NCBI GenBank assembly: GCA_965226495.1
Contig: OZ245365.1
Span: 1,152,001-1,216,000, forward strand
Reading direction: 5' to 3'
Origin: Candidatus Marinacidobacterales bacterium
GTDB taxonomy: Bacteria > Acidobacteriota > Vicinamibacteria > Marinacidobacterales > DATDRI01
DNA: 64,000 nt
Shown here: positions 1 to 64,000 of the stretch, piece after piece
Layout of the letters: every line of letters begins with the position of its first letter
Position numbering within the stretch: position 1 is the stretch's first letter
Made by a program: the position numbers and the translations under genes
The notes under the pieces: generated by a model
The model's input: only the letters and a program-made list of their open reading frames with translations
Database searches by the model: none
Told to the model about the DNA's origin: nothing

Positions 1-1144
1 GGGTGGTATCGTCGAACTTCGTGTCGTAGTGAAGCAGGTTCCGGGCGCAGGTCGTCAGCAACGTTTCGTAGAGAGCAGCAGGGACGGCTGCATCCCGCGC
101 ACGCGACACGACCCATTCCAGGGTCTTGTTGACGGTCATGCCGTAAGGGGTAACGCCGTTCAAAATGCCGGTCCCGTGTTCTTCCGGATACAGCTCGATA
201 TGTTGCTCTAGCTTCTGAAACTCCGGAAGCAGGTCCTCACGAGTGGCATAGATAATCGAGCGAACGAGATTCCTCGTCAGGAAAGGAAGGACCTCTGGGC
301 CCAACCGCTCCGCCAAAGCCGCCACTTTGGAAACGTAGATCAGCGAATGCCCAAAGTCATTGAAGTGCGCCAGCGCGGCCCGTGTGAAGGCACGATCGAG
401 ATCGCGGAACTCGATTCCGCTCGACAGGGCGCCGTTTAGGTACCGGATGGCCTCCTCCTCTTTCTCTTGTTCGATCGCGGTGACAAAGCCTTCCTCCGAA
501 TAGGGCCGTTCCCCTGACGAATACGGGTAATCGCCTTGCCGGAGGCTGTCGTGGGCCATGTGATCGATGGCCTCCACGAGACACGTCAGCCGCTCTCCGG
601 TCTTGCCCTCCAACTCGTCGTAGAGATCGATCCAATCTGCGGTAGCGGCGTACGCGTGGGTCATTCCGAACTCGTACTTTTCATGGGACCACTCGATAGC
701 CTGTCGTACCGCGACTAGAGGGTCGACCCCGTGGAAATGAAGCTTGGCGATCTGTCGGCTGATCCGCCCGTAGTCTCGGTCGTCGAACGCGCCCTTGAGG
801 GCCCGAATGATGTCTCGCTCGATCACCGACTGGGGAGGGTCGGTCAGATCGATCCACACCTGTCCCTCTTCCAGCTTCGTGGGGTAGCTACGGACGTTAT
901 CCAGGCCGAGGAGGTTCTCCCCGGACTTCAGGTCGAACTTCCAGTTATGCCAGTTACAGGTCAGCACACAGTTCTCGTCGACCGCACCTTCCCGCAACGG
1001 GTAGCCCTCATGCGGACAGCGGTTATCGGTGGCGAAAATTTTGTCGTCAACCTCGAACACCGCGATCTGTTTCTTTCCGTCCCTGAGCAAAGAGGGGCCC
1101 TTCTGTCGAAGCTCGTCGATGGGCATCGCAACGGTCCAACTCAT
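1..1144 (-). CDS. Rieske [2Fe-2S] domain protein with long helical C-terminal region (runs off window edge)
   Basis: Absent from ORF track. Hand translation from ATG 1144 (RBS GAGGAG): MSWTVAMPIDELRQKG...DNRCPHEGYPL...TCNWHNWKFDL (CxH...CxxH Rieske ligands), later AHFNDFGHSLIY; no stop found in the stretch translated toward the edge. Confidence 0.85.
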   Translation of the reverse strand, partial: MSWTVAMPIDELRQKGPSLLRDGKKQIAVFEVDDKIFATDNRCPHEGYPLREGAVDENCVLTCNWHNWKFDLKSGENLLGLDNVRSYPTKLEEGQVWIDLTDPPQSVIERDIIRALKGAFDDRDYGRISRQIAKLHFHGVDPLVAVRQAIEWSHEKYEFGMTHAYAATADWIDLYDELEGKTGERLTCLVEAIDHMAHDSLRQGDYPYSSGERPYSEEGFVTAIEQEKEEEAIRYLNGALSSGIEFRDLDRAFTRAALAHFNDFGHSLIYVSKVAALAERLGPEVLPFLTRNLVRSIIYATREDLLPEFQKLEQHIELYPEEHGTGILNGVTPYGMTVNKTLEWVVSRARDAAVPAALYETLLTTCARNLLHYDTKFDDTT

Positions 1145-1319
1145 ATTGTCTCCTCGCAAGACTCCCTCTTCCTCAGGCATAGTTTAGTCGTGGCGCTTCG
1201 TTGTGTCCAAATGCGGGACGGGCTCTTGAGTAGACCTCCGTCTTCTCCCTAGACTAAAGCGAGCTTGGGCCCTTACCATGGCCCAGCACTCTTCAGGCGA
1301 AGGGTGCCTAGGAGGAGTA

Positions 1320-2402
1320 ATGACGCGACGGGGCCGGGGGATGACGATTTGCGGCTTGATAGGGATTCTGGCCGCCGCACTATTACTAGTTGACCAGGCG
1401 GCGGGGCAAACCGCCAGGTTTAAAGCCATTCTCGACGAGTATGCCGAGTTCGATGACGACGATTACGGGCTACTGCAGCGCGGAGGAGTGGTTGCCAAGA
1501 CGCTCCCTACCGACGAGAAACGGGAGGTCGTCGCTTTCACCGTCACTCGAGTCGCCATCCCTCCGGATTTCTACATGCGCCAATTCGAAGACATCGTCAA
1601 TTTCAAGAAGAGCGAAGCGGTTTCCGAAATCGGGGTCTTCAGCACGCCACCGCAGATCGAAGACCTGGCGGGGTTGACCTTTCCCCAGCAGGATCTCGAA
1701 GATCTCAAGAAGTGCAAGCCGGGCAATTGCAAAGTTAGGCTGTCCGACGAAGCTATGGAGCGCTTTCAAGGAAGCATCGACTGGTCGTCATCCGACGCCG
1801 ATGCGCGGGCGTTTCAGCTGGCGAAAGAGATGATGGTGGAGTACATCACGGCCTACCTCACCGGAGGCAACCAAGCCCTCGCGGAATACCACGACAAGAA
1901 GAGGGCGATACCTTTGAGGAAGGACTTCGAAGATATCCTCGACCAGTCGGCGCCGGTCGCCGCGGTAGCGCCTGAGCTTATTCAGTATCTGAGAGATTTT
2001 CCAAATGCCGAGCTCCCGGGCGCTAAGAATTTCGTCTATTGATCCAAGGAAAAGTTCGGATTGAAAGATGTTGTCAGCATCACGCACGTAACCATCTACC
2101 AGCGCACAATCGAGGGGCGGTTGCAAGCATTCATAGCGTCGAAGCAGGCGTACGCCAGTCACTACTTCGATTCGTCGCTCGGACTAACGGCCGCCGTGGA
2201 AGATGAGGATGCCGGGGGTGCGCCGACGAACTACCTCGTCTACTTGAACCGATCGCGGACCTTGGACCTCGCAGGGAGTTTTAGCGGGTTGCGGCGTCGA
2301 ATCGTTGAGGGCCGAACAAAAGATGGAATGGAGAAGAACATGGGGCTCATGAAGGCCCGCCTGAAGGCAGTGTACCAGGCGGAGGATTCCCCGTCACGGT
2401 AG
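1320..2402 (+). CDS. Secreted hypothetical protein interrupted by an in-frame TGA at 2040-2042 (probably Trp TGG>TGA)
   Basis: RBS GGAGG before ATG 1320; signal peptide; ORFs 1278-2042 and 2061-2402 are in the same frame: NFVY*SKEKFGLKDVVSITH...SKQAYASHYF. Confidence 0.65.
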
Positions 2403-2415
2403 GGAGCGTGGCTCA

Positions 2416-2826
2416 ATGAGTGATACAAGGGAAATTCAGGCTGAGTGGTTGGCAGACTCTCGCTTTCGGATCGAATCCAGCCTAGGTGTCGAGGCGGTTT
2501 TCGATGGTGACCGAGAGGCCGGCCTTTCCCCCATGGAAAACTTGCTCGGCTCTCTCGCGACTTGCATGGGGATCGACGTCGCGATGATTCTTGAAAAGAT
2601 GCGGGCAGATCTGCGGGGTCTGAAGATAAGCATACGCGGCGAGCGCAATCCGCAGCCGCCGAAATTTTATCGAAAGATAGACTTTGAGTTCACGGTAACC
2701 GGTAACATTCCACAAGAGAAGGTCGAACGAGCGATCAGCCTGTCATTCGACAAGTATTGCAGTGTCTTTCACACGCTTCGCAAGGATCTCGTGGTCGACC
2801 ACAGGGTGGTCATCCAAGGAGGATGA
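2416..2826 (+). CDS. OsmC/Ohr family protein
   Basis: SPMENLLGSLATCMGID...AISLSFDKYCSV two-Cys OsmC signature. Confidence 0.9.
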   Translation: MSDTREIQAEWLADSRFRIESSLGVEAVFDGDREAGLSPMENLLGSLATCMGIDVAMILEKMRADLRGLKISIRGERNPQPPKFYRKIDFEFTVTGNIPQEKVERAISLSFDKYCSVFHTLRKDLVVDHRVVIQGG

Positions 2827-2848
2827 CCGCCGTCACCGGCAGTTGGAA

Positions 2849-3274
2849 TCACGATAAAGATTTTTTCAATGCGTCGAGAAGGGCCATGTAGATCGGGTGG
2901 AGGAACTCCTCGGCGGCAGCATCGTTGCCGGTCCAGCTAGACGACCACTCGACGAAGGTCGCGTTGTCCGCGGTAGCGGGGGAGACTCGAATCACGCTAA
3001 TATACCCTTTGATCTCGTCCTGAGAGATGGGCGACGGCCCCTGGTCGATGCTGTAGCGGATCTTCCTGTCGATCTGGTTGACCTCGAGAAGGGTCTCGTG
3101 GAATGCATCGTTCAAGATGCGCTTGGCACCGGCCTGATTGCCTTGAGACTCTCCTACTTTCTCGCACTTGTCGATCACCCCGGCTGCCCAAGACATGTCA
3201 TGAAAGTCGGTCAGCTTCTCCCAAGCCTTCTCGACCGGTGCTTTGATGACGATGGATTGATAGGTCTTGCCCAT
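2849..3274 (-). CDS. SRPBCC (polyketide cyclase-like) family protein
   Basis: SIVIKAPVEKAW...DFH...GAKR...ETL...TFVEWSS pattern; RBS GGAG. Confidence 0.85.
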   Translation of the reverse strand: MGKTYQSIVIKAPVEKAWEKLTDFHDMSWAAGVIDKCEKVGESQGNQAGAKRILNDAFHETLLEVNQIDRKIRYSIDQGPSPISQDEIKGYISVIRVSPATADNATFVEWSSSWTGNDAAAEEFLHPIYMALLDALKKSLS

Positions 3275-3387
3275 ACCTAATATCTCCTTGTCTGGTCGTA
3301 TAGTTTTCTTTCTGTTCCGCTAGGCGATCTTAGCATCGCTGGATTTCGTTGGTGGATGCACCGTGGATTCGCTGTGCCTAACTCGAG

Positions 3388-4473
3388 CTAATCAGGCGGC
3401 GGCACATTTTCAACGTCGTGCTCCTGGACCCGGAAGACCCACGTTAGGGGGATCGAGTCTGGTCGATAGCAGATATTGTCGTCACAGGCTTGGTACTGAA
3501 ACGATCCTTCGAGGGTCAGAGTCTTGTCGTATAGGTGCTCGATGGCCTGATGAGGGCCGATGACCACGTCCCGCATGATGCGGAACCTGTCTTCGTAGAC
3601 CGGCACCGTCTCGTCGATGGCGGGGAGATGGAGCGTACGCGACTCCGGGTACTCCGGGTCAAAAGCCCACCATATCTCCGACTCCGGTATCTGCCACTCG
3701 ATGGGGATGTAGCCCTCGACGCCCGGCGCGTAGAGATGCATCTTAGGAGGGAGCTCGACGTCTAGTATGAGAGTCAAGCGATTTCCGGGTCGCACCACGT
3801 CGTCGCTTGCAGACGCCGTCAATTTCAACTGGTTGTTCGTTGCCTCGGTGGCGGTGTTCCCCGCGGGGTCTTCGAAATGACGCACCAGCACGTTGGACGC
3901 CGTATATCGCTCACGGTGGTCTATTTCGAAGAACTTAGCCTCGACGATCCCGTTTTCATCGATGATGAACATCCCGGGGAAGGGGAGGCCATAACTCTCG
4001 TGATCGGGAGCGTAGTTGGTATTCAATATCCCGAAGGCTCTGATGACTTCTGAGTCGGGATCGGACAGGAGGGGGTATGTGATTCCCTTGCGGTCGCCGA
4101 AGTGACGCAGGATCGCCACGCTATCGTACGTGAGCGCCGCGATGTTCAGGCCACGCTCGGCGAAGTCTTGCTTCTTCTCTTCCAGCTCCACGAGCTGGGT
4201 TTTGCAGTACGGTCACCAGTCGGCGGAGCGCACCACCAGGAAGACGAGGCCGGCGGGTCCCTTTAGGTTATCGAAGTTTCGAGTCTTGCGGCTCCGATCC
4301 ACAGCCTGGAAGTCGGGGATCTTGTCTCCAACCTCCGGACCCGTCGTGACCTCGCGGTCGTTCTTCGATAAAGGTATGAGCTCTGCCCGTCCCTGTCCCC
4401 AAGACAGAGGTGCGGTCGTCATTAACAACAGGGTCGCACCCGCCAGCCATCGGTCGAATCGCATCTCCAACAT
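3388..4473 (-). CDS. Exported AhpC/TSA-like redoxin selenoprotein (UxxC) fused to a DsbD N-terminal-like domain
   Basis: ORFs 4213-4473 and 3388-4191 join in frame through TGA 4213-4215: RSADW-U-PYCKTQLVEL; GPEVGDKIPDF, YPLLSD, PGMFIIDENG redoxin motifs; C-terminal MHLYAPG...YQACDDNICYRP; SECIS-like hairpin. Confidence 0.88.
4182..4198 (-). promoter_or_regulatory. Putative bacterial SECIS hairpin
   Basis: CCAGCTC-GTG-GAGCTGG perfect 7-bp stem; loop G lies 22 nt after the UGA. Confidence 0.75.
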
Positions 4474-4810
4474 CCCTTCGTCCTATATCGGATTTCGCTC
4501 CTTCCAACGCCAGACATTGTAAGAGTATAGCGCGGGGAGAGCGAACGGCTGAATCCAGGTGGACTGTCGATGAGTCGAAATCGACGTGGTATGGCAGGTA
4601 TACTAACTGGTCCCTCCCAATCTCCTCACAGGAGCACGGTGTCCCAAACTCGGCAACCTTGGCTATCTGGCCCCGTTCCTATTGTGGGGCTCGGGCGTAG
4701 CATACCTGGGCGTTTTCGCGCTCCTAGTGCTGACGGGGCCTTGGGTCCCTGGCACACTACCCGGGGGGACGATGATGTCGCTGGTCGTGCTCGTTTACGG
4801 CCGCTCCCGG

Positions 4811-6079
4811 CTAAGACTGAGATTCTCGCTCCGGGACGATCCACCTCCACTGCAACGCACCGAGAACCGCGACCAACGCACCTAGCGCCAGAGCCCACTG
4901 CCAGCCGAACACTGTGCCCACCCACGGCGTCACGACCGGTGCAGCCATCCCGCCCACATTCCCACCGGTGTTGAGTATTTCCTGCCGCAGTGGTTCCTTT
5001 CCGACCGCCGAGCTCGATAGCCGTGGTCCAAAAAGCCGCCTCCGCGGCGGTGACCGAGCCCAAGGCGAGACTGAACCAAAGGACGACCCAAATCGGGTCT
5101 TTTGCCAGGACGCCAACACCGAGCATGATCGCACCGGTGATCATTCCGGTGATGGGAACCGCGACCCGGCCTCGTCGGTGTCCCATGATCCGCTCGAGCC
5201 GATCGGTGATGAAACCACCCGACAACATTCCTGCTGCCATGGCGAGCCCGACGATGGTCGAGTAGAGCCGGCTCGTGTCGGATCCCAGGCCCAGTACGGA
5301 GCCGAAGTAATAGAGCATCCAGTAAAAGAACAGGTACTCGAAATAATTCACGGCGGCGTAAGAGAGCGTGAGCAGAGCGAGTCCTGGCTTTCGGATCAGC
5401 CGACTCCAGTCGGAACTCGTTTGGCCCCGTTCTGTCTTTTGCGTGGTTGCCGGTGATACGCGCCGCGCGGTAGGGGAATCTCCTGCCAGCGCAACCCAGA
5501 GTATTCCGAGACAAGCAGTCACTCCACCCGTAATCAAGAAGGCGGCGGGCCAATCCACCCAATCGATCAAAGCTCCGAAAACGTAGTACGTGCTCGCGAT
5601 GCCCAACGCCGCCGCGCTGACTGCCAAGCCATTCGCCGTGCCCCGTTGGCTCGTTGGGATCCAATTCGCAACCGTTCTGGCGCTCGACGGGTGAAGCGGC
5701 GCGTTCAAGCCACCCATGATGGAGCGAACGACTAGAAGCGAGATCCACATCTGACTGCCGGCCACGAGTCCCAATCCGAGCAATCCGGTCAGAGCTCCGA
5801 AAACGGCGGTGCCCAACGCCATCAGGCCGAGTGCCAACCAAACGCCGAATCTATCGGCGAAGATACCCGCTGGCGTCATGCACAGCGTGTAGGTGAATAG
5901 GAATGCGGAATAAACATACCCATTTGGGTAGGGGAGATGGCGAACTGATCCATGATCCGCTCGTCGCCGGCCACGGACATGCTCACTCGGTTGAGATGGC
6001 TGATGAAGGTGATCCCCATGAGCAGCGGGACGACGCGCCATCGGGTCCAGTCGTATTTCGTCGCGGCCATGGGCGGCAA
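4811..6079 (-). CDS. MFS transporter (anion:cation symporter-like), two frameshifts
   Basis: ISHLNRVSMSVA...GIFADRFG...NWIPTSQRGTANG...ILNTGGNVGG; frame changes at homopolymers near 5920 and 4980. Confidence 0.85.
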
Positions 6080-6147
6080 TCATAACCTCCGGCCGGGGAT
6101 TGACAAACCAGAGACGCCGACCAAGAATTGTCTCTTCTTCCTTTACT

Positions 6148-6180
6148 CCCTCTCCCTTTGGGGAGAGGAGGGCGTCAGGG
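6148..6180. repeat. REP-like palindromic element (CCCTCTCCC...GGGAGAGG), copy 1
   Basis: CCCTCTCCCTTTGGGGAGAGGAGGGCGTCAGGG; related elements at 29744 and 45519. Confidence 0.6.
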
Positions 6181-6196
6181 ACCTGTGGAGACTTCA

Positions 6197-6760
6197 ATGA
6201 CGACAGTAAGCTTCGCCAAGATGGAAGATTGCACCGCCGAGGACATTGCTCTGATCGAGGGGGTCGAGAGCAAATTCGCGGCGGGAGTCGCGGACCGGGT
6301 GCTCGCTCACCTGAAGAGCTTGGAAGCCGAGCCGACGCCTCTTCAGGTCGACCGCCTCGAGCACTCTTTACAGACGGCGACCCGGGCTCAGCAGGACGGA
6401 GCCAATGAGGAGACGGTGGTAGCGGCCCTCCTGCACGACATCGGCGACATGCTCGCACCGTACAACCATTGCGAGCTCGCGGCAGCAATACTGAGACCTT
6501 ACGTATCCGAGAAAACATACTGGATCGTCAAGCACCACGGCATCTTCCAGGCGTATTACTACGCTCATTTGGAGAGCGGCGACCGCAACGCCCGCGAGCG
6601 CTACCGCGATCATCCCCACTACCAGGCCGCAGTGGATTTTTGCCACAAGTGGGACATGCCTGCCTTCGATCCAGCGTACGAAAGCCTGCCGTTAACGTTC
6701 TTCGAGCCCATGGTTCGGCGGCTCTTCGCTAGCGAGCCTCTCATGTACGACCGCAAGTAA
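6197..6760 (+). CDS. HD-domain metalloprotein, PhnZ/TmpB-related
   Basis: VDRLEHSLQTATRA...AALLHDIGD...NH...KHHGIFQ...WD His/Asp ligand set. Confidence 0.85.
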   Translation: MTTVSFAKMEDCTAEDIALIEGVESKFAAGVADRVLAHLKSLEAEPTPLQVDRLEHSLQTATRAQQDGANEETVVAALLHDIGDMLAPYNHCELAAAILRPYVSEKTYWIVKHHGIFQAYYYAHLESGDRNARERYRDHPHYQAAVDFCHKWDMPAFDPAYESLPLTFFEPMVRRLFASEPLMYDRK

Positions 6761-6776
6761 ACGGAGGACGAGAGAA

Positions 6777-7313
6777 ATGGAGCGAGTAGTGCGCGTTCCT
6801 GTAAAGCGGTTGACGCCAGAGGCGGCCGAAGGTTTCGGCAAGGTCATCCGGAGTCTCGATGAGTTGGACCCCATCATTCGGAAGGGTGAGATGGTTAAGG
6901 AGCGGATGGAAGTGCGCCGCCAGGGAGACGAGCTTTACTTCAAGAACCACGCGGTGGATGACGAAGGGGTTGTCGCTAAGCTAGTGGACGGCGCAGCCCG
7001 CATCAGCTACGTCAATTTCCACGGGGACGCCACCCAGGCCTTTATCGGTGCCGATCGGAAACCGACCGTGTTCCTTCTGGCGAAACCCACCAAGAACCCG
7101 CGCCCAGAGGACTTCGTCGGGTTCTACTCCGATGGCTCGCTGGGGATGAGCATGTTCCCCGATGTTTGGCACACATCTCCTCTTCCAGTCGAGGGGAGTC
7201 AGGAGTACGAAAATACACAAGGGAACCAGTATCACCAGGCCACCGAGGGGCACGATTTTGGACCCGAAGGTGTCGTGCTCGAGGTCCCGCTCGAGGAGCC
7301 CCAGGAAGCGTAA
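6777..7313 (+). CDS. Ureidoglycolate lyase-like cupin protein
   Basis: LTPEAAEGFGKVI...NFHGDATQAF...PDVWHTSPLP resembles the AllA family. Confidence 0.6.
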   Translation: MERVVRVPVKRLTPEAAEGFGKVIRSLDELDPIIRKGEMVKERMEVRRQGDELYFKNHAVDDEGVVAKLVDGAARISYVNFHGDATQAFIGADRKPTVFLLAKPTKNPRPEDFVGFYSDGSLGMSMFPDVWHTSPLPVEGSQEYENTQGNQYHQATEGHDFGPEGVVLEVPLEEPQEA

Positions 7314-7340
7314 TACACTTGGGTCACAAGGAGATTGGAC

Positions 7341-8012
7341 ATGTCACAGAAGAAATCTTCCCTTCAAGACGTCAAACCCGAAAACAGCGCTCTTCTCGTC
7401 ATCGATATGAGCAGGGACTTTCTCGCTCCGGGGGCTCCCCTGGAGAATTCCGCCGGTCGTGAAATGGCGGATCACCTGTCGGAGTTGATGGATCGGTGCC
7501 GCGCGGTCGGCTTGCCGATCATTTACGTCAATCATGTCCATCATCCCGAAACACGAAACATTGGTACTCTGGCGGAGCGTTTCCCGAACATCGGTCAGGG
7601 CAAAGTACTCCGGGCCGGCAGTCGCGGTGTCGAAATGTGGGAGAAGATCGCTCCCAAGGAAGGCGACATCATCGTAGAGAAGATCCGGCAGTCGGGCTTC
7701 GTCTATACCGGCCTCGAGGCCACGTTGCGGGAGCTCGGTGTTCGCAACGTTATTGTGAGTGGCGTTTCGGTGGGAGCGTGCGTGGAGTGTACGGCTAGGG
7801 ATGCCGTGGCCCGCGACTTCCATACCATCATGTTGAGCGACGGCACTTCCGCGAACTCTCTGCCCGATCAAGGGTGGGGTGAGATCGATTTCGAGACGCT
7901 ACAGCGGGTGTTCCTCAGTAACTTCGCCTTCCACTTTGGCGGAGTGGCTTCCATTGACGAGCTGATGAACGGTCCACTTGCTGCGAGTGAGCCGGGGCGC
8001 CGGGCGGGCTAG
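7341..8012 (+). CDS. Isochorismatase-family cysteine hydrolase
   Basis: ALLVIDM, EKIRQSGF, GVSVGACVECTARDA (D-K-C triad). Confidence 0.9.
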   Translation: MSQKKSSLQDVKPENSALLVIDMSRDFLAPGAPLENSAGREMADHLSELMDRCRAVGLPIIYVNHVHHPETRNIGTLAERFPNIGQGKVLRAGSRGVEMWEKIAPKEGDIIVEKIRQSGFVYTGLEATLRELGVRNVIVSGVSVGACVECTARDAVARDFHTIMLSDGTSANSLPDQGWGEIDFETLQRVFLSNFAFHFGGVASIDELMNGPLAASEPGRRAG

Positions 8013-9445
8013 CGAGAATTCAAACGAGGTCTCAGAGGGTCACCCGCGACGTCGTCGCGGATCGTCTTCAGCTTGACCAATAGTTCGGACAGGACCTCGG
8101 GTCTTTCGGAAGCCACGTCGACAACTTCGAAACGGTTGTCGCCGAAGTCGTATAGTCGAACATCTTTGAGCGTTTCGTCGGACAGTAACTTCCAATTCCC
8201 GTCCCGCAAGGCGAAGTGGAAACCCTGGTCATCGTCGAATTCCCAATAGAGCGGCTGCTCTCGGGCGAATGGTTCGCCCCGGAGAACCGCTGAAAAATCC
8301 TCGCCATCGATGGGCCGGTCGTCGGGGACCGAAAACCGTGCGAGGGAAGCGAGTGTCGGCAGTAAGTCGTAACCGATGAGCGGTGCGTTGGACTCGGATC
8401 CCGGCGTCACATGTCCCGGCCATCGAACGATCGCCGGCACCCGGATGCCGCCCTCGTAAAGATCGGCTTTGCGTCCGCGGAACCCTCCTGTACTGCCGTA
8501 GAGGTTGATCTCCCACCAATGCCTCCAGTCGGTCGTGACCGGCCCGTTATCGCTCGCAAAGAACAAGAACGTGTTGTCCCGTAAACCGAGGCGGTCGATG
8601 CGACGCAGCAGCCGACCGATCTGGTAATCCATATAAGTAATGTTGGCGTAGTATTCGCCCGGACCGCGGGCAGCGAGATTGTGCGGGATATCGAGCGTAT
8701 TGGCGATGGGATCGGGCTGTCCGGAGGTGAGATCCGCATAGATCTGGTTCACCCAACTAGGGTTCGCGATCGTGGAATGTGGCTCGATCAACGGCAGGTA
8801 CATAAAAAATGGAGTATCCGCGGTCCGCTGGCCAAGCCACTCCATCGCCTCGTCAACGACGATCTGCGCGGTGAACCCTTGCATCGGACCGAGCGGCTCG
8901 CCGTTTCGATAGAAGTTTACGGGATTCTGATTGTGCGGAATTGGCCAGGCGTGGAGCGCGAGCCAGCGATCGAATCCGTGATCGCCGGGCTGCGTGTGGT
9001 CTTGGCGATCCAGACCGCCATTCAGATGCCACTTCCCGGCCATGAAGGTTTGATAGCCCTTTTCTTTGAGCAACGTGGCGATCGTGATCTCGCGAGGCCC
9101 GAGCTGCACATCCGTGTCGGGTGGAATCCAGCTTTCGATACCGGTCCGGTAGTGAGTCCTGCCGGTGAGTAGCGATGCGCGGGAGGGCGAGCAAAGAGGA
9201 GAGGGCGCGTAGTATGAAGTCAGGCGCATGCCGTCCTGAGCTAGCCGATCGAGTGTCGGGGTCCGGAGCGTGTGGTGACCGTAGCTTCCTAAGTCCCCGT
9301 AGCCGAGATCGTCGGCGTAGATGACGAGGATGTTGGGAGGGACTTGGTCGGGCTGCGGGGCCGCCGGCGCGGCAGAAAACGCGCCCCCCGCGAACGTTGC
9401 CGCTAGGAAGGTCGCGCCTATTCGAAGGGATCGATATTGGGCCAT
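8009..9445 (-). CDS. Exported arylsulfatase-family sulfatase
   Basis: PNILVIYADDLGYGD, CSPSR formylglycine motif, GKWH, SDNG, YEGGIRVP. Confidence 0.95.
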   Translation of the reverse strand: MAQYRSLRIGATFLAATFAGGAFSAAPAAPQPDQVPPNILVIYADDLGYGDLGSYGHHTLRTPTLDRLAQDGMRLTSYYAPSPLCSPSRASLLTGRTHYRTGIESWIPPDTDVQLGPREITIATLLKEKGYQTFMAGKWHLNGGLDRQDHTQPGDHGFDRWLALHAWPIPHNQNPVNFYRNGEPLGPMQGFTAQIVVDEAMEWLGQRTADTPFFMYLPLIEPHSTIANPSWVNQIYADLTSGQPDPIANTLDIPHNLAARGPGEYYANITYMDYQIGRLLRRIDRLGLRDNTFLFFASDNGPVTTDWRHWWEINLYGSTGGFRGRKADLYEGGIRVPAIVRWPGHVTPGSESNAPLIGYDLLPTLASLARFSVPDDRPIDGEDFSAVLRGEPFAREQPLYWEFDDDQGFHFALRDGNWKLLSDETLKDVRLYDFGDNRFEVVDVASERPEVLSELLVKLKTIRDDVAGDPLRPRLNSR

Positions 9446-9496
9446 CGGGGATATAGTTCATAGCATGATTCACTCAACACACCAAATCGGCCGGTC

Positions 9497-10510
9497 GTGA
9501 TGGCGAAAAAGCCCGAGAAGAAAGTCCGGTTCGACATAGGACTTCTGCCGACTCGGCCCGTTGGCGAGGTGGCAGAACTTGCCGTTGTCGCCGAGGAGGC
9601 GGGATTTGGCGGTGTTTGGGTCGCCGATTCGCAATCCGTGTTTCGCGATGCCTGGGCAACCCTCGCCCTGTGCGCCGATCGGACGCAGAAGATCCGTTTG
9701 GCCACCGGGGTTACAAATCCGATCACCCGTCACCCCGCCGTGCTGGCCGGCAACATCGCGACTTTGAACGAGCTCTCCGGTGGGAGAGCGATTCTCGGAG
9801 TGGGGCGTGGTGAAAGTGCCGTTTACAACCTGGGATTGAAGCCAGCGACGATCCGACAGTGGGAAGACCGCGCTCTGACGATTAGAGCTCTCCTTCAAGG
9901 AGGTACGACCACGTATCAAGGTCGGGAGATTCGGATGGCCTGGCCGGTCTCGCCGGTCCCCATCTTCTTTGCCGCATCCGGTCCGAAGGCGCTCCAATCG
10001 GCAGGGAAGGTTGCCGATGGAGTCCTCTTCCAAGTGGGCTCCGAGACTTCCTTGATCGAGTACGCTCTCGAGAACGTACGAAAGGGAGCCGCCGCCGCCG
10101 GCCGGAATTTCGACGAGATCCAATTGTTCGTGAGGCTCGCCTGCAACGTTGGGCGAGACCGCGTCCGTGCGAGAGAAGAGGTCAAAGGTTATGGAGCGGT
10201 GGCGGCGGGCACCGTGTTCAGCTCGGTCCCCAAGGAGGTTTTTCCAGAGCGCCTGTGGTTGGAGCTAAAGGAAATGAAGGATCGGTACGACTACTACCAG
10301 CACGGGAGCTCAGACGCCGTACACAATGAGCTGGTGACGGATCGCATCCTCGACTCAATTGCTATCGCCGGAACGCCCGAGGAAGCCGTCTCACGTTTTC
10401 AAGAGATCGTACGCCTCGGCGTCGATGGCTTCGTCATACCCATTACCAGTAGCCAGCCTCGAGCACTCCTCCGGACGCTCTCCGAAGATGTCATCGCTTC
10501 CCTAATATAG
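9497..10510 (+). CDS. LLM-class (luciferase-like, Mer-type) flavin-dependent oxidoreductase
   Basis: AEEAGFGGVWVADS, GVTNPITRHP, SGGRAILGVGRG, AASGPKAL. Confidence 0.9.
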   Translation: MMAKKPEKKVRFDIGLLPTRPVGEVAELAVVAEEAGFGGVWVADSQSVFRDAWATLALCADRTQKIRLATGVTNPITRHPAVLAGNIATLNELSGGRAILGVGRGESAVYNLGLKPATIRQWEDRALTIRALLQGGTTTYQGREIRMAWPVSPVPIFFAASGPKALQSAGKVADGVLFQVGSETSLIEYALENVRKGAAAAGRNFDEIQLFVRLACNVGRDRVRAREEVKGYGAVAAGTVFSSVPKEVFPERLWLELKEMKDRYDYYQHGSSDAVHNELVTDRILDSIAIAGTPEEAVSRFQEIVRLGVDGFVIPITSSQPRALLRTLSEDVIASLI

Positions 10511-10605
10511 GTGGAGGACGTCAGTTTACGCGGTAAACTACAGGGCCAACCGTAGCCGAGCCATCAGGAGAACCGTGGCCATCGATCAAGGGCGGAAAGC
10601 TGGGA

Positions 10606-11004
10606 ATGAAGATCGCTGTCGTTTACCGTCCCTATCACGCGCGACTTCGAGAACTGCCGCAGTCAGGCGTTAAGTTAGGGGTCGACCTACACACAATGGC
10701 TTCTCATGGGCCACCGGTGGGGCCCGATCCTGGAGTCGAACGACCTTGGGTATGTTTGAGCAACGGGGAGGGAACTACCTGTCCCCAAGAATGGATCGAA
10801 TCTTTGAAAGCTTGTTTCGAAGAAAGTTTCGGCACGAACGTCCGTCTTAACGATCCTTTCAAGGGAGGCTTCATCGCCCGCTCCCATTCAACCGAGTTAC
10901 CGTGGTTGCAAGTAGAGCTTTCCCGCGCCGCTTTCATGACGAACATCGAGAAACGCCAGGGTGTTCTCGCAGCGCTTCGACAGTGGTGCGAGCAGAGTTT
11001 CTGA
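10606..11004 (+). pseudogene. N-formylglutamate amidohydrolase, C-terminal fragment
   Basis: YRPYHARL...DLHTM...NDPFKGGFI...LQVELSR; the N-terminal half is missing. Confidence 0.65.
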
Positions 11005-11224
11005 GCCCGTCTTCCAACCTCACAAGACGGAGACTGGGAGACGACGCGTTATGCCATTCTTCGACCTTCTGTTAAACTAAGGAAAGCCCTACAGGAGGAT
11101 AGCCAGGAAAGCTGATCTGAACTGGGCAGCCTTTTTCTGCCCGGAACGAGGCACGATTGGATAACCTCCGCCCATCCCATAGACCGGATAATTTGAAGCT
11201 GCTTTTCCGCACAGGTGAGACCAC

Positions 11225-12547
11225 ATGAGTAGCTTGATCCAGACCAAGCAGCGCCCCGTGACCGCGTACCCAACCGTGAACCTCAATCTCAACGTCCGGG
11301 GCCTGACCCCCTCGGCGACCCTCGCCATCAACGAGCGAAGCACGGAGCTTCTTCAGCAGGGCCGGGAGGTCTTCAAGCTGGGACTGGGGCAGTCTCCTTT
11401 CCCCGTCCCCCGGGTCGTGGTCGAGGCGCTCCGGGAGAACGCTCATCAAAAAGACTACCTTCCGGTGAGGGGGCTGGGTGCCCTCCGGGAGTCGGTCGCG
11501 GCCTATCACGCCCGCAAACACGGTATAGAGCGAACAGGAGACAACGTGCTGGTCGGACCGGGCTCGAAAGAGCTGATGTTCCTGATCCAGCTCGTTTATT
11601 ACGGCGATCTCGTTATCCCCACGCCGTCATGGGTCACATACGCCCCGCAGGCCCAGATCATTGGTCGCCACGTCCGCTGGCTCAACACTCAGCGCAGCTC
11701 GCATTGGGAGCTGCGGCCCGAGGAGCTCGAGGAGCTCTGTCACGATGATCCCGATCGACCCCGACTGGTGATTCTCAACTACCCGAACAATCCTACCGGT
11801 TGCACCTATCCGGTCGACACTTTAAAGGAGCTCGCAGAAGTCGCCCGGCGCTACCGCGTGGTCATGCTATCCGACGAAATCTACGGCGAGATTCATCATG
11901 ACGGTCGTCATAACTCGATGGCCGAGTTTTACCCCGAAGGGACGATTATCAGCTCCGGCCTGAGCAAATGGTGCGGCGCTGGAGGGTGGAGGCTCGGCAC
12001 GTTTACTTTTCCTGACAGCTTGGCGTGGCTTCAGCAATCCGTGGCGGTGGTCGCCAGCGAGACCTTCACGTCGACCAGCGCTCCCATCCAATACGCAGCG
12101 GTCCGAGCCTTCGAGGGCGGGGAGGAGATCGAAAGCTATCTCTTCCAGTGCCGGCGAATACTCCGTGCCTTGGGCCAATGCTGTTTTGACCGCCTAAAGA
12201 AAGCGCGGATTGAGTTGACTCCGCCCGATGGAGCCTTCTACCTCTTTCCCGACTTCCGCGTCTTCAGAGGGAAGCTGCGGAAGGTCGGCATCCGCACCAG
12301 CGCCGATCTGTGCGATAGACTGCTCGAAGAGACCGGCGTTGCCATGCTCCCCGGCTCGGCCTTCGGCCGGCGCGCGGCCGAGTTGACGTTGCGTATGGCC
12401 TATGTCGATTTCGATGGCACTGCGGCACTCATCGCTGCCACGGGCACGACTCCGGATCAACCCCTGGGCGAGGCTTTCGCCCGGGAGCATTGCCGTCCCG
12501 TATTAGAGGCATTGGACCGGATCTGCCATTGGGTGTCGGCGCTCTAG
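11225..12547 (+). CDS. Class I/II PLP aminotransferase (aspartate aminotransferase-like)
   Basis: NYPNNPTG, SDEIY, SGLSKWCGAGGWRLG (PLP Lys). Confidence 0.93.
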   Translation: MSSLIQTKQRPVTAYPTVNLNLNVRGLTPSATLAINERSTELLQQGREVFKLGLGQSPFPVPRVVVEALRENAHQKDYLPVRGLGALRESVAAYHARKHGIERTGDNVLVGPGSKELMFLIQLVYYGDLVIPTPSWVTYAPQAQIIGRHVRWLNTQRSSHWELRPEELEELCHDDPDRPRLVILNYPNNPTGCTYPVDTLKELAEVARRYRVVMLSDEIYGEIHHDGRHNSMAEFYPEGTIISSGLSKWCGAGGWRLGTFTFPDSLAWLQQSVAVVASETFTSTSAPIQYAAVRAFEGGEEIESYLFQCRRILRALGQCCFDRLKKARIELTPPDGAFYLFPDFRVFRGKLRKVGIRTSADLCDRLLEETGVAMLPGSAFGRRAAELTLRMAYVDFDGTAALIAATGTTPDQPLGEAFAREHCRPVLEALDRICHWVSAL

Positions 12548-12576
12548 AGCCTAGTGGTTCCAATCCTCCCGTCCTT

Positions 12577-13287
12577 CTACACGTGGTGTATTTCGTCCGG
12601 TGGTTCCTGTTTGGTTTTTCCATCCCGCAGGTGCCTCTCCAACACGTCTCGCGCGATGTCCTTGCCCGCCAGGCCGAACGACAACGCCAAGGCCAACACG
12701 ATGCCGCCGAAGGTGATGGAGAATGCGGCGAGCACCACCGTCCGTCCGATCGAAAGATGCTCCAATGCCACGGCAAAACCGAGGATGAGTATTGCGGCTT
12801 GAACCGATCGGGCGACCAGGCTCGCACGCGGAACGCTAGCGTTGACCAACGCGATAAGCACGCTTCGGTGTAGGAATCGAGCCAACAAGTAGCTAACCGC
12901 CAAAATAGCCAAGGCTACCAGAATGTTTGGAAGGTATCCGAAGAAGCTGGAAATGAGCTCGGTCGTTGCCTTCAGATTCAAAGCGGAAAGCGCCATAAAA
13001 AAGAAAATCAGCGCTAGGAGATAGTACACGACTTTCGCGACCAAATCGGAAGGGGACAGCCGAACTCCTCCCCGGGTCAGGACCTCTCCGAGACCCGAGC
13101 GTTGACTAAAGGTATTGAAACCGGCAAACCGGAGAAATCTCCGCAAGAACGCCCGCACCAACCGCGCAAAGATTGCCCCGAAGAGCAAAACCGCGAACAT
13201 GAGAAGAACGTTAGGGAGGAACTCGAGCACCCGATCCACGAAGAGTCGTATGGGTTCCATCACAGGATGGTTGTACCAATCGGGCAT
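12577..13287 (-). CDS. Mechanosensitive-channel TM_helix (CmpX-like) membrane protein
   Basis: FLPNVLL...YLPNILVA...ALALSFGLAGKDIAR. Confidence 0.8.
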   Translation of the reverse strand: MPDWYNHPVMEPIRLFVDRVLEFLPNVLLMFAVLLFGAIFARLVRAFLRRFLRFAGFNTFSQRSGLGEVLTRGGVRLSPSDLVAKVVYYLLALIFFFMALSALNLKATTELISSFFGYLPNILVALAILAVSYLLARFLHRSVLIALVNASVPRASLVARSVQAAILILGFAVALEHLSIGRTVVLAAFSITFGGIVLALALSFGLAGKDIARDVLERHLRDGKTKQEPPDEIHHV

Positions 13288-13290
13288 GGT

Positions 13291-14571
13291 TTACCTCCCC
13301 TCGTTTGCGGCTTGCCAGCGGCCGACGAAATGAGCCTTTTCCGACTCGTAGGCTTTTGCGAGAGCTTCGATTTTTTCCTCGACTTCATCCGAGTCCGACT
13401 CCGCGGTGTCCAGGACGAAGGCCGCGGTGCGTCCGAGGTACAGAGGGGTTAGCGACTTCAGTAGATGTTCCAGGCTCATGACGCGGCGACGATAGGCGAG
13501 CGCAAAGTCGTAGACGACCGAGGCCCAGAGATCGTCTGGGAAAGCGTGGGTTGCCCCGCCGGCGATCTCTTGGACCCGTTGTAGGTTCTGCGGTCGGATG
13601 GCATCTTTCCAAACGGGTCCCAAATCTCGAACACCTTGATGGAAGTTGTCGATCATTCTCTGCGTGTTGACCGCGATCGGCTCCAGCCCTACCGAATACT
13701 CGAAGCCAAAATAGGGTATCGGCTCGGACCCTTCGATGCCAGGCCACAATTCTGAATACGTGCCCATGAGCTCGAACACGGAGGAGACAACCTGAACCAA
13801 CATGGCAGAGAGGTCGGCCCCGGGGTCTTTGGCATCGTGGATTTTCGCCCCCAAGTAGGCCTCACACACTTTGAATCCCTCCGCCAAAGCGGTCGTGGTC
13901 ATCCAGATGTCGATACCGAAGCGGGCGACGTTGGTGTCCCAGACGTCTTTCGAGAGATAGCACTTCGCGAGCGCCTGAGAAAATCCGAAGTCGCCTCCGA
14001 TGGGTTGCCGGACCCTCGTGCCGTAAAGCGCCCGAGTCAGCGGATACACGATGCTATTCGTGATGGTTCCGTCGTACTTGTGTCGCCGGTAAAGGGGTGC
14101 GGTATAGTCGTAGCCTTCCTCGAGAATGGGCCCTACCAAAAGTTCCACCCACTCGGGTGTGATACTCCGTAAATCGGAATCGACGACCGCGCAGGCCTTT
14201 ACTCCCAGGAGCTCGGCGATCTTGAAGATGGTTCGAAACGCGCTGCCTTTGCCCGGAAGTCCATGGTAGGGCGTGACAATCTTATGAACCGGGTGCAGAC
14301 GGTGTCGCACCATTAACTTGTCGAGGGCGGTGAACTCCGTGGACGCCACCACCTCGCGGGTGCCGTCGGTTGAGCCACCGTCGGAGTTGACAATGACCGA
14401 GCGGGACTCGGGGAAGTGCTTGGTGAGTCCTGCACTGACCGCCTGGACCACATGAGCAATCGTCCTTGCGTTGTTGAAACTGGGGATGCCCACCAGGATG
14501 TCGACTCTCCCTAGCTCAGCGACTCGCCGGGATGTTTCCTCGCTAAGGAGGCCGTCGTCATTAAGGGCCAT
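13291..14571 (-). CDS. GT2 glycosyltransferase, glucosylglycerate-synthase-like
   Basis: VGIPSFNNARTI, DGGSTDGT, GKGSA, VDSDLRSI, RHKYDGTITN, RQPIGGDFG, FGIDIWMT. Confidence 0.8.
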   Translation of the reverse strand: MALNDDGLLSEETSRRVAELGRVDILVGIPSFNNARTIAHVVQAVSAGLTKHFPESRSVIVNSDGGSTDGTREVVASTEFTALDKLMVRHRLHPVHKIVTPYHGLPGKGSAFRTIFKIAELLGVKACAVVDSDLRSITPEWVELLVGPILEEGYDYTAPLYRRHKYDGTITNSIVYPLTRALYGTRVRQPIGGDFGFSQALAKCYLSKDVWDTNVARFGIDIWMTTTALAEGFKVCEAYLGAKIHDAKDPGADLSAMLVQVVSSVFELMGTYSELWPGIEGSEPIPYFGFEYSVGLEPIAVNTQRMIDNFHQGVRDLGPVWKDAIRPQNLQRVQEIAGGATHAFPDDLWASVVYDFALAYRRRVMSLEHLLKSLTPLYLGRTAAFVLDTAESDSDEVEEKIEALAKAYESEKAHFVGRWQAANEGR

Positions 14572-14625
14572 CGGGCCATCAATTGTATTACAAGGCGCTC
14601 GGCCTAGGCAGATGAAGAAGTTTCG

Positions 14626-15060
14626 TTATCCCTGCTCTAGGCGGTTCTTGATGATGAACATTTCCGTGTCGTGGGAAGAGCAAGTTTGGAGCCAAGTCTG
14701 GTCGGACGTCCCCTTCGCCCGCCACGTCATCAGAGTAACCAAACACTCTTTCGGCCCTCGACCCACGTTGGTCCCTGGAGTGACCCGTATGACGTTCTTC
14801 GGAACCAGGCGATCGGGAGAAGGACCAATATCGGCGTAGACCATGAGATTTTCCGGATCGGTTCGGAGCCGGATATAGCCTTGGGACCGGTCGAACATCG
14901 AAGTTCCGGTGAACAGGTTGTCGCCAAGTGCCTTGCGGTCCATGCTTCCCAGAGTCCAGTCGCTGTGCTTGACGCCGTCGGAGACATAGGCGAACGCGGC
15001 CTCGGCCGCACAACTCACCGCGATGCTGGAGGTGTGACAGTGGGGGTCGGTCATGTCCAT
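14626..15060 (-). CDS. SRPBCC-like hypothetical protein
   Basis: SSIAVSCAAEAAFAYVSD...W; C-terminal helix HDTEMFIIKNRLE; RBS GGAG. Confidence 0.6.
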   Translation of the reverse strand: MDMTDPHCHTSSIAVSCAAEAAFAYVSDGVKHSDWTLGSMDRKALGDNLFTGTSMFDRSQGYIRLRTDPENLMVYADIGPSPDRLVPKNVIRVTPGTNVGRGPKECLVTLMTWRAKGTSDQTWLQTCSSHDTEMFIIKNRLEQG

Positions 15061-15113
15061 TGGTTTTCTCTCCTCTGAATCTGAGTCGTTCTCTCAGTGC
15101 TAATATCACATTC

Positions 15114-16246
15114 ATGAAGGTCGCGACGGTCGTTCTTCTACTCGCATTGGCCCTCGGGGTATCGGCGGCCGCCGAGGAACCATTGCCGCGGCACGGGCAT
15201 CGTATGGTCTACGACAGTTCCCGAAAAGCCGTGGTGATGTTCGGCGGCCGGACCCACGACAAGAACTATCTGGGAGATATCTGGAGTTGGGACGGTGAAA
15301 CGTGGACGCAAGTTGCCGCTGCCGGACCCGGGCCGCGCGCCTGGTTCGGCTTGGCCTACGACACGTCCCGTGAGGTTCTCGTCCTTTTTGGAGGGCGCGA
15401 TGCTAGCGGCGAGCCCCGCGCCGACACGTGGGAATTGAGAGGAACGCAATGGACGTTGGTCGCCGAGGCCGGTCCGGAACCGCGGGACCACCACGCGATG
15501 GTTTACGACCCGGCCCGAGCGCCTGGTTCGGCTTGGCCTACGACACGTCCCGTGAGGTTCTCGTCCTTTTTGGAGGGCGCGATGCTAGCGGCGAGCCCCG
15601 CGCCGACACGTGGGAATTGAGAGGAACGCAATGGACGTTGGTCGCCGAGGCCGGTCCGGAACCGCGGGACCACCACGCGATGGTTTACGACCCGGCCCGA
15701 GCTCGCGTGGTGTTGCAAGGGGGCTATAACGGGACGATCTCGTTCGACGATACCTGGGAGTGGAACGGTCGGGCGTGGGCTCGCGTCTCGTCTGGAGTCG
15801 TGGGCGAGCGGGACGCTCACCAGCTCATCTACGATCACGCTCATTCTCGTTCTGTTCTTTACGGAGGGATCTATCTCGACGCCGATCGCAAGACAGTGGT
15901 TCTTGGCGACACCTGGGCTTGGGATGGTGAGTGGGAGCAGCTCGACGAGGGACATGAGAATGGGCGTTCCCACCACTCCATGAGCGTCGATCCGGGATGT
16001 GAGTGTCTCCTCCGATTCGGAGGAGGCGATTCGAAGCGAGTGCCTCGCGGTCGGACGTGGAGGTTTAGGGAAGGGAAGTGGACCGAGTTGCATGTGAACG
16101 GCCCCGACGCACGCGTCGATCACGACATGGCCTTCGATCCCTCTCGAAGCAGGGTGGTGCTCTTCGGTGGCTACATCCCCGCACCGCGCGGCGAGATCTT
16201 TGGAGACACCTGGGAGTGGGATGGGGAGGTTTGGCGGCGACGGTGA
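15114..16246 (+). CDS. Secreted Kelch/galactose-oxidase-type beta-propeller protein, frameshifted by a 182-bp tandem duplication
   Basis: Repeated R-x-x-H-x-M-x-YD...VLFGG...DTWEW blades; signal peptide; removing one copy restores the frame. Confidence 0.8.
15339..15702 (+). repeat. Tandem duplication, 2 x 182 bp
   Basis: 15339-15520 matches 15521-15702 (GCCTGGTTCGGC...GGCCCGAGC). Confidence 0.9.
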
Positions 16247-16548
16247 AGTTTCTATCGCTGCCGCCTGTGGTGAACGTGTGGACCACCTCCCGTCTTCTCC
16301 TTGTCTGTCATTGGCCTTCTTTCGAAGCGCTACTTCATTCGCATTTCGAAGTTCGTGCCGTACTCCTTCCTTTCTGAGAAGGATCTTATGGACTGACGTT
16401 TTGCAGCATCCGCACAAGAGCCTTCGTTATCAGGCTTGCTTCCGCGGATCTTCCACCACAATGAGAATCGTCTCGCCATCACCGGCGCCGACTTTTTCTG
16501 GGGGCGCTGTCATGCGGCGCCCGCCTCGCGACGGGCGCCGCAATTGCT

Positions 16549-17787
16549 TCACTCCTCGCTCCGCGGGCCGGGAGGTGACACTTTGGTGCCGTATCGTTCG
16601 TTGATTTCGTCGTAGATTTGCTGCACCACGTCGGGGAAGGGCACTCGTCCACCCACAATGAGATCCGAGAATCCAATCTGCTGGCTGAAGTCGGGCGGCA
16701 ATTTTGGCTGCGTCGCAGGCTGGGGCCAGATGTCTTCATCGATTGCAGCCATCCGCACCCGAACGTCATCCCGCGTCACGTTGAAGACCATATAATCGGT
16801 GCCCAGAGCGAGCGGACCGTCATAGGTCTTGCGAATGTCGGCGAGAACCGTCGGCGCGGTATCGAAGTCGTTGAAAAAGTGATACCCCACGGCCATCCGC
16901 GGCTTGATTCCTGCCATCACTTTGCCGAACTGCGCCGGCGAGGTGTGAACCTGGGTCCCGACGTTGAGAGCCGTCTGGGGTGTGAATCTCTGCTTCTCGA
17001 TCAGGACGGAGGGTGGCGCGAAGCACTCGTGGGTCGCGATGTCTGCGTCCTTGGTGTGCTCCATCCACCACTTGTTCGGAAACGTGTCACTGCTGTAAGC
17101 GAACTTGAGACCGTTCCACTCGAGAATGAAACTCACCGGGCCGTCCAGAGCATGAATGGCCGGAATCGAGCGGATAGTGACGCCGTTCTCGCTGTAGATC
17201 GCTTTGTTGACCGCCCTGTAGTCGAACTCGTTGACCTCGATCTCCAAGCCTCGAATGTCCACGTTCCCGAGGCGAGACCCTTTGTCCCAAGTCAGCATTT
17301 TCTCCATGTGCTCGATAGCATAGGCGATACCGTACTCTGGCGCGTGTCCGGAAGGCCCCCAGACCCGCATCGTGTTGACCCGGTTCCCAATCACACCACC
17401 CACCCAGAGCGCGTCCATGTCCCCGAAGTGATCGGAGTGTAGGTGCCCAATAAAGACCTTGTCGAGATAGTCGTATGGGATCTTCATAGCCGAGATGCGC
17501 TCCGCCGAACCGGTCCCGATGTCGAAAATGAATCTGTCACCGTTTCCGAGCTCGACGAGCCAACAGGCGGCCGCCTGTTTCGGTCGGGCGTTGGGCATTC
17601 CCGTACCGCAGGCCGTCACCCGCATCTCATCCGGACCGAGCGCCTCCGTGCCCGGGTAGTAGACGTCGTGCTCCGGAAGAGCGTCGACTGGTGAGGATTG
17701 TGGTTGCGCGGCGATCAACAAGACGGCCGCGAGGCAGGCCGCGAAACCCGCGAGAAAGGTAAAAAAGTAGCTCGTTCGTTTGATCAT
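16549..17787 (-). CDS. Exported MBL-fold metallo-hydrolase (RNase Z/GntH-like)
   Basis: GTGMP, FDIGTG, GHLHSDHFGD, SSDT, HECF, VHTSP. Confidence 0.85.
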   Translation of the reverse strand: MIKRTSYFFTFLAGFAACLAAVLLIAAQPQSSPVDALPEHDVYYPGTEALGPDEMRVTACGTGMPNARPKQAAACWLVELGNGDRFIFDIGTGSAERISAMKIPYDYLDKVFIGHLHSDHFGDMDALWVGGVIGNRVNTMRVWGPSGHAPEYGIAYAIEHMEKMLTWDKGSRLGNVDIRGLEIEVNEFDYRAVNKAIYSENGVTIRSIPAIHALDGPVSFILEWNGLKFAYSSDTFPNKWWMEHTKDADIATHECFAPPSVLIEKQRFTPQTALNVGTQVHTSPAQFGKVMAGIKPRMAVGYHFFNDFDTAPTVLADIRKTYDGPLALGTDYMVFNVTRDDVRVRMAAIDEDIWPQPATQPKLPPDFSQQIGFSDLIVGGRVPFPDVVQQIYDEINERYGTKVSPPGPRSEE

Positions 17788-18262
17788 CAGAACACTCCCT
17801 TCGGTCCGTTTGACCTCATTTGCTGTCGCAAGCGACCGACGTGCTCAGCCCCGAGCTCGTTGAAAGCTTCAGTTGGGCGCCGCTTATTGTTGTTTGTCTT
17901 CTCCACGTCCTCGGCATGTCTTCCTCCCGGCCAGAATTCGAAACCAATGCCGATGAGCGGCCCCTGCGAGGTGGCTTCGTACCGATAAAAGTCTGGAAGG
18001 CGGTCCGTCCCTTGCTCGTACTCGACATCCATCCACCGGTACTGAACCACGAGCAGGATCTTCTCGCGCAAGAGAAATGCGACACCACCCTGAAGATTTG
18101 TCGTTAGCTCCGACCCTGCACCGAAGCCACCGAAGTCGGCCCTTGCCGACAAACGGATTTTCGGGTGCACCTGGCCGATCCAGCGGGCACCGACGATCGG
18201 GTCGAGCCAGTCGATGGCGAAGTCTACGGCCGGGCCGCCGATGGTTCGTCTTGACTCTCTCA
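17787..18262 (-). pseudogene. C-terminal fragment of an outer-membrane beta-barrel protein
   Basis: DWLDPIVGARW...RADFGGFGAGS...YRWMDVEY...GPLIGIGFEF; no N-terminal half or start. Confidence 0.6.
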
Positions 18263-18264
18263 GT

Positions 18265-18780
18265 TCACTTCTTCCGCGTGAACTGAACCGTCGTGAAATG
18301 ATCCTTGCCTGTTTCCTTCCAGGTCCATTTCTGCGTGAAGTGATTCTCGTCTTGGAAGGTCACGACCAATCCGCTGATATGAGCGTGGTTCGTACTGTTT
18401 AGGTTCGTCCCTCCGGTGAAAGTGAAATCGAGAACCTTGGGATCACCTGTAATGGGTTCGGTCTGCATCCGCGGTTGATTGTTCCCGGTGCAGTAGTGGG
18501 TGAGCGCCACGCGATCGTAATCCAGATTGTAGATCGTCACCATAGGAGCTTCGGCTTCGGACCCGAGCGTCTCCATGAGTGCGGTCCCTCCGGAGATGAG
18601 CTCGTAGGAGGCTTCGCGTGAAGTGCCATCTTCGGCCTGTCCTTCCCACTCACCGACCAGCGTCTTGAGTTTGTCGAAACCGATCTGACCTTTGGAATCT
18701 CCGGCCGTTGCACTGGCACTGATCGCTAGGACAAAGATGGCCGCCGATAGTGCTGACAGTAGGGTTAATCGCTTCATCAA
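18265..18780 (-). CDS. Secreted hypothetical protein
   Basis: Signal peptide; FDKLKTLVGEWEG...THYCTGNNQPRM; RBS AGGAG. Confidence 0.8.
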   Translation of the reverse strand: MMKRLTLLSALSAAIFVLAISASATAGDSKGQIGFDKLKTLVGEWEGQAEDGTSREASYELISGGTALMETLGSEAEAPMVTIYNLDYDRVALTHYCTGNNQPRMQTEPITGDPKVLDFTFTGGTNLNSTNHAHISGLVVTFQDENHFTQKWTWKETGKDHFTTVQFTRKK

Positions 18781-18821
18781 TATCTCCTTTGTTGGCTTAG
18801 TACTTCATTGCAGGGTTGTGG

Positions 18822-20960
18822 TCAAAAACGAACCAAGTACGAGAACTTGACGAAGAACTGGCTCGCATCGTTCATGAATACGTTTCGGGTTCGGGCCAAG
18901 CCGCTCGCCGTTGTCTGAAGCCTAGGGTCGATGTTTTGCAGGTTACCGTTATAGCCCACGTACAAAGCGGTGCCGTGGTGCAGGAAATAGGTGAACAAGA
19001 AATCGGCGTTGAAATTCTTGGTGTTGGGGAGGCTCGTTCTCGCCGCATTAGCCAGGACGGCGTTGTACTGAAGGATGGCGCGAACCGACAAGGCCCGTGT
19101 GACTTGATAGTTCAGTTTGGATTGGACGATGTGATTGTTGAAGACGCAGCCGTCGCCCTCGCGATCCGTCAGGCGGGTCAGCAGATACCGAGTGTCGAGT
19201 GTCAGCGAGGTTACCGGCCGCAAGACAATTCCGAGATCCGCGGACGTGAGGTTCTCCAAAGTCGGTTTCTCGCCCCGGGGCGGTTGGAAGTTGATCCCGG
19301 TTCCGGTGACGAAATGGGTGTTGAAGTTGACTTGTGGGACGAAGGCCGTTGAGAACATCAAGCCTCCAATCGATTGCGAGAAGCGTTCGTTGGTCGAGAG
19401 CCCTGGGAAATCCTGCGGCCTAAGGGTTTCGTTAATGTCGAGGTAATAGGCGCCCAGTCTCGTTTGGCGCGTCCATTCCCAGTGAATCGCCGGGCCGTAG
19501 GTGAGCTCGAGCTCGGTACCGTCGTGGTCCGTGGTCTGCACAATCTTGAAGTCCGGACCCCAGGATACGAAGCGCTCTCCCTCCGGACGAAAACGGTAGC
19601 CGGCAAGTTGATCCACGGAGCGAATGTCCGGGCGAGGATCGAAGCCCACGGCGGTGCGGAAGCCCGGGCTTCGATCTCGATAGTTCAGGTTGTAGTTGAA
19701 CTGCCGGCCGGAGCGGTTGAGACTCGCCTCATAGGCAGGGCCATGAAGCGTGGCGCCGTCGAGAAACGTCGTCGCGCTGGTCGCGGCTTGGAAAGCCGCG
19801 GTCCAGTTCTGATTGAGCTTGAAGCGACCGTCGACTCCCGCGACACGGTTGCTGCTCTGTGCAAACTCGCGGTCGGTATAGATCGCTCCGATGCTGGATT
19901 GATTGCCGATGTCTCGGCTGAGTCGGAAAATGCCGAAAAGAGCACGCTCGTCCGAAATGACCCCTGGAATCGCGCGGCTCGACGATCGATCGTCGGTGAC
20001 GAGGGCACCGATTGCGTAAGGCCCTAGTTTGCCCGTCATCCGGACGCCGGCGGAAGGATCTTGAATCCGCCGAGTGAAGACGAGATTGATCGGAGTCTGA
20101 AAGAAACTGGCATTCTCGAGGAAGAACGGTCGCTTCTCGGGAAAGAAGACCTCAAAGCGCTGGTTGACGGTCACTTGGGGTTCGTCGGACTCCACTTGGC
20201 TCGATCGAAGTTGCGGGCGTCCAGCGCGCGGAACGCCCGATAAAAGGCATAAGGAATCAGATGCACGTTTCGTCCGGGAGATACGTTCTCGATTCCGGTC
20301 ATTAGCCCCGCCTGGTTCAACCGCCCTTCAACGCGGCTGGAGTAGGTCGGCCAATATGACTCCTCGTTGTTTCGGGGAATGTTGCGCTGCAGCATCAGTC
20401 CCCACGATTGCTGCGAAGCCGGGGAGAACCGGAGACTGCGGAAGGGGACAGACATCCAGACCACGTAACCGCGCTCAGTCCTTTGGCCTTTCGAATGCCA
20501 CACCGTGTCGAAGGAGTAATCCCAGCCTTGGCCTTCGATCCAGACGCCGGTGTTCTGAATCCCGAGAGGATTCGCCGCAAAGGCGTAGGCACGCCGTTGA
20601 TCCCGAAACGTATCGATTTGAATGGAAATGAAGTCGTCGTCGAGGACCTGCTCTCCCCGCGCCACCATACGGGCTCGGATCTTTGCCGGGTCGTCATCGA
20701 AGCATACGAAGACCACGTAAAGGTTGGTGTCATCGTAAGACAGATAGACGTCAGTCCGCTGCGTGGACTCGGCCCCGTCTCTCGGAGTGCGCTGAACGAA
20801 GCCACGAACTTTCGCCATGGCGGTTTCGCCGGACTCGGACATGTCGAGAAAGTCGGTCAGCTGAGGCGCCTCGTCGGTCCGGGGAACCTTGAACACCGAG
20901 CGTGGGGTCGCGACGGCCGGCGGCGATAAGACTGACAGCGCGAGTAAGACCGGGAGTCAT
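18822..20960 (-). pseudogene. CBM9-like plus DUF5916 outer-membrane protein, with frameshifts and an apparent internal deletion
   Basis: YDDTNLYV...DTFRDQRRAY...FDTVW then SQVESDEPQVTVNQRFEVFFPEKRPFFLE; frame break near 20200 and an indel just after ATG 20960. Confidence 0.75.
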
Positions 20961-21757
20961 GCGAAGAGCTCTTGGAGTACGTCGTTCCAGCGCTTCTCGA
21001 ACTCGGTGACTTCGTGCTGCGGTATGCCGTAGGTGGATAGCCAGACGGTGGCACTACCACCCTGTGACGACGGATCGAGCTTCACGCGAAGCAAGGAGTC
21101 GTTTCGATCCTCAACCGTTCCACTGAATTGCTTTCCAGGTGTGTTGACTTGAACCACGCCACGAAAGACTTCGCCTGTCGCGGATGTAATGGAGTAACGG
21201 TCTCCCTCTTGCAGGCCCTCGAGCGTGCCTTGCTTCACGACGGCACTCGGTCCCACGAGGCGAGACCAGGCGTCATCGAAGGGGATTCGAAAGGTTGCCA
21301 GGGCCCACGCCACCAGCCGACGCTCTCCGGCGTGTTTTTCGAGGTAGTGCCTGAGGCCTCGAAGCTCGAAGTCCCAGCCGCGATGAAAGGATTCGAAATA
21401 CTCGTTGTCCCAGTCGTCGCCGTAGCGAAATCCGGAGTGGACGACGCGAAGAACGGTGGTTCCTCCCTTCGCCTCCAAGAAGTAGTCCAGGATGAGCGGT
21501 GTTACTTCCTTCGCGGAGCCACTCGTGAATTTGGGGGCACCGACGGAACGGAGGCGATGGTTCGGCTCCCAGATCTCGATGCGCGAATCCCACACCGAAT
21601 ACTGCTTGGTCCAGCTCAACTCGACGTTGCCGCCCACCCCCGGATTCACCGTCGCCTCGAGAGGAAACCAGCCCATGAGCTCGTCGGCGTCGGTGAGCGC
21701 TTTCCAGACGCTCTCTACGGGTGCGTCGATTTCGATTTCTGTCTCAAAGGTTCTCAT
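20957..21757 (-). CDS. SRPBCC/AHSA1 domain protein
   Basis: EIEIDAPVESVWKALTD...WF...VVHSGF...GW...LRHYLE. Confidence 0.85.
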   Translation of the reverse strand: MRTFETEIEIDAPVESVWKALTDADELMGWFPLEATVNPGVGGNVELSWTKQYSVWDSRIEIWEPNHRLRSVGAPKFTSGSAKEVTPLILDYFLEAKGGTTVLRVVHSGFRYGDDWDNEYFESFHRGWDFELRGLRHYLEKHAGERRLVAWALATFRIPFDDAWSRLVGPSAVVKQGTLEGLQEGDRYSITSATGEVFRGVVQVNTPGKQFSGTVEDRNDSLLRVKLDPSSQGGSATVWLSTYGIPQHEVTEFEKRWNDVLQELFA

Positions 21758-21828
21758 GATTGATCTCCTTTAATCAATGCGCGCGGGGCCCCACCCCCAC
21801 GCGCTGGCCCTCGCTCTTCGCTCGGGCC

Positions 21829-22503
21829 TCAGACACGGCCGGTTCCCTTGGCGCCCGCACTCCATGAGCCAATTCCTCCCGGCCGGCGGGCCTCCGGCCC
21901 GTCACTTGCGGGATAGGAACCCAGGAAAACCTCAAAGCTTCGGCCTCCCGCAGCCTTCTCGTCGTGGTACTTCGCGACGAGCTGCTCCACTGCCTCAGTG
22001 AGCTCCTCAGCGAATCCGTTCCTCTCTTTTGCGGATGCGAAACGAACCTGCGTTTGCATGGAGAGCGTGGGGAGTTTTTTTCGTGCTTTGGCAGCGTGTT
22101 CCCGCAGCAGCCCGACGTGGCGGATGACGCGAGCAGCGAGCGCCACCAGATAGGCCGACGAAAAACGATCCCCGATGCGGTCGGGATCCGCCGCCACTCC
22201 CCCAAGAGCCCGCGGTGCCACCACGAAAGCCCTCGCTGCGGTTCTCAAGATCCGCTCCGTGCAATTGCCCTTGCGTCGTTCCTCGACGAGCTCGACAAAT
22301 CCTGAGCCCTCGAGCTCCCTGAGGTGATAGTTCAGCTTCTGCCGGGGGAGGGAGAGCTTACGGGCGAGTCCCGAAGCCGAGTCGGGCTCCTGGAGCTCTT
22401 CGACGATACGGAGCCGTAACGGATCCATTAGAACGGCCGCGCGATCCACCTGCTCGACCATGTCGAGGGTCGCCACCTGAAGTTGTTCGGTAACGGGGCT
22501 CAT
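21829..22503 (-). CDS. ArsR-like HTH transcriptional regulator
   Basis: DPLRLRIVEELQEPDSASGLARKLSLPRQKLNYHLRELE. Confidence 0.85.
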   Translation of the reverse strand: MSPVTEQLQVATLDMVEQVDRAAVLMDPLRLRIVEELQEPDSASGLARKLSLPRQKLNYHLRELEGSGFVELVEERRKGNCTERILRTAARAFVVAPRALGGVAADPDRIGDRFSSAYLVALAARVIRHVGLLREHAAKARKKLPTLSMQTQVRFASAKERNGFAEELTEAVEQLVAKYHDEKAAGGRSFEVFLGSYPASDGPEARRPGGIGSWSAGAKGTGRV

Positions 22504-22526
22504 GGGTTCTCCCTCCTCATGGTTAG

Positions 22527-22555
22527 AAGATAGTTCCGATTAATAAATTTGTCAA
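22527..22555 (-). promoter_or_regulatory. Sigma70 promoter of the regulator-SRPBCC operon
   Basis: TTGACA-17 bp-TATCTT upstream of RBS GAGGAGG. Confidence 0.7.
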
Positions 22556-22640
22556 GACAAAATAATATGTCGGTAAAAGAGAGGACCGCGCTTTAAGTTA
22601 CTTATTTTGAGTCTATTAGAGGTAGAATGACGCCGCGGAC

Positions 22641-22915
22641 ATGCGTCATTCTCTGCTGCTCTCGCTGGTACTGTCCTGGGCCTGCGGTTCCGGGCCCGAC
22701 GCGGACATGGATCGAGCGGCTTCCGAGGCACCAAGCGTCGCGTTCCTGCTGGTTCAAGCCCTCAGCCCTTTCGAGGTGGAGATCTGGGAGGCCATCCAGC
22801 GAGCCGAAGAGGATGGCGACGCGTCGCGGGTCAAGATGGTGGAGATGAAAGACCCGACCGAGTTCGAGACGACCGTCCGTCAGGTTAGCAACGCCGGCTA
22901 CGACGTTGTGGTCAG
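22641..22915 (+). pseudogene. BMP-family lipoprotein, N-terminal fragment
   Basis: Lipobox-like LSWAC; ...GYDVVV then loses similarity. Confidence 0.6.
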
Positions 22916-23185
22916 GCAGGGATGGCACTTTCTTTGTCGCACTTGGGAATCTTCTCCGAAGGGATGACCGCCGGCCGCGGGTTCATCGCGTTCGCGGCGG
23001 CCGCCTTTGCCAGCGGAAACATTCCCGGTACGGTGGGGGCCGCTCTTCTCTTTGCCTTCTTCGGTAGCGTGGCCATCCGCCTCGAGGGAGTGGGGCTCCC
23101 TACCCATTTCGTCCAGATGATCCCTTATCTCGTGACGCTGGGAGCACTGTTCTTGGCCAGCCGTCTAAGGACCGCCCAGGCCTGA
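22916..23185 (+). pseudogene. Nucleoside ABC permease, C-terminal fragment
   Basis: FSEGMTAGRGFIAFAA...MIPYLVTL. Confidence 0.75.
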
Positions 23186-23212
23186 GCGAGCGATGCTATC
23201 ATCCGAACGCCC

Positions 23213-24195
23213 ATGACAAACGACGCATTCCCAGAGTTCAAGCTGCCTGACGAGCTTCTGGGTCGGCCGGTGGACGTGATGGTGCTGGGAAACTCACGGC
23301 TCGAGATGGAGTGCAAGTTCCCGGTTGGTCCGCCGTCGGGGGACAAAAAGACCTTCGTATCGAAAGGCCGATCTACACCGCCGGCGGATGTGGGGCCAAT
23401 GTCGCGTGTTTCACGGCGCGCCTGGGAGGTCGAGCCGCTTTGGTGAGTCGCGTGGGCGACGGGAGAGATAGTGAGCCCGTCTGGGACGAGCTCCGTCGAT
23501 CCGGGGTCGAAACGCGCTACGTCAAACGCGTCGGGGGCACCGAGGGAAGTCTTCTCGTTATTCTCACCAATCCCGATGGCGACTGGACAGTATTGAGTTA
23601 TGTCGATGCGACGCTCGAGGTTCGACCGGAGGATTTGCCGGGTAAGGAGGCTCTCGGGAGCGCGAAGATTCTTCACATCGAAGGCTTCTACTTGGGGCAG
23701 GATCACCCCGATCTGGAGAGCGTCGTTTCGAAAGCACGTGAGGCGGGTTGTTTGATCTCGACCGACGGCGCGACCCCAGTGGCGAATTCGCGGCCGGCAC
23801 GACTGACGCAGTTTTTCGGCATGAGTGATATCGTGTTTGCGAACCGGTCGGAAGCATTGGCGGCTAGCAAGGCGAAAACACCGGAAGACGCAGCGGCGGC
23901 CTTTCCGTCCATGGGGCCGCGACTTTCTTTCTTGAAGCTGGGCCAGGAAGGCTCGTGGGTCGTGACGTCGGAGCGACTTGGCCGCGTGCCGGCCTATGCA
24001 GTCGATGTCGTCGACACTGTTGCAGCGGGTGATGCCTACGCTGCCGCGGCGCTTCTGCACTTGTGCCAAGGCGGAACGCTTTCTGCGGCGGCGAAGCGGG
24101 GGAGTGCGGCGGGAGCCCTCGCATGCCGCGGCCCTGGCTCGCTCTCCAGTGTTTTTGACACGAGGGACGTCGACGCGTTATTGGAAAACTCATGA
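23213..24195 (+). CDS. PfkB-family carbohydrate/nucleoside kinase (frameshift near 23310)
   Basis: GGCGANVA, VGDG, NRSEA, KLGQEG, VDTVAAGDAY. Confidence 0.85.
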
Positions 24196-25013
24196 CCAAA
24201 TCCATTCACGAAAGATTCGGCGGGCAATGCATGCCTGATGACATCGCCTCCTACGTGTTGGTGCCGGGGAGTCAGGCCCGCGTCGAGAGGTTCGCGTCCG
24301 CGTGGGACACGTCTCGTAAAGTGGCTGAGCACTTCGAGTTTCTCGTTTATACCGGCGAGATGGCGGGCGTCCCCTTGTCCGCATGCTGTACGGGGATTGG
24401 CGGTCGTTCGGTCAGCATCGCGGTCGATGAGCTCGCCGCACTGGGGGCGCGCACGCTTCTTCGAGCGGGCGTCACGGGGTCGATGCAACCTGGCGTTGCT
24501 GCCGGCGATCTCATCATCGCTTCCGGGGCGGTGCGAATGGACAAGACCAGCGAACACTACGTGTTCCTCGAATATCCGGCCGTCGCGGACTTCGAGGTCG
24601 TTGCGGCCTTGATCGCGGCGGCACAGAAGCACGGCTTCCCCTATCACGTCGGTGTCGCGGCCACTTCATCATCTTTTTACTGCGGGGAAGGAACCTCTGG
24701 TTACGGCGAGTACCGTCATTCTGGAATGGATTCGATCGCCTCGGATCTAACGGCGGCTAAGGTCTACGACTGGGATACTGAGACCGCGACACTCCTTACT
24801 CTGGCGGGTCTCTACGGTCTTCGCGCCGGACGCGTGAACGCGGTGGTCGATGATCCCGAGACCGGCAACTACAATCCGATCGGGGAAGAGAGGGCGGTCA
24901 AGACGGCTCTCGAGGCGATCTTGATTCTCGCCGCCTGGGATGAGGAGAAAAAGAGAACGAAGACTCGGTACGCGTTGCCCGATTACCCTCTAAGGAAGGA
25001 CGAGTCATCTTGA
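24192..25013 (+). CDS. Nucleoside phosphorylase (uridine phosphorylase-like) paralog 1
   Basis: VLVPGSQARV, TGIGGRS, RAGVTGS, GAVRMDKTS, YPAVAD. Confidence 0.85.
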   Translation: MTKSIHERFGGQCMPDDIASYVLVPGSQARVERFASAWDTSRKVAEHFEFLVYTGEMAGVPLSACCTGIGGRSVSIAVDELAALGARTLLRAGVTGSMQPGVAAGDLIIASGAVRMDKTSEHYVFLEYPAVADFEVVAALIAAAQKHGFPYHVGVAATSSSFYCGEGTSGYGEYRHSGMDSIASDLTAAKVYDWDTETATLLTLAGLYGLRAGRVNAVVDDPETGNYNPIGEERAVKTALEAILILAAWDEEKKRTKTRYALPDYPLRKDESS

Positions 25014-25801
25014 CGGACCCCAGAGAGCACGTCCACTACAACTTCGGCGGCGAATGCCAGCCGGGTGACATTGCTCCGTACGTTCTCTTGCCGACCGCGG
25101 TGCATCAGGTCGAAAAAGCTGTGGCCGACATGGAAAACGCGCGCAAGCTGACCCATCACTATGAGTTTCTGGTCTATACCGGCGAGTACGCGGGGGTTCC
25201 CCTGTCTGTCTGCTCAACCGGGATGGGAGGGATGTCCGTTTCCATTGCCATCGAGGAACTGGCTCGGCTCGGAGCCCGGACCTTATTGCAAGTGGGGTTG
25301 GCAGAGCCGCTACCGGATGAGCCTCCAACCGGAGGTTTGATGATTGCCAAGGGGGCGGCTCGTTTCGACGGGACGAGCAACGACTACGTGCGCCCCGAGT
25401 TCCCGGCGCTCGCACATTTCGAAGTCGTCATGGCCGCGATCGCGGCGGCGGAACATCTCCATCAAGCCTATCGAGTCGGGATCGTCGCATCGCTTGCATC
25501 GACGCCAAGGTCACGAGAGGACGGCGCGCAAATGGTCCACTCCATTCTCGACGAGCGGACCAAGCCGATGCGTGAAGCGATTCGTCAGGCAGGTGTTCAA
25601 GGTGGAAGTGGGGAAGAGGCCACCGTTTTTGTCCAGTCGGCGATCTACGGATTTCGCGCCGGTGCCATCAGCGCGCGCCCCGACGGGGAGGACAGCTTGA
25701 TCGCAACTGGCCTCGAAACGATACGGGTGCTAGGAGAATGGGATCGCAGGAAAGCCGAGGAGAAGGTCCCTCACACGGTACCGCGCGTAGGCGACGTTTG
25801 A
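25010..25801 (+). CDS. Nucleoside phosphorylase-like paralog 2, degenerate active site
   Basis: STGMGGMSVSIAIEEL, GAARFDGTS, FPALA. Confidence 0.75.
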   Translation: MTDPREHVHYNFGGECQPGDIAPYVLLPTAVHQVEKAVADMENARKLTHHYEFLVYTGEYAGVPLSVCSTGMGGMSVSIAIEELARLGARTLLQVGLAEPLPDEPPTGGLMIAKGAARFDGTSNDYVRPEFPALAHFEVVMAAIAAAEHLHQAYRVGIVASLASTPRSREDGAQMVHSILDERTKPMREAIRQAGVQGGSGEEATVFVQSAIYGFRAGAISARPDGEDSLIATGLETIRVLGEWDRRKAEEKVPHTVPRVGDV

Positions 25802-25808
25802 CGGGGAC

Positions 25809-27556
25809 TCAGGCAGGCAGGCCGACGCGCCGCATCAGATCTTGAAAGCGCGGATCTGCGCGCAACATGCGTAGCTCAGCAACCTTGAGGTAGACCAGAG
25901 CGCCATCGCGCTCCCGATAAGCCTTTTCCAACCACGTGAAGCACCGATCCGTATCTCCCAGGGCCAAATGGATCATGGCGATCTCAGCTGCTGGCCGAGT
26001 GAGCTTCTCCAGAATCTCCCGCGCCTCTTTCTTTCTTTCTTTCTTTCTTTCTTCCTTCCTACTCGCGCATAATAATATCCGAGCGTCCCGATGAGGGGGC
26101 CGCGACGCCCTGCTAGATCGATCGCTTTTTCGAGCTGCGCGATGGCCTCATCGAGTCGCGACTGCTCCAGATAAGTTATGCTCAGACCAAAGTGTGCCTC
26201 GCCGAAGTTCGGATCCAGCTCCAACGTCCTTCGATACTGTTGGATGGCTTGCTCGTACTGACCCGCGAAGTGCAACAGCCGTGCGAGAGCGGCGTTGATA
26301 ATGAGTGACAGGGGATCGAGCTCCTGAGCACGATTGATCGTCGCCAACGCCTCTTCGTGACGCCCCATGGCACCCAAGTAAATCGCATACCAATGGTGGG
26401 TGGTGGCATGGTTGACGTTCAACTTTAGGGCACGCCGAAATGAGCGCTCAGCGCCGCTCCAGTCCCAATCGTATCGGAACTTTATGAATGCGAGCGATGT
26501 GTGCGGCTCGGGCAACTTTGGGTCTATTCGCAACGCCTCCAACGCCGCGGCCCGCGCTTTGCCCACCGCCTCCCGCGGTGTCAGGCGGCCGTACCCTGCC
26601 GAACCGGCCAGGGTGTAAGAATCGGCCAGGCCTGCGTATGCTTGGGCGCAGCTCGGATCTTTTTCGATTGCCTGCTGATAACATTCAATAGCCTTCTGAA
26701 TGCCTTCTTCCGTCCTTTTGTTCCAGTGGTAGCGTCCCTCCAGGTAGAGCCGGTACGCGTCCGTATTTTCCGCTTGTCGTTTGGCAAGCTTCCTTTTCTG
26801 CGCCCCACTCAACTTAAACGACAGCCGCCCGGCGATCTCCTTGGAGATTTCCGCTTGCACTGCAAGGATGTCGGAGAGCGGCCGATCGTATTGCTCCCCC
26901 CAAAGCTGCCACCCGGTGGTGGCGTCCACTAACTCCACACCCACGATCAGAGTTTGCCCGTGTTGAACGACTCGCCCCACCAGTACCGCGCGGACATTCA
27001 ACTCCATCCCGACTGTTTGGGGATCCGTTTCTCGTCCTTTGAAGCGAAACACCGTGCTGCGCGCCATAACGCGCAGCCCGGGCAGTTGTGAGAGGTTGTT
27101 GATCAGGCTCTCGGTGATACCGTCGCTCAGGTATTCCGTTTTGGGGTCCCCACCGACATTGCCAAAAGGCAATACCGCAAGAGAATCAATGGTTTTAGCC
27201 ATTGGGTGTGTACGCGATGCTGTCCCTCGTACCTCGGTCACTTCGGCAACGAAGCTGTAACCACGCCCAGGCACAGTCGCCACGTACCGGTGCTCGGCAG
27301 GGCGTTCGCCCAACGCCTTCCTCAGCGAGGAGATGTTGCGCGTCAGGTTATTCTCCTCCACGACCGTGTCGTGCCAGACCGCTTTCATGAGGTCATCTTT
27401 TTCCAAAACCTGGCCGCGGCACTCGATAAGGGCGAACAGGATTCCAAAGGCTTTCGGGGTGAGCGGCACAACCTCACCATCACGTAGCAACAGGCGCTTG
27501 AGTGGGTCTACGCGAAACCGCTCGAACTCGTAGAAACGAACACCTGGCTTGGGCAC
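25809..27556 (-). CDS. Winged-HTH + TolB-like + TPR regulator; C-terminus frameshifted at an (AAAG)6 repeat
   Basis: LTPKAF...VEENNL...TVPGRGY; SLAVLPF...YLSDGITE; TPRs; tail EAREILEKL...[18 protein letters not shown] lies in another frame, ending at 25809. Confidence 0.85.
26027..26058. repeat. Simple sequence repeat (CTTT)6(CTTC)2
   Basis: Directly visible. Confidence 0.9.
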
Positions 27557-27564
27557 TGGTTGCC

Positions 27565-27594
27565 TTCAGGAATTTTCAGGAATTTTCACATTTC
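27565..27594. promoter_or_regulatory. 10-bp direct repeats, candidate wHTH operator
   Basis: TTCAGGAATT TTCAGGAATT TTCACATTTC between divergent genes. Confidence 0.55.
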
Positions 27595-27694
27595 TCTCAA
27601 CGACTTGTCAATCGAGTACCGGTACTGTGTAGCTCGCAAGACTCCCGGAGGCACCTGTTGCCACAGGAAACAGTTCTTCGGTTGGGAGGATGTT

Positions 27695-29095
27695 ATGAAA
27701 GAACTACGAGCGACCTCGAGCAACGGTGCGGTCACAGTCATAACAGAACAGGTCATTGAGCAATTCAGGGCGACGCTGCGTGGCCCGTTGCTGCTGCCCG
27801 ATGACGAGAGCTACGACACCGCCCGTACAGTTTGGAATGCAATGGTCGACAAGCGGCCGGCCTTGATTGCGCGCTGCGCAGGAACGGCGGATGTCATCCA
27901 GTGCGTGCGGTTTGCGCGCGAGCATGACCTGCTCGTCTCCGTACGCGGCGGCGGGCACAACTATGCCGGCATGGCCGTTTGCGATGATGGGCTGATGATC
28001 GACTTGTCGCCGATGAAGGGCATCCGCGTCGATCCCGCCCGGCAGACAGCGCGGGCTCAGCCGGGACTGAGGCTGGGCGAATTTGATATCGAGACGCAAG
28101 CATTCGGCCTGGCCACCACGCTCGGGGTAAATACCGACACCGGGATTGCGGGCCTGACCCTGGGCGGCGGCAATGGCTGGCTAGGGGGCAAATATGGGCT
28201 CGCCTGCGACAACCTGCTGTCGGTGGACGTTGTCACGGCCGATGGCGAGCTGGTGACCGCGAGCGAGAGCGAGCATGAAGATTTGTTCTGGGGCGTGCGG
28301 GGCGCGGGGGCCAATTTTGGGATTGTCACGTCGTTCGAGTACCGCCTGCATCCGGTAGGCCCGGTGCTGGGGGGCATGGTGCTTTACCCGATGAGTAAGG
28401 CTAAAGAAGCGCTTCGGTTCTTTAGCGAGTTCTCGAGCACATGCCCCGATGAGGCGAGCACAGTTGGACTACTGATGACGGCTCCGGACGGCAACCTGGC
28501 CGTGGGGATTGCTGCTTGCTACTGCGGGCCTACTGATCAAGGAGAGAAAATCCTGAAGCCGCTCAGAACGTTTTCTTCGCCGCTGGCAGACCTCATCGCG
28601 GCACGGCCCTACGTGGAGATGCAGAGCTTGTTCGATGAAGCCTGGGCACCCGGACGATTTTATTACCACAAAGCGAACAACATTCGCGCATTGAGCGACG
28701 CCGCGATTGAAACCCTTGTGGCATACGCCGAGACCATGCCCACCGCCCTATCGTCCATCTACTTCCAGCAGTTTCATGGCGCTGCCAGCCGCCTCGCCGC
28801 GAGCGACAGTGCGTTCCCGCATCGCTACGATCACTTCCTATTTGGCCCCCACCCAGCAACGGAGAACCCAGACGATTCCGAGAAGATGATCCGCTGGGCG
28901 CGGGAATGCTGGCAGGCGATGCAGCCGTTCGTCGAGGCGCTGGATGTGAACGCGCTGGAGGACGTTCTGGAGGAGGGTGAACAACGGGTGCGGGAGGCCT
29001 ACGGTCCCAACTACGAACGGTTGCTCGCCTTGAAGAACACGTACGATCCGACGAACTTCTTCCGCCTGAACGCGAACATCAAAACGACCGTGTAG
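27695..29095 (+). CDS. FAD-binding oxidoreductase (berberine-bridge/6-HDNO-like)
   Basis: RGGGHN, GIAGLTLGGG, DLFWGVRGAG, YDPTNFFRLNANI; RBS GGAGG. Confidence 0.93.
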   Translation: MKELRATSSNGAVTVITEQVIEQFRATLRGPLLLPDDESYDTARTVWNAMVDKRPALIARCAGTADVIQCVRFAREHDLLVSVRGGGHNYAGMAVCDDGLMIDLSPMKGIRVDPARQTARAQPGLRLGEFDIETQAFGLATTLGVNTDTGIAGLTLGGGNGWLGGKYGLACDNLLSVDVVTADGELVTASESEHEDLFWGVRGAGANFGIVTSFEYRLHPVGPVLGGMVLYPMSKAKEALRFFSEFSSTCPDEASTVGLLMTAPDGNLAVGIAACYCGPTDQGEKILKPLRTFSSPLADLIAARPYVEMQSLFDEAWAPGRFYYHKANNIRALSDAAIETLVAYAETMPTALSSIYFQQFHGAASRLAASDSAFPHRYDHFLFGPHPATENPDDSEKMIRWARECWQAMQPFVEALDVNALEDVLEEGEQRVREAYGPNYERLLALKNTYDPTNFFRLNANIKTTV

Positions 29096-29153
29096 CGGGA
29101 CGATTCTACGAACCGTCACGCCAAGTTCCGCACACGGTTCCCCGGTTAATCAA

Positions 29154-29726
29154 TTAGGCGTCGACCGAGAAGATCGTCTTGCACTTGGGGCAGCGGATCT
29201 TCTTCCCGCCGGTGAAGCTGGGGATGCGAAGCTCGAGCTTGCACTTGGGGCAGGTGATGTGCACTTTTTTCGCTGCCTTGGACCCCGCCCCGGCGAGGAG
29301 TCCTTGTTTGAGGTCCTGTTCGACCGCGGGGAAGTTCTCGTCGGTCCATGGGTTCTTTTGTTTCCAGCGGGTGAGAAAAGTCCCGTTCCGGATTGCGAAA
29401 TCGATCGGTAGATAAAGCTTCTGCTGGGTCTCGGCGATCACCCGGTTCATCTCGGGATACTCCCGCGAAACCACCGTAAGCGCGAGTAGATCCGTGGCTT
29501 GTTCGTCATCTAGAATCGAGCACGGGGCAGTCTGCAAACAGAGCTCTTGTTTCTCCAGGTGGCCCCATTTCGTTCGCGACGAGAGGGCCCAGGCGAGCCA
29601 AGCGTTGGGGTCACGCTCTGGGTACTGGACGCGTATTCGCTTCGTGGTCGACAACAGCGCCTCGGCCGCCGACTTTAGCGCTTCCTCGTTTTCCCAGAGG
29701 GAGCGGACTTTGGTCCAGATACCCAT
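29154..29726 (-). CDS. Hypothetical protein with C-terminal zinc ribbon
   Basis: CPKC...CPKC; RBS GGAGG. Confidence 0.7.
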   Translation of the reverse strand: MGIWTKVRSLWENEEALKSAAEALLSTTKRIRVQYPERDPNAWLAWALSSRTKWGHLEKQELCLQTAPCSILDDEQATDLLALTVVSREYPEMNRVIAETQQKLYLPIDFAIRNGTFLTRWKQKNPWTDENFPAVEQDLKQGLLAGAGSKAAKKVHITCPKCKLELRIPSFTGGKKIRCPKCKTIFSVDA

Positions 29727-29743
29727 GGAGCCGCCTCCGTAGG

Positions 29744-29777
29744 CCCCTCACCCTACCCTCTCCCCAGGGGGAGAGGG
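29744..29777. repeat. REP-like palindromic element, copy 2
   Basis: CCCCTCACCCTACCCTCTCCCCAGGGGGAGAGGG. Confidence 0.65.
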
Positions 29778-29920
29778 TATAAGGGAAGGAAGCCAACTAT
29801 TTTTCCTGGAACTAATAACAATAATAATGGGCATTCTCCGAGTTGGCAATCTCCAATCTGAGTACTGTTTGCTCCCGCTATTGTGCTAGCCTACGGCACG
29901 GGTTCGGAGGGAGGGTCTTT

Positions 29921-31285
29921 ATGCTGAAGAAACTGCTGATCGTCGTCGTCGTCCTGCTAGCGATTGTCCTTTTCCTGGCCGCCCGCGATTGGGACTCGCC
30001 GGGGCTCGGGCAGGCGCTTCTCGACAAGGCCGGCGAGCGGACGGGGATCCAAATGACCGCCACCGGGTTCCGATTCAATTTGCTTAAGGGAGTAGAACTT
30101 TCAGGTGTCCAGGCCTCGCAAAAGGATGAGGGGCGGGAGTTCAGCTTTACCCTCGACCGCCTCATCTTCGAGCATCGCCTGCTGCCGCTTCTTTCGGGCA
30201 CCGTGGCCATCGACCGCATCGTCTTCGAGCGACCTCAGTTCGAGCTGGTGGAGTCGGCAGACAAGCCTGCGGGGAAGGAAGAGCCGAAAAAAACCAAAGA
30301 GAAGGAGCCCCGCGAAGAGGGGACTCCGACCGTTACCGATGATGGCGACGGCTTTGCGCTCGATGTGCAGCAAATCGTGATCCACGACGGCACGTTCGTA
30401 ATGAAGAAAACGGGCCAGGACGGAGAAACGCGCATCGAAGAACTAGACTTCGAGATGCAGAAGTTGAAGTTCGATCCCACTGCCGGATCGCTTGCCGCAC
30501 TCTCCGCAGATGGCGAGCTGTCGATAGGCCAGATTCTGCTCGACACGTCCACCATTACCGCCGTCGAAAGCCAATTCACCTTGACGAGCGCTGTTTTCGA
30601 TCTGGTCTCGCTAACGTTCACGACTCCACACGGCAAGTTCGCAGGCGAGATGCAGGTCGACTTCAATCCGGTGCCCCACGCTTATAAGTTGAACGCTCAG
30701 GCCGATCCGCTCGATCTCAACAGCATGGTTGGAGCGAGCGACGGGTTCGGTCCGGGCAGCGTCAAACTCGAAGCAGAAGGCGTCGGCTCGGACACCAAGG
30801 ATGTGAAAGCCTCCGGCAATGTGCTTCTGGCTGCCGGCGAGTTTCCGGCCGCCGAGATGTTCACCGGCGTGGACAAGGCTTTGGGGAAGACGGTTTTGGT
30901 CGGGGCGCAATACCAAGCCACGGAAGCGCAGTTTCGACTCGAGAACAACGTGGTGAAGCTTTCACCGTTTCAATTCACGAGCGAGATCGCAAGGTTGGAT
31001 CTCGAGGGTTGGGTAAACCTCACGGGTCCGATCGAACTCGGTTTCGTCGTCGCCACACCGCGCGAGGGGATTGCGATCGAGGGAGTTGGGTCGGACGTTT
31101 TGGACCTTCTCTCAGACGACGAAGGGTGGGTTCCGGTTCCCATGAGCGTGACCGGGACGCTCGAAGACCCCAAGGTGCGTCCCGATTCCAAGGCTTTATT
31201 GGCGCAGGCCGGCCAGGGGTTGAAACGCGAAGCCACCGAAGCCGCCACCGACGCACTTCGCGGCCTCCTTCGCAAGAAAAACTGA
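29921..31285 (+). CDS. AsmA-family protein
   Basis: N-terminal TM anchor, LLPLLSG, beta-rich body, VPMSVTGTLEDPKV. Confidence 0.8.
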   Translation: MLKKLLIVVVVLLAIVLFLAARDWDSPGLGQALLDKAGERTGIQMTATGFRFNLLKGVELSGVQASQKDEGREFSFTLDRLIFEHRLLPLLSGTVAIDRIVFERPQFELVESADKPAGKEEPKKTKEKEPREEGTPTVTDDGDGFALDVQQIVIHDGTFVMKKTGQDGETRIEELDFEMQKLKFDPTAGSLAALSADGELSIGQILLDTSTITAVESQFTLTSAVFDLVSLTFTTPHGKFAGEMQVDFNPVPHAYKLNAQADPLDLNSMVGASDGFGPGSVKLEAEGVGSDTKDVKASGNVLLAAGEFPAAEMFTGVDKALGKTVLVGAQYQATEAQFRLENNVVKLSPFQFTSEIARLDLEGWVNLTGPIELGFVVATPREGIAIEGVGSDVLDLLSDDEGWVPVPMSVTGTLEDPKVRPDSKALLAQAGQGLKREATEAATDALRGLLRKKN

Positions 31286-31292
31286 GGTTCGC

Positions 31293-33035
31293 TTACGGAA
31301 GCCTTCGCCTTAACGCCGCGGCCTCGGCCATGGATTGATCGATATGATCTAGCAGCCGGTTGAGCTCGTGATTCAAATAGGTTCTGGTAAATCCGTCAAG
31401 ATCGCTCGTGGGATCGAGATCCCCAATGGACTCGAGTGCGGCAAGTCCAGGCAGAGTCGGAATAGATACAGCCGGATCCTGATGATAAGGACCTCGCTCT
31501 TGATAGCGCACCCGGATGAGGGGGCGCACGATGCGAACCAAGGACCGTGCAACCTCGGGCTGAGGAATGCTCGGTGCCTTCGAGCGAAGGTTCCGCTGCA
31601 GTAACAGCAGGAGCTCGTGTAGTTCTTCGTTGCGCTCCAAGGCGCGACTCAAGTCCAAGTGATCGCCGGCGAGCCGTTGTCTTTCCTCGAGGAGGGCTCG
31701 CAGCTCTCGCGTGACGGCGGGTAGGTCGATGGGGGGAGTTGGCGAGCTCATCAGGCGCCAAAGCGCCGATGCGTAGACGCGGCTCGCTTCGGTCAAGACC
31801 TCGAAGTCGACCTTGTCGATCGTATCCTCCGGCGTGTGCCACCACCAATACCCCGCGCCTCCCTCGCTGCGCCGTTGATGAAACTGCAGAAGCGGAAGCC
31901 CCACTGCATAAAAACTTTGGTCCGAGTTCCGAGCGGGCCGGTCCGGTTCCAGCTCAACGTTCGCCACATCTTCGAGGACGGCTCGAGCCAGCCGGTCCAT
32001 CTCCGCGGTGCTCCAGACTTCATAGCGAGTCGTTCCCATTTGACCTAGTCCGTCGACGTTCATATAGGCGAGGGCGTTTTGTCTGAGATCGAACCTTGCC
32101 GAATCGGCATACCAAGTGGAGCCAGCGTAACGTCCGTTCGAGTGTGCGGGCCACCAGGCGACTTTGAGACCGCGCTCGAGCTCGTCGCGATGGCGGTAGA
32201 AGATCCGTGCAAGCTCCAACATGGCCGCGTTGGACGCGCCCTCGTCGTTCGCGCCGTGATGCCATGCGTCAATATGGCCTCCCAAGAGAATAAAGCCTTC
32301 GGGATCTCTCTCGCTCGCGATCGTGGCAATCGGTAGCCTCAGCGGCTTGAAGCCCGCGTCCACCTCGGTCTCGAGCCAGAGCTCCACCGGTTCCAAGGCG
32401 AGCTTGGCTCTAAGATCGTTGCCGTCCTTCTTGCTGATCGCGATGCTCGGGATGGCGGGAAGGCGCTGGTAGTTCTTGTGTGTGGGAGTGCCCCAAATCG
32501 TACTCACCGTGAGCTCATGAAGCTTGTCTGTGGGCGAGGAGAAAACAACCGCCGCGGCGCCGGCCTTTTCCGCGGCGTCGATGCTCCAGGGGTAGGCTAG
32601 TGCTTCGACCAAAGCGATCTTTCCTTTCACATCGACCCGCCGGTAATCTGCAACCGTACCTTTTCCGCAATCGACGACCCGGCCACTCAAGCCTCCATCG
32701 TCCGTTGGCTTGGCTAGGGCTTGGGTGAGACAAGTGATGGGCACACCGTCTCTAGCTCTCAATCTGGCCTCGCACCGCACGGGGTCGCTGACGTATGCGG
32801 AGAACTCCATGACCTCGAACGGAATTCCATCCGCCTCGAGTGTCTCGACGATGTAGTCGATGGCGGCGAACTCTCCGGAACTTCCTCCTGGCCGAACGTG
32901 CTGGATGATCTCGCGGGCGTGTGCTTGGAGCTCATCCTGTTTCACTTCTTTCAGGATTGTGGGTTCGTCCGGTGAGGCCGCGGGAACGAAGAGTAAAACG
33001 CCCCAAAGAGACAGAACCCCGATCCTATGAATCAT
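31293..33035 (-). CDS. M28 family peptidase with PA domain
   Basis: GGHIDAW, GANDEGAS, NVDG, WWHTPEDTIDK. Confidence 0.88.
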   Translation of the reverse strand: MIHRIGVLSLWGVLLFVPAASPDEPTILKEVKQDELQAHAREIIQHVRPGGSSGEFAAIDYIVETLEADGIPFEVMEFSAYVSDPVRCEARLRARDGVPITCLTQALAKPTDDGGLSGRVVDCGKGTVADYRRVDVKGKIALVEALAYPWSIDAAEKAGAAAVVFSSPTDKLHELTVSTIWGTPTHKNYQRLPAIPSIAISKKDGNDLRAKLALEPVELWLETEVDAGFKPLRLPIATIASERDPEGFILLGGHIDAWHHGANDEGASNAAMLELARIFYRHRDELERGLKVAWWPAHSNGRYAGSTWYADSARFDLRQNALAYMNVDGLGQMGTTRYEVWSTAEMDRLARAVLEDVANVELEPDRPARNSDQSFYAVGLPLLQFHQRRSEGGAGYWWWHTPEDTIDKVDFEVLTEASRVYASALWRLMSSPTPPIDLPAVTRELRALLEERQRLAGDHLDLSRALERNEELHELLLLLQRNLRSKAPSIPQPEVARSLVRIVRPLIRVRYQERGPYHQDPAVSIPTLPGLAALESIGDLDPTSDLDGFTRTYLNHELNRLLDHIDQSMAEAAALRRRLP

Positions 33036-33369
33036 GACTTCCTCCTGCGAGCCGCTGGCTTCGAGGCGGAGTTTCCCCCATTGCGAGTGGATAATTCAAC
33101 ATCGTCAGCGGCATGGATGGCAAGAGTGGCGTCTTAGTTGTTCATTCCTAATGGTTTAGGACTAGCCGCCATGCGTCGCCGAAAACGGCGTGTTCTACGC
33201 GTTCGCTCCGCCTGACAGGCCCTCAAGAGGGTGCTATCATCTATTTAAGCACCCAAGTCGACTCATTAGAACGACCGTCGTTCGGTAGATTGTGTTCCTG
33301 GCGGGCCGTTCGAGGCTTGCCCGGGCTGCCCCTCGGCAGTCCGGAAACACGGGGACGCGCATCGGCCCG

Positions 33370-35481
33370 ATGAATATCAGAGTCAAAGGCAAGGTAAACA
33401 ATAAAGGGCAGTTCGCCGGCGTCCTGGGGGCGCTCGGGGTGGCGCGGAAGACCGGCTGTCTCGTGGTGACTTCAGAGGACGTCGAGAGAAAACTCTACTT
33501 CGAGGGCGGAGCTATTGTCGCCGCGTCGTCGAGCGCCGCGGACGAATCGTTCGGACACGTTTTGGTCGAGCGGGCGATCATCAAACAGCACAATCTCGCC
33601 AACGCCAAGGAACTCGGTACCAACCAGGACTCGCTGCTCGGAAGCCGATTGGTGGAAGTGGGTGCCTTGTCCGAGGACGATGTTCGGAATGCTGTTCGAT
33701 TGAAAGTCCGGGACACTCTCACCGAAATACTTGCCGTCCCCGGCGGTCAGTACGAGTTCACTGACGATCGACTGCCAACGAAGGACAAGGTGCCGGTGTT
33801 TCTCGATCCGGGCGAGTTGATGGGGGGAGCGAAGGTTCTCCAAGAGGGACAGCCTTCGACGACTGAACCCTCCGAACATCCGAGCGAGCCGGCGAGCGCG
33901 ATGCCGGCGAGCGCGATGCCAGAAGAGCCCGAACCGACGCTGTCCGGCTCTGGCTCCGAACCGACGCTGTCCGGCTCTGGCTCCGAACCGACGCTGTCCG
34001 ACTCCGGCTCCGAACCGACGCTGTCCGGCTCCGACTCCGAATCGACGCTTGTCGACCGACGCGACCCCGATGTCTCCGATCGTCGTGACCCGGAGGTTCC
34101 CGATCGTCGGGACATCGCTAGCACCAAGGATCTGAGCGAGGGGTCTCCCGACCGGCGCGATCCAGCGACATCGGACCGACGCGATTCTTTGGAGCCCGAT
34201 CGTCGCGACCCGAAGGTGAACAAAATGCTCGAGATGTTTGCCGACTTCCACCTCGGAGGCGATTCGTCTGCTTCTTCTGATTCGGCTGCCTCGGAGCCGA
34301 CGTTGAGCGGGACCGAGTCGACCCTGACGGGTGGGACGGCCTATGAAGAGTCGGAGCCCACGATCCGTGAAACAACACCGTCCTACACTGAGCCTGCGCC
34401 GACACTCGTCAACGCGGAGCCAGAGCCAAGTGAGCCGGAGTCGAAGCCGAGTACCGGGAGCTATGCGAAGCCGGCGACAGGCAGTTATGCGAGACCAACT
34501 ACTGGGAGCTATCCCAGACCGACTACCGGAAGTCATGCCCGCCCCCATACCGGCGTACACGACAAACCGAAAAGCAACACGCCTCTCATTGGTGCCGCGG
34601 CGGTCGCAGCTGTCGTGATTCTCGGAGGGGGTTCCTGGTTGTTTCTCGGTGGTGATTCGGAAGAGCCGGCGACGGGCACGCGCCTCGAAGTGCCTACGAT
34701 AGAGACCGCGCCGACTCAGCCTCAGACCCAGCCCCAGTCCCAATCAACGTCCCTACCGAAAAAGACCGCTGAAGCACCGGCACCGAAACAACGGCAGGCG
34801 CCGCCCAAGAGGGAAAAAGCGCCGGCGACCACTGCTCCCAAGCCAGCTCCGTCAACACCCGTCAAGAAGCAAGAGGCGCCGGTCAAGAAACAAGAGGCTC
34901 CAACTGCTACGCGGCAGGCTTCGGTGAAGACAGCGCAAAACGTCGTTCCGAATCCTCCACCTGTAACGGGGAGCGCGGGGTCGACTCCACCACCCGCGGC
35001 AAAGACGGCGCCGGCCGCAACCACGACTACGAAGACTGCTAGCGAGTCGGCTAACCCACCGGCCGCGGAAGCGAAAGCGGAACCGAGCGAAGCGGGGTGG
35101 GACAACGCTGTTTTCGCGCCCACGAGGGCTACCGTTGTGACGAGCAAGCCGGCGGCTCCCGAAGCTAACGCCGTGAAAGTGGGGGATCTGGTCCAGCCTG
35201 GCCCAGAGGTCATCGACCCGGTTCTCATCGAGCATCCCAAGCTGAAGTTTCCGAAGGCCGCCAAGAAGCAGAAAATTCAGGAAATGGTGGTTCGCCTTCG
35301 CGTTCTCGTCGACGAGAACGGCAAAGTACTGGAAGCGAAACTAGACAAACCAGTCGGAAACGGCTTCGACGAATCAGCCGTCCAAGTAGCCCGCCAAGCG
35401 CGATTCATCCCGGCGACCCACGGTAGAGTCCAGGTCAAAATGTGGACTGAGCTTCCACTTCATTACCTCCAAAAGAAATAG
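33370..35481 (+). CDS. DUF4388-domain membrane protein with low-complexity linker and TonB C-terminal domain
   Basis: RKTGCL...LYFEGGAIVAASS...GQYEF; TM helix; Pro/Thr/Ala linker; VLVDENGKV...GFDESAV...ARFIPA. Confidence 0.8.
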   Translation: MNIRVKGKVNNKGQFAGVLGALGVARKTGCLVVTSEDVERKLYFEGGAIVAASSSAADESFGHVLVERAIIKQHNLANAKELGTNQDSLLGSRLVEVGALSEDDVRNAVRLKVRDTLTEILAVPGGQYEFTDDRLPTKDKVPVFLDPGELMGGAKVLQEGQPSTTEPSEHPSEPASAMPASAMPEEPEPTLSGSGSEPTLSGSGSEPTLSDSGSEPTLSGSDSESTLVDRRDPDVSDRRDPEVPDRRDIASTKDLSEGSPDRRDPATSDRRDSLEPDRRDPKVNKMLEMFADFHLGGDSSASSDSAASEPTLSGTESTLTGGTAYEESEPTIRETTPSYTEPAPTLVNAEPEPSEPESKPSTGSYAKPATGSYARPTTGSYPRPTTGSHARPHTGVHDKPKSNTPLIGAAAVAAVVILGGGSWLFLGGDSEEPATGTRLEVPTIETAPTQPQTQPQSQSTSLPKKTAEAPAPKQRQAPPKREKAPATTAPKPAPSTPVKKQEAPVKKQEAPTATRQASVKTAQNVVPNPPPVTGSAGSTPPPAAKTAPAATTTTKTASESANPPAAEAKAEPSEAGWDNAVFAPTRATVVTSKPAAPEANAVKVGDLVQPGPEVIDPVLIEHPKLKFPKAAKKQKIQEMVVRLRVLVDENGKVLEAKLDKPVGNGFDESAVQVARQARFIPATHGRVQVKMWTELPLHYLQKK
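33929..34049 (+). repeat. 27-bp coding tandem repeat (EPTLSGSGS), about 4.5 copies
   Basis: CCGAACCGACGCTGTCCGGCTCTGGCT units. Confidence 0.85.
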
Positions 35482-35642
35482 CCCGCTCTCTGTTTGCTCT
35501 GCAATCATGCCGCAAGTAGAATCCCGACACAGTCGGTTTACGGGGAAAAAAGTGCGAATCGTGAACAAGCTGCTCGTAAGGTAGTTTCTCGGGAAGTGTG
35601 ATCTTGAATGCTAAGCGCGAATGTTTTGTTCCGGAGGTTTCG

Positions 35643-37016
35643 ATGCGGGCTCTAATCGTGATGTTGGGTCTAATGTCCGGCGGGGCGGCCTTCTCAGCGG
35701 AGAACTGGCCCAATTGGCGGGGTACTCACGGGACGGGGATTAGCGACGACCATCCCTTGCCCACGCGATGGAGTGCCGAGGAGAACATCGCTTGGCGAGC
35801 ACCGCTTCAAGGGTTGGGCGTTTCAGGGCCCATTGTTTGGGGAGATCGCATCTTCGTGACCTCGCAACTTGGGATCGGAGCGCTTAGGGAAGGCGGCCAT
35901 CCGAGTCTGGTACGCGGGGAACAACCCTCGGCAGAACGCCCGCTGGGCGACGCCAGAGAAAATGGGAAAGGGGAGATCGATGAAGTCGTCTTCCTGGTAG
36001 AAGCCTTCGATCGCGCCGATGGCCGCCGGGTCTGGGAGTACCGTTTGCCCGCCGAAGAGGTTGCGGGGGAGCTGCCTCCCGTTCACAGCAAGCATAATCT
36101 GGCTAGCCCGAGCCCAGTCACCGACGGAGATCATGTTTACGCCTGGTTCGGAACCGGACAACTCGTGGCGCTCGACATGAATGGGGAACTTGCTTGGAAG
36201 CGACACCTAGGCAAGGAGATCGCACCTTTCGAGATCCTCTGGGGCCACTCGAGCTCTCCGACCCTCTACGGCGACACGCTCTTCTTGCTTTGTGATCACG
36301 ACAACGAATCGTACTTGTTGGCATTGGACAAACGGACAGGCAAACAAAAATGGAAGAACGATCGCGGTGAAGGCAGGAGGTCCTACAGCACACCCTTCGT
36401 GGTTCGTGGGACCGAGCGAGACGAGCTCATCGTGAGCTCGAACAAGCGCGTCGAGGCCTTCAACCCGGCGACGGGTGAACTGCTTTGGTACACGGGGGAG
36501 TCGAATCGATTTCCTGTCCCTGTTCCGTCGTACGGGGATGGAGTTTTATACATGAACCGGGGTTCCCGAAGTGGACCCTATATGGCGGTGCGCATCGGGG
36601 GAAGTGGTGACGTCTCCTCCTCCCACGTGGTTTGGCGTGTGGAGACGGGGGCCCCGTATGTGTCCTCGATTCTGTATTACGATGGGCTGGTTTACATGGC
36701 GAACGGAGCAGGCATCGTGACGTGCGTCGATGGAAAAACCGGCCAGCGCGTCTGGCAGGAGCGCATGGATGTCATCTTCTCGGCGTCTCCGGTAGCCGGA
36801 GATGGGAAGGTGTTCTTCTTGGCGGAGAGCGGCGAGACCTTTGTGCTCGCCGCAGGGCGAAAGCTGAATGTTTTGGCTCGAAACGCCGTCGGCGAAAGAA
36901 GCGTGGCGTCCCCGGCCCTGGCGAACGGCCAGATCTTTATCCGCACCGACGGCCATTTATACTGTGTCGGGAAACAAGGCGAGGCCGGCACGACGACTTC
37001 CGGCCACGGCCGCTAG
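35643..37016 (+). CDS. PQQ-binding-like beta-propeller protein
   Basis: NWPNWRG, WSAEENIAW, ASPSPVTDG, SASPVAGDG. Confidence 0.9.
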   Translation: MRALIVMLGLMSGGAAFSAENWPNWRGTHGTGISDDHPLPTRWSAEENIAWRAPLQGLGVSGPIVWGDRIFVTSQLGIGALREGGHPSLVRGEQPSAERPLGDARENGKGEIDEVVFLVEAFDRADGRRVWEYRLPAEEVAGELPPVHSKHNLASPSPVTDGDHVYAWFGTGQLVALDMNGELAWKRHLGKEIAPFEILWGHSSSPTLYGDTLFLLCDHDNESYLLALDKRTGKQKWKNDRGEGRRSYSTPFVVRGTERDELIVSSNKRVEAFNPATGELLWYTGESNRFPVPVPSYGDGVLYMNRGSRSGPYMAVRIGGSGDVSSSHVVWRVETGAPYVSSILYYDGLVYMANGAGIVTCVDGKTGQRVWQERMDVIFSASPVAGDGKVFFLAESGETFVLAAGRKLNVLARNAVGERSVASPALANGQIFIRTDGHLYCVGKQGEAGTTTSGHGR

Positions 37017-37272
37017 GGCTCTCAGTCAGCCATTCCCCGGGGCGCTGGGACACCCGTCCCACCCCACCCCCTCGACCGTCCAGATGAAGTTCGCGATCTT
37101 CCACTGCCGTTTACTTTTGCGAGAGCAATGTTGTCGACTCCGGAGTGAGAGAACCTCCCGTCGATCCAGAAGTTGTAGTCTCCCCAAACGACGGCGATGG
37201 ACCCTTGGATGAAGCGAGACTTTGTGAGAAGCGCGTCTCTTTAGATTGTGACGTAGGGTCCCGCCCCAACCA

Positions 37273-37290
37273 TCTTCAGTATTTCTTCAG
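37273..37290. promoter_or_regulatory. Candidate OmpR-type binding site
   Basis: TCTTCAG direct repeat with 11-bp period upstream of the response regulator. Confidence 0.4.
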
Positions 37291-37364
37291 ATTGTCCCAA
37301 TAGGATGTTTCAGAGTTTGGAAGGACGCTATCTGACTCACGCCTCATTTCTATAGACTGTAGAC

Positions 37365-38042
37365 GTGCAGATTCTCATTGTCGAGGATGACGATCGCTTG
37401 GCGGCGCTCTTGGAGCGAGGTTTGAAGCGGGAGGGACACATCATCACGCTGGCGGCGGACGGATCGGAAGGGCTCGACATGGCACTGTCGCACCCCTTCG
37501 ACGTGGTCATTCTGGATGTGATGCTGCCGGTAATGGATGGGTTTAAGGTCGCCCGGAAGCTTCGGGAGACGGGGTACCAAACGCCGATCCTCATGCTGAC
37601 GGCACGCGACGCGCCGACCGACATCGTCACCGGACTCGATACCGGAGCCGACGATTACTTGACTAAACCCTTCTCGTTCGATGAGCTTCTGGCTCGGGTG
37701 CGAGCCGTCGCGCGTCGCGGTCCCGCGCCACGTCCGGCGATCTTGAGCGTCGGCGACTTGCGTGTGGATCCTGCCTCTCACAAGGCTTGGCGGGGCGAGC
37801 GCGAGCTGAGCCTAACGCCCCGAGAGTTTCAGATCCTGGAGCTTTTGACCCGCCGTGCGGGGCTCGTGTTGACGCGTGAAGCGATGATCGAAAACGTTTG
37901 GGGGCATGAATCCGACGTCGAGTGGAATACGGTCGACGTCTTCATGAGTACCTTGCGTCGCAAGATCGACCGTCCCAACGACCCACCTTTGATTCAGACC
38001 ATCCGAGGTGTCGGTTTCTGCTTGAAAGAAGCCGGACCATGA
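37365..38042 (+). CDS. OmpR-family response regulator
   Basis: VEDD, LDVMLP, MLTARD, GADDYLTKPF, TIRGVGF. Confidence 0.95.
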   Translation: MQILIVEDDDRLAALLERGLKREGHIITLAADGSEGLDMALSHPFDVVILDVMLPVMDGFKVARKLRETGYQTPILMLTARDAPTDIVTGLDTGADDYLTKPFSFDELLARVRAVARRGPAPRPAILSVGDLRVDPASHKAWRGERELSLTPREFQILELLTRRAGLVLTREAMIENVWGHESDVEWNTVDVFMSTLRRKIDRPNDPPLIQTIRGVGFCLKEAGP

Positions 38043-39493
38043 AGCCCTGGCGTTCACTCGAGTTTCGACTCACCGCCTGGTATGCGGCGATGCTCTTCGT
38101 GGGTTTCCTGGCTTTGTCTCTCGTTCTGTGGATGGCGGTGCGATATGCCGTTCGAGCGGCGGTCGACGATCGACTCCTAGAGCGAATCGAGCGAATGGTA
38201 GTCGTCGTATCTATGGAAATGGAGGAGGAGCTCGCCGAGCAGCTCGATGACGAGCCGGACGAGCCCGAGGAGAGTAACGACGAGCTCGAAGAGCTCCAGG
38301 GCGAGGTTGAAGAGGAGCTTGCTGAATATGTTCTGGCGCTTCCCGAAGGTCGCTTGACTCAAATCCAAGACGAAGAAGGCGAGCAGGTTTTCCCGCCGGA
38401 CGGGACCGATCCTCCGCAGATTCCCTGGCGGCGTGGGGGAGCCGAGCCGCTCTTATATACGACCCACGTCTCGTCCGTGCCACATCGTGTGCTTATTAAA
38501 GAGGTGACATTGGGGAGCGAGTCGTACGCGGTTCTTCTGGCTAGCTCACTGGAGAGTTTGAGCGCGATTCGTGGCCGGATGCTAATGTCACTTCTCGTTG
38601 CGGCGCCGGCGGCGCTTCTACTTAGTTGCGGCGGAGGGTTCTACATCGCTCGCAAGGCTCTGGACCCGGTTAACGAAATCAGCGAAACTGCGGCGGTTAT
38701 TTCCGTTGGAAACCTTTCCAAGCGCATTACGGTGCGCGAGACGGGCGACGCGCTCGAACGACTTTCGCGAGCCTTTAACGCGATGCTCGACCGTCTCGAG
38801 AGCTCCGTCGCGAAGATCGAACAGTTCAGCGCGGACGCCTCGCATGAGCTGCGAACCCCGATCTCGGTCATCCGCACCACCGCTGAGTTAGCGGTGAGGC
38901 ATGGAAGAACCGAAGAAGAGTATCGTTCGGACCTCAAAGACATCGAAGCCGAGGCGAACCGTCTCACCGAGCTCATCGGCGTGCTCCTGTCGCTTTCGCG
39001 CGAAGGTGCACAAAGTCGTCCGGTCTCGATGTCCGATATGGACCTCTCCTGGCTCGTGGTCGAAGTCTGCCACCAGTTCGAGAGGGAGGTCGAGTCAAAG
39101 GGGTTAGAGCTCGAGGTCACTGTACCCGAGGCAGAGACGACGGTGACAGGGAACGAACCGTCCCTCCGCCGAATGCTCGCCTCGCTTCTCGAGAACGCTC
39201 TGGCCCACACCGACGAGGGGCGTATTACGGTCTCACTCCAGAAGGATCCAGACGGTATTCGGCTGGGCGTGAGGGATACCGGGGAGGGAATTCCCGAGGA
39301 GGCCATCGGATTTGTCTTCGATCGCCTCTATCGAGTGGATTCGTCGAGGGCTCGTGAGGGTGGGAACCTCGGGCTGGGACTTTCCATCGCCAAGCGTATT
39401 GCAGAGCTGCATGAGGCGGAGCTATCGGTCAGCAGTGACGTGGGTGGAGGGACCGAGTTCACCGTGCTTTTTCAGCCGAGCGTCAAGTCGTGA
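38039..39493 (+). CDS. HAMP sensor histidine kinase (CusS/CzcS-like architecture)
   Basis: Two TMs, ADASHELRTP, DTGEGIP, GLGLSIA. Confidence 0.93.
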   Translation: MKPWRSLEFRLTAWYAAMLFVGFLALSLVLWMAVRYAVRAAVDDRLLERIERMVVVVSMEMEEELAEQLDDEPDEPEESNDELEELQGEVEEELAEYVLALPEGRLTQIQDEEGEQVFPPDGTDPPQIPWRRGGAEPLLYTTHVSSVPHRVLIKEVTLGSESYAVLLASSLESLSAIRGRMLMSLLVAAPAALLLSCGGGFYIARKALDPVNEISETAAVISVGNLSKRITVRETGDALERLSRAFNAMLDRLESSVAKIEQFSADASHELRTPISVIRTTAELAVRHGRTEEEYRSDLKDIEAEANRLTELIGVLLSLSREGAQSRPVSMSDMDLSWLVVEVCHQFEREVESKGLELEVTVPEAETTVTGNEPSLRRMLASLLENALAHTDEGRITVSLQKDPDGIRLGVRDTGEGIPEEAIGFVFDRLYRVDSSRAREGGNLGLGLSIAKRIAELHEAELSVSSDVGGGTEFTVLFQPSVKS

Positions 39494-39513
39494 AGAGGGG
39501 GAAAGGGGGCATC

Positions 39514-40389
39514 ATGAATCGGACACATCACCTGCACCGGAGCTTGGTCCTGCTGGGCCTGCTGAGCCTGCTAGGCTTGACGAGCTCACCCACGATGGGC
39601 GACGACAGCGTCGATCCGTTCTTCGTTCCACGTTACGAGTCGCATGGGGCGATGCTTGCCCCGGCGCCCAGCCTTGAAAGGCAAGAACAGGATTCACGAA
39701 ACCTCTTTCTTCAGATCGGTGTTGATTTCAAGAACGTTTTCACAACCAAGGAAAACCTTGTGATCATGGGTGCGGGTCTCGGTGCGGCGTGGGGCGCGAG
39801 TCACTTCGACGAGGACATCGCGGCGAGCAGTTTCAACGCCGAGCTGAGCCAAAGTGGATCACTCGACGGCTTCTTCGAGTCCGGCGAAATTCTCGGGGAT
39901 GGTCGAGTTCAAGCCGCAGCTGCTTTTGCCACTTACGGACTAGGGAAATTGTTCAAGGCGCCCGAGGTGGCGTCTTTGGGGCGGGATCTCGTGCGGGCTC
40001 AGATCGTCACCGCAACCATCACCTTCGCGCTCAAGGAAGCGGTCGGGCGAGAGCGCCCCGATGGCTCGAGCCAAACCTCTTTTCCTTCGGGCCATACCTC
40101 GAGCACATTCGCGACGGCAACGGTACTGCAGCGACGATACGGATGGAAAGTGGGGATTCCGGCGTACGCGGTGGCCGGCTACGTCGCGGGCTCACGCATG
40201 AACGAGGGTCGTCACTACCTGAGTGACGTCATCTTCGGTGCCGCAATCGGGATCATGGTGGGTCGCACCGTGACCATCGGCATCGCGGACAATCGCTTCG
40301 CGATCAGTCCGATGCTGGCCCCAAGTGGTGCGGGGGTTCAGTTTACTTGGCTCGGTTCGAACGGAGATTCGCTTGGGAGGTCACAGTGA
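39514..40389 (+). CDS. PAP2-family phosphatase
   Basis: KEAVGRERP, SFPSGH, SRMNEGRHYLSDV. Confidence 0.9.
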   Translation: MNRTHHLHRSLVLLGLLSLLGLTSSPTMGDDSVDPFFVPRYESHGAMLAPAPSLERQEQDSRNLFLQIGVDFKNVFTTKENLVIMGAGLGAAWGASHFDEDIAASSFNAELSQSGSLDGFFESGEILGDGRVQAAAAFATYGLGKLFKAPEVASLGRDLVRAQIVTATITFALKEAVGRERPDGSSQTSFPSGHTSSTFATATVLQRRYGWKVGIPAYAVAGYVAGSRMNEGRHYLSDVIFGAAIGIMVGRTVTIGIADNRFAISPMLAPSGAGVQFTWLGSNGDSLGRSQ

Positions 40390-40391
40390 CG

Positions 40392-40745
40392 ATGTCGGAG
40401 CAAAACAAGAAGTTGGTCCGTGAGTTGGTCGAGAACATCTACGGAGGGGAGCTCACGCGTTTGGATGAGTTTGTGGCTGAGACATACGTAGACCACAGTC
40501 GGTGGGGCGATCGCGACGGGCTAAGACGCATGCTCGCGCAGTTCAAGACCGCTTACCCGGACATCGAGTTCGTCGTAGAGGACGTTGTCGCGGAAGGCAA
40601 TAGGGTGGCGGCCCGAATTCGTGCCACCTACACCGGGAGTCCAAAGCAGCGCGACCGGGAAAAAACCATTCGCGCGACGGCGATCTTCCGGATCGCCGAG
40701 GGTAAAGTCGTCGAGCACTGGGGCCACAGCGATTCGTTCTACTAG
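40392..40745 (+). CDS. SnoaL-like ester cyclase
   Basis: NKKLVRE...AYPD...VAEGNRVAAR...GKVVEHW. Confidence 0.85.
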   Translation: MSEQNKKLVRELVENIYGGELTRLDEFVAETYVDHSRWGDRDGLRRMLAQFKTAYPDIEFVVEDVVAEGNRVAARIRATYTGSPKQRDREKTIRATAIFRIAEGKVVEHWGHSDSFY

Positions 40746-42072
40746 TTCTCGGTCTCGCCCCGGTTTCGCCGAGCCACCTCGAAACGCTCGCGTGAATCGT
40801 GTATGTTCTGCCGGAATTCTAGATAGGAAGATACGAGAGATCGAGGAACCCGGAGGTCGGCACTTTCCTCACGCAACGCATCGAGCTCGCGCAATAGCTC
40901 TTCTGTCTCGACACCCGGTCCCATGGCCTTCTGCTCCAGCTGTTGGAGGCGGCGGTAAAACTTCTGAAGGTGCATAGAGAACCGGAGTTTGAACACCCCA
41001 GGGACGGCTTTGAACACAAAGAAGGCGACGGTCGCAACGGGGGTCAGAAGCGTGACCAGCCATGTGGCTAGCGACGCCAGCCAGAAGGGCAGCAGCTTGT
41101 AGACAAATCCCTGGCCTTGGGAGAAGTACTGTGTCGCCGCCGGGCTGAGCGGGAGGGAAACATACTTGCTGCTAGGAAACATGCCTTGTGCTGCGAATAG
41201 AGTGGGGGAGCGATGAATTTCCTTCGCAGCCTCCAGAAGAACGGCGACCGCCGCCGGGTGTAGCTCGGCCCCCGCGACGAGATTCGTGGCCGGGGCCACC
41301 AGATCCAGATCCGCGGAAGGGATATTTCGGGCCAAGTCGTACGCCCCCATGGGAAGTACCAACTCTTCCAGCTCGGGATGGCGTCGAGCATAGGCAGCCG
41401 TCCGAACCAAGGACAATGGCACCAAGCCCTCGGTTTGGAGGAGTTGGGAAATAAACGGAGCACTAGGCTGGCCAACCAGGCAGGTGGCGTCCATCCGTCC
41501 CGACGAGAGCTCCGCGGCCAAGGCTTCTGGCGAAGGATGCTCGTACGGTACGAGCTCGACGTCGTCTTCGATGCCGTTATCTTCTATCAACAGGAGGGCT
41601 GTGGCACGGGAACCGCTGCCCTTGGGTCCGAGGAGCACGCGCCGTCCGGCTAGGTCGCTGATGGAAGTGATGGCGTCTTCCTTGCGAACGAACACCCAAA
41701 AAGGCTCGAAGCTAAGACTACCCAACGAGACAAGATCCGAAACCAAGTCTTGATCATCGAGCTCCCGCTCGATGCAAGACTCCACGAAACCCACCGCCGG
41801 TCGGTCCTCCGACGAAAGACGCCGCAGGTTGTCGAGGGAGCCTTCGGTTTGGATCAAGCGAGCCGTGAGACCCTTCGCGCCGAGGAACCCAACGTACTGC
41901 TTTCCGTACTCGTAGTAGCCCGTTCCGATCGTCCCGCGAAGATAACGATCTCGCGCGGTGCGGCGGGGCTGACGTTGCGCCAGGTCACGATGAACACCAC
42001 CAAAAGTACGAGTAGCGAGACACCGAAGAAGATACGGCGGGACCTTTTAGTTAGCGGCTTTGAGGGCGTCAT
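40742..42072 (-). CDS. TAXI-family TRAP solute-binding protein with C-terminal TM extension (frameshift near 41930)
   Basis: APREIVIFAG/GYYEYG...TEGSLDNL...EPFWVF...GPKGSGSR...LPFWLA. Confidence 0.8.
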
Positions 42073-42073
42073 A

Positions 42074-43552
42074 TTATTGGAGGCCGCGGATCGCCACGCC
42101 CGGCGAAACACCCTCGACGATTTCGGAATCACGCACCACGAACATTCCACCGACCAAAACGTGAATGATGCCGCCCGAAGGCGCGTCTCCGCGCGTGTAA
42201 TTGGCTCGGTCGATGATCTTTTCCGGATCGAAGATGGTTAGATCGGCGTCGGCACCTTCCTGAACGCGACCCTTCTTCTTCATTTGCGCGGAGGCTCCCT
42301 CCACTCGCTGTGCCGGCAGTAGGGTCATTTTGCGGAGAGCGTCCATCAGACTCAACGATTTGCGCTCGCGCACATAGTGACCGAGAACGCGCGAGAAAGT
42401 GCCGGCGCCGCGCGGGTGGGCAGGTCCGTGGAGGTAGGGGATTCCGTCGCTTGCCACCATGACGTCTGGCTGGGCGACGATCCACTCATTGGTCTTCTCC
42501 GTGCGTCCATGGATGATGACCCAACCCCCTTGCTCTCGGTACTTCCGAAAGGTTGCTGCGGTCAAACGCTCACCCGTTTCAGGCCATTGAAGCTGCCGGT
42601 AGTCCTCATCGGTGAGTCCCTCCCAGGGGTCGAAGAGAGCCGACTGAATCAATGTGGATCCCGCGGTGTAAGGATAAGACTCGGTGGTCACGTCGAGCCC
42701 TCTTTCGCGCGCACCGCGGATCATCCCCAGAGTGACTTTCGCAGCTTCATCGGCGCTGCTGTTCATATGAACGATATGGACGGAGACTCCGGTTGAGGCG
42801 GCATTGGAGATTGCCTCTTGGAACTTTCCGAGCGTCCCGCCAGAATTTTCGCCGCGAAGGTGGAGATAGACGGCGACACTGTGATCGGCCGCCAACTCGA
42901 ACAGCCGGAGGATTTCGAAGCGCGAAGCGCCCGGTGTATACGTAATCCCGAAGCCTAGTCCGAGCCCGCCTTCGTCGAGTCCCTTTGTAAGCATCGCAAC
43001 TAGCTTGTCGAGCTCCTCGGCGGACGCTTCCTTATAGGCGTGGTCGCCCTTATTGAGCTCGGCTTGCTCCTCGGGTGGAAGGGTGGGGATGTGTCTGAGG
43101 TTGATCCCGTCCATGAGCTTGGCTCGAGCCGGCCAATGTCCTGCGGTCGCTCCGTAGTGAATGAGCGCGTCGCCTTCACGTGAGGCCAGCCACTCTCCCA
43201 CCGGATAGACTCCGACTTCCATTTCTAAGGCCGTCGTCACACCATCCGCGGCTTGAAGACGATTACTGACCGGGTCCTGGCCATGGGCATGAAGGTCGAT
43301 GAAGCCGGGAGCGACGACGAGTCCCGTTGCGTCAATCTTCTCCGGCGCTTCGAGCACGTCTTCGGTAATCGCGACGATCGAACCGTTCGCGATGCCCACG
43401 TTTCGCACCGCATCGAGTCCGGTTTCGGGATCCATGACCCGTCCGCCCGAAATCACGAGGTCGAGCGGCTCGGTCGACTGGGCGCGTGCAACGCTTGGGC
43501 TCCACAGTAGAGCCGCCAATAGAAGAGGGAACATTTTCCGAAGTGGTTTCAT
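42074..43552 (-). CDS. Exported amidohydrolase (D-aminoacylase-like)
   Basis: VAPGFIDLHAH, YPYTAG, ASDG, HPRGAGTF, GADADLTIFD. Confidence 0.9.
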   Translation of the reverse strand: MKPLRKMFPLLLAALLWSPSVARAQSTEPLDLVISGGRVMDPETGLDAVRNVGIANGSIVAITEDVLEAPEKIDATGLVVAPGFIDLHAHGQDPVSNRLQAADGVTTALEMEVGVYPVGEWLASREGDALIHYGATAGHWPARAKLMDGINLRHIPTLPPEEQAELNKGDHAYKEASAEELDKLVAMLTKGLDEGGLGLGFGITYTPGASRFEILRLFELAADHSVAVYLHLRGENSGGTLGKFQEAISNAASTGVSVHIVHMNSSADEAAKVTLGMIRGARERGLDVTTESYPYTAGSTLIQSALFDPWEGLTDEDYRQLQWPETGERLTAATFRKYREQGGWVIIHGRTEKTNEWIVAQPDVMVASDGIPYLHGPAHPRGAGTFSRVLGHYVRERKSLSLMDALRKMTLLPAQRVEGASAQMKKKGRVQEGADADLTIFDPEKIIDRANYTRGDAPSGGIIHVLVGGMFVVRDSEIVEGVSPGVAIRGLQ

Positions 43553-43637
43553 TCTCTCCCTTCCTAGGAAGTAGGTTTCATACCAGGGGCGGGGCGGTTT
43601 CTAGCAGTAAGACGGTGCTCGGGTCGATTGGCTCGGA

Positions 43638-44540
43638 TTACGGCGACGCTTCGCGAAAGTCGGCCGGTGCGCAGCCAAAGTGATCACGGAAGGCTCGGGA
43701 GAAGTGGCTCCGGCTGGCGAAACCGACTTTGCCGGCGACGTCGTTCACCGACAGATCGGCGCGATGCAACAGACGGGCGGCGCGTCTCAGCCGGACGTCG
43801 CGTAGGTAGTCCATCGGCGTGCGCTCGAAACACTCGTGGAACCGCTTGGCGAAGACCGACCGGCTCATGTTCGCGAGCTCGGCAAGTGATTCCAAAGAGT
43901 GGGGGCGCTCGGGCCTCGCGAGGAGCTCGTCGAGAACCGGAGCCAGGCTAGGGTCCTCGAGTGCGGAAAGCCACGGCAACTGGTCCGAATGATCGCTCAG
44001 TCGCCGGAATACCGAGATCAGGCATTGGTTCATGAGCGCAGTCATCATAGCGCTGCTGCCAGGCTCGCCGGCTCCAAACTCCGCGACCAGAGACTCGAAC
44101 GTGGTGCGCATGGGTGGCGAGTCGGAGAAATCGAGGACGATCGCCTCCTCGAGGTGGTCAAACAAACCCGGTCCGCCCCCGCCGTACGTCACTTGGATAC
44201 GGCCGCAGGCCACCACGACCCCTACATCCTCGGAAGGACCCGCGCCGAGCTGGCAAATCGGAGCACCGGGCTCGTCACCCCGCACCGAGCTCTCATGGTG
44301 TACATCAGTGCCGCTCTCGATGGAATGAGTTAGGCGCGGCGGCATGATTCCGAGGCAGTCGGGCCTTAGCGGGAGGACTTCGCCGGAGCCGACTCGAAGC
44401 CCGCCCTCACCCTGCAAGATGAAATGGAAGATCACCCAGTCTCGGATCGGAAGCTGTAGCCGCCATCCCGGGGCCACACGGCAGGTCGCGAAAGGCTCGA
44501 CATTGAGTGCCAGGTTCTCGAAGAGTCGTTCGATGAGCAC
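43638..44540 (-). CDS. AraC-family regulator with cupin domain
   Basis: MSRSVFAKRF...PMDYL...VGFASRSHFSRAF. Confidence 0.93.
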   Translation of the reverse strand: MLIERLFENLALNVEPFATCRVAPGWRLQLPIRDWVIFHFILQGEGGLRVGSGEVLPLRPDCLGIMPPRLTHSIESGTDVHHESSVRGDEPGAPICQLGAGPSEDVGVVVACGRIQVTYGGGGPGLFDHLEEAIVLDFSDSPPMRTTFESLVAEFGAGEPGSSAMMTALMNQCLISVFRRLSDHSDQLPWLSALEDPSLAPVLDELLARPERPHSLESLAELANMSRSVFAKRFHECFERTPMDYLRDVRLRRAARLLHRADLSVNDVAGKVGFASRSHFSRAFRDHFGCAPADFREASP

Positions 44541-44738
44541 GAGGCATCTTAGTTCATGCGGGCTTTGCGCTTCAATTCGTAAATGGATGGCATTTCCACG
44601 CAGGCCGCCTCATCCCAGAGTTTCGAGACGATTTAGCACCTCATCCGGACCCAATCGCACATCCAGGATGGCACACTTACATCATGGTTGAAGACGATAA
44701 GAAACGAACCCAACCCTAAACCAGGTAGGAGGAGCGTC

Positions 44739-45395
44739 ATGGATATTACAAGTCGGGACACTGGCCTCGTCATCACGGATCCGCAGAACGATTTTCTGAG
44801 CCCCACAGGCGTGACATGGGGGCTCGTTGGCGACAGCGTGAAAGAGAACCGGACGGTCGAGCATATCGAGGAGCTTCTGAAAGCCGCGAAGCAGGCGGGC
44901 TGCCCGGTTTTCGTATCGCCCCACTACTACTATCCCACCGACCACCGCTGGAAGTTCGGCGGGACCGTCGAAAAGATGATGCACGAGATCAAGATGTTCG
45001 ACCGCACCGGAGCCCTTACGATGGATGGTTTCGCTGATTCGGGAGCCGATTGGCTCGACGTCTACAAGCCCTACATCGAAGACGGCGAGACCGTTGTCGT
45101 GAGTCCTCACAAGGTTTATGGCCCCGAGAGCAACGACCTCGTGTTGCAGCTACGAAAGCGTGGCATCTCGAAGGTGCTACTCGCCGGGATGTCGGCCAAC
45201 TTGTGCCTGGAGAGCCATCTACGCGAGCTCCTGGAGCAGGGCTTCGAGGTCTCCGTGGTCAAGGACGCTACCGCCGCCGCGCGGCATCCGGAGCTCGGAG
45301 ACGGGTACGCGTCAGCCCTGACCAACTTCGGATTCCTTGCCAGCGCCGTCCTCACCACGGACGAGGTACTCCGTTCCTTGAGGGCCGCCGCCTAA
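44739..45395 (+). CDS. Isochorismatase-family cysteine hydrolase
   Basis: TDPQNDF, SPHKVYGP, GMSANLCLESH; RBS AGGAGG. Confidence 0.9.
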   Translation: MDITSRDTGLVITDPQNDFLSPTGVTWGLVGDSVKENRTVEHIEELLKAAKQAGCPVFVSPHYYYPTDHRWKFGGTVEKMMHEIKMFDRTGALTMDGFADSGADWLDVYKPYIEDGETVVVSPHKVYGPESNDLVLQLRKRGISKVLLAGMSANLCLESHLRELLEQGFEVSVVKDATAAARHPELGDGYASALTNFGFLASAVLTTDEVLRSLRAAA

Positions 45396-45518
45396 TTCGC
45401 CGGTCTGCCGATCTGCGTGAAGGAGGCAAGCAAGGACGGAAGAGCGTGGGTCCAAGAGGCCCGCGCTCGAGGCGGGAGATGGAATCGATACGAGATTGTC
45501 CTCGCCGCTATCCACCAA

Positions 45519-45574
45519 CCCCCTCACCCGCCCGCCTTCGGCGGGCGACCTCTCCCCCGCGGTCGGGGGAGAGG
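45519..45574. repeat. REP-like double-hairpin element, copy 3
   Basis: CCCCTCACCCGCCCGCCTTCGGCGGGCGACCTCTCCCCCGCGGTCGGGGGAGAGG. Confidence 0.65.
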
Positions 45575-45609
45575 CGAGAGAGGTGGTACCAACTTCGTTG
45601 GTAGGCTTC

Positions 45610-45879
45610 TTAGTCGGAGCAGCGAACACTCTTTGGTTCGCTACCGCCGCAGAGGATGTTCTCCGTTCTGCCATTTGTAATGCGGGCGCAGGCGTTGTTG
45701 CGGGCGGCCACGATCGCTTCTTCTTTGGCTGGGGCTCGCGCGGTGCGGCAGGATTCACGCCCCTTGAACTCCATGCAGACCTCGCAGCTCGCCTTGCTGA
45801 GCGCGAGCGTGGAGAGTACGACGTAGGCTATGAGGCCGAGGAAGGCCACGGTGATTCCAAGTTTCGCGGGCTTTGTCAT
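45610..45879 (-). CDS. Small membrane-anchored Cys-rich hypothetical protein
   Basis: TM helix then CEVC...C...C...C...C (6 Cys). Confidence 0.7.
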   Translation of the reverse strand: MTKPAKLGITVAFLGLIAYVVLSTLALSKASCEVCMEFKGRESCRTARAPAKEEAIVAARNNACARITNGRTENILCGGSEPKSVRCSD

Positions 45880-45928
45880 AGGGCGGTCATTATACGGGAT
45901 GCAGCGGATCTTGATTTCGCGGGGGGGG

Positions 45929-45971
45929 AAGGAAACCCGTTCCCAGCCCGGGCAAACGGACTGGGAACGGG
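45929..45971 (-). terminator. Rho-independent terminator after ahcY
   Basis: CCCGTTCCCAG/CTGGGAACGGG 11-bp stem followed by TTTCCTT on the minus strand. Confidence 0.65.
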
Positions 45972-45979
45972 ACGAGACT

Positions 45980-47482
45980 CTAATACCGGTAGTGGTCCGG
46001 CTTGTAGGGCCCCTCGATCGGCACTCCGATGTAGTCGGATTGCTCTTTCGTCAGCTTGGTCAGCTTCACGCCTAACTGTTCCAAGTGTAGGCGAGCGACT
46101 TCCTCGTCGAGCCTCTTCGGAAGCATGTAGACCTTCTTTTCATAAGAGGCCTCGTTCTGATGGAGCTCGAGCTGGGCCAATACCTGATTGGTGAAAGACG
46201 CCGACATGACAAAGCTCGGGTGCCCGGTGGCGCAGCCGAGGTTCAACAGCCGACCCTCGGCAAGAATCATCACGCTATGGCCATCGGGGAACCGCCACTC
46301 GTCGTACTGTGGCTTGATGTTGATGCGCTCGATGCCCGGGACCTTCTTGAGGCCGGCCATGTCGATCTCGTTGTCGAAGTGACCGATGTTGCCGACGATG
46401 GCCTTGTCCTTCATCTTTGCCATGCTATCGGCGGTGATGATGTTGAAGTTGCCCGTGGTGGTGATGAAGATATCGGCTTCCTCAATCACATTCTCGAGTG
46501 TGTTCACTTCATACCCATCCATAGCGGCTTGAAGGGCGCAAATGGGGTCGATCTCGGTAATGATGACGCGGCTGCCTTGCCCGCGCAGCGATTGCGCACA
46601 GCCCTTACCGACCTCGCCGTAACCGAAGACCAGCGCGACCTTGCCTCCGATCATGACGTCGGTGGCGCGGTTGAGTCCGTCGGGGAGCGAGTGCCGGCAT
46701 CCGTACACGTTATCGAATTTACTCTTGGTGACCGAATCATTGACGTTGATGGCGGGGAAGAGCAATTTCCCCTCTTCCATCATCTGATACAGGCGATGCA
46801 CGCCGGTGGTGGTCTCCTCGCTGACTCCGCGGATGCTGGACGCAAGGTTAGTGAAGTGTTTTTTGTCCTTGGCCTGCTCTTCGCTGAGAAGGTTCAGAAT
46901 GACACCCCACTCTTCTGGATCTTTGTCGGGGTCGAAGGAGGGGACGGCGCCAGCTTTCTCGAACTCGACGCCTTTGTGCACCAAGAGGGTGGCATCCCCA
47001 CCGTCATCCACAATGAGATGGGGACCGTTTCCGTCCGTCCACTTGAGCGCTTCGTTAGTGGCCCACCAGTACTCTTCGAGCGTCTCTCCCTTCCAGGCGA
47101 AGACGGGGATGCCCTTGGGGTCGTCCGGCGTGCCATCGGTTTCCGGGCGACCAACGACAACCGCGGCAGCCGCATGGTCCTGAGTCGAAAAGATATTGCA
47201 CGATACCCAGCGAATGTCGGCGCCCAGCTCGGCGAGCGTCTCGATGAGCACGGCGGTCTGAACGGTCATGTGCAGGCTACCCATGATGCGGGCTCCAGCG
47301 AGTGGTTTGTCGGCACCGTAGCGCTTCCGAAGTGCCATCAGTCCGGGCATCTCATGCTCGGCGAGTCTAATTTCCTTCCGTCCAAAATCGGCCAGGCTCA
47401 AGTCCTTGACCTTGTGAGGGACGCGGCCAGCCTTCTCGGCGGCCTTGAAAGCGTGCAATCCCTGAGTTGCCGTTGTGCTCAT
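45980..47482 (-). CDS. ahcY: Adenosylhomocysteinase
   Basis: [58 protein letters not shown]. Confidence 0.98.
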
Positions 47483-47529
47483 GAGCTAATTCCTCCAGAT
47501 TAAAGGGTTCAAGTGGTACGTGTTTATCA

Positions 47530-48534
47530 TCACGCCGTTTCTTTGGCGAGTTCTTCCGTCTTTCGAGAGCGAGTCCGCCCTTTGAGGCCACGCACATCTT
47601 TGTATGCGACGGTAGCAAAGAGGGTCGGACCCATCGCGTCCACATCGGGTGAAAGCGAATGGATGGCGCCGAGGTCGAAACCGGCCGCGGCAAGGTGTTT
47701 CTTCATCGTCTGTTCCGAAAAGCCGAGCCAGACATGTCCCATTTGCTGCTTATACTCCTCCCGCTGGTGGGGGTACATGTCGACGATCATCAACTTGCCT
47801 CCCGGGCGCAACACGCGCCGTGCCTCGCTGAGAACGGCGATCGGAGCCGGCAGGTGATGCAAAACCAACATGAGCACGGCGGCATCGAGCGAAGCGTCCT
47901 GAATGGGGAGCTTCTCCAAAACGCCTTTGCGAAGGAGCACGTTCTTGTGTTTTCGCAAGCGTGCCCGCGCCGCACTCAGCATTTCGGCGGAACCATCGAC
48001 GGCCACTACGCGTTCGACGAATGGGGCTAAGAGTTCCGTCACTTGCCCTGTGCCACAGCCCAAGTCTCCCACTACCCAACTGCGATCGAGGAGCGCCAAG
48101 AGCGAGTGAGAGTAAAAGTGTTCTCCGAAAAGCTCGGTACGGAGTCGGTCCCATTCCCCGGCCGCAGAAGCGAAGAACTCCTGTGATTTCGTCCGCCGCG
48201 CGACCCAGGTGCTCTCGAGCCGCTTGAAATCCTGTATGGCAGCCGGGGTCTCCGCGATTTCTCCTCGGACGATGTTCCACAACTGCGGCAAAGCGGACCC
48301 GTCGCCGCCGTCTGGAAGATAGTAATAATGACTCGTGCCGTCGCGCCGGGACACAACCCAACCCGACTCGCCGAGCGTCTTCAGGTGGCGGCTGACCGTC
48401 GACTGGGGAAGTTGAACCACCGAGCAGAGCTCGCCAACCGTGAGCTCATGTTGTTCGAGCAGGAGCAGGATGCGGCAGCGAGCGGGATCGGTCAGCGCCG
48501 ACAAGTGATCGAGAATCGCTTCGGTGGCTTTCAT
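47530..48534 (-). CDS. sahR: ArsR-HTH + SAM-methyltransferase-fold regulator (SahR-type)
   Basis: ArsR N-terminus, DLGCGTG; directly upstream of ahcY. Confidence 0.85.
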   Translation of the reverse strand: MKATEAILDHLSALTDPARCRILLLLEQHELTVGELCSVVQLPQSTVSRHLKTLGESGWVVSRRDGTSHYYYLPDGGDGSALPQLWNIVRGEIAETPAAIQDFKRLESTWVARRTKSQEFFASAAGEWDRLRTELFGEHFYSHSLLALLDRSWVVGDLGCGTGQVTELLAPFVERVVAVDGSAEMLSAARARLRKHKNVLLRKGVLEKLPIQDASLDAAVLMLVLHHLPAPIAVLSEARRVLRPGGKLMIVDMYPHQREEYKQQMGHVWLGFSEQTMKKHLAAAGFDLGAIHSLSPDVDAMGPTLFATVAYKDVRGLKGRTRSRKTEELAKETA

Positions 48535-48580
48535 CCGTATATCCGGATGCAGTGTTGCATCACGACGGGGATCTTGTCAA
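48532..48580 (-). promoter_or_regulatory. sahR promoter (-35 TTGACA) and palindromic operator overlapping the start codon
   Basis: CATCCG-TATATC-CGGATG at 48532-48549; TTGACA at 48575-48580. Confidence 0.65.
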
Positions 48581-48613
48581 GTGCTTGTTGGGCCTAATGG
48601 CTGCCACCCGGCA

Positions 48614-48864
48614 CTAGAGCTTTTCTGTTACATACCGTGCCGCCGCGGAGGCCCATCGTCCGAGGATGGGGCATCGGCCAGCATGCGGGCGAGTGAAGTC
48701 GGCGATGTGAAATCGCCGAGCCTTCCAAGCACATACCCGGCGTACCAACCGGCCCACTGCTTGTCGGCTTCCCCGTTCAGGAAGTTGCCCTCATAATCGT
48801 GATGGGCTTGCCCGGCGGCCCGCAAAGCGTTCTCTACATCTGCTGCTGCTGGTTTAGCGCTCAT
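48614..48864 (-). CDS. Small hypothetical protein (probable frameshift near the 3' end)
   Basis: AHHDYE...WAGWYAGY; alternative frame ends ASAAARYVTEKL*; RBS AGGAG. Confidence 0.55.
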
Positions 48865-48919
48865 GGATTTTTCTCCCTTTCGTGATAGGTTCGCATCGAT
48901 AGCGTTTCGGAGTCTGACA

Positions 48920-49815
48920 ATGAGCCTACATCAAATCGGCATTCTAGCGCCCGGTCCAAGCCTGGGCCGGTTTCTCTTCTTCCAGCTCGCGCCCGGCGAC
49001 GACCCGCGCGCCGCGGTGAAAGCAATCCAGGGACTGGACGTGGACGAGGATATCGTTGTTGGGTTCGGAAGCTCACTCGTGCTCGCGACGGGTGGCCGTA
49101 TTGATGGCCTTCGGGCTTTCCCTAGCCTTACCGGTCCCGGGATCGAAGTTCCGTCCACGCAGGCTGCCGCTTGGTGTTGGCTCAGAGGCGAAGGCGACCG
49201 CGGTCAATTGGTTCACCGATCGCTCGTGCTCGAACAACTGCTGGAACCACTCATGTTGTCCAGCATCGTCGACAGTTTCAAGCACGACCCGACGCCGTCC
49301 GGACGGGAAGAGACCTATCCGGGTACGAAGACGGTACAGAGAATCCGACCGGCGACAAGGCAATCGCGGCCGCCATCGCGTCGGGAGGAGGCCCAGGGCT
49401 CGATGGCTCGAGCTTCGTCGCCGTGCAGACGTGGCAACACGATCTCGTCGGATTCCAGGCGATGACTCAGGACGAGCGGGACAACATCATTGGACGGCGC
49501 TTACGTGACAACGAGGAGATCGAGGACGCACCGGACTCCGCGCACGTCAAGAGAACCGCGCAAGAGAGTTTCGAGCCAGAGGCGTTTGTTGTCCGTCAAT
49601 CGATGCCATGGGCCGATCCCGACGGGGAAGGCCTCGTCTTCGTTTCATTCGGGCGGACACTCGATGCATTCGAGGCACAACTCAAGCGAATGGTTGGCCT
49701 CGAAGACGGCATCGTCGACGGTCTCTTCCGCTTCTCCCGCCCGGTATCAGGAGGGTACTACTGGTGCCCGCCGGTGGGTGATGGAAAGCTCGACTTGCGC
49801 GCACTAACGAGCTAG
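48920..49815 (+). CDS. DyP-type peroxidase (frameshift near 49303)
   Basis: GRDLSGYEDGTENP, IIGR, SAHVKR, GLFRFSRPVSGGYYWCP. Confidence 0.9.
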
Positions 49816-49831
49816 CCGGAAGGGACGGGCC

Positions 49832-50464
49832 ATGGGCTATCGCGCGGTGGATGCCTACTACCGTCAACAGCTGTTCGACTTCTTCCGTACGTTTCAACTC
49901 CCCATCTACAGTGTCACCGTCGAGCTCGACATCACTGGCTTGAGAGATTTTACCCGCAAGCACGAACTCCCGATCTACCTCAACTCTTGCTACTTCTTTG
50001 CCCGAGCCATGCAGGAGATCGAAGACTTTCGCTATCGCCTCGTCGACGATCGGATCGTGCTCTACGACGAGCTTCAACTCGGGCTGACGGTGCCGGCTCC
50101 GGGTGGCATGTTTAGCTTCGCTCATTTCCGCAACGACCCCGATGTGTGGCGTTTCAACGAACGCGCCAAGCCCGTCCTGCAGCAAGCTAAGAGCGCTCTC
50201 CAGACGGGACCTCCTAACGACCACAACTACATCTTCTTCACCGCCGCACCCCAGCTGCGCTTCACCGGAGTCACGCACCCTGTGAAGAGTCCGATGGAGC
50301 AGGAGCCCAAAATTGCTTTCGGCCAGCATTCCGAACGCGACGGTCGTCTCTCCGTGCCGGTAGGTATGCAGGTCAATCACATCTTCATCGACGGCGCGGC
50401 GATGGGGAAGCTCGTCGAGCGCGTTCAGGAGTTCTACCGAGATCCGGCCGCCGCGCTGGGGTAG
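49832..50464 (+). CDS. CatA-like O-acetyltransferase
   Basis: YSVTVELDIT, FRYR, PKIAFGQ, NHIFIDG (HxxxDG). Confidence 0.8.
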   Translation: MGYRAVDAYYRQQLFDFFRTFQLPIYSVTVELDITGLRDFTRKHELPIYLNSCYFFARAMQEIEDFRYRLVDDRIVLYDELQLGLTVPAPGGMFSFAHFRNDPDVWRFNERAKPVLQQAKSALQTGPPNDHNYIFFTAAPQLRFTGVTHPVKSPMEQEPKIAFGQHSERDGRLSVPVGMQVNHIFIDGAAMGKLVERVQEFYRDPAAALG

Positions 50465-50540
50465 CGCTGGTCGGTGGGCGCGGCAGCGCTGACCGCTTGA
50501 CTTGTCCCGCCTAAAGCGAGAGACTAGCACCGAACGATAC

Positions 50541-50614
50541 GCCTAGGGGTGGCCGCTCGGCCTGAGAGCAAACCCTCGGAACCTGATCCGGTTGATACCG
50601 GCGTAGGGAACGGC
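50541..50614 (+). ncRNA. TPP (THI-box) riboswitch
   Basis: GGGGTG...CTGAGA...ACCC...GAACCTGATCCGGTTGATACCGGCGTAGGGAA consensus. Confidence 0.92.
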
Positions 50615-50692
50615 AGCTGGCTCTTCTGGCATCATAGAAGAGCGGCAATCTCGAACGAGTCGGTCATCTCTAGCGTCAATCTACAAGGGAGA

Positions 50693-53041
50693 ATGACGAT
50701 GCTCGCGACCCAAATTCACCGGCTCCTTCTCACGATGTTGCTAGTCGCGGTGGTTGCGCCCAAGGCGGGGTCTCAAACGCCGATTCGCGTGCAGGGCCTG
50801 GTCGTCGCCCCTACCGGCGAGGGAGTTGCGGCGGCCCGTATCGACATCGATGGCCGCGAGCCCGTTACCCCCGTTACTACCGACGAGAATGGAAACTTCC
50901 AGCTCTCGCTGCCGTCGGGTGAGTGGGAGCTGCGCGTTTCACATCCCGCCTATCGGCTGTTGCGCCACCGCGTGAAAACTGCGGCTCCAAGTGTCGATCT
51001 CGAGCTCCGCCTCGAATGGGTAAGTTCGGTCGAGGAATCGATTACGGTAATCGGGATTCGGGCCGGAGAAGAAGTTCCGGTGACCAAGCGGAACATCGAT
51101 CGTGAGGAGATCGAAAAACTCAGCTATGGGCAGGATGTTACGGAGCTGCTGGAGCACACGCCGTCGATGAACTGGTACTCGGACTCGGGCATCGGGAGCA
51201 ACTACTCCTACTTCAGCCTGCGCGGTATCCAACAGACGCGCATCAGCATGACTTACGACGGCGCGCCGCTCAACGATCCTGCGGAGCACGCCCTGTTCTT
51301 CAACAACTTCCACGACTTTCTGAGCGGCATCGACAGCATTCAAATCCAACGCGGCGTGGGCACCTCGTCGGTCGGCTCGCCCGCGTACGGGGGCTCGGTG
51401 AACTTCGCGAGCTCGCCACCGGCTCAAGACAACCGCGGCGAGGCCCGGTTGGTACTGGGCTCCTACGATACCGCGCGCGCCTCTATCGGGTACGAGTCCG
51501 GTATCTTCGACAACGGGCTCTACGCCTCGGGACGGTTTTCCTACGCCAAATCAGACGGCTATCGCGAGCGTTCCGGCACCGAGCATCACACCTTCTTTCT
51601 GAACACGGGATGGCAGGGGGAGCGTTCTTCGTTAACGCTGGTCGCGTTCTCGGGCGACGAGAAGACGGAGCTCGCCTATCTCGCCGTCGATCCGGACACC
51701 CTGAGCGAAAACCGGCGCTTCAACCCGCTCACCGAGGAAGACCGCGACAACTTCGGCCAAGACTTCGCACAGCTCAAGTACATGCGCGACCTGGGCAGTG
51801 AGACATTGCTGACCGCGTCGTTCTATTACAACGGCGCCGATGGATGGTTCCAGCTCTGGGACGACCCGGTGGCGCAAAACGACCTGCTGCGATTCGGCAT
51901 CGACCAGGGTTTCTTCGGCAGTATGGTAACCATCAGCACCCGCGCCGACAATCTGACGGCCACTCTGGGTGTGCATTACAACGATTTCAGCGGCGACCAT
52001 TTCCTAGACAGCGATGCCGGCGGTCGGGTCTACAAGAACACTGGTTTCAAGGAGACGGCGAATGCCTTTGGCAAGCTCGAGTACCGGCTTGGCGAAACGC
52101 TGCTGTTCGGCGACCTCCATTGGCGTTGGGCCGGTTTCTCGTACGAAGGCGATGTCGATTTGGGCTCGGTCGACTGGAACTTTCTCGATCCCAAGATCGG
52201 CATCCGGCAAACCCTTGCTCCTGGGCTGAGTCTCTACGGCTCGATCGGCAGGGCACAGCGCGAGCCGGCCCGGCTCGATCTGTTGCTGGGTGAGGACAAC
52301 GCCAGCCTTCCGCACGACCTCGAAGCGGTGAAACGCGAGTCGGTGGTGAACTTCGAGGGCGGGGTCAATCTCAACACGCCCCGGCTCGGCTTGCAGGCCA
52401 ACGTCTACCTGATGGAGTTCCGGAACGAGATCGCTTTGACAGGAGAGCTGTCCGAGGTCGGCCTGCCGCTAAGGCGCAATGTCGATCGCTCGTACCGCCG
52501 TGGCGCCGAAATCGACCTCAAGTGGATGCCGGTGCCGAATTGGTCGGTATTGCACAGCCTCAACGTGAGCCGCAACCGTATCAAAGAATGGATCCAGTTC
52601 TACGACGTCTTTGACGAAGAAGGAGCATGGGCCGGGAGCGAGCCGATCGCTTACCAAAACGTGCGGCCGCTTCTGTCGCCCGAGCTGGTGTTCAATCTCG
52701 GTGTGGAATGGGCACGCCGCGACACCAGCGTTGGCCTCATGGGTCGCTACGTGGCCGCATCCCAGCTCGACAACACCGGGCTCTCCCGATTCCGGACACC
52801 CTCTTTCGCCAACTTGGACTTGCGGGCCTCGCAGACCCTGGGTCGCTGGTGGCGAGGAGCCGATGCGCGCATCACTTTGTTCGTCAACAACCTGTTAGAT
52901 AATCTCGATCAGTTGCCCAGCGGCTACAGTTATCAATTCCTCGTTCGGGATGGCGCCGGCATGGATACGCTCGACGGCATCCCCTTTTACTATCCCTTGG
53001 CCACTCGCAACTTCGTCGTCTCGCTGGAGCTAGGTTTTTAA
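50693..53041 (+). CDS. TonB-dependent receptor, probably for thiamine
   Basis: Carboxypeptidase-regulatory-like N-domain, plug RGI...IQIQRGVGTS, C-terminal Phe; downstream of the TPP riboswitch. Confidence 0.9.
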   Translation: MTMLATQIHRLLLTMLLVAVVAPKAGSQTPIRVQGLVVAPTGEGVAAARIDIDGREPVTPVTTDENGNFQLSLPSGEWELRVSHPAYRLLRHRVKTAAPSVDLELRLEWVSSVEESITVIGIRAGEEVPVTKRNIDREEIEKLSYGQDVTELLEHTPSMNWYSDSGIGSNYSYFSLRGIQQTRISMTYDGAPLNDPAEHALFFNNFHDFLSGIDSIQIQRGVGTSSVGSPAYGGSVNFASSPPAQDNRGEARLVLGSYDTARASIGYESGIFDNGLYASGRFSYAKSDGYRERSGTEHHTFFLNTGWQGERSSLTLVAFSGDEKTELAYLAVDPDTLSENRRFNPLTEEDRDNFGQDFAQLKYMRDLGSETLLTASFYYNGADGWFQLWDDPVAQNDLLRFGIDQGFFGSMVTISTRADNLTATLGVHYNDFSGDHFLDSDAGGRVYKNTGFKETANAFGKLEYRLGETLLFGDLHWRWAGFSYEGDVDLGSVDWNFLDPKIGIRQTLAPGLSLYGSIGRAQREPARLDLLLGEDNASLPHDLEAVKRESVVNFEGGVNLNTPRLGLQANVYLMEFRNEIALTGELSEVGLPLRRNVDRSYRRGAEIDLKWMPVPNWSVLHSLNVSRNRIKEWIQFYDVFDEEGAWAGSEPIAYQNVRPLLSPELVFNLGVEWARRDTSVGLMGRYVAASQLDNTGLSRFRTPSFANLDLRASQTLGRWWRGADARITLFVNNLLDNLDQLPSGYSYQFLVRDGAGMDTLDGIPFYYPLATRNFVVSLELGF

Positions 53042-53059
53042 GTCCGCTACTTCTAAGTC

Positions 53060-53623
53060 GTGTTTTCCCTCGAGCTGGTCGCCGTCGTCCTCACACTGGT
53101 GGCCGTCTACCTGACGGCGCGCCAGATCATCTGGTGCTGGCCGCTCGCCATGGTCAGCGTCGTCCTGTACGCAGCGGTCTTCTACGACGTCCGACTGTAC
53201 GCCGATATGGGGCTACAGGGTCTGTACTTTGGGCTGGCCGCCTACGGCTGGTGGGCGTGGCTGCGCGGCGGTGAGGATCATGGCGAGCTCGAGGTTTCCC
53301 TGACCTCGAGCCGGACGCGGGTGGTGCTGGTGGTGGTCGCGACACTCGGCGGGATTTTGCTGGGTCAGATCCTGATGCGCTTCACCAACGCGTCGCTGCC
53401 ATTCATGGATTCGATGCTCACCTCGTTTAGCATCGCGGCCCAGTGGATGCAGACCCGAAAGCTACTAGAATCCTGGCTGGTGTGGCTTGCCGTTGATGTT
53501 TTTTACGTCGGCATGTTCTTGTACAAGGGGCTCTACCCGACGGCGGGACTGTACGCCGCCTTTCTTGTCCTCGCTGTAATGGGTTTCACCGAGTGGCGAC
53601 GCTCGATGCGAGGCGCGCGATGA
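53060..53623 (+). CDS. pnuC: PnuC-family transporter (PnuT-like)
   Basis: LYADMGLQ, YGWWAW, DS...AQW...RKLLESWLVWLAVD. Confidence 0.9.
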   Translation: MFSLELVAVVLTLVAVYLTARQIIWCWPLAMVSVVLYAAVFYDVRLYADMGLQGLYFGLAAYGWWAWLRGGEDHGELEVSLTSSRTRVVLVVVATLGGILLGQILMRFTNASLPFMDSMLTSFSIAAQWMQTRKLLESWLVWLAVDVFYVGMFLYKGLYPTAGLYAAFLVLAVMGFTEWRRSMRGAR

Positions 53624-54144
53624 TCCGCGTCGTGGTGACCGGCTCCGAATGCACCGGCAAGACGAAGCTCGCCGAGGCGATTGCCACACACTACGAGACC
53701 GTCTGGGTCCCGGAGTTCGCTCGCCAGTTCGTGATCGACAAAGGCGCCGCTCCCGTGTACGAAGATGTCGAGACCATCGCCCGCGGCCAAATCGCCCTAG
53801 AGGACCACAAAGCCGGCGAGGCATCCAGCCTACTTCTTCAAGATACCGATCTACTCAGCACCATCGTCTATAGCCGCCACTACTTCGGTGATTGCCCCCA
53901 CTGGATCGAGGAGGCTTTCGAGAAACGAGCCGCCGGCCTATACCTTCTAGCCGGCATTGACGTTCCCTGGGTACCCGAAGGGGAGCAACGCGACCGCGGA
54001 GACCGGCGCGAAGAGATGCACGAGCTATTCCGGAGCGCCCTGGTCGATCGCCGCCTGACCTATGCCGAGATAGGTGGGGCAAGGGGTGAGCGATTGGAAG
54101 CGGCGGTGTCGCGGATCGACCAGCTTCTTAGTCGAGGCCGCTGA
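53620..54144 (+). CDS. NadR-type P-loop kinase domain protein
   Basis: GSECTGKT, VPEFAR, DTD, DVPWV...RD. Confidence 0.88.
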   Translation: MIRVVVTGSECTGKTKLAEAIATHYETVWVPEFARQFVIDKGAAPVYEDVETIARGQIALEDHKAGEASSLLLQDTDLLSTIVYSRHYFGDCPHWIEEAFEKRAAGLYLLAGIDVPWVPEGEQRDRGDRREEMHELFRSALVDRRLTYAEIGGARGERLEAAVSRIDQLLSRGR

Positions 54145-54279
54145 ATACTTGCTAGGGCCGGACCGGGTCGCTATGCGGTCACTGAGTCCCGCCCAGCGAT
54201 GCTTGGTGTGGTCGAGGCAAAGCTGTCCGCTTAACGGCAGAGGAGTTGCGGGTGTCTCCCGATTACTCCCCAAGAACCC

Positions 54280-54789
54280 CTAACGCACGTCGTCAACTGT
54301 TAGGCGAGGGGCTTTGTCTCCCTCCGGGGCGTGGAAAACTCCTGACACGCTCACCTCAGTGTCGTTGTCCAGCTTCTCAAGCTCGTCCGAGGCCTTATCA
54401 CCCTCCAGGAGGATTAGCATATCCAGACTGGACTCATACCCGACTCGGAGCGCTAGGGCATTCTCCACCCTCTCCAATGTGCCCTTAACGTCAACCTTCA
54501 CTTTGCCCGCTGAGAAGCCAGCGGCCTCGACGGCCTTGGCAATCTGTGCCGGATCGAAAGAGTGGTCCGGTTCGGCAAGGATCACGGTCTCGCCCGTGTC
54601 GAGACTCATCACTTCAGCGTCCTGAACGCCATCCAGGCGTTCCAGAGCCGTCTCGGCCCCGTGTGCTCACAACCCTCACGTCATGCCCTGAATCCAGGTT
54701 CGGGCTTCTTGGACTTGGGCAAAGGCTACTCCCGACAATGCGTGGCAGAGAATAATTGTACTTAGTGATAGGAGCGTTCTCACTTTCAT
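54280..54789 (-). CDS. Secreted HMA-domain (MerP/CopZ-like) selenoprotein with GMT-U-G-L-U motif and C-terminal beta domain, 169 aa
   Basis: ATG 54789 with AGAGGA RBS; MKVRTLLSLSTIILCHALSGVAFAQVQEARTWIQGMT-TGA-GL-TGA-AHGAETALERLDGVQDAEV...IAKAVEAAGF; TGAs at 54676-54678 and 54667-54669; in frame with ORF 54280-54612. Confidence 0.85.
54624..54660 (-). promoter_or_regulatory. Two tandem SECIS-like hairpins
   Basis: GGGGCC-GAGAC-GGCTCT (54644-54660) and GAACGCC-TGGAT-GGCGTTC (54624-54642). Confidence 0.65.
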
Positions 54790-54810
54790 GTCGTTAGGTC
54801 CTCTCTTTTG

Positions 54811-55662
54811 CTAGTGAAGGTATCGAAACCCTGTTACGAACACCCAGTCTTTATTCAACCGATGACCGTTCAACTCCTGGTACACGGGGAGTTGGACAGA
54901 CAACTCCAATATCAAGTTGCGCCGCAAGAAGACTTCAACTCCCGGCGAGACAAAAACGGACTCGCCACCCGTTGCAAGGATCTCCGTCCCGTCACGGTTC
55001 GACCGGCTCTCAATGAAGGAGTTGACTTCCAACACGACGAATAGGTCGTTTCGCTCCGGGTACCGGAGGAGGCGATACATGACGGATGCGTCCAGCTGCA
55101 GAAGGTTCCCCGCCTTGAACCCGCTCTCTTTCGTCGTTGCTGTCCACTGGAAATCGGTGTTGACGAACCAACTAGTCGTTGCGTGGGTAAAAATAAGCCC
55201 CTGAAGAAGGTCCGTCGCTCCGGTCGAGAAACCCTCTTGGCCCCAAGGTACCTTCACTCCCAAGAAACCCGCCAGCCGAGAAAAACCACCAGGCCGGTTT
55301 TTCGCATAGAGCCCGTCGTACTGCACGAAAAACATTGGGTCCGCCAAGCTCGTGTCTCTTGGTTGGCCGCCCGGTGAGCCGCTGACTACGGGTACCATAG
55401 CGACCCACATGAGGTGGCGTGGTAGACCGAAGACGAACGTGTTTTCCCAGGCCATCACCGTGTGGTCTCGGTCACGCTCGGGGCGACCGTCCGTGACATC
55501 TAGCGACGGAGGAGATCGTTTCAGGACTCGCCAATCAGACCGATAGAGAAAGTTGCGGACGAACAAAGTTCTAGCCCCGGGGGAGTTGATTTGCCCAGAT
55601 AGGGGCAAGTGCTGAAGCAACAAAACGGACGCCAGGACAAATCGGAGACAGATTAGTCGCAC
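54811..55662 (-). CDS. Putative outer-membrane beta-barrel transporter (MetA-pathway/COG4313-like)
   Basis: Signal peptide, amphipathic strands, GVKVPWG, GGESVFVSPG, VQLPVYQELNG, GFRY near the C-terminus. Confidence 0.7.
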   Translation of the reverse strand: MRLICLRFVLASVLLLQHLPLSGQINSPGARTLFVRNFLYRSDWRVLKRSPPSLDVTDGRPERDRDHTVMAWENTFVFGLPRHLMWVAMVPVVSGSPGGQPRDTSLADPMFFVQYDGLYAKNRPGGFSRLAGFLGVKVPWGQEGFSTGATDLLQGLIFTHATTSWFVNTDFQWTATTKESGFKAGNLLQLDASVMYRLLRYPERNDLFVVLEVNSFIESRSNRDGTEILATGGESVFVSPGVEVFLRRNLILELSVQLPVYQELNGHRLNKDWVFVTGFRYLH

Positions 55663-55835
55663 GGCGTAAGTCTAGTTACCCGGCCAGAGGTTACCCAAAC
55701 AACACCTACCCTCAGGGTTTCGCAACTCGCAAGCCGAGCGCCCAGCTTCCACGTGTGCATGGATGCGCGATTCGGCAGCGTCGGCGTCACACCGAAGCCG
55801 GCGGCGACGGCTCCGAAACCGCTCCATTTGGACAT
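55653..55835 (-). pseudogene. Possible MerT-like N-terminal remnant
   Basis: Strong RBS (GAGGAG) right after the merR stop; MSKWSGFGAVAAGFG resembles MerT TM1 but diverges before the CC motif. Confidence 0.35.
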
Positions 55836-55844
55836 GACATCTCC

Positions 55845-56463
55845 TCAGGCTTTCTCGTCGGATACGTCGGCAATCACCGGGCATCTCGAACCCTGGTCAA
55901 TCGCCTGAGCGCATTGGTCCCGGTAGTTAGACATTTGTCGATGGAAGCGCTTCATTTCTTTACCCTGCTGGGCGATCTCGACTATTTTCTTGTCGAGGAT
56001 GCCCAACACGCGACGGCAGCTCCCGGGGTTGTCCGGCCGGAGGCCCAGGAGTACCGAGATCTCGTCGAGAGCGAAACCAAAACCCTGCGCGCGTTTGATG
56101 AAACTCAGACGCTGCTCAGCTTTGGGCCCATAAAGGCGGAGAGCCTGATCTGGAACGCCGCTTCATTTCTTTACCCTGCTGGGCGATCTCGACTATTTTC
56201 TTGTCGAGGATGCCCAACACGCGAAGCTCCCGGGGTTGTCCGGCCGGAGGCCCAGGAGTACCGAGATCTCGTCCGAAACCAAAACCCTGCGCGCGTTTGA
56301 TGAAACTCAGACGCTGCTCAGCTTTGGGCCCATAAAGGCGGTAGCCTGATCTGGAACGCCGGCTGGGTTTGAGAATGCCGCGCCGCTCGTAGTACCGGAG
56401 GGTTTCGCGGTTCACACCGGCCCGCAGAGCTAATTCACCGATGAGAAGCGAGTCGTTCTTCAT
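55845..56463 (-). CDS. MerR-family heavy-metal-responsive regulator, disrupted by an approximately 211-bp imperfect duplication
   Basis: IGELALRAGVNRETLRYYERRGIL...SGYRLY...FIKRAQGFGFALDEI...SCRRV...DQCAQAIDQGSRCPVI*; three Cys ligands. Confidence 0.88.
55948..56361. repeat. Imperfect tandem duplication inside merR
   Basis: 55948-56160 repeated at 56159-56361 with small deletions. Confidence 0.85.
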
Positions 56464-56481
56464 TCGATTGCTCTTGGCGCC

Positions 56482-56513
56482 ATTGTAAACCTTTGACTCG
56501 GGTACAGGGTCAA
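56482..56513 (-). promoter_or_regulatory. MerR-type promoter with extended spacer and dyad operator
   Basis: TTGACC-CTGTACCCGAGTCAAAGGTT (20 bp)-TACAAT. Confidence 0.85.
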
Positions 56514-56594
56514 GCCCTTTTTTACAACAATCGAGGCTTGCTAGCTATTTCTGGGGGGCGAATGTAAACGGTTCAAATTGGAGGGTTTGTCGCT

Positions 56595-56615
56595 TGGTGC
56601 CGAAAAGGGAGATTC
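56595..56615 (-). repeat. tRNA-Leu 3'-end-like att remnant 1
   Basis: Minus strand GAATCTCCCTTTTCGGCACCA. Confidence 0.55.
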
Positions 56616-56685
56616 GGCAAAGCTCCTCTGTGCTTTCCCGAGCTGGCAATCCACTCAAGAATTCCGTGAGTACCGGAACCGTAGG

Positions 56686-58197
56686 CTAGGCGCCGCTGGG
56701 TACCTGCAATTCCGGCATCGGTGCAGTGTGAAACAAGCGCCGGCAGGGCTTCGCTATCCACCTGGCCACCGTCGTCGCCCGGTTCACACGGGCACTGTCC
56801 GTCGCAATCCCTGTGCTGGCGTACATTTGCCGGTAGAGCTTGGAAAGCAAGACGAAGGCGAGACGTGCGCGCAACGTTGGAGTACATCGAGAGCGCTTCC
56901 AGACTGGGCCCAAGCTATAGAAACGATCCCAGACCGACTGCGTGCGCGACCTGATCTCCTCGGCCGACAGCACTGGATGGTCGCTGTAGATTTTCGGCCG
57001 AAGATTTTGAGGAATCAACCAGTGGCGGGTCAATGGGATACCCCCAATGCGCGTCGGGTCATCCTTCATCGAAGCTTCCCAATTGTTGAAATCTACCGTC
57101 CCCGGGAACGGGGTCATCATCACGAACTGCGCAAAAGTCAGATCGGCCTCCTGCGCGAGGGCCGCGGTAGCGTCGAAGGTCTCCGCGCGGTCCGTGGGCA
57201 GACCAAAGATGAACGAGCCCAAGACGTGCACTCCGTGCTTACGAAACTTGCGAAGCTGCAGCACTAAGTCTGCGCCCGAGGTGTTGAAATTCTTGTAGAC
57301 CGCTTTCAGCCCTTCGGCAGTAACAGACTCGACTCCGACGAGAGCTCCTTTGATGTTGGCTTTGCGCATGGCATCCAGAAAATCGGGATCGTCGGCGACT
57401 TCCATCGTGATCTGAGTAAAGAACACCATATTGGCGGGCAACTTGGCCATTTGCGCCATCAACTGGAACCGATCTTCGCGTATTGATTTGAGCTCTTGGA
57501 GCCGGTGCACATCGTTGCGACTTTCGGCAAGCCTCAAGTCCTCTAACGTAACCGGGTAGAAATTGTCGTCCGCCAGGGCGATAAATCGAAATCCGAGCCG
57601 TCGGAGCTCGACAATTTCTTCGATGACGGCGTCGGACGGGCGCTGGCGGGGTTTTTGGCCGTCCGTGCGCCAGACGGAGCAAAAAGAGCAATGCTTGGGG
57701 CATCCGCGCACCGTTTGAACGGAGGCCCACATATAGCTGTTGGGAGGAATCAGTTCCCAACGGGCGGGCTTGAACTGGTCGGCCTCGATCTTTCCCGCGT
57801 CGTACAATCTTTCGGGCTTTCCTTTCGCGCAGTCGGCCAGGACGGTGGCCCAAACGACGTCCCCGTCGCCCTTGACGACGCCGTTTGCGCCGCCCAAATC
57901 GAATGCTTCCTCGGGGTAAAGCGTGGCGTGAATGCCTCCATAGATCACATGGGCCCCTCGCTCCTGCGCCATGCGGCCGACCTCGTACCCGCGCAGCGCG
58001 TTGCCGGTATGGATGCTGATGCCGACCACATCGCCGTGCTGAATGTCGGAGGGGTCGATTTGCTCTAGCGTTTCGTCGACAATCACCGGGTCTCCGTACT
58101 CTCGGGGGGTCGCGCCGGCAAGTACGAAGAGCCATCGGGGGGTTATAACGCCTATTCCAAAGGAGATATGGCTGGGGTTGACTAGATGCACTCTCAT
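56686..58197 (-). CDS. B12-binding-domain radical SAM protein
   Basis: GGIHATLYP, RGCPKHCSFC, DDNF, GVES, GSFIFG, TPFPGT. Confidence 0.92.
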   Translation of the reverse strand: MRVHLVNPSHISFGIGVITPRWLFVLAGATPREYGDPVIVDETLEQIDPSDIQHGDVVGISIHTGNALRGYEVGRMAQERGAHVIYGGIHATLYPEEAFDLGGANGVVKGDGDVVWATVLADCAKGKPERLYDAGKIEADQFKPARWELIPPNSYMWASVQTVRGCPKHCSFCSVWRTDGQKPRQRPSDAVIEEIVELRRLGFRFIALADDNFYPVTLEDLRLAESRNDVHRLQELKSIREDRFQLMAQMAKLPANMVFFTQITMEVADDPDFLDAMRKANIKGALVGVESVTAEGLKAVYKNFNTSGADLVLQLRKFRKHGVHVLGSFIFGLPTDRAETFDATAALAQEADLTFAQFVMMTPFPGTVDFNNWEASMKDDPTRIGGIPLTRHWLIPQNLRPKIYSDHPVLSAEEIRSRTQSVWDRFYSLGPVWKRSRCTPTLRARLAFVLLSKLYRQMYASTGIATDSARVNRATTVARWIAKPCRRLFHTAPMPELQVPSGA

Positions 58198-58422
58198 TCA
58201 GATTTCACTCGTATCCTCCTGGGGGCTGCTGGCGCCTCCGACCGCCCGTATGTTTCGAATCGGACGAACCTGAGCGCCTAGTCTATCAATTTCAGGCTGT
58301 GAATGCGTCTTTTTCTTCATCGCGGGATCCGCGGCACTTTACCCTGAATCCTATCTGGAGCGCTAGATGTGAAGGCGATGAATTCCGAGCCGGTTGGCGA
58401 GAAAGGGTACCAAGGGAATTGT

Positions 58423-59307
58423 CTACTCGTTGTAGGCAGGCGCCTGCTTAACCTGTTCGAAGCGCGCCAGTTCGTGCTCGATCCAAAGCTCCGCACCGGT
58501 CTCCTCGAGGAACTTCTCGATACGCTCCATCGAAGCGAGAGTCGCTTCCGCGTCGAAGTTGAACGCGGGGACGCGCCGCTCCCGGCGATTGAGCTGGAAG
58601 ATAAATAGATCGCCGGATAGGACGACAGGCCCTGTTTTTTCGAGGTCGACGAAAAGGACCTGATGGCCGGGAGTGTGGCCGGGTGCCGAGAGGATCCGGA
58701 CGCGTCCATCGCCGAAGACGTCGTGCTCGCCGTCGAGGATCTGGCGGTCGGCGTCGTGCAGGCCTTGGTAGGTTGTGGGATCAAAACCAACTACTGAAAC
58801 TTCATCAGCGAAGGCGGCATCGTATTCCGCTCGTTGGATGAGGAGCGTCGCGCCTTCGATCTCGTTCGCGACCCCGACGTGGTCGGGGTGCATGTGGGAG
58901 AACGCCATGTAGTCGACCGAGGTGTAATCGAGGCCGATCTCGGCGAGCTGCTCTCCGAGAGTTCTGTCGAGACGCATCTGCATTCCCCCCGCGTCCTGCC
59001 AGCTCTCCGCGTCGGCGATTTCCGAAGCAAGGCCGCCATCCCAGAGCAGCCGGCCTCGCTCGTGCTCGATGACGTAGCACGGCACGACGAGCTCGCGCAC
59101 GTCGGTTTCCGCGCTCGTGAAGCCGAAGTCGAGCGCGTCGAACGTCTCGTCATCGAAGCGCATGCGCCCGCAGTCGAAAACGTAGAGCTTCAGGGACGCG
59201 GGTCCCTCGGTTTCAGTTTGGGTTTCGGCGGCCGGTTCTCGCTCGGTGTCGGCAGCGCAACTCGCAAGCGCGAGCACCAGCGATAGGGATAGCGTCGATA
59301 ATCGCAT
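58423..59307 (-). CDS. N-acyl homoserine lactonase-family MBL lipoprotein
   Basis: Lipobox LASC, SHMHPDHVG, PGHTPGH, SGD. Confidence 0.85.
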   Translation of the reverse strand: MRLSTLSLSLVLALASCAADTEREPAAETQTETEGPASLKLYVFDCGRMRFDDETFDALDFGFTSAETDVRELVVPCYVIEHERGRLLWDGGLASEIADAESWQDAGGMQMRLDRTLGEQLAEIGLDYTSVDYMAFSHMHPDHVGVANEIEGATLLIQRAEYDAAFADEVSVVGFDPTTYQGLHDADRQILDGEHDVFGDGRVRILSAPGHTPGHQVLFVDLEKTGPVVLSGDLFIFQLNRRERRVPAFNFDAEATLASMERIEKFLEETGAELWIEHELARFEQVKQAPAYNE

Positions 59308-59449
59308 CTTGAGCGGCATTTTAAACCTCAAGTGTTCGAGCGCGGCCAATTTCTTTTGTATCAACAACATACGGTCTCGAGAAAAGGCTGGTGCGTTGCA
59401 AAAATTCAAGTAATCCATTTAATTGCAATAGGTTACAAGCCATCGAAAC

Positions 59450-59478
59450 TTGACAAATCAATAACATTTACCTAATAT
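59450..59478 (+). promoter_or_regulatory. Sigma70 promoter upstream of the HNH gene
   Basis: TTGACA-17 bp-TAATAT in an AT-rich tract. Confidence 0.65.
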
Positions 59479-59548
59479 ACACCTACCAGGTTTTGGGGAA
59501 TTCAATAGCCCTTCTTGCCTTAAGCCCATGGAAACAGGGAGGTTTCGA

Positions 59549-60823
59549 ATGCAAGCGTTACTTACTGACTCGATACAAGAGTCATCCAATACACATTCCG
59601 GGAGCGAGGATCTTTCAATCGCCGACCTTGACCAACGGCTCGAGCAAGCGGTCCAAGAAAATGAGCGATCCGAACGTCTCATTTGCGACTATCTCTTGGC
59701 GATGGTCGAACGTCGGGGGTACGAAAAGTTCGGCTTCGCCGACATCTACTACTACGCGGAAGGGCGGTTCGGCTTTTCAGCCCGCAAGACCCGTTACCTG
59801 CTCCGCCTCTCCCAGCAGCTCCGGAAGCTTCCCCGGATCAAAGAAGCTCTCGGCGAGGGCCGCCTTGGCTGGACGAAGGCCAGTCGTATCGCACGAGTCG
59901 CGACCATCGACGACGAGTCCATGTGGCTCGATTCCGCCCTATCCTTATCTGTTCGAGAGCTCGACCAAAAGCTCAACGAGCAAAGGGACGCCATGGGAGT
60001 GAAAATCCGCGCGTGGCTAACCCAGGAACAAGCTTCGGTGTGGGACCAGGCACTCGAAGTCTGCCGTCGCTTGAGCGGGGAGGATCTGGATGTCGGCCGC
60101 TGCCTCGAGTACATCGCCGGAGATTTCCTCGCCACTTATGCCTACCTCACGTACCGGAAAGAGGGGGACGAGGGCTGTGAAGGAACGACCGTCAAGGAGC
60201 GGCACCAAGTAGAGGACGGACCTTCCGACGAGGAGGCCGCGGCGGTAGAGCTGAAGATATGTCCGGACAACGAGGACCTTCCTGCTCCAATGACTCCCTC
60301 CGAGTACGGCAAGACGTGGCGATACGTGCTGGAGCGTGACGCCTACCGCTGTCAGTACCCGGACTGCGGCGTGCGGAGTGAGCTCCAAGTGCATCACATC
60401 GTGTTTCGGAGCCGCAGTGGTAAGAAAGGTCGGCGCCGAAGCAACTCGCCTCAAAATCTGGTGACGCTATGCGTCTTCCACCACCGGACGGTTCACGCCG
60501 GAACGATCGGAGTTATGGGGCAGGCGCCCAATGAGCTCGAGTGGCGCCGCCCGGTGCTGATGGAGAACGCCCTCCCTCCGCGAGATAGCGCGCGCGGCGA
60601 TTATGGTGGCGAGCTCGCTCGAGAGCCTGGACCAGTTTATGGCCGGCGGCACACCGCGGTTCTCGTTTGGCAAACGTTTTCCAAAGCCAAATCTGTGTCA
60701 AAAGGTAGCAGACCGCCTCGAAAACGTTATCCAAAGTCCGATCTGTATCGACAGGTAGCGGCTTCGGCGATCGGGACCGCCGCGCGTGCGCGTGCCACCG
60801 GGCGAACCGAAACGGGTTCTTGA
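59549..60823 (+). CDS. DUF222-like plus HNH endonuclease
   Basis: LPRIKEALGEGRLGWTKA; RDAYRCQYPDC...VHHIVFRS...NLVTLCVFHH; RBS GGAGG. Confidence 0.85.
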   Translation: MQALLTDSIQESSNTHSGSEDLSIADLDQRLEQAVQENERSERLICDYLLAMVERRGYEKFGFADIYYYAEGRFGFSARKTRYLLRLSQQLRKLPRIKEALGEGRLGWTKASRIARVATIDDESMWLDSALSLSVRELDQKLNEQRDAMGVKIRAWLTQEQASVWDQALEVCRRLSGEDLDVGRCLEYIAGDFLATYAYLTYRKEGDEGCEGTTVKERHQVEDGPSDEEAAAVELKICPDNEDLPAPMTPSEYGKTWRYVLERDAYRCQYPDCGVRSELQVHHIVFRSRSGKKGRRRSNSPQNLVTLCVFHHRTVHAGTIGVMGQAPNELEWRRPVLMENALPPRDSARGDYGGELAREPGPVYGRRHTAVLVWQTFSKAKSVSKGSRPPRKRYPKSDLYRQVAASAIGTAARARATGRTETGS

Positions 60824-60838
60824 GGCTAGGTTGGACTT

Positions 60839-60858
60839 TGGTGCCGAAGAGGAGATTC
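60839..60858 (-). repeat. tRNA-Leu 3'-end-like att remnant 2
   Basis: Minus strand GAATCTCCTCTTCGGCACCA. Confidence 0.6.
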
Positions 60859-60866
60859 TGGAAAAA

Positions 60867-63281
60867 CTAGTGCCCTCTAGTGCCGCCCTGTCCGTGTAGT
60901 GTTTTCTCATTCGCTCTCGATTCTCGAGAATGAGCAGCCTGCCTGGTTCGGGCATCGAGCGCCGCCTTCACTCGCCCGTGCGTAAACGGCACCTCTCTGA
61001 TACGGGCACCGGTAGCGTCGAAGATGGCGTTTCCGATGGCTGCGGCGGCGAGCGTGATGGTGGTCTCGCCGGCACCCAACGCCTCCACGTCAGCGCGATC
61101 GATGATGACCGTTTCCACCTGGGGCACGTCGAAGCCGACCGGAAGGCTTCGGTACGTTCCCCAGTCCACCGAGGTCACCTTCTTCTCGTCCCACGTGACC
61201 TCTTCGAGGAGCGCGCGGCTCATTCCCTGGAGCGTGCCCCCTTCGATCTGATTCCGCAGCCCATCCGGGTTCGAGACCGGGCCGCAGTCGACACCGGCTA
61301 CCAGACGCTTCACTGCTACGGATCCAGTGTCCTGATCCACCTCGACGTGCGCCACCAACGCGCAATACCCGTTGTCGCCTTCATACAGCACGCAGGCCAT
61401 CCCGCGACCCGTCGCAACCCCACTCCGCGAGACGCCGCGCTTCGGCGAGGGACGAGGATCCCAATTGGCCTTCCGCGCCACCGCCCGCACGATCTCGATC
61501 ATCCGCTCGTCTCTCACATGATCCAGTCGGAAGGCCATCGGATCGACTCTCGCCTGCGCCGCCGCCTCATCCATGATGGACTCGTGCGCAAACGTATTCT
61601 GGAGCCGTGACGGAGATCTGAGGGGCCCGGTGAAGAATGCCGATTTGACGTTGTGTATCAGCACCCGCTCGCTCTTGACGGTTCCGGTGCCGCCACAACG
61701 GCCGCCGACACACCCCGCAACGTACGAAGGCGCGGCGTTGCTGCCGTTTCTGTAAGTGCGGGGATCCGATGCCGGGGTTCGCGGAGTGAAGGCCGCCGGC
61801 TCGAAACCGGCTAGAAAACCAGTGATCACATTCCCAGGAGTTCCGCTGCGTGGTCGGCTCCCCAAGACCGGGAACCAGGCCTCGTAGTCCCACGCGAGAA
61901 TCCGTCCCTCGGCGTCGAGTCCTATGCTCTGATCGATGACGTAGGCGTATCCGAAGTTCTCCCACGCCATTTCGTCCTGTCGCGAGAGCTGCACCCGGAC
62001 CGGTCGACCCACCGCTTGCGACAGCAGCGCGGCGTCGTAGGAGACCGTATCGGCCCCGTTCAGTCCGTAGCAGCCGGAACCCATCCTGAAGATCACGCGC
62101 ACCTCTTCCGGGGAAACGCCGAGGATCATGGCCACCGTCTGCTTCAACGGATGCACCGCCTGGGTAGCCGACCAAATCGTGGCCTTCCTGCCCTGCACAT
62201 CGGCAACCGCGCAGGAGCTGCCCACCGATCCGTGCATCTGATAGGGATGGCGATAGGTGGCGCTGACGGTGATCGCCGCTCCCGCGAGCGTGGCGTCCAC
62301 ATCTTTGGAATCCACGACCAGCCTGTCGCTGGTCGGGTTCTGATGTCGCAGGTAGTCGTAGAAGTCGCGATGGCTCGGCAGCTCGACGCCCGGGCTCCAT
62401 GTACAGCTCAGTTTGTCGGCGGCCTGGATGGCCTGCCAGGGCTTGTCGGCGACCACTCCGACGAAGTCGTTCTTGACGACGACCTTCACCAGACCGGGCA
62501 CGTCTTGCACGGAACGCTCGTTGACGCTCATGAGCTTCGCGCCAACCACCGGCGGTCTGACCACTCGGCCATGCAGCATGCCGGGGACACTCACATTGTG
62601 CACGAACTCGAAGCGGCCGGTGACCAGCTCTGGGATCTCCGACCGCGGTACTGGCTTTCCCAGCACGCGCCACTCGCTCGGGTGCCGGCGTTTGGCGCGG
62701 CCGTCAAGCCGAAGGGCGAACGTCTTCCCCCCAATCAATTGCCCATACTCCGCGCGCGCCGTTGGATCGGTCGTTACCTGGATCACGCCATTTTCGACGG
62801 CCAGCTTCTCGACGGGCACCTGGAGGCGTGCCGCCGCCATACGGAACAATTCTTCGCGGGCAGTCGCCGCGGCCTGGGCCAGGTTGGTGTTGTTGAAATT
62901 GGCAGGGTGTGATTGGCTACCGGACGTGGTGCCCTGATCGGGAGTTCGTGCAGTATCGCACTGAATCAGCGTGACGCGATCGATAGGTATGGCCAGTTCT
63001 TCGGCGATCAGTTGACTTTGTGCGGTGTAGAGACCCTGTCCAAGCTCACACTTGCCGGTGTAGGCGGTCACCCGTCCCTGCGGGTCAATAGCAATCCACG
63101 AGTCGAGCTGGTCTCCCGGCACTCCCGAATCCTGGGCCGCTGCGAGCCCTGAAGCGAGAATCCTTCCCGCCGCGCTGAAGCCGACGATCAAGCAACCGGC
63201 TCCCTTCAGCCAATCCCGGCGGGACAATTGAAGCCCGTCCAAGGCGGCACCGGCGTCCGGGGTCAAAGACTTCGCATCCAC
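60867..63281 (-). CDS. Xanthine-oxidase-family molybdopterin subunit (isoquinoline 1-oxidoreductase beta/nicotinate dehydrogenase-like), Tat signal
   Basis: SRRDWLKG, GKCELGQG, PLRSP, NQIEGG, GAGE, NAIFDATG. Confidence 0.92.
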   Translation of the reverse strand: MDAKSLTPDAGAALDGLQLSRRDWLKGAGCLIVGFSAAGRILASGLAAAQDSGVPGDQLDSWIAIDPQGRVTAYTGKCELGQGLYTAQSQLIAEELAIPIDRVTLIQCDTARTPDQGTTSGSQSHPANFNNTNLAQAAATAREELFRMAAARLQVPVEKLAVENGVIQVTTDPTARAEYGQLIGGKTFALRLDGRAKRRHPSEWRVLGKPVPRSEIPELVTGRFEFVHNVSVPGMLHGRVVRPPVVGAKLMSVNERSVQDVPGLVKVVVKNDFVGVVADKPWQAIQAADKLSCTWSPGVELPSHRDFYDYLRHQNPTSDRLVVDSKDVDATLAGAAITVSATYRHPYQMHGSVGSSCAVADVQGRKATIWSATQAVHPLKQTVAMILGVSPEEVRVIFRMGSGCYGLNGADTVSYDAALLSQAVGRPVRVQLSRQDEMAWENFGYAYVIDQSIGLDAEGRILAWDYEAWFPVLGSRPRSGTPGNVITGFLAGFEPAAFTPRTPASDPRTYRNGSNAAPSYVAGCVGGRCGGTGTVKSERVLIHNVKSAFFTGPLRSPSRLQNTFAHESIMDEAAAQARVDPMAFRLDHVRDERMIEIVRAVARKANWDPRPSPKRGVSRSGVATGRGMACVLYEGDNGYCALVAHVEVDQDTGSVAVKRLVAGVDCGPVSNPDGLRNQIEGGTLQGMSRALLEEVTWDEKKVTSVDWGTYRSLPVGFDVPQVETVIIDRADVEALGAGETTITLAAAAIGNAIFDATGARIREVPFTHGRVKAALDARTRQAAHSRESRANEKTLHGQGGTRGH

Positions 63282-63301
63282 CGCTCCACCCGGCTGCTTC
63301 C

Positions 63302-63769
63302 TCAACCCGCCACCTCTCGTGCATATCGCTTGATGGCTCGAAGCATCCGAACGTGTGCAAAGCAACGGCACAGAACCGTCGACAGGGCCTGCTGCATCTG
63401 TTCGTCGCTCGCCTTCGGGTTCTCATCAAGGAGAGCTTTTGCGGTCAAGATCACGCCGCTGAGACAGAATCCGCATTGCGTCGCCTGCTCTTCGATGAAG
63501 ATTCGTTGAATCGGGTGCGGGCTCTGCGCAGTACCCAAGCCTTCTAGTGTGGTTATGTCCGCACCATCCATTGTCTCCACGGGTGTGACGCAGGCGCGGA
63601 TTGCCCGACCTCCCGCGATCACCGTGCAGGCTCCGCACTGTGCCAGCCCACAGCCGAACTTCGGTCCACGTAGCTCGAGGTCGTCACTAAGGATGTAGAG
63701 GAGCGGTGTAGAGGGGTCCACATCCAGAGAGTGTGAGCTACCGTTGACCGTCAGGGTAATAGCGCTCAT
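63302..63769 (-). CDS. [2Fe-2S] small subunit of the molybdoenzyme
   Basis: GCGLAQCGACTV, QCGFC, LCRC. Confidence 0.95.
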   Translation of the reverse strand: MSAITLTVNGSSHSLDVDPSTPLLYILSDDLELRGPKFGCGLAQCGACTVIAGGRAIRACVTPVETMDGADITTLEGLGTAQSPHPIQRIFIEEQATQCGFCLSGVILTAKALLDENPKASDEQMQQALSTVLCRCFAHVRMLRAIKRYAREVAG

Positions 63770-63914
63770 ATCGTCCTGCCTCGTGTGTCAGGACCCCGCT
63801 CCACTCCCCGAGTGACGAGTGAAAGCGTTGTCGCGAGATTTTAAGACAGCTGGGAAGCTTCAAGCAACGGATTTTCTCATGCCCAATGACCTTGCAGCTC
63901 GGGAAGGGCCGTGG

Positions 63915-63934
63915 TGGTGCCGAAGGGGAGATTC
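63915..63934 (-). repeat. tRNA-Leu 3'-end-like att remnant 3
   Basis: Minus strand GAATCTCCCCTTCGGCACCA. Confidence 0.6.
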
Positions 63935-64000
63935 TACCAGGACGTTATCGCCTCGTGCCGCCTTTCACGCCTGGCGTTGTTTCTCAGTGGCTTACGCTGA

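Follow-up and report, generated by a model that had tools for sequence, protein, structure and literature searches.

A candidate two-selenocysteine HMA-OB protein encoded beside an outer-membrane barrel, behind a MerR-type promoter with a disrupted merR gene

Results and Discussion

Organization of the locus

The locus lies in a 64-kb stretch of acidobacterial DNA, referred to here as the window. On the minus strand it comprises, in order, a promoter, a gene of the MerR family, a gene for an outer-membrane barrel (PF13557) and a gene for an exported HMA protein. The genes are tightly spaced, as the initial annotation had claimed, being separated by gaps of 9–21 nt or overlapping one another. 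The barrel gene and the HMA gene (HMA-OB, after the second domain of its product) adjoin, with a gap of 21 nt. The two are predicted to be co-transcribed.

The same annotation had reported that merA and P-type ATPase genes are absent. Consistent with this, none of the 57 other window ORFs matched these families, or MerT, at E≤1e-5. When the window was searched by tblastn with the ATPase and the MerT of an Acidobacteria MAG (L001), the best E-values were only 0.89 and 2.3, respectively. Two other genes of the window were found to be damaged, namely a Dyp peroxidase gene with a frameshift near 49290, and a truncated FGase gene.

Promoter

As initially described, the elements TTGACC (56513–56508) and TACAAT (56487–56482) are present with a spacer of 20 nt, and lie 18 nt 5' of the merR start codon (ATG, 56463). 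A search for TTGAC-N20/21-TANAAT gave one match in the window, against 0.03 expected, and three of 100 shuffled sequences also held a match. The promoter shares 21 of its 32 positions (56482–56513, minus strand) with the promoter of a merR-like gene in L001, a level that none of the other TTGAC-anchored 32-mers in the window (108 in all) reached. The imperfect dyad reported for this site (TTGACcC-N7-GaGTCAA) consists of TTGAC/GTCAA plus one further pair (6/8 Watson-Crick), but it is weak, and was not kept in the homologous promoter of L001. The dyad was also scored as a terminator-like hairpin on the plus strand. The standard promoter scan allows spacers of 16–18 nt only, and is hence blind to a site with a 20-nt spacer; its one match lay inside the HMA gene and is unrelated.

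The interrupted merR gene

The reading frame of merR is interrupted. The upstream piece (56463–56116, minus strand, 115 aa) carries the HTH, a frame-garbled copy of the dimerisation helix and a premature stop at 56116, and was matched by PF13411 (E 1.2e-14) and PF00376 (E 1.5e-13). The downstream piece (56141–55845, minus strand, 98 aa), which lacks a start codon of its own, contains the dimerisation helix and a three-Cys metal-binding loop, and matched MerR-DNA-bind (PF09278, E 8.2e-14). Tandem Repeats Finder detected a tandem duplication within the gene (55948–56361), with two copies of about 202–211 bp (period 202, 2.0 copies, 94% matches, 4% indels). The copies share four exact blocks of 19–68 nt each, and differ solely by indels at three places, 1, 5 and 4 nt in length.

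The motifs that had been described for a reconstructed MerR were both read in the downstream piece (GSCRRV and C-x9-C), while the intact protein exists only as the reconstruction of the earlier reader. In NCBIfam, ZntR and MerR were the best matches of the upstream piece, all under cut-off, and neither piece reached an equivalog cut-off. The earlier assignment to the Cys-bearing, divalent-metal type of MerR was borne out: each of its three Cys has a Cys counterpart in 4ua1, the best-matching solved MerR chain (E 1e-10). Moreover, the C-P-V-I after the last Cys resembles the C-P-I-I and C-P-L-I of 4ua1 and 5crl, and not ZntR/CadR. The window gene is like Hg(II)-sensing MerR (4ua1/4ua2, 5crl) in its three aligned Cys, its C-P-hydrophobic-I motif and its long-spacer promoter, but differs in being interrupted and in its Cys spacing (x9 versus x8). 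In Gram-positive mer operons merR is the first gene, an arrangement as in the window.

Because the sensor gene is broken in the present sequence, the metal induction that had been proposed for the locus is doubtful here. With merR disrupted, regulation is therefore either lost or mis-assembled. In the merR-like gene of L001, the first ligand Cys seemed to be encoded by a Sec codon, but this reading was rejected, as the HTH and the C-terminal half of that gene lie in different frames, and the TGA falls in the frame overlap of a broken gene.

The stub between merR and the barrel gene

Two overlapping short ORFs (55835–55653, 60 aa; 55884–55672, 70 aa) form a stub at 55653–55884 on the minus strand. 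It had been labelled MerT-like, a label that was not supported: neither Pfam (PF02411) nor NCBIfam gave a MerT match, L001 MerT reached a best tblastn E-value of 1.6–1.9 on the 300-nt stub, and the CC at the aligned MerT place occurs in neither frame. Pfam gave nothing for the stub at E≤0.1, and no homologues were found among proteins of 38–123 aa. What is left for MerT is synteny, in that a similar promoter in L001 is followed by a merR-like gene, merT and a merP-like gene; no similarity was detected.

The 70-aa frame matched NF047645 (CopZ_Nterm_CC) over its final 34 positions (E 1.4e-7), scoring 31.8 bits against a cut-off of 100. For a CopZ N-terminal Cys-rich domain, this partial, sub-cut-off match was the only one obtained from NCBIfam, and the PDB search was empty.

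The HMA-OB protein

The last gene of the locus (54789–54280, minus strand) encodes a protein of 169 aa. It was confirmed as the UxxU HMA protein that had been reported, with TGA at codons 38 and 41 (54676–54678 and 54667–54669), both at metal-ligand positions (GMT-U-G-L-U). When C was put for U, the Pfam HMA model (PF00403) spanned both TGAs, at 44.2 bits against a threshold of 24.8 (residues 32–92). The structural model (pLDDT 86.8) showed a beta-alpha-beta-beta-alpha-beta fold for the HMA part, in which the metal loop connects strand 1 to helix 1 (elements E25–32, H39–50, E55–60, E67–72, H82–89), and this part gave TM scores of 0.78–0.86 to CopZ, ATP7B, MerP and HMA7 domains (0.75–0.80 for MerP alone).

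A C-terminal domain, which had been missed earlier, showed OB topology and OB-domain matches at E 2e-3 to 9e-3. No Pfam model was found for this domain, with a single marginal OB match among 30 family members, and all 47 PDB matches of the family profile were confined to the HMA part.

In the L001 orthologue, with 85 of 166 aligned residues identical, the corresponding stretch reads GMS-U-S-L-U and the frame is open. The full-length C-x-x-C form, aligned with the TGAs, occurs in 18 of the 30 aligned family members. In one protein of about 30% identity (P0044), W occupies both TGA positions, as would be expected had TGA been read as Trp. Of the 59 window ORFs, 28 end in TGA as their normal stop, and there is therefore no global recoding. 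Seven close database homologues were all N-terminally cut-off ORFs (coverage 64–77%), one of which begins M-C-A-H-G, i.e. has Cys at the second position. In the plasmid collection, the matches with the Cys homologue of HMA-OB were mostly ATPase HMA domains.

The window also holds a second TGA-containing gene, which encodes a peroxiredoxin-like protein (4473–3388) with one in-frame TGA in the motif W-U-P-Y-C. Read through the TGA, its product covers AhpC-TSA positions 1–123 of 124 (E 9.8e-29), against E 2.1e-15 when truncated. This was the only credible gene among the 62 frames, mostly spurious, that were returned by a crude scan for further genes of this kind. Since the TGAs are kept in L001, align with C-x-x-C, and are accompanied by a second TGA gene in the window, selenocysteine is the best reading. 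The HMA gene very probably encodes a true selenoprotein that carries two selenocysteines, and a periplasmic location is predicted for its product.

Two adjacent hairpins 3' of the TGAs (54661–54643 and 54642–54624, minus strand) are candidate SECIS elements. Both were predicted in the window and in L001, starting 14 and 33 nt 3' of the first UGA, and the hairpin of the peroxiredoxin-like gene likewise starts 14 nt after its UGA. Against shuffled sequences, the hairpins fared only mildly better, both in the window (z −1.59, 15/200 as good) and in L001 (z −2.73, 3/200 as good). In codons 49–55, at hairpin 2, synonymous sites were identical between the window and L001 in 6/6 cases, versus 36/80 gene-wide; the protein segment is itself conserved. 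No two-sided covariation was seen between the two sequences compared. Rfam matched no SECIS family, either in the whole window at gathering thresholds or in 54280–54800 at E≤10. Genes for selA, selB, selD and tRNA-Sec were not found within the 64-kb window (0 tRNAs; no such Pfam match in 57 ORFs).

With its merR broken and its stub unexplained, the locus could be in decay in this genome. In the extreme case it would be a remnant, with a dead merR, debris for a stub, TGAs acting as stops and nothing functional made. The merR duplication with its three frame-breaking indels, the stub without homologues, the indels of the barrel and HMA genes relative to their nearest relatives, and the further damaged genes of the window (Dyp peroxidase, FGase) are in line with such a state. 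We regard it as improbable, however, as both ligand-position TGAs, flanked by open frame on either side, persist between proteins that are about 50% identical, and the barrel and HMA-OB frames are intact, their indels being in frame, with sizes that are multiples of three.

The outer-membrane barrel

The gene upstream of HMA-OB (55662–54811, minus strand) encodes 283 aa from a GTG start, with a signal peptide. Its product was recognised as the barrel of the initial annotation by PF13557 (26.9 bits, threshold 22). Of the features first noticed at this locus, the promoter, the merR domains, the barrel and the UxxU HMA protein have thus stood, the dyad proved weak, and the intact merR and the MerT label were not upheld. 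The mature N-terminus of the barrel (QINSPGARTLF) is invariant among the aligned homologues, 12 of which were found at 52–84% identity. Two distant barrels (27–28% identity) occur on Candidatus Manganitrophus plasmids in the plasmid collection, where metal genes are not alongside.

The barrel gave no PDB match by sequence, either singly or as a profile. Its model was all-beta and of moderate quality (pLDDT 67.6), with FapF (5o68) as the best fold (E 2.7e-5, TM 0.51–0.54), followed by the COG4313 channel Pput2725 (4rl8; E 1.3e-4, TM 0.47). Conserved Cys are absent, and Met and His are few among the invariant residues; direct passage of metal is therefore not evident.

By Pfam membership and best structural matches the barrel resembles the COG4313/PF13557 channels and FapF. 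The known members have been connected with uptake of hydrophobic molecules or export of amyloid, not with metals. A literature search found no link between the PF13557/COG4313 family and metal genes.

FapF is reported to export a protein encoded by its own operon (PMC5557850). By analogy, the barrel could be a FapF-like secretion pore that exports the HMA-OB selenoprotein to the cell surface or the medium, where it would bind metal outside the cell. The tight gene pairing is compatible with this, as are the FapF chains at the top of the structural matches. The TM scores are modest, however, the model is of limited pLDDT, and a similar score was obtained for the small-molecule channel 4rl8. HMA-OB is a compact two-domain fold, unlike the unfolded amyloid subunits that FapF exports. 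A secretion role appears improbable.

The gene pair in related genomes

In L001, a distant relative, the barrel and HMA-OB genes are again adjacent, and lie directly behind a gene for a heavy-metal P1B-type ATPase. At L002 the two are present as a fused deletion remnant, again after an ATPase. The homologue pairs P0004/P0011 and P0006/P0012 come from contigs of equal length (701,136 and 7,074,484, respectively), which suggests co-residence. Adjacency of barrel and HMA-OB is documented in two genomes only. The cues to the metal are in conflict, with an Hg-type MerR in the window versus a RicR/CsoR-like repressor and CusA/CusB-like genes in L002.

In the initial interpretation a metal-induced outer-membrane channel admits Hg/Cd/Zn-type ions, or is merely co-expressed, and the Sec protein sequesters them without onward export. 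The window itself offers some grounds for this, as ATPase, MerT and MerA were not found in it and its MerR belongs to the divalent-metal class with ligand Cys. A bis-selenolate Hg site would, moreover, be so tight that release is hard. On the other hand, the position directly after the P1B-type ATPase in L001 points to completion of efflux, not capture alone, and the pair follows the ATPase in L002 as well; clearing of metal from the periplasm is therefore favoured over simple capture. Stoichiometric sequestration by a costly selenoprotein would also be inefficient, and would leave the barrel without a role. We consider sequestration without export rather unlikely. Of the earlier interpretation, the very probable HMA selenoprotein, its export, the neighbouring barrel and the divalent-type MerR are supported; metal induction, MerT and capture alone are not.

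Comparison with known metal-binding systems

UxxU HMA selenoproteins have already been catalogued, as a row 'putative mercuric reductase' or 'metal-binding protein' with 2 Sec in selenoproteome reviews (PMC13188914, PMC9312934). The best NCBIfam match of the window protein was NF041115 ('UxxU_metal_bind', E 1.1e-11), but at 44.7 bits it fell short of the cut-off of 95, as did the proteins of L001 (31.3) and P0044 (35.3). The HMA-type fold and the replacement of both C-x-x-C ligands by Sec are common to the two. Unlike NF041115, which is a single 74-position domain, the window protein adds a signal peptide, an OB-fold domain of about 75 aa and a barrel partner.

A row 'Mercuric transport protein MerP' appears among the selenoproteins of the GOS ocean metagenome (PMC2398784). 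Against the MerP model (TIGR02052) the window protein scored 33.7 bits, and did not reach the cut-off of 92.55. It resembles MerP (1afi, 1osd) in being an exported HMA protein with a two-ligand site and a MerR-type regulator alongside, but neither merT nor merA accompanies it in the window, and it possesses an extra OB domain and probable Sec ligands. The pairing of a selenoprotein HMA with a barrel, and the HMA-OB architecture, appear to be undescribed so far.

CusF is the periplasmic Cu(I)/Ag(I) chaperone that feeds the outer-membrane exit of CusCBA. The logic proposed here is similar, with a small periplasmic binder of soft metal and an outer-membrane exit downstream of a P1B ATPase, and both include a small, OB-like beta-barrel domain. 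The sequences are unrelated, however, and the window module has neither RND pump nor membrane-fusion protein. Its metal site falls within the HMA rather than the OB domain, and its outer-membrane protein is a small barrel of the monomer type, not a TolC-like trimer.

Proposed pathway

We consider it reasonably probable that barrel and HMA-OB constitute an envelope module of two genes that handles a soft, thiophilic metal, in which the Sec-containing protein clears the periplasm and the barrel is the likely exit. The module would sit behind a mercury-type MerR promoter. Its first gene would encode a 12-strand-type outer-membrane barrel of the FapF/COG4313 kind, and its second a periplasmic protein, exported by the Sec pathway, in which a ferredoxin-like HMA domain is followed by an OB-fold domain at the C-terminus. 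Both ligands of the G-M-x-C-x-x-C metal site would be selenocysteine, the two UGAs, 9 nt apart, being decoded with the help of the candidate hairpins. Such a bis-selenolate site would have a higher affinity for Hg(II), or for Cu(I)/Ag(I)/Cd(II), than the bis-thiolate of MerP or CopZ. HMA-OB would remove the metal from the periplasm and most likely hand it over to the barrel for export through the outer membrane, completing the route started by an inner-membrane P1B ATPase. In the window genome, the disrupted merR takes the place of the ATPase ahead of the module. More tentatively, and with a good deal of doubt, Acidobacteriota could export soft metals across the envelope by this previously unrecognised route, from a P1B ATPase to a bis-selenolate HMA-OB chaperone and on to a plugged 12-strand outer-membrane channel.

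To our knowledge, Sec serves redox catalysis in nearly all characterised selenoproteins, and a trafficking protein in which Sec acts purely as a metal ligand is known to us only as a catalogue prediction. If the proposed pathway is correct, selenium would be employed here as a metal ligand and not as a redox centre, HMA-OB would outcompete periplasmic thiols, and the route would parallel CusF/CusCBA with unrelated parts. Should the pairing with the barrel be functional, it would provide the first metal-handling link for the large PF13557/COG4313 family, and would describe the passage of soft metals over the acidobacterial outer membrane. The locus is a compact case, with one small soluble protein and its natural Cys-form homologues for comparison, a partner gene that is defined, and a putative metal sensor.

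Domain architecture of the HMA-OB protein and the barrel

On the minus strand, a barrel gene of 283 aa with a GTG start (55662-54811) is followed, after a gap of 21 nt carrying a purine-rich ribosome-binding site, by a 169-codon frame with two in-frame TGAs (54789-54280), which encodes an HMA domain and a C-terminal OB-fold domain (HMA-OB). Upstream on this strand come a short stretch without assignment (55884-55653), then a MerR-family gene that begins at 56463 and, ahead of it, a promoter-like site read as TTGACC-20 nt-TACAAT (56513-56482). The initial annotation, which described a candidate selenium-based metal-handling operon here, placed its parts exactly on the minus strand (56513 to 54280); the finding is real and was mostly correctly observed, with the regulator damaged in this genome. 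The next gene on this strand, directly ahead of the promoter, codes for a B12-binding radical SAM protein (56686-58197) and showed no evident link to the metal genes.

The AlphaFold model of HMA-OB, computed with the family alignment as input, was confident (pLDDT 86.8, pTM 0.79). In the model, residues 25-92 form an HMA fold (TM 0.78-0.86 to CopZ, ATP7B and HMA7 domains and MerP), while residues 97-168 are predicted to build a barrel of five strands in which a helix is inserted between strands 3 and 4, the topology of an OB domain. Weaker structural matches were to OB domains of Asp/Asn-tRNA synthetases, RPA and Stn1-Ten1 (E 2e-3 to 9e-3); neither Pfam nor PDB sequence-profile searches covered this C-terminal domain. 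When a natural Cys homologue was used in a feature search, it led to clusters named "heavy-metal-associated domain-containing protein" (161-169 aa), most frequently from Acidobacteriota. At 54430-54445 (-) the window protein has GYES where its nearest homologues have P, an in-frame insertion of three residues.

The barrel belongs to PF13557 (Pfam) and has 12 homologues at 52-84% identity, its mature N-terminus (QINSPGARTLF..YRS.WR) being invariant in all 11 aligned sequences. Its model was of moderate quality (pLDDT 67.6), with FapF and the COG4313 channel 4rl8 as nearest structures. Compared with the nearest homologues, 6-7 loop residues are missing in frame at about 55340-55370 (-).

Selenocysteine in the HMA-OB protein

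With TGA read as selenocysteine (U), the signal peptide of HMA-OB ends AFA-Q and is followed by ARTWIQGMT-U-G-L-U-AHGAETALERLDGV, and the Pfam HMA alignment spans both TGAs (44.2 bits). The word-indexed protein search gave seven close homologues, all of them N-terminally cut ORFs (64-77% query coverage), the pattern expected where a gene caller stops at TGA; one of them starts M-C-A-H-G, which gives Cys at the second ligand position. A profile-free search of representatives returned 1793 matches at E<=0.001, mainly HMA domains of ATPases, together with many proteins of about 170 aa that matched HMA-OB end to end. In a 30-member alignment, 18 full-length sequences have C-x-x-C, usually C-P-F-C, and three have TGA or W at both ligand positions: the window protein, its orthologue at L001 (a barrel-matched locus in an Acidobacteria MAG) and P0044, a homologue about 30% identical. 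One further member has Cys at the second position, and eight are truncated ORFs. The L001 orthologue (85/166 aligned residues identical) has GMS-U-S-L-U at this place, and its frame stays open before and after the TGAs.

In the window TGA is the commonest ordinary stop (28/59 ORFs), and the recoding is therefore local, not that of a variant genetic code. Counting against the selenocysteine reading, no Sec machinery or tRNA was found within the 64-kb window. In favour of it, a probable second selenoprotein gene lies at 4473-3388 (-) and encodes a Prx-like AhpC-TSA + DsbD_N fusion with a signal peptide and W-U-P-Y-C (TGA at 4213-4215). Reading through its single TGA extended the AhpC-TSA match to positions 1-123 of 124 (E 9.8e-29), compared with E 2.1e-15 for the truncated ORF.

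Window and L001 alike have two adjoining predicted hairpins 3' of the HMA-OB TGAs. The first has a stem of 8 bp (window) or 6 bp (L001) and begins 14 nt past the first UGA; the Prx-like hairpin (CCAGCUC-GUG-GAGCUGG) begins equally far past its own UGA. The second (GAACGCC, 5-nt loop, GGCGUUC) spans codons 49-55, where 6/6 synonymous codons are identical between window and L001, against 36/80 overall. These hairpins are candidate SECIS elements, a reading that is only suggestive because the folding z-scores are modest (-1.59 and -2.73), the one pair that differs between window and L001 changes in a single partner (G-U to G-C), the segment encodes a conserved helix as well, and an Rfam search of it gave no match.

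Conservation of the gene pair

The barrel alignment was used for a genome scan; of the 17 stretches that it matched, two (L001 and L002) were confirmed, both in one Acidobacteria MAG. The order at L001 is the C-terminal part of a P-type ATPase with its own Cys-type HMA, barrel, HMA-OB (UxxU), an NHL-repeat protein, a merR-like gene (3375-3743, +), MerT (3617-4081) and a MerP-like HMA protein (4094-4423). The merR-like gene follows a promoter like that of the window, and its HTH and C-terminal half are in different frames with the middle missing.

At L002 the order is a RicR/CsoR-like repressor, an HMA protein, a DsbD-type membrane protein, a full ATPase, a barrel/HMA-OB fusion and a divergent HMA-OB paralogue, with CusA/CusB-like genes on the opposite strand. 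The fusion (4930-5180) joins the first ~42 barrel residues (to ...MYRS) to the last ~27 of HMA-OB (GVEVTVTGFLHPSHGDKSPGLTVEKFE) and is a deletion remnant of the pair. The paralogue (5463-5990, +; hhalign probability 96%, E 2.6e-9) has one in-frame TGA at the second ligand position and lacks the first ligand (NPAIGFL-U). Heavy-metal P-type ATPases usually carry C-P-C as their transmembrane motif; the L002 ATPase (2574-4931, +) has G-Y-P-C in its place, and HMA domains at both termini.

Across two genomes (that of the window and the MAG), a small basis, the pairing of barrel and HMA-OB is thus seen again, both at about 50% identity and at a paralogous locus. MerR lies outside the conserved core; the usual upstream neighbour is an ATPase.

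Promoter and regulator

The pattern TTGAC-N20/21-TANAAT occurs once in the window (0.03 expected; 3/100 shuffles with a match). The promoter core is identical to the L001 counterpart at 21/32 positions, and it is the single one of the 108 TTGAC-anchored sites in the window with that likeness. Its TTGAC/GTCAA dyad is absent from the L001 promoter, and on the plus strand it scores as a terminator-like hairpin.

The merR gene retains the reported SCRRV and C-x9-C but is broken by a tandem duplication (55948-56361), the two copies being identical except at three sites. Copy 1 has 5-nt and 4-nt deletions, and copy 2 a 1-nt insertion and one substitution. The first ORF keeps the HTH, is out of frame between the deletions, regains the frame and, past the copy-2 insertion, runs into a stop at 56116. 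In the second piece the helix and loop are intact (GSCRRV ... C-x9-C). Copy 2 would measure 210 nt if it lacked its insertion, so that a duplication of 70 codons in frame may have been the original event. A pattern of three indels and hardly any substitutions is odd, and the interruption may reflect either biological decay or an assembly error.

The downstream piece came nearest to chain 4ua1 (E 1e-10), all three Cys being aligned; this chain is deposited only as "Regulatory protein", and we take it to be a Hg(II)-bound Bacillus MerR. This match, and C-P-(V/I/L)-I after the last Cys, shared with 4ua1 and 5crl but not with ZntR or CadR chains, make Hg(II) the favoured, though unproven, cognate metal.

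The stretch between merR and the barrel had been called MerT-like, but neither frame showed similarity to MerT (Pfam, NCBIfam, comparison with L001 MerT). One frame matched the tail of NF047645 below the cut-off, and no homologues of 38-123 aa were found. Judged by synteny with L001 only, the stretch may be debris of a former merT.

Elsewhere in the window, a Dyp-type peroxidase gene (about 48900-49815, +) is split over two frames; the change of frame lies near 49290, immediately ahead of the GRDLSGYEDGTENP motif, and is either a frameshift or a sequencing indel. An N-formylglutamate amidohydrolase ORF (10606-11004, +) covers profile positions 107-219 of 219, its N-terminal half missing.

Proposed function and neighbouring genes

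The favoured role is periplasmic metal clearance, in which the bis-selenolate HMA site would work with the barrel, the two probably forming the outer leg of an efflux route, given that in the relatives a P1B ATPase precedes the pair. The top NCBIfam match of the window protein was the UxxU metal-binding selenoprotein NF041115, yet at 44.7 against a 95-bit cut-off. It is a known relative in kind, as are the MerT/CopZ-fusion selenoproteins (NF045683) and a MerP entry of the GOS selenoproteome (PMC2398784). Such relatives are tabulated as predictions with untested roles in PMC13188914 and PMC9312934, and selenocysteine as a heavy-metal ligand is argued for in other systems in a preprint (10.1101/2022.07.06.499078). 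Outside subscription journals, the literature search turned up neither an HMA-OB selenoprotein nor a metal-linked PF13557 barrel. HMA selenoproteins as such are already known; the novelty here is the added domain and the conserved barrel partner.

A TPP riboswitch (50535-50627, +; 66.8 bits, above the gathering score) precedes a TonB-dependent receptor (ORF to 53041, +), a PnuC-type transporter (53060-53623) and an AAA_28 NadR-like kinase (53593-54144), which probably form an operon for thiamine-related uptake. Because the riboswitch overlaps the GTG start listed for the receptor, the true start is further downstream.

Follow-up and report, generated by a model that had tools for sequence, protein, structure and literature searches.

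Can a gene with in-frame TGA codons at both cysteine positions of its metal-binding motif encode a working protein with two selenocysteines (Sec), or has it been broken twice? The question is raised by a locus in the window analysed here, a stretch of 64,000 nucleotides from Candidatus Marinacidobacterales bacterium (GCA_965226495.1). From the sequence evidence below, we consider it highly probable that the locus is a genuine gene for a double-selenocysteine HMA protein that has been mis-called. The initial annotation had described a ribosome-binding site, an ATG, a signal peptide ending in AFA, TGA codons on both cysteines of a GMTCxxC motif, an extra beta domain, and a gene missed by standard gene callers. 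All of these were borne out: the gene runs on the minus strand from 54789 to 54280 (Table 1), a Pfam HMA match over residues 32-92 places the two TGAs, a structure model contains the extra domain, and the only public call is a fragment.

Around the motif the codons read ...IQGMT-TGA-GGG-TTG-TGA-GCACACGGG..., and with TGA read as U the readthrough product is a protein of 169 residues, MKVRTLLSLSTIILCHALSGVAFA / QVQEARTWIQGMT-U-GL-U-AHGAETALERLDGV ... VDDVR, in which the motif becomes G-M-T-U38-G-L-U41. Residues 1-24 (MKVRTLLSLSTIILCHALSGVAFA) form the predicted signal peptide, with the cleavage site placed by the AxA rule, and the leaders of homologs are comparably hydrophobic. A lipoprotein reading was considered and rejected, as the sequence I-I-L-C at residues 12-15 was judged not to be a canonical lipobox. 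After the second TGA (TGA2) the frame continues for 128 codons, intact and conserved and with no frameshift. The standard ORF list includes only a 110-codon piece of the gene (54612..54280), and the public protein collection only P0002, a 109-aa piece that starts at M61. A promoter and terminator scan returned nothing useful.

Table 1. Positions of the predicted gene, its parts and its upstream neighbour, counted from the first letter of the window.
Feature	Position	Strand	Basis and remarks
Predicted secreted HMA+OB double-selenoprotein gene	54280..54789	minus	Translation, Pfam HMA, structure model; 169 codons + TAG, Sec codons 38 and 41
Ribosome-binding site GAGAGGA	54799..54805	minus	Sequence reading; 9 nt 5' of ATG
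Start codon ATG	54789-54787	minus	
Predicted signal peptide, Sec-type	54718..54789	minus	24 residues, A-F-A then Q25; no twin-arginine, no canonical lipobox
HMA domain, residues 32-92	54514..54696	minus	Ferredoxin-like beta-alpha-beta-beta-alpha-beta; Pfam, Foldseek
C-terminal OB-like domain, residues 93-169	54283..54513	minus	Five strands, helix between strands 3 and 4; no Pfam/NCBIfam model
Predicted Sec38 (TGA1)	54676..54678	minus	First Cys position of GMxCxxC; TGA in 7 UxxU + 13 UxxC two-domain homologs
Predicted Sec41 (TGA2)	54667..54669	minus	Second Cys position; TGA in 6 other sequences, TAA in the decayed G004 copy
Hairpin 1, CGGGGCCG-AGA-CGGCUCUG, 8 bp	54643..54661	minus	Loop 22 nt past TGA1, 13 past TGA2; candidate SECIS for TGA1
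Hairpin 2, GAACGCC-UGGAU-GGCGUUC, 7 bp	54624..54642	minus	Loop 31 nt past TGA2, 40 past TGA1; candidate SECIS for TGA2
Stop codon TAG	54282-54280	minus	Sole stop after the two TGAs
Phenol_MetA_deg-type (PF13557) predicted outer-membrane barrel, 283 aa	54811..55662	minus	21 nt gap upstream of the HMA+OB gene; conserved partner

The first domain of the readthrough product belongs to the HMA family (PF00403; E 2.6e-11, 44.2 bits against a cut-off of 24.8), with its fold and with the metal loop before helix 1, and both TGAs therefore fall on the two Cys of GMxCxxC. AlphaFold2, run with a 31-row alignment, gave a confident model (mean pLDDT 92.2, pTM 0.84) in which the last HMA strand continues into the second domain. 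In Foldseek searches against the PDB, the first domain matched HMA7, CopZ, ATP7B and MerP (E 2e-5 to 2e-3). The second domain is matched by neither Pfam nor NCBIfam models, and a sequence search turned up no relative with a solved structure; its modelled topology fits an OB fold, with weak Foldseek matches (AspRS/AsnRS OB, Stn1-Ten1, RPA and PriB; E about 2e-3, TM 0.32-0.38 on query length). The only nearly invariant residues of this domain are glycines, with no conserved Met, His or Cys, and it is therefore unlikely to be a second metal site. In one UxxU relative (G127), the protein continues into a BNR-type domain of roughly 400 aa.

The predicted barrel gene upstream matches PF13557 (26.9 bits, cut-off 22), and its ortholog in G344 matches the same family at 7.4e-11. 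When the window barrel was compared by blastp with 18 ORFs from 17 related loci, nine matched at E < 1e-3 and 11 at E < 0.01, and all of the matching ORFs sit directly upstream of an HMA+OB gene; thus the gene pair is conserved down to about 25% identity. A complex prediction with barrel residues 25-283 and the OB part of P0002 (28-109), made without alignments, had a score of 0.07 and a mark of 0.34, which is no evidence either way.

Within the double-selenocysteine reading, the best-supported function, which we regard as likely, is the binding of soft metals in the periplasm in conjunction with an outer-membrane barrel. In such a system, SelB and Sec-tRNA(Sec) would translate the mRNA through both UGAs, with hairpins in the coding sequence just downstream directing UGA decoding, and the 24-residue signal peptide would direct export into the periplasm by way of the Sec translocon. 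In that compartment, the HMA domain would present two selenolates, U38 and U41, in place of two thiolates. A site of this kind would therefore be expected to bind a soft metal (Cu(I), Hg(II) or Ag(I)), and its affinity would probably exceed that of a Cys form and hold to lower pH. The OB-like domain and the upstream barrel may together constitute a two-gene envelope module, which could trap periplasmic soft metals and either deliver them to an outer-membrane channel or receive them from one. We infer the metal binding, the identity of the metal, the direction of transport, the contact with the barrel and Sec insertion itself from the fold, the motif and the gene context.

The gene context can also be read in another way. 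A metal transporter or metal-sensing regulator is absent from beside the pair in the window, where the product of a MerR-like gene (56463..56116) is devoid of cysteine and matches in its HTH only, and a scan of the window ORFs at 46-64 kb returned neither MerT nor MerA. Elsewhere, the commonest further neighbours are amidohydrolase and NHL-propeller genes rather than metal genes; NHL-repeat propeller genes adjoin the pair in L039, G127, G229 and G041. The order in G054 is a CsoR-family repressor, immediately upstream of the pair, followed by the barrel, the UxxU gene and an amidohydrolase. This repressor has Asn where copper sensors carry the His of the copper-sensing triad, and in this respect it would resemble persulfide sensors. 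These features would suit redox or chalcogen handling, in which the UxxU motif, in the oxidising periplasm, would alternate between a diselenide and two selenols or serve as a carrier of sulfur or selenium species, with the HMA fold as a mere scaffold. It also fits that most catalogued bacterial selenoproteins are redox proteins, according to PMC1976440. However, the product is an HMA-family match with a GMT-x-x-x motif in the canonical loop, and every NCBIfam match is to a metal chaperone, transporter or reductase domain. In addition, metal-resistance genes surround the pair in two genomes: in G113 it lies between a CusAB-like RND pump and genes for MerR, MerT and a P-type ATPase, and in G041 it is accompanied by a multicopper oxidase gene and two further HMA genes. 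Overall, we judge the redox or chalcogen role improbable, even if it survives better than the other alternatives, and retain soft-metal binding as the preferred function.

Relatives of the protein were collected by six-frame searches covering 55 genomes at the level of the order and 401 at that of the class, with all fetched two-domain matches being read; the 401-genome tallies include the unpublished G003, G383, G423, G446 and G541, on which no claim depends. UxxU is present in seven two-domain genes (G000, G050, G054, G127, G229, G344 and the metagenome contig L039, whose protein is 39% identical to that of the window), which are spread over at least five family labels and in which the downstream protein is conserved. 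Thirteen genes carry UxxC (GMD-U-x-x-C-A-H), and CxxC occurs in 13 two-domain genes and in one HMA-only gene; a further copy, in G004, is decayed. The two-domain proteins align end to end, including the leader and the C-terminal domain. In a maximum-likelihood tree of 26 rows, from which five truncated database proteins were left out, the family splits into two clades (support 100/99), one with nine UxxC genes and one CxxC gene and the other with all seven UxxU genes and nine CxxC genes. The UxxU label requires three changes on this tree, and a single origin of UxxU is possible.

The closest relatives are found as truncated calls. A word-indexed search returned seven relatives of 74-100% identity among 421 candidates, all of them called at 106-127 aa and starting after the motif, which means that the calls of other genomes are cut at this point too. 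Among them, P0004 begins with M-C-A-H-G, i.e., at the Leu codon between the two positions and with Cys at the second, which fits a U-x-x-C motif in that relative. A single-protein locus search returned only the G004 contig, and a metagenome-contig search returned two loci, one of which is cut before the motif. G004 is the nearest species-level relative (Acidobacteriota, Vicinamibacteria), and its copy is 82% identical. This copy has a 1-nt deletion just after the ATG and a TAA in place of the second TGA, and the upstream barrel is cut to its last 12 codons. The odd TAA is explained by this decay, which also indicates that the HMA+OB/barrel module is dispensable and can be lost.

The source genome, assembled as one contig of 6.34 Mb, is equipped to insert Sec. 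It encodes SelA (570 bits), SelB (378 bits) and SelD (333 bits), all above the curated cut-offs, and selD has one in-frame TGA of its own. A tRNA-Sec was detected at 70.9 bits, and ARAGORN also called a tRNA-SeC with the anticodon TCA (UCA). TGA is otherwise a normal stop, being the commonest one and ending 20 of the 43 window ORFs of at least 250 aa; a global recoding of TGA is thereby ruled out. The locus thus shows what is generally expected of a selenoprotein gene, in that its TGAs align with the CxxC of the 13 Cys-form two-domain homologs, with conservation on both flanks, and that selA, selB, selD and tRNA-Sec are present in the same genome. It is not a chance arrangement, as readthrough yields a full-length domain match and both TGAs recur in seven independent sequences.

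Two hairpins follow TGA2 (Table 1). Each has a folding energy of -12.4 kcal/mol, which is equalled by 7% of synonymous shuffles for hairpin 1 and by 1% for hairpin 2. In the SECIS rule as given in PMC10778597, the apical loop lies 16-37 nt after the UGA. By this rule, hairpin 1 fits TGA1 only (22 vs. 13 nt) and hairpin 2 fits TGA2 only (31 vs. 40 nt), so that both are SECIS-like. Their place is conserved and their sequence is not: G127, L039, G229 and G344 have hairpin 1 in the same place with other sequences (GGGGUC/GGCCCU, GGGGCC/GGCCCU, GGGAUC/GAUCCC). The AGA loop that hairpin 1 has in the window is AAA in G004 and in a second strain from run X6, which, like the 7% of shuffles, counts against this hairpin. 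The pairs of hairpin 2 are kept through two-sided changes (G-C vs. C-G, A-U vs. G-C), with three such pairs among the UxxU genes. Across the seven UxxU rows, 76.9% of cells are paired, compared with at most 53.8% when the partners are slid, and the covariation score is 0.260 vs. 0.149 for shuffled alignments, a value reached by none of 500 shuffles, with four pairs changed on both sides. These covariation figures come from few sequences, seven related ones, and in four of them (G229, G344, G050 and G054) hairpin 1 does not keep the register.

Taken over the entire region of 72 nt, the folding energy shows no clear advantage over synonymous shuffles (mean z -0.90 for UxxU, -0.27 for UxxC and -0.28 for CxxC). 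As it does not separate Sec from Cys genes, it was replaced by a position-specific test, in which the best single hairpin was sought 10-40 and 30-66 nt from the first U/C codon and compared with 200 synonymous shuffles. Hairpins of -6 kcal/mol or below are present in the first interval in 7/7 UxxU, 13/13 UxxC and 3/13 CxxC genes, and in the second interval in 5/7, 0/13 and 2/13, respectively. Since UxxU and UxxC genes belong to different clades, the number of hairpins and the number of UGAs are not independent observations, and the CxxC genes within the UxxU clade are a better control than the others. The two UxxU genes without a second-interval hairpin, G050 and G054, have their second hairpin (AACGUC-UGGAU-GACGUU) 9 nt further upstream, across the border of the interval. 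In these two genes, one hairpin is in the 16-37 nt range of both TGAs (31 and 22 nt) and the other fits neither. Because their hairpins are in another register, "one hairpin per UGA" is not a general rule; the data suggest it for five of the seven UxxU genes, with a putative assignment of hairpins to UGAs.

The single UGA of the UxxC genes is followed by a hairpin of 6 bp (CCACGC-CGUGM-GCGUGG), which starts 11 nt after the UGA and has its loop 17 nt after it. When codons were counted in 12 UxxC genes, one near-copy being left out, those of the hairpin were frozen at synonymous sites (GCC 10/11, CAC 12/12, GCC 11/11, GTG 12/12 and GTG 12/12), compared with conserved residues elsewhere in these genes, where the majority codon is used in about half of the genes. 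The freezing is absent from the CxxC control group (eight genes).

It is also conceivable that decoding is partial, so that one UGA, most likely the second, mostly terminates translation or is read by a near-cognate tRNA, and the main product is a peptide of 37-40 residues or a single-Sec protein, with the double-Sec form being rare. A spacing of 9 nt between two UGAs would make high demands on SelB, hairpin 1 begins only 5 nt after TGA2, and the second position varies in close relatives, being TAA in G004 and Cys in the P0004 relative. Set against this are the retention of the second TGA in seven sequences from at least five family labels, each with a conserved protein downstream, the placement of hairpin 2 at 31 nt from TGA2 with compensatory changes, and the intact and conserved state of all 128 downstream codons. 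We therefore consider predominantly partial decoding very unlikely.

The TGAs are not peculiar to one assembly. The stretch 54100-55700 is present in 20 listed runs from 10 studies, including three metatranscriptomes, one of them labelled as a sponge metagenome, and the contigs of four of 24 listed runs (X3, X6, X17 and X19) were compared with the window. An independent DNA run (X3) has one contig over the whole stretch, with no change at either TGA. In the RNA run X17, a 548-nt contig covers 54252-54808, i.e., the whole gene, with both TGAs unchanged, and the RNA run X19 has a contig over 54280-54650. The sole difference of X3, X17 and X19 from the window is an A>G at 54432 with a 9-nt deletion at 54433. 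As this difference is common to all four runs and corresponds to the common "RVPSLD" form of P0003, it is the window that has a three-codon in-frame insertion. X6 contains a second strain, in which a contig spanning the TGAs has changes at 54622, 54640, 54652 and 54658, with none at the TGAs among the changes listed. The RNA contigs over the HMA+OB gene come from two studies; contigs in RNA libraries establish presence and are not proof of transcription, and, as they reach no further than 55008 and do not include the whole barrel gene, they have no bearing on an operon.

The initial annotation had argued that two independent nonsense errors at precisely these codons were unlikely, and had named TGC or TGT in the reads, a lack of Sec machinery, and the absence of TGA at these positions from other genomes together with decaying flanks as grounds for doubt. 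None of these grounds was found, as neither TGC nor TGT appears at these positions in the X3 and X17 contigs, the machinery is complete, and UxxU genes with conserved flanks (G050, G054, G127, G229, G344 and L039) occur alongside CxxC and UxxC relatives. A pseudogene or sequencing error, with two nonsense changes in a former CxxC gene, is the least plausible explanation and extremely improbable: gene callers do truncate HMA+OB genes and the G004 copy is truly decaying, but the same TGAs stand in contigs of other runs, RNA included, the gene has no frameshift or other stop, six further UxxU genes and the Sec machinery exist, and the frozen synonymous sites and downstream hairpins are tied to TGA-bearing genes, with CxxC genes mostly having no hairpins.

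The family to which this gene would belong appears to be large and badly annotated. When an OB-domain profile built from 26 rows was searched against 1.84 billion representatives, 635 proteins matched at E <= 1e-3 and 52 at E <= 1e-10, i.e., at least 635 clusters at 50% identity match this domain. Among the best 150 of these matches, 21 are full-length CxxC proteins that include the leader (median 178 aa), 126 are truncated at the N-terminus and have neither leader nor motif (median 124.5 aa), and three are unrelated long proteins. Nine of the 126 short proteins start just before the second Cys, and 49 start with [MVL][RSGAE][VG], which, judged from the N-terminal residues, is where the UxxC hairpin has its frozen GTG codons; some of the short proteins may be fragments at contig ends. 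More tentatively, and with more doubt than confidence, we propose that the window gene belongs to a large family of periplasmic HMA+OB selenoproteins with next to no annotation, that with its dedicated barrel it may form an undescribed two-gene soft-metal envelope system in Acidobacteriota, including sponge-associated ones, and that its two UGAs, 9 nt apart, may be decoded through tandem SECIS hairpins, one each.

If the double-selenocysteine reading is right, then public calls for HMA+OB proteins are systematically wrong, consisting of stumps of 106-140 aa without a signal peptide or metal site; no NCBIfam model rescues them, and one profile with a TGA rule would correct hundreds of clusters. 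The natural series of CxxC, UxxC and UxxU on one scaffold would allow a test of what selenolates do to the affinity for Cu(I), Hg(II) and Ag(I), and likewise to pH dependence and, the compartment being an oxidising one, to resistance against oxidation. With its two UGAs separated by 9 nt and its two hairpins, the gene would offer a compact natural system for the study of SelB on closely spaced Sec codons. Furthermore, the conserved pairing with the barrel suggests that soft metals may cross the envelope of Acidobacteriota by a route not yet studied.

Members of Phenol_MetA_deg / COG4313 have been described as channels for hydrophobic compounds, and no link between such barrels and HMA proteins was found in open-access papers and bioRxiv. 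In the same sources, we found neither a secreted HMA+OB selenoprotein nor its barrel partner described, nor any bacterial case in which tandem SECIS elements serve neighbouring UGAs. By contrast, a UxxU HMA selenoprotein family is listed in tables of PMC9312934 and PMC13188914, which credit Zhang & Gladyshev (2007); the main text of PMC1976440 does not name it. Double-Sec HMA proteins are thus catalogued as predictions, and in the passages of PMC9312934 and PMC13188914 that deal with them none is reported as tested. Sec at the first Cys position is likewise already known, from the tables of the same two papers, in HMA domains of ATPases. The possible novelty raised by the initial annotation is therefore narrowed: the UxxU HMA class is already catalogued (NF041115), and what stands is a distinct family of secreted HMA+OB proteins, for which NCBIfam has no model. 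In short, the kind of protein is already known, and the HMA+OB family, its architecture, its partner and its recoding layout are undescribed in open-access papers and bioRxiv.

It is worth comparing the window protein with the nearest known systems. The catalogued class, NF041115 ("UxxU_metal_bind", metal-binding (seleno)protein), likewise has an HMA fold in which both metal-site Cys are replaced by Sec, and it is the best NCBIfam match of the window protein (E 1.1e-11), with 44.7 bits against an equivalog cut-off of 95 bits. The best E among the 31 family members is 2e-13, also below the cut-off, and no NCBIfam model is over its cut-off on any of the 31; neither the genome itself nor the 401 sampled genomes of the phylum contain a protein over the NF041115 cut-off. 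NF041115 is a single domain of 74 positions, whereas the window protein adds a signal peptide, the OB-like domain and a conserved barrel partner. NCBIfam also holds NF045683, a "MerT/CopZ fusion-like heavy metal transport selenoprotein".

Among proteins with Cys at the metal site, HMA7, CopZ and ATP7B are the best structural matches and have the fold and the loop motif in common with the window protein. They are cytoplasmic and either single-domain or fused to pumps, in contrast to the window protein, which is predicted to be secreted, with two domains and two Sec. The CopZ models NF033795, NF033794 and NF047957 gave 32-44 bits against cut-offs of 85-95, and CopZ is a small cytoplasmic protein, unlike the window protein with its signal peptide. 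CusF, a periplasmic Cu(I)/Ag(I) chaperone that works with an envelope export system, is a small OB-type barrel whose metal site, made up of Met, His and Trp, lies in the barrel; it is absent from the listed Foldseek matches, and the OB-like domain of the window protein has no conserved Met, His or Cys. MerP (TIGR02052), the periplasmic Hg(II)-binding protein of mer operons, also combines a signal peptide with an HMA domain bearing GMTCxxC, and two of its structures (1osd and 1afi) are among the Foldseek matches. With 33.7 bits against a cut-off of 92.55, the window protein falls outside the MerP family, and it has an extra domain and predicted Sec residues at the metal site, which consists of two thiolates in MerP and CopZ. 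Finally, the partner of MerP is the inner-membrane protein MerT, whereas that of the window protein would be an outer-membrane barrel.

The HMA+OB family extends in one genome into a larger protein: in G127, the open frame of the UxxU HMA+OB gene runs on for more than 550 codons and takes in a BNR-repeat domain. A gene for an NHL-repeat propeller lies directly 5' of this gene, and NHL propeller genes also adjoin family members on the metagenome contig L039 and in the genomes G229 and G041. The copy in G004, the closest species-level relative of the window's genome, is decaying: one nucleotide has been deleted after the ATG, the second Sec codon has changed from TGA to TAA, and of the barrel gene only the last 12 codons are left, the rest being deleted, while the downstream 128 codons of the HMA+OB copy still retain 82% identity. 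The window's own gene carries a short insertion and reads RV-GYE-SSLD where the close public relative P0003 and the contigs of all four compared runs (X3, X6, X17, and X19) read RVPSLD; in the structure model the site falls within an OB-like domain loop, and confidence drops to 73 there.

Features identified in the window and in related genomes
Feature	Location	Strand	Remarks
HMA+OB frame (UxxU) extended into BNR-repeat domain	L055 / L077, G127:C3:957654 onward		
Decaying HMA+OB copy	L037 / L047, G004:C3:1356316-1356801		
9-nt in-frame insertion in HMA+OB gene	window 54433-54441	-	comparison with four runs and P0003
MerR-family gene	window 56116-56463	-	ZntR, MerR, CueR matches, HTH part only
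CsoR-family repressor gene	L076 7654-7974 (G054)		directly upstream of barrel + UxxU pair
selD	L011, G000:C1:5697778-5698710		one in-frame TGA
Small secreted HMA gene	L035, G007:C508		GMT-U-TS-C, without OB domain
TPP riboswitch, TonB-dependent receptor, PnuC-type transporter, AAA_28 protein	window 50535-54144	+	
S-adenosylhomocysteine hydrolase, adjoining ArsR-HTH/SAM-methyltransferase fusion protein	window 45980-48534	-	
B12-binding radical SAM protein (503 aa), adjoining metallo-beta-lactamase-fold protein	window 56686-59418	-	

Because of its in-frame TGA, SelD is itself a predicted selenoprotein in the window's genome. The small HMA gene of G007, preceded by genes for MerR and for a MerT-HMA fusion with CxxC, is a further mis-called Sec-containing MerP-like gene. 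Elsewhere in the window, a TPP riboswitch (66.8 bits) precedes genes for the receptor (830 aa), transporter (187 aa), and AAA_28 protein (183 aa), in what looks like a thiamine-uptake operon including an outer-membrane receptor. The metallo-beta-lactamase-fold protein resembles AHL lactonases, with scores under those models' cut-offs.

Two regulators were found near barrel/HMA+OB pairs. Upstream of the window's barrel gene, at a distance of approximately 450 nt, lies the MerR-family gene, whose product has no cysteine and matches metal regulators only at residues 7-64; this protein is a MerR relative not concerned with metals, or else a metal sensor that has decayed. The best NCBIfam match of the CsoR-family repressor in G054 is RicR, at a score far under the RicR cut-off. 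Copper-sensing CsoR proteins carry the motif Cys...His-x3-Cys, whereas the G054 repressor, with Cys...Asn-x3-Cys, has Asn at the His position.

Follow-up and report, generated by a model that had tools for sequence, protein, structure and literature searches.

Two abutting SECIS-like hairpins follow two UGA codons three codons apart in the gene of an HMA-domain selenoprotein

Results

A selenoprotein gene with UGA at both cysteine codons of an HMA motif

The window analysed here, a 64-kb stretch of DNA from a Candidatus Marinacidobacterales bacterium, carries on its minus strand a selenoprotein gene of 170 codons (54280..54789), which runs from an ATG at 54789 to a TAG at 54282-54280 and encodes 169 residues when TGA is read as selenocysteine (Sec, U). 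The encoded protein starts with what resembles a signal peptide, continues with an HMA domain at residues 32-92 and closes with a domain rich in beta structure. In the translation the N-terminus is followed by Q-G-M-T-U-G-L-U-A-H-G, the GMTCxxC motif being spelled GMT-UGA-GGG-UUG-UGA. The first of the two UGA codons (UGA#1, codon 38; 54676..54678, minus strand) takes the position of the first Cys of CxxC and the other (UGA#2, codon 41; 54667..54669, minus strand) that of the second. Other UGA pairs in the window are not selenoprotein candidates: the pair at 9472/9460 precedes the start of a sulfatase and stands opposite the gene of a luciferase-like monooxygenase, and those at 49215/49206 and 29449/29440 share their DNA with longer ORFs read in other frames or from the opposite strand.

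The protein reaches 44.2 bits with the Pfam HMA profile (PF00403, cut-off 24.8). From an alignment of 22 rows, AlphaFold2 gave a confident model (mean pLDDT 89.6), and a Foldseek search with its first domain returns CopZ, MerP and the metal-binding domains of ATPases with TM-scores of 0.79-0.86 (target-normalised). Profile and model together confirm the HMA family and, as predicted, a ferredoxin-like fold for this domain. The last ~75 residues of the model form a beta-rich domain with weak OB-fold-like matches at most. The protein is a member of neither NF041115, a UxxU metal-binding family, nor MerP, reaching 44.7 bits of the 95 set by NCBIfam for NF041115 and 33.7 of the 92.55 set for MerP TIGR02052.

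A putative Shine-Dalgarno sequence, GAGAGGA, is located 9 nt before the ATG (54799..54805, minus strand), and 21 nt upstream on the same strand is the gene for a MetA-pathway-like outer-membrane channel (54811..55662; 26.9 bits with Pfam PF13557, cut-off 22), with which the selenoprotein gene probably forms one operon. No mer genes were found beside the selenoprotein gene within the window, and neither selA, selB, selC, selD nor any tRNA gene was found in the 64 kb.

The window's one other selenoprotein gene encodes an AhpC/TSA redoxin fused to DsbD_N (3388..4473, minus strand) with the motif W-U-P-Y-C and its UGA at 4215-4213; its presence speaks for the Sec trait. Downstream of this UGA is a hairpin of -10.0 kcal/mol (4182..4198, minus strand; nt 18-34 from the UGA) with a 7-bp stem and a GUG loop that begins after a spacing of 21 nt, and we used it as an internal SECIS reference.

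Homologs have cysteines at both UGA positions

In all 15 aligned full-length homologs the two UGA columns are occupied by C-x-x-C (14 CPFC and one CNLC), so that the UGAs are seen directly at Cys positions. An exhaustive HMMER search returned many ~170-aa proteins of the same architecture at 25-36% identity. A word-indexed protein search returned seven proteins, the window's own among them; five close homologs in this search start at Met-61 and are therefore taken to have been cut by an upstream stop. Another protein, P0004, has the Leu-40 codon as its start and Cys as its next residue but one step on, at codon 41. A search for shorter proteins recovered, in two genomes other than those of the window and of L001 (see below), 37-aa ORFs that stop immediately ahead of codon 38, on contigs equal in length to those given for P0004 and P0008, the latter a close homolog. 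The stop at this codon is therefore common to at least four genomes, and one genome appears to have a U-G-L-C form. Four distant shortened forms at 35-44% identity (P0031, P0079, P0132 and P0141) may be further Sec-type members. A tree intended to polarise U against C at codon 41, for which P0004 was trimmed to the shared Met start, did not resolve the close group, six of its eight inner branches being left open.

A scan of genome contigs for relatives with DNA gave three confirmed loci from 141 pattern matches, and only one of these, L001 from a Candidatus Marinacidobacterales MAG, is a close relative (574 nt aligned at 89% identity). Codon 38 is TGA in L001, codon 41 is TAA, and one nucleotide is missing at codon 4/5. 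Immediately upstream stands a gene for a Mutator-family transposase, and the channel gene is reduced to its last 12 codons. Our reading is that L001 is a recently inactivated copy. As DNA, TGA at codon 41 is therefore seen in the window only, the comparison being with L001 alone. The TGA of the window and the TAA of L001 are one transition apart, which would favour descent from a shared ancestor with TGA at codon 41.

Between window and L001, codons 6-60 have a dN/dS ratio of 0.22 and codons 61-169 one of 0.46. Purifying selection is thus observed across the UGA region, and the part upstream of and across the UGAs has evolved as a translated protein. We conclude that the window gene is a genuine selenoprotein gene of UxxU type, with UGA in place of both cysteines that would bind metal, and we infer that Sec, rather than Cys or Trp, is inserted at each of them.

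Two hairpins without a linker lie downstream of the UGA pair

In the bacterial SelB pathway a UGA cannot be read as Sec without a SECIS. We numbered the mRNA from the U of UGA#1 (nt 1), which puts UGA#2 at nt 10-12, and examined the structure of the RNA that follows. Two hairpins are present (Hairpin 1, H1, 54643..54661, and hairpin 2, H2, 54624..54642, both on the minus strand), and they abut with zero linker. In the ViennaRNA fold of H1 (-10.8 kcal/mol), C18-G25 pairs with C29-G36 to give 8 bp, two of them G-U, and an AGA loop; opening of the closing G25-C29 pair gives an alternative with 7 bp and a GAGAC loop. The spacing from UGA#1 to the loop is 21-22 nt. H2 (-11.0 kcal/mol) pairs G37-C43 with G49-C55 in a perfect 7-bp stem beneath a UGGAU loop that starts after a spacing of 31 nt from UGA#2.

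Both hairpins had been reported in a preliminary description of the locus, and both are indeed there. The first, described as GGGGCC/GAGAC/GGCTCT (54660-54644), has six pairs, two of them G-U, and ViennaRNA lengthens it to 7-8 bp; the second, GAACGCC/TGGAT/GGCGTTC (54642-54624), has the perfect 7-bp stem claimed for it. The distances also hold, with the H1 loop G 22 nt past the A of UGA#1 and the H2 loop starting 32 nt past the A of UGA#2.

When more flanking sequence is folded, H1 persists in the minimum-energy structure but just 3 bp of H2 do, its lower four pairs giving way to pairing of nt 10-14, UGA#2 included, with nt 52-56. Across the ensemble H2 retains a mean pair probability of 0.74-0.91 in these contexts, and in a 190-nt context the means are 0.96 for H1 and 0.91 for H2. 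Rfam at gathering scores returned no SECIS family anywhere in the window, a TPP riboswitch being the single match; at E-values up to 10 over 54500-54800 there was again no SECIS family, and a chance snoRNA match alone.

H1 shares the geometry of the redoxin hairpin

The stems of H1 (nt 18-36) and of the redoxin hairpin both start at nt 18, and both hairpins have a G at nt 25. The earlier statement that the loop G of H1 stands at the same offset from its UGA as that of the redoxin is therefore borne out. Nothing else argues as strongly as this shared geometry for H1 being the SECIS of UGA#1, an assignment that we consider very probable. The case of H2 differs: its loop comes 31 nt after UGA#2 and that of H1 21 nt after UGA#1, a difference of 10 nt, and the redoxin hairpin is likewise 10 nt nearer to its UGA. 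No single geometry is therefore common to both hairpins of the selenoprotein gene.

We also compared the hairpins with the bSECIS consensus model of Zhang and Gladyshev as PMC13188914 summarises it. In this model the apical loop has 3-9 nt and a G at its first or second position, the upper stem has 4-16 bp, the loop lies 16-37 nt beyond the UGA, and the energy does not exceed -7.5 kcal/mol. A scan behind the two UGAs on this basis, allowing perfect stems only, returned one compliant hairpin per UGA: H1 for UGA#1 and H2 for UGA#2. Stem and loop sizes lie within the limits for H1 in either form (stem of 8 bp and loop of 3 nt, or 7 bp and 5 nt) and for H2 (7 bp and 5 nt). The loop G is found in AGA or GAGAC of H1 and at loop position 2 of UGGAU in H2, and the bare hairpins reach -10.8 and -11.0 kcal/mol, respectively. 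The crossed assignments both fall outside the 16-37 nt range, H1 being too close to UGA#2 (12-13 nt) and H2 too far from UGA#1 (40 nt). Compliant hairpins at or below -11 kcal/mol follow 212 of 16,793 background codons.

The pair of hairpins is rarer than expected by chance

The stability of the hairpins was set against several backgrounds. As 27-nt pieces, H1 folds at -12.4 kcal/mol (z -3.3; one of 200 shuffles as good) and H2 at -13.8 kcal/mol (z -4.2; none of 200), and 58 nt counted from UGA#2 reach -26.2 kcal/mol, again with none of 200 shuffles as good. A second null preserved the peptide and drew codons from the usage of the window (n = 5,000). The native energy was reached by 288 recodings for H1, by 128 for H2 and by 11 for both. 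When the same offsets were applied to 16,899 in-frame codon positions in 53 ORFs of the window, 148 positions did as well as H1, 60 as well as H2 and two as well as both. H2 is thus in the top 0.36% of window codon positions and in the top 2.6% of recodings. The two hairpins at their two offsets are observed together more than chance would give.

The total energy of the region is less distinctive. It is reached by 365 of the 5,000 recodings, whose mean is -19.3 kcal/mol, because the peptide itself favours G+C-rich, foldable RNA. As the sole Cys-type control for folding we used L002, a CxxC HMA gene that belongs to a different family and is 41% identical; the remaining locus, L003, matched residues 76-111 alone and was left out. 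Over the equivalent 57 nt, L002 folds at -25.6 kcal/mol against -24.8 kcal/mol for the window region, and at the two hairpin offsets it gives -7.9 and -6.3 kcal/mol.

L001 differs from the window at four sites within nt 13-69 (G21A, G27A, A39G and G57C). In H1, G21A turns a G-U pair into A-U, and in H2, A39G turns an A-U pair into G-U, so that both of the two stem substitutions keep pairing; these are one-sided purine transitions opposite U, with zero double compensatory changes in this one relative. G27A falls in the H1 loop, which in L001 keeps its loop G solely in the 5-nt reading (GAAAC), and G57C is non-synonymous and outside both stems. Synonymous divergence between window and L001 is 0.23 in the hairpin region, not below the 0.24 found elsewhere. 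The retained pairing is weak evidence for the hairpins, and the undiminished synonymous divergence counts against them.

Predicted folding at the edge of the ribosome

The ribosome covers ~12-13 nt 3' of the first A-site nucleotide, and this sets the edges from which the downstream RNA is free to fold. With UGA#1 in the A site (5' edge at nt 14), the predicted pair probabilities are 0.92 for H1 and 0.95 for H2. With UGA#2 in the A site (5' edge at nt 23), the corresponding values are 0.00 and 0.99. Opening of H1 would free its 3' arm (nt 29-35; 54650-54644), which is predicted to pair with nt 57-64 (54615..54622, minus strand) with a pair probability of 0.85 at the nt 23 edge; this would lengthen H2 to 14 bp. 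The lengthened hairpin would start 16 nt after UGA#2, near the 14 nt of H1. Compared with its synonymous alternatives, the native sequence does no better at forming this extension, sharing tied ranks 33-64 of 128, and on the folding model the extension of H2 by the H1 arm is a possibility only.

Discussion

A proposed relay with one hairpin for each UGA

The arrangement described above suggests that two close selenocysteines are inserted by means of two signals. With UGA#1 in the A site, H1, at the usual SECIS position of the organism, would present SelB with its Sec-tRNA. Three codons on, the ribosome would have begun to unwind H1, which would moreover be too near by 9 nt. According to the folding predictions H2 persists, and as the sole SECIS-like hairpin in range of UGA#2, with 31 nt to its UGGAU loop, it would deliver the second Sec. 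A hairpin that is 9 nt too close and partly unwound cannot serve UGA#2 in the usual way, and UGA#2 therefore needs either H2 or a position-independent route. SelB would presumably bind to each hairpin in turn, with a sequential hand-over between them.

The preliminary description had proposed just such a relay, in which each UGA uses its own non-overlapping SECIS. Much of its footing stands, namely the UGAs at both Cys codons of the HMA motif, the identity of the H1 geometry with that of the redoxin SECIS and the presence of one different compliant hairpin for each UGA. What does not fit is that the two spacings are unequal (31 against 21 nt) and that the distant CxxC gene L002 is equally stable overall, though not at these offsets. 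Further points against the relay are the TAA of L001 and the Cys of P0004 at codon 41, the loss of most of H2 from the minimum-energy fold of longer contexts, the single SECIS proposed for UXXU hydrogenases (PMC13582414) and the lack of Sec machinery and tRNA genes in the window. We favour the full relay, in which the two hairpins act in turn and H2 is a dedicated SECIS for UGA#2, only tentatively, and hold it with appreciably less assurance than the assignment of H1 to UGA#1.

The chief rival needs one SECIS only. H1 would serve UGA#1, and UGA#2 would be read through by a tRNA-ReC-type Cys insertion, by near-cognate read-through or by a SelB complex that lingers, H2 being a by-product or a brake on the ribosome. 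This would explain why H1 alone is at the canonical spacing of the organism and H2 is not, and it accords with the apparent U-G-L-C form (Leu-40 then Cys in P0004, together with a 37-aa N-terminal ORF) and with the enrichment of tRNA-ReC in genomes with UXXU hydrogenases that is reported in PMC13582414. H2 is nonetheless an exceptional hairpin both for its position (60 of 16,899) and for its peptide (128 of 5,000), and its loop bears a G in position 2 at a distance from UGA#2 that the model allows. We judge the one-SECIS explanation unlikely, while taking it seriously.

The relay also has a more elaborate version, in which the signal is a two-state SECIS driven by the ribosome: the 3' arm of H1, once freed, and nt 57-64 would lengthen H2 to 14 bp, and this re-registering by three codons would allow both Sec to be inserted to create a diselenolate metal site. 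We regard this version as rather improbable.

Another possibility is that UGA#2 is a true stop and the window gene a UxxC selenoprotein gene that has died or is dying, with hairpins left over from its past. The state of L001 invites this idea, with its TAA at codon 41, its lost nucleotide at codon 4/5 and an upstream gene cut by an insertion sequence, as do the Cys of P0004 at codon 41 and the lack of a TGA at this codon in the one other DNA compared. The window ORF is, however, otherwise intact, with a ribosome-binding site, a signal peptide and an operon partner; the single transition between TGA and TAA points to an ancestral TGA; the part downstream evolves under purifying selection (dN/dS 0.46); and two TGAs placed exactly on both Cys codons are unlike random decay. 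A dead gene is quite improbable.

A single composite SECIS could instead serve both UGAs, formed either by H2 alone or by H1 and H2 stacked end to end, as the lack of a linker would permit. One SECIS for both UGAs has been proposed in hydrogenases (PMC13582414), and the UGGAU loop of H2 is closer than the H1 loop to the common G[G/U] pattern. Yet the H2 loop is 40 nt from UGA#1 and so beyond the 16-37 nt range, H1 has the redoxin geometry relative to UGA#1, and H1 must be unwound before UGA#2 is read, which makes a composite element very unlikely. Least likely of all, and with only a slim chance, is that the hairpins are coding by-products of the HMA helix in a genome of 59% G+C and have no RNA-level role: the energies of the recodings and of L002 and the lack of excess synonymous conservation in the hairpin region would agree with this, but the joint rarity at the two offsets (11 of 5,000 recodings, two of 16,899 positions) and the redoxin geometry of H1 do not, and a Sec reading of UGA requires some SECIS.

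Implications

The window gene offers a natural test case for the decoding of two UGAs three codons apart, a situation for which a 2026 survey of UXXU hydrogenases suggests a single SECIS or a Cys-inserting tRNA (PMC13582414). If each hairpin serves its own UGA, then bacterial SECIS elements can be chained. That would matter for the finding of multi-Sec genes, which gene callers now split, and for the engineering of proteins with vicinal selenocysteines. The two-state SECIS, if true, would be a mechanism for closely spaced UGAs that is undescribed in bacteria. The known UxxU metal-binding selenoproteins gain a secreted HMA protein with a C-terminal beta domain.

Comparison with known systems

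Bacterial SECIS elements, UxxU motifs and UxxU HMA proteins have all been published (PMC13188914, PMC9312934 and PMC2398784). No description of two adjoining bacterial SECIS that divide two nearby UGAs was found in the literature searched, which lay outside subscription journals; matches for tandem or adjacent SECIS that were read concerned eukaryotic selenoprotein P or were general reviews, with an archaeal and an unrelated paper besides, and nothing bacterial was found.

The window hairpins resemble the bacterial SECIS of the E. coli fdhF type, which likewise folds inside the reading frame shortly after the UGA and bears an early G in a small apical loop. Each of H1 and H2 agrees with all four constraints of the bSECIS model for one UGA (PMC13188914). 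The departure from a single bacterial SECIS is that here two hairpins stand back to back after two UGAs 9 nt apart. In detail, the H1 loop (GAGAC or AGA) is without the common G[G/U], to which the UGGAU of H2 is the better fit, and no equivalent of the bulged U of the E. coli SECIS is evident in the window hairpins. The upper stem in E. coli starts 11 nt after the UGA (PMC8659212), against a stem start at 14 nt for H1 and the redoxin hairpin and at 24 nt for H2.

Division of labour among several SECIS is familiar from vertebrate selenoprotein P, the mRNA of which has more than one SECIS and several UGAs. There the resemblance stops, since selenoprotein P depends on the eukaryotic SBP2/eEFSec machinery and on SECIS elements located at a distance in the 3' UTR, not on in-frame hairpins.

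At the level of the protein, the nearest parallel is NF041115, a UxxU metal-binding (seleno)protein that is listed as a 'putative mercuric reductase' (PMC13188914 and PMC9312934) and in which Sec likewise takes the place of both motif cysteines of an HMA-type domain. The 44.7 bits of the window protein on this family are about equal to what the window protein scores against CopZ, and it adds a signal peptide and a C-terminal beta domain of ~75 residues that is shared with a family of ~170-aa CPFC proteins.

At the level of decoding, it is the Group 4 [NiFeSe] hydrogenases of UXXU type that come closest, for in these also two UGAs three codons apart replace a metal-binding CxxC (PMC13582414, 2026). 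That survey states the decoding of both UGAs as an open question. It proposes one SECIS for the two, set for the second UGA and shared with CXXU forms, which puts the extra UGA at a greater distance from it, and reports that tRNA-ReC, which would insert Cys at UGA, is enriched in genomes with UXXU hydrogenases. The window gene belongs to a different protein family and, going by this account, has the opposite layout, with its canonical hairpin set for the first UGA, the extra UGA nearer to that hairpin and then a second hairpin beyond. The extra UGA is thus too near the canonical hairpin, and this may be why the second hairpin exists.

A decayed relative and features of the HMA selenoprotein gene

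L001, a locus from a Candidatus Marinacidobacterales MAG (positions 2751-4489), contains a transposase gene, a remnant of the outer-membrane channel gene and a copy of the HMA gene. The transposase gene, of the Mutator family, lies directly upstream, and only the final 12 codons are left of the channel gene. The L001 HMA gene, a decayed copy that appears in databases as a 106-aa protein, has lost 1 nt at codon 4/5 and reads TAA at codon 41.

In the window's own HMA selenoprotein, residues 117-119 (Gly-Tyr-Glu) of the C-terminal domain correspond to a 9-nt insertion (window 54433-54441), which the alignment shows to be missing in all six close homologs. Within the same gene, the two abutting hairpins H1 and H2, the candidate SECIS elements for the first and second UGA, respectively (window 54624-54661), have identical top three pairs (GCC with GGC), above which sit purine-rich loops of 5 nt, GAGAC in H1 and UGGAU in H2.

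Surrounding features

Between the channel gene and a radical-SAM/B12 gene, a ~205-bp unit is duplicated in tandem almost perfectly (window 55948-56361). The duplication comprises blocks of 66, 49, 68 and 19 nt at 100% identity with small offsets, and gives rise to a repeated peptide in ORF 55755-56300. The segment running from the H1 3' arm into the H2 5' arm (window 54636-54654) shows 83-84% complementarity over 18-19 nt to segments at 56141-56159 and 56343-56360, one per copy of the duplication and ~1.5 kb off; this complementarity may be due to chance.

A TPP riboswitch (66.8 bits) immediately precedes a gene for a TonB-dependent receptor, after which come PnuC-like transporter and AAA_28 (NadR-like) genes; this region (window 50535-54144) looks like an operon for thiamine uptake or salvage.

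A second selenoprotein gene on the minus strand (window 3388-4473) encodes an AhpC/TSA redoxin that contains the motif W-U-P-Y-C, is fused to a DsbD_N-like domain and has a signal-peptide-like N-terminus. Gene callers would be expected to split this ORF at its UGA (window 4215-4213).
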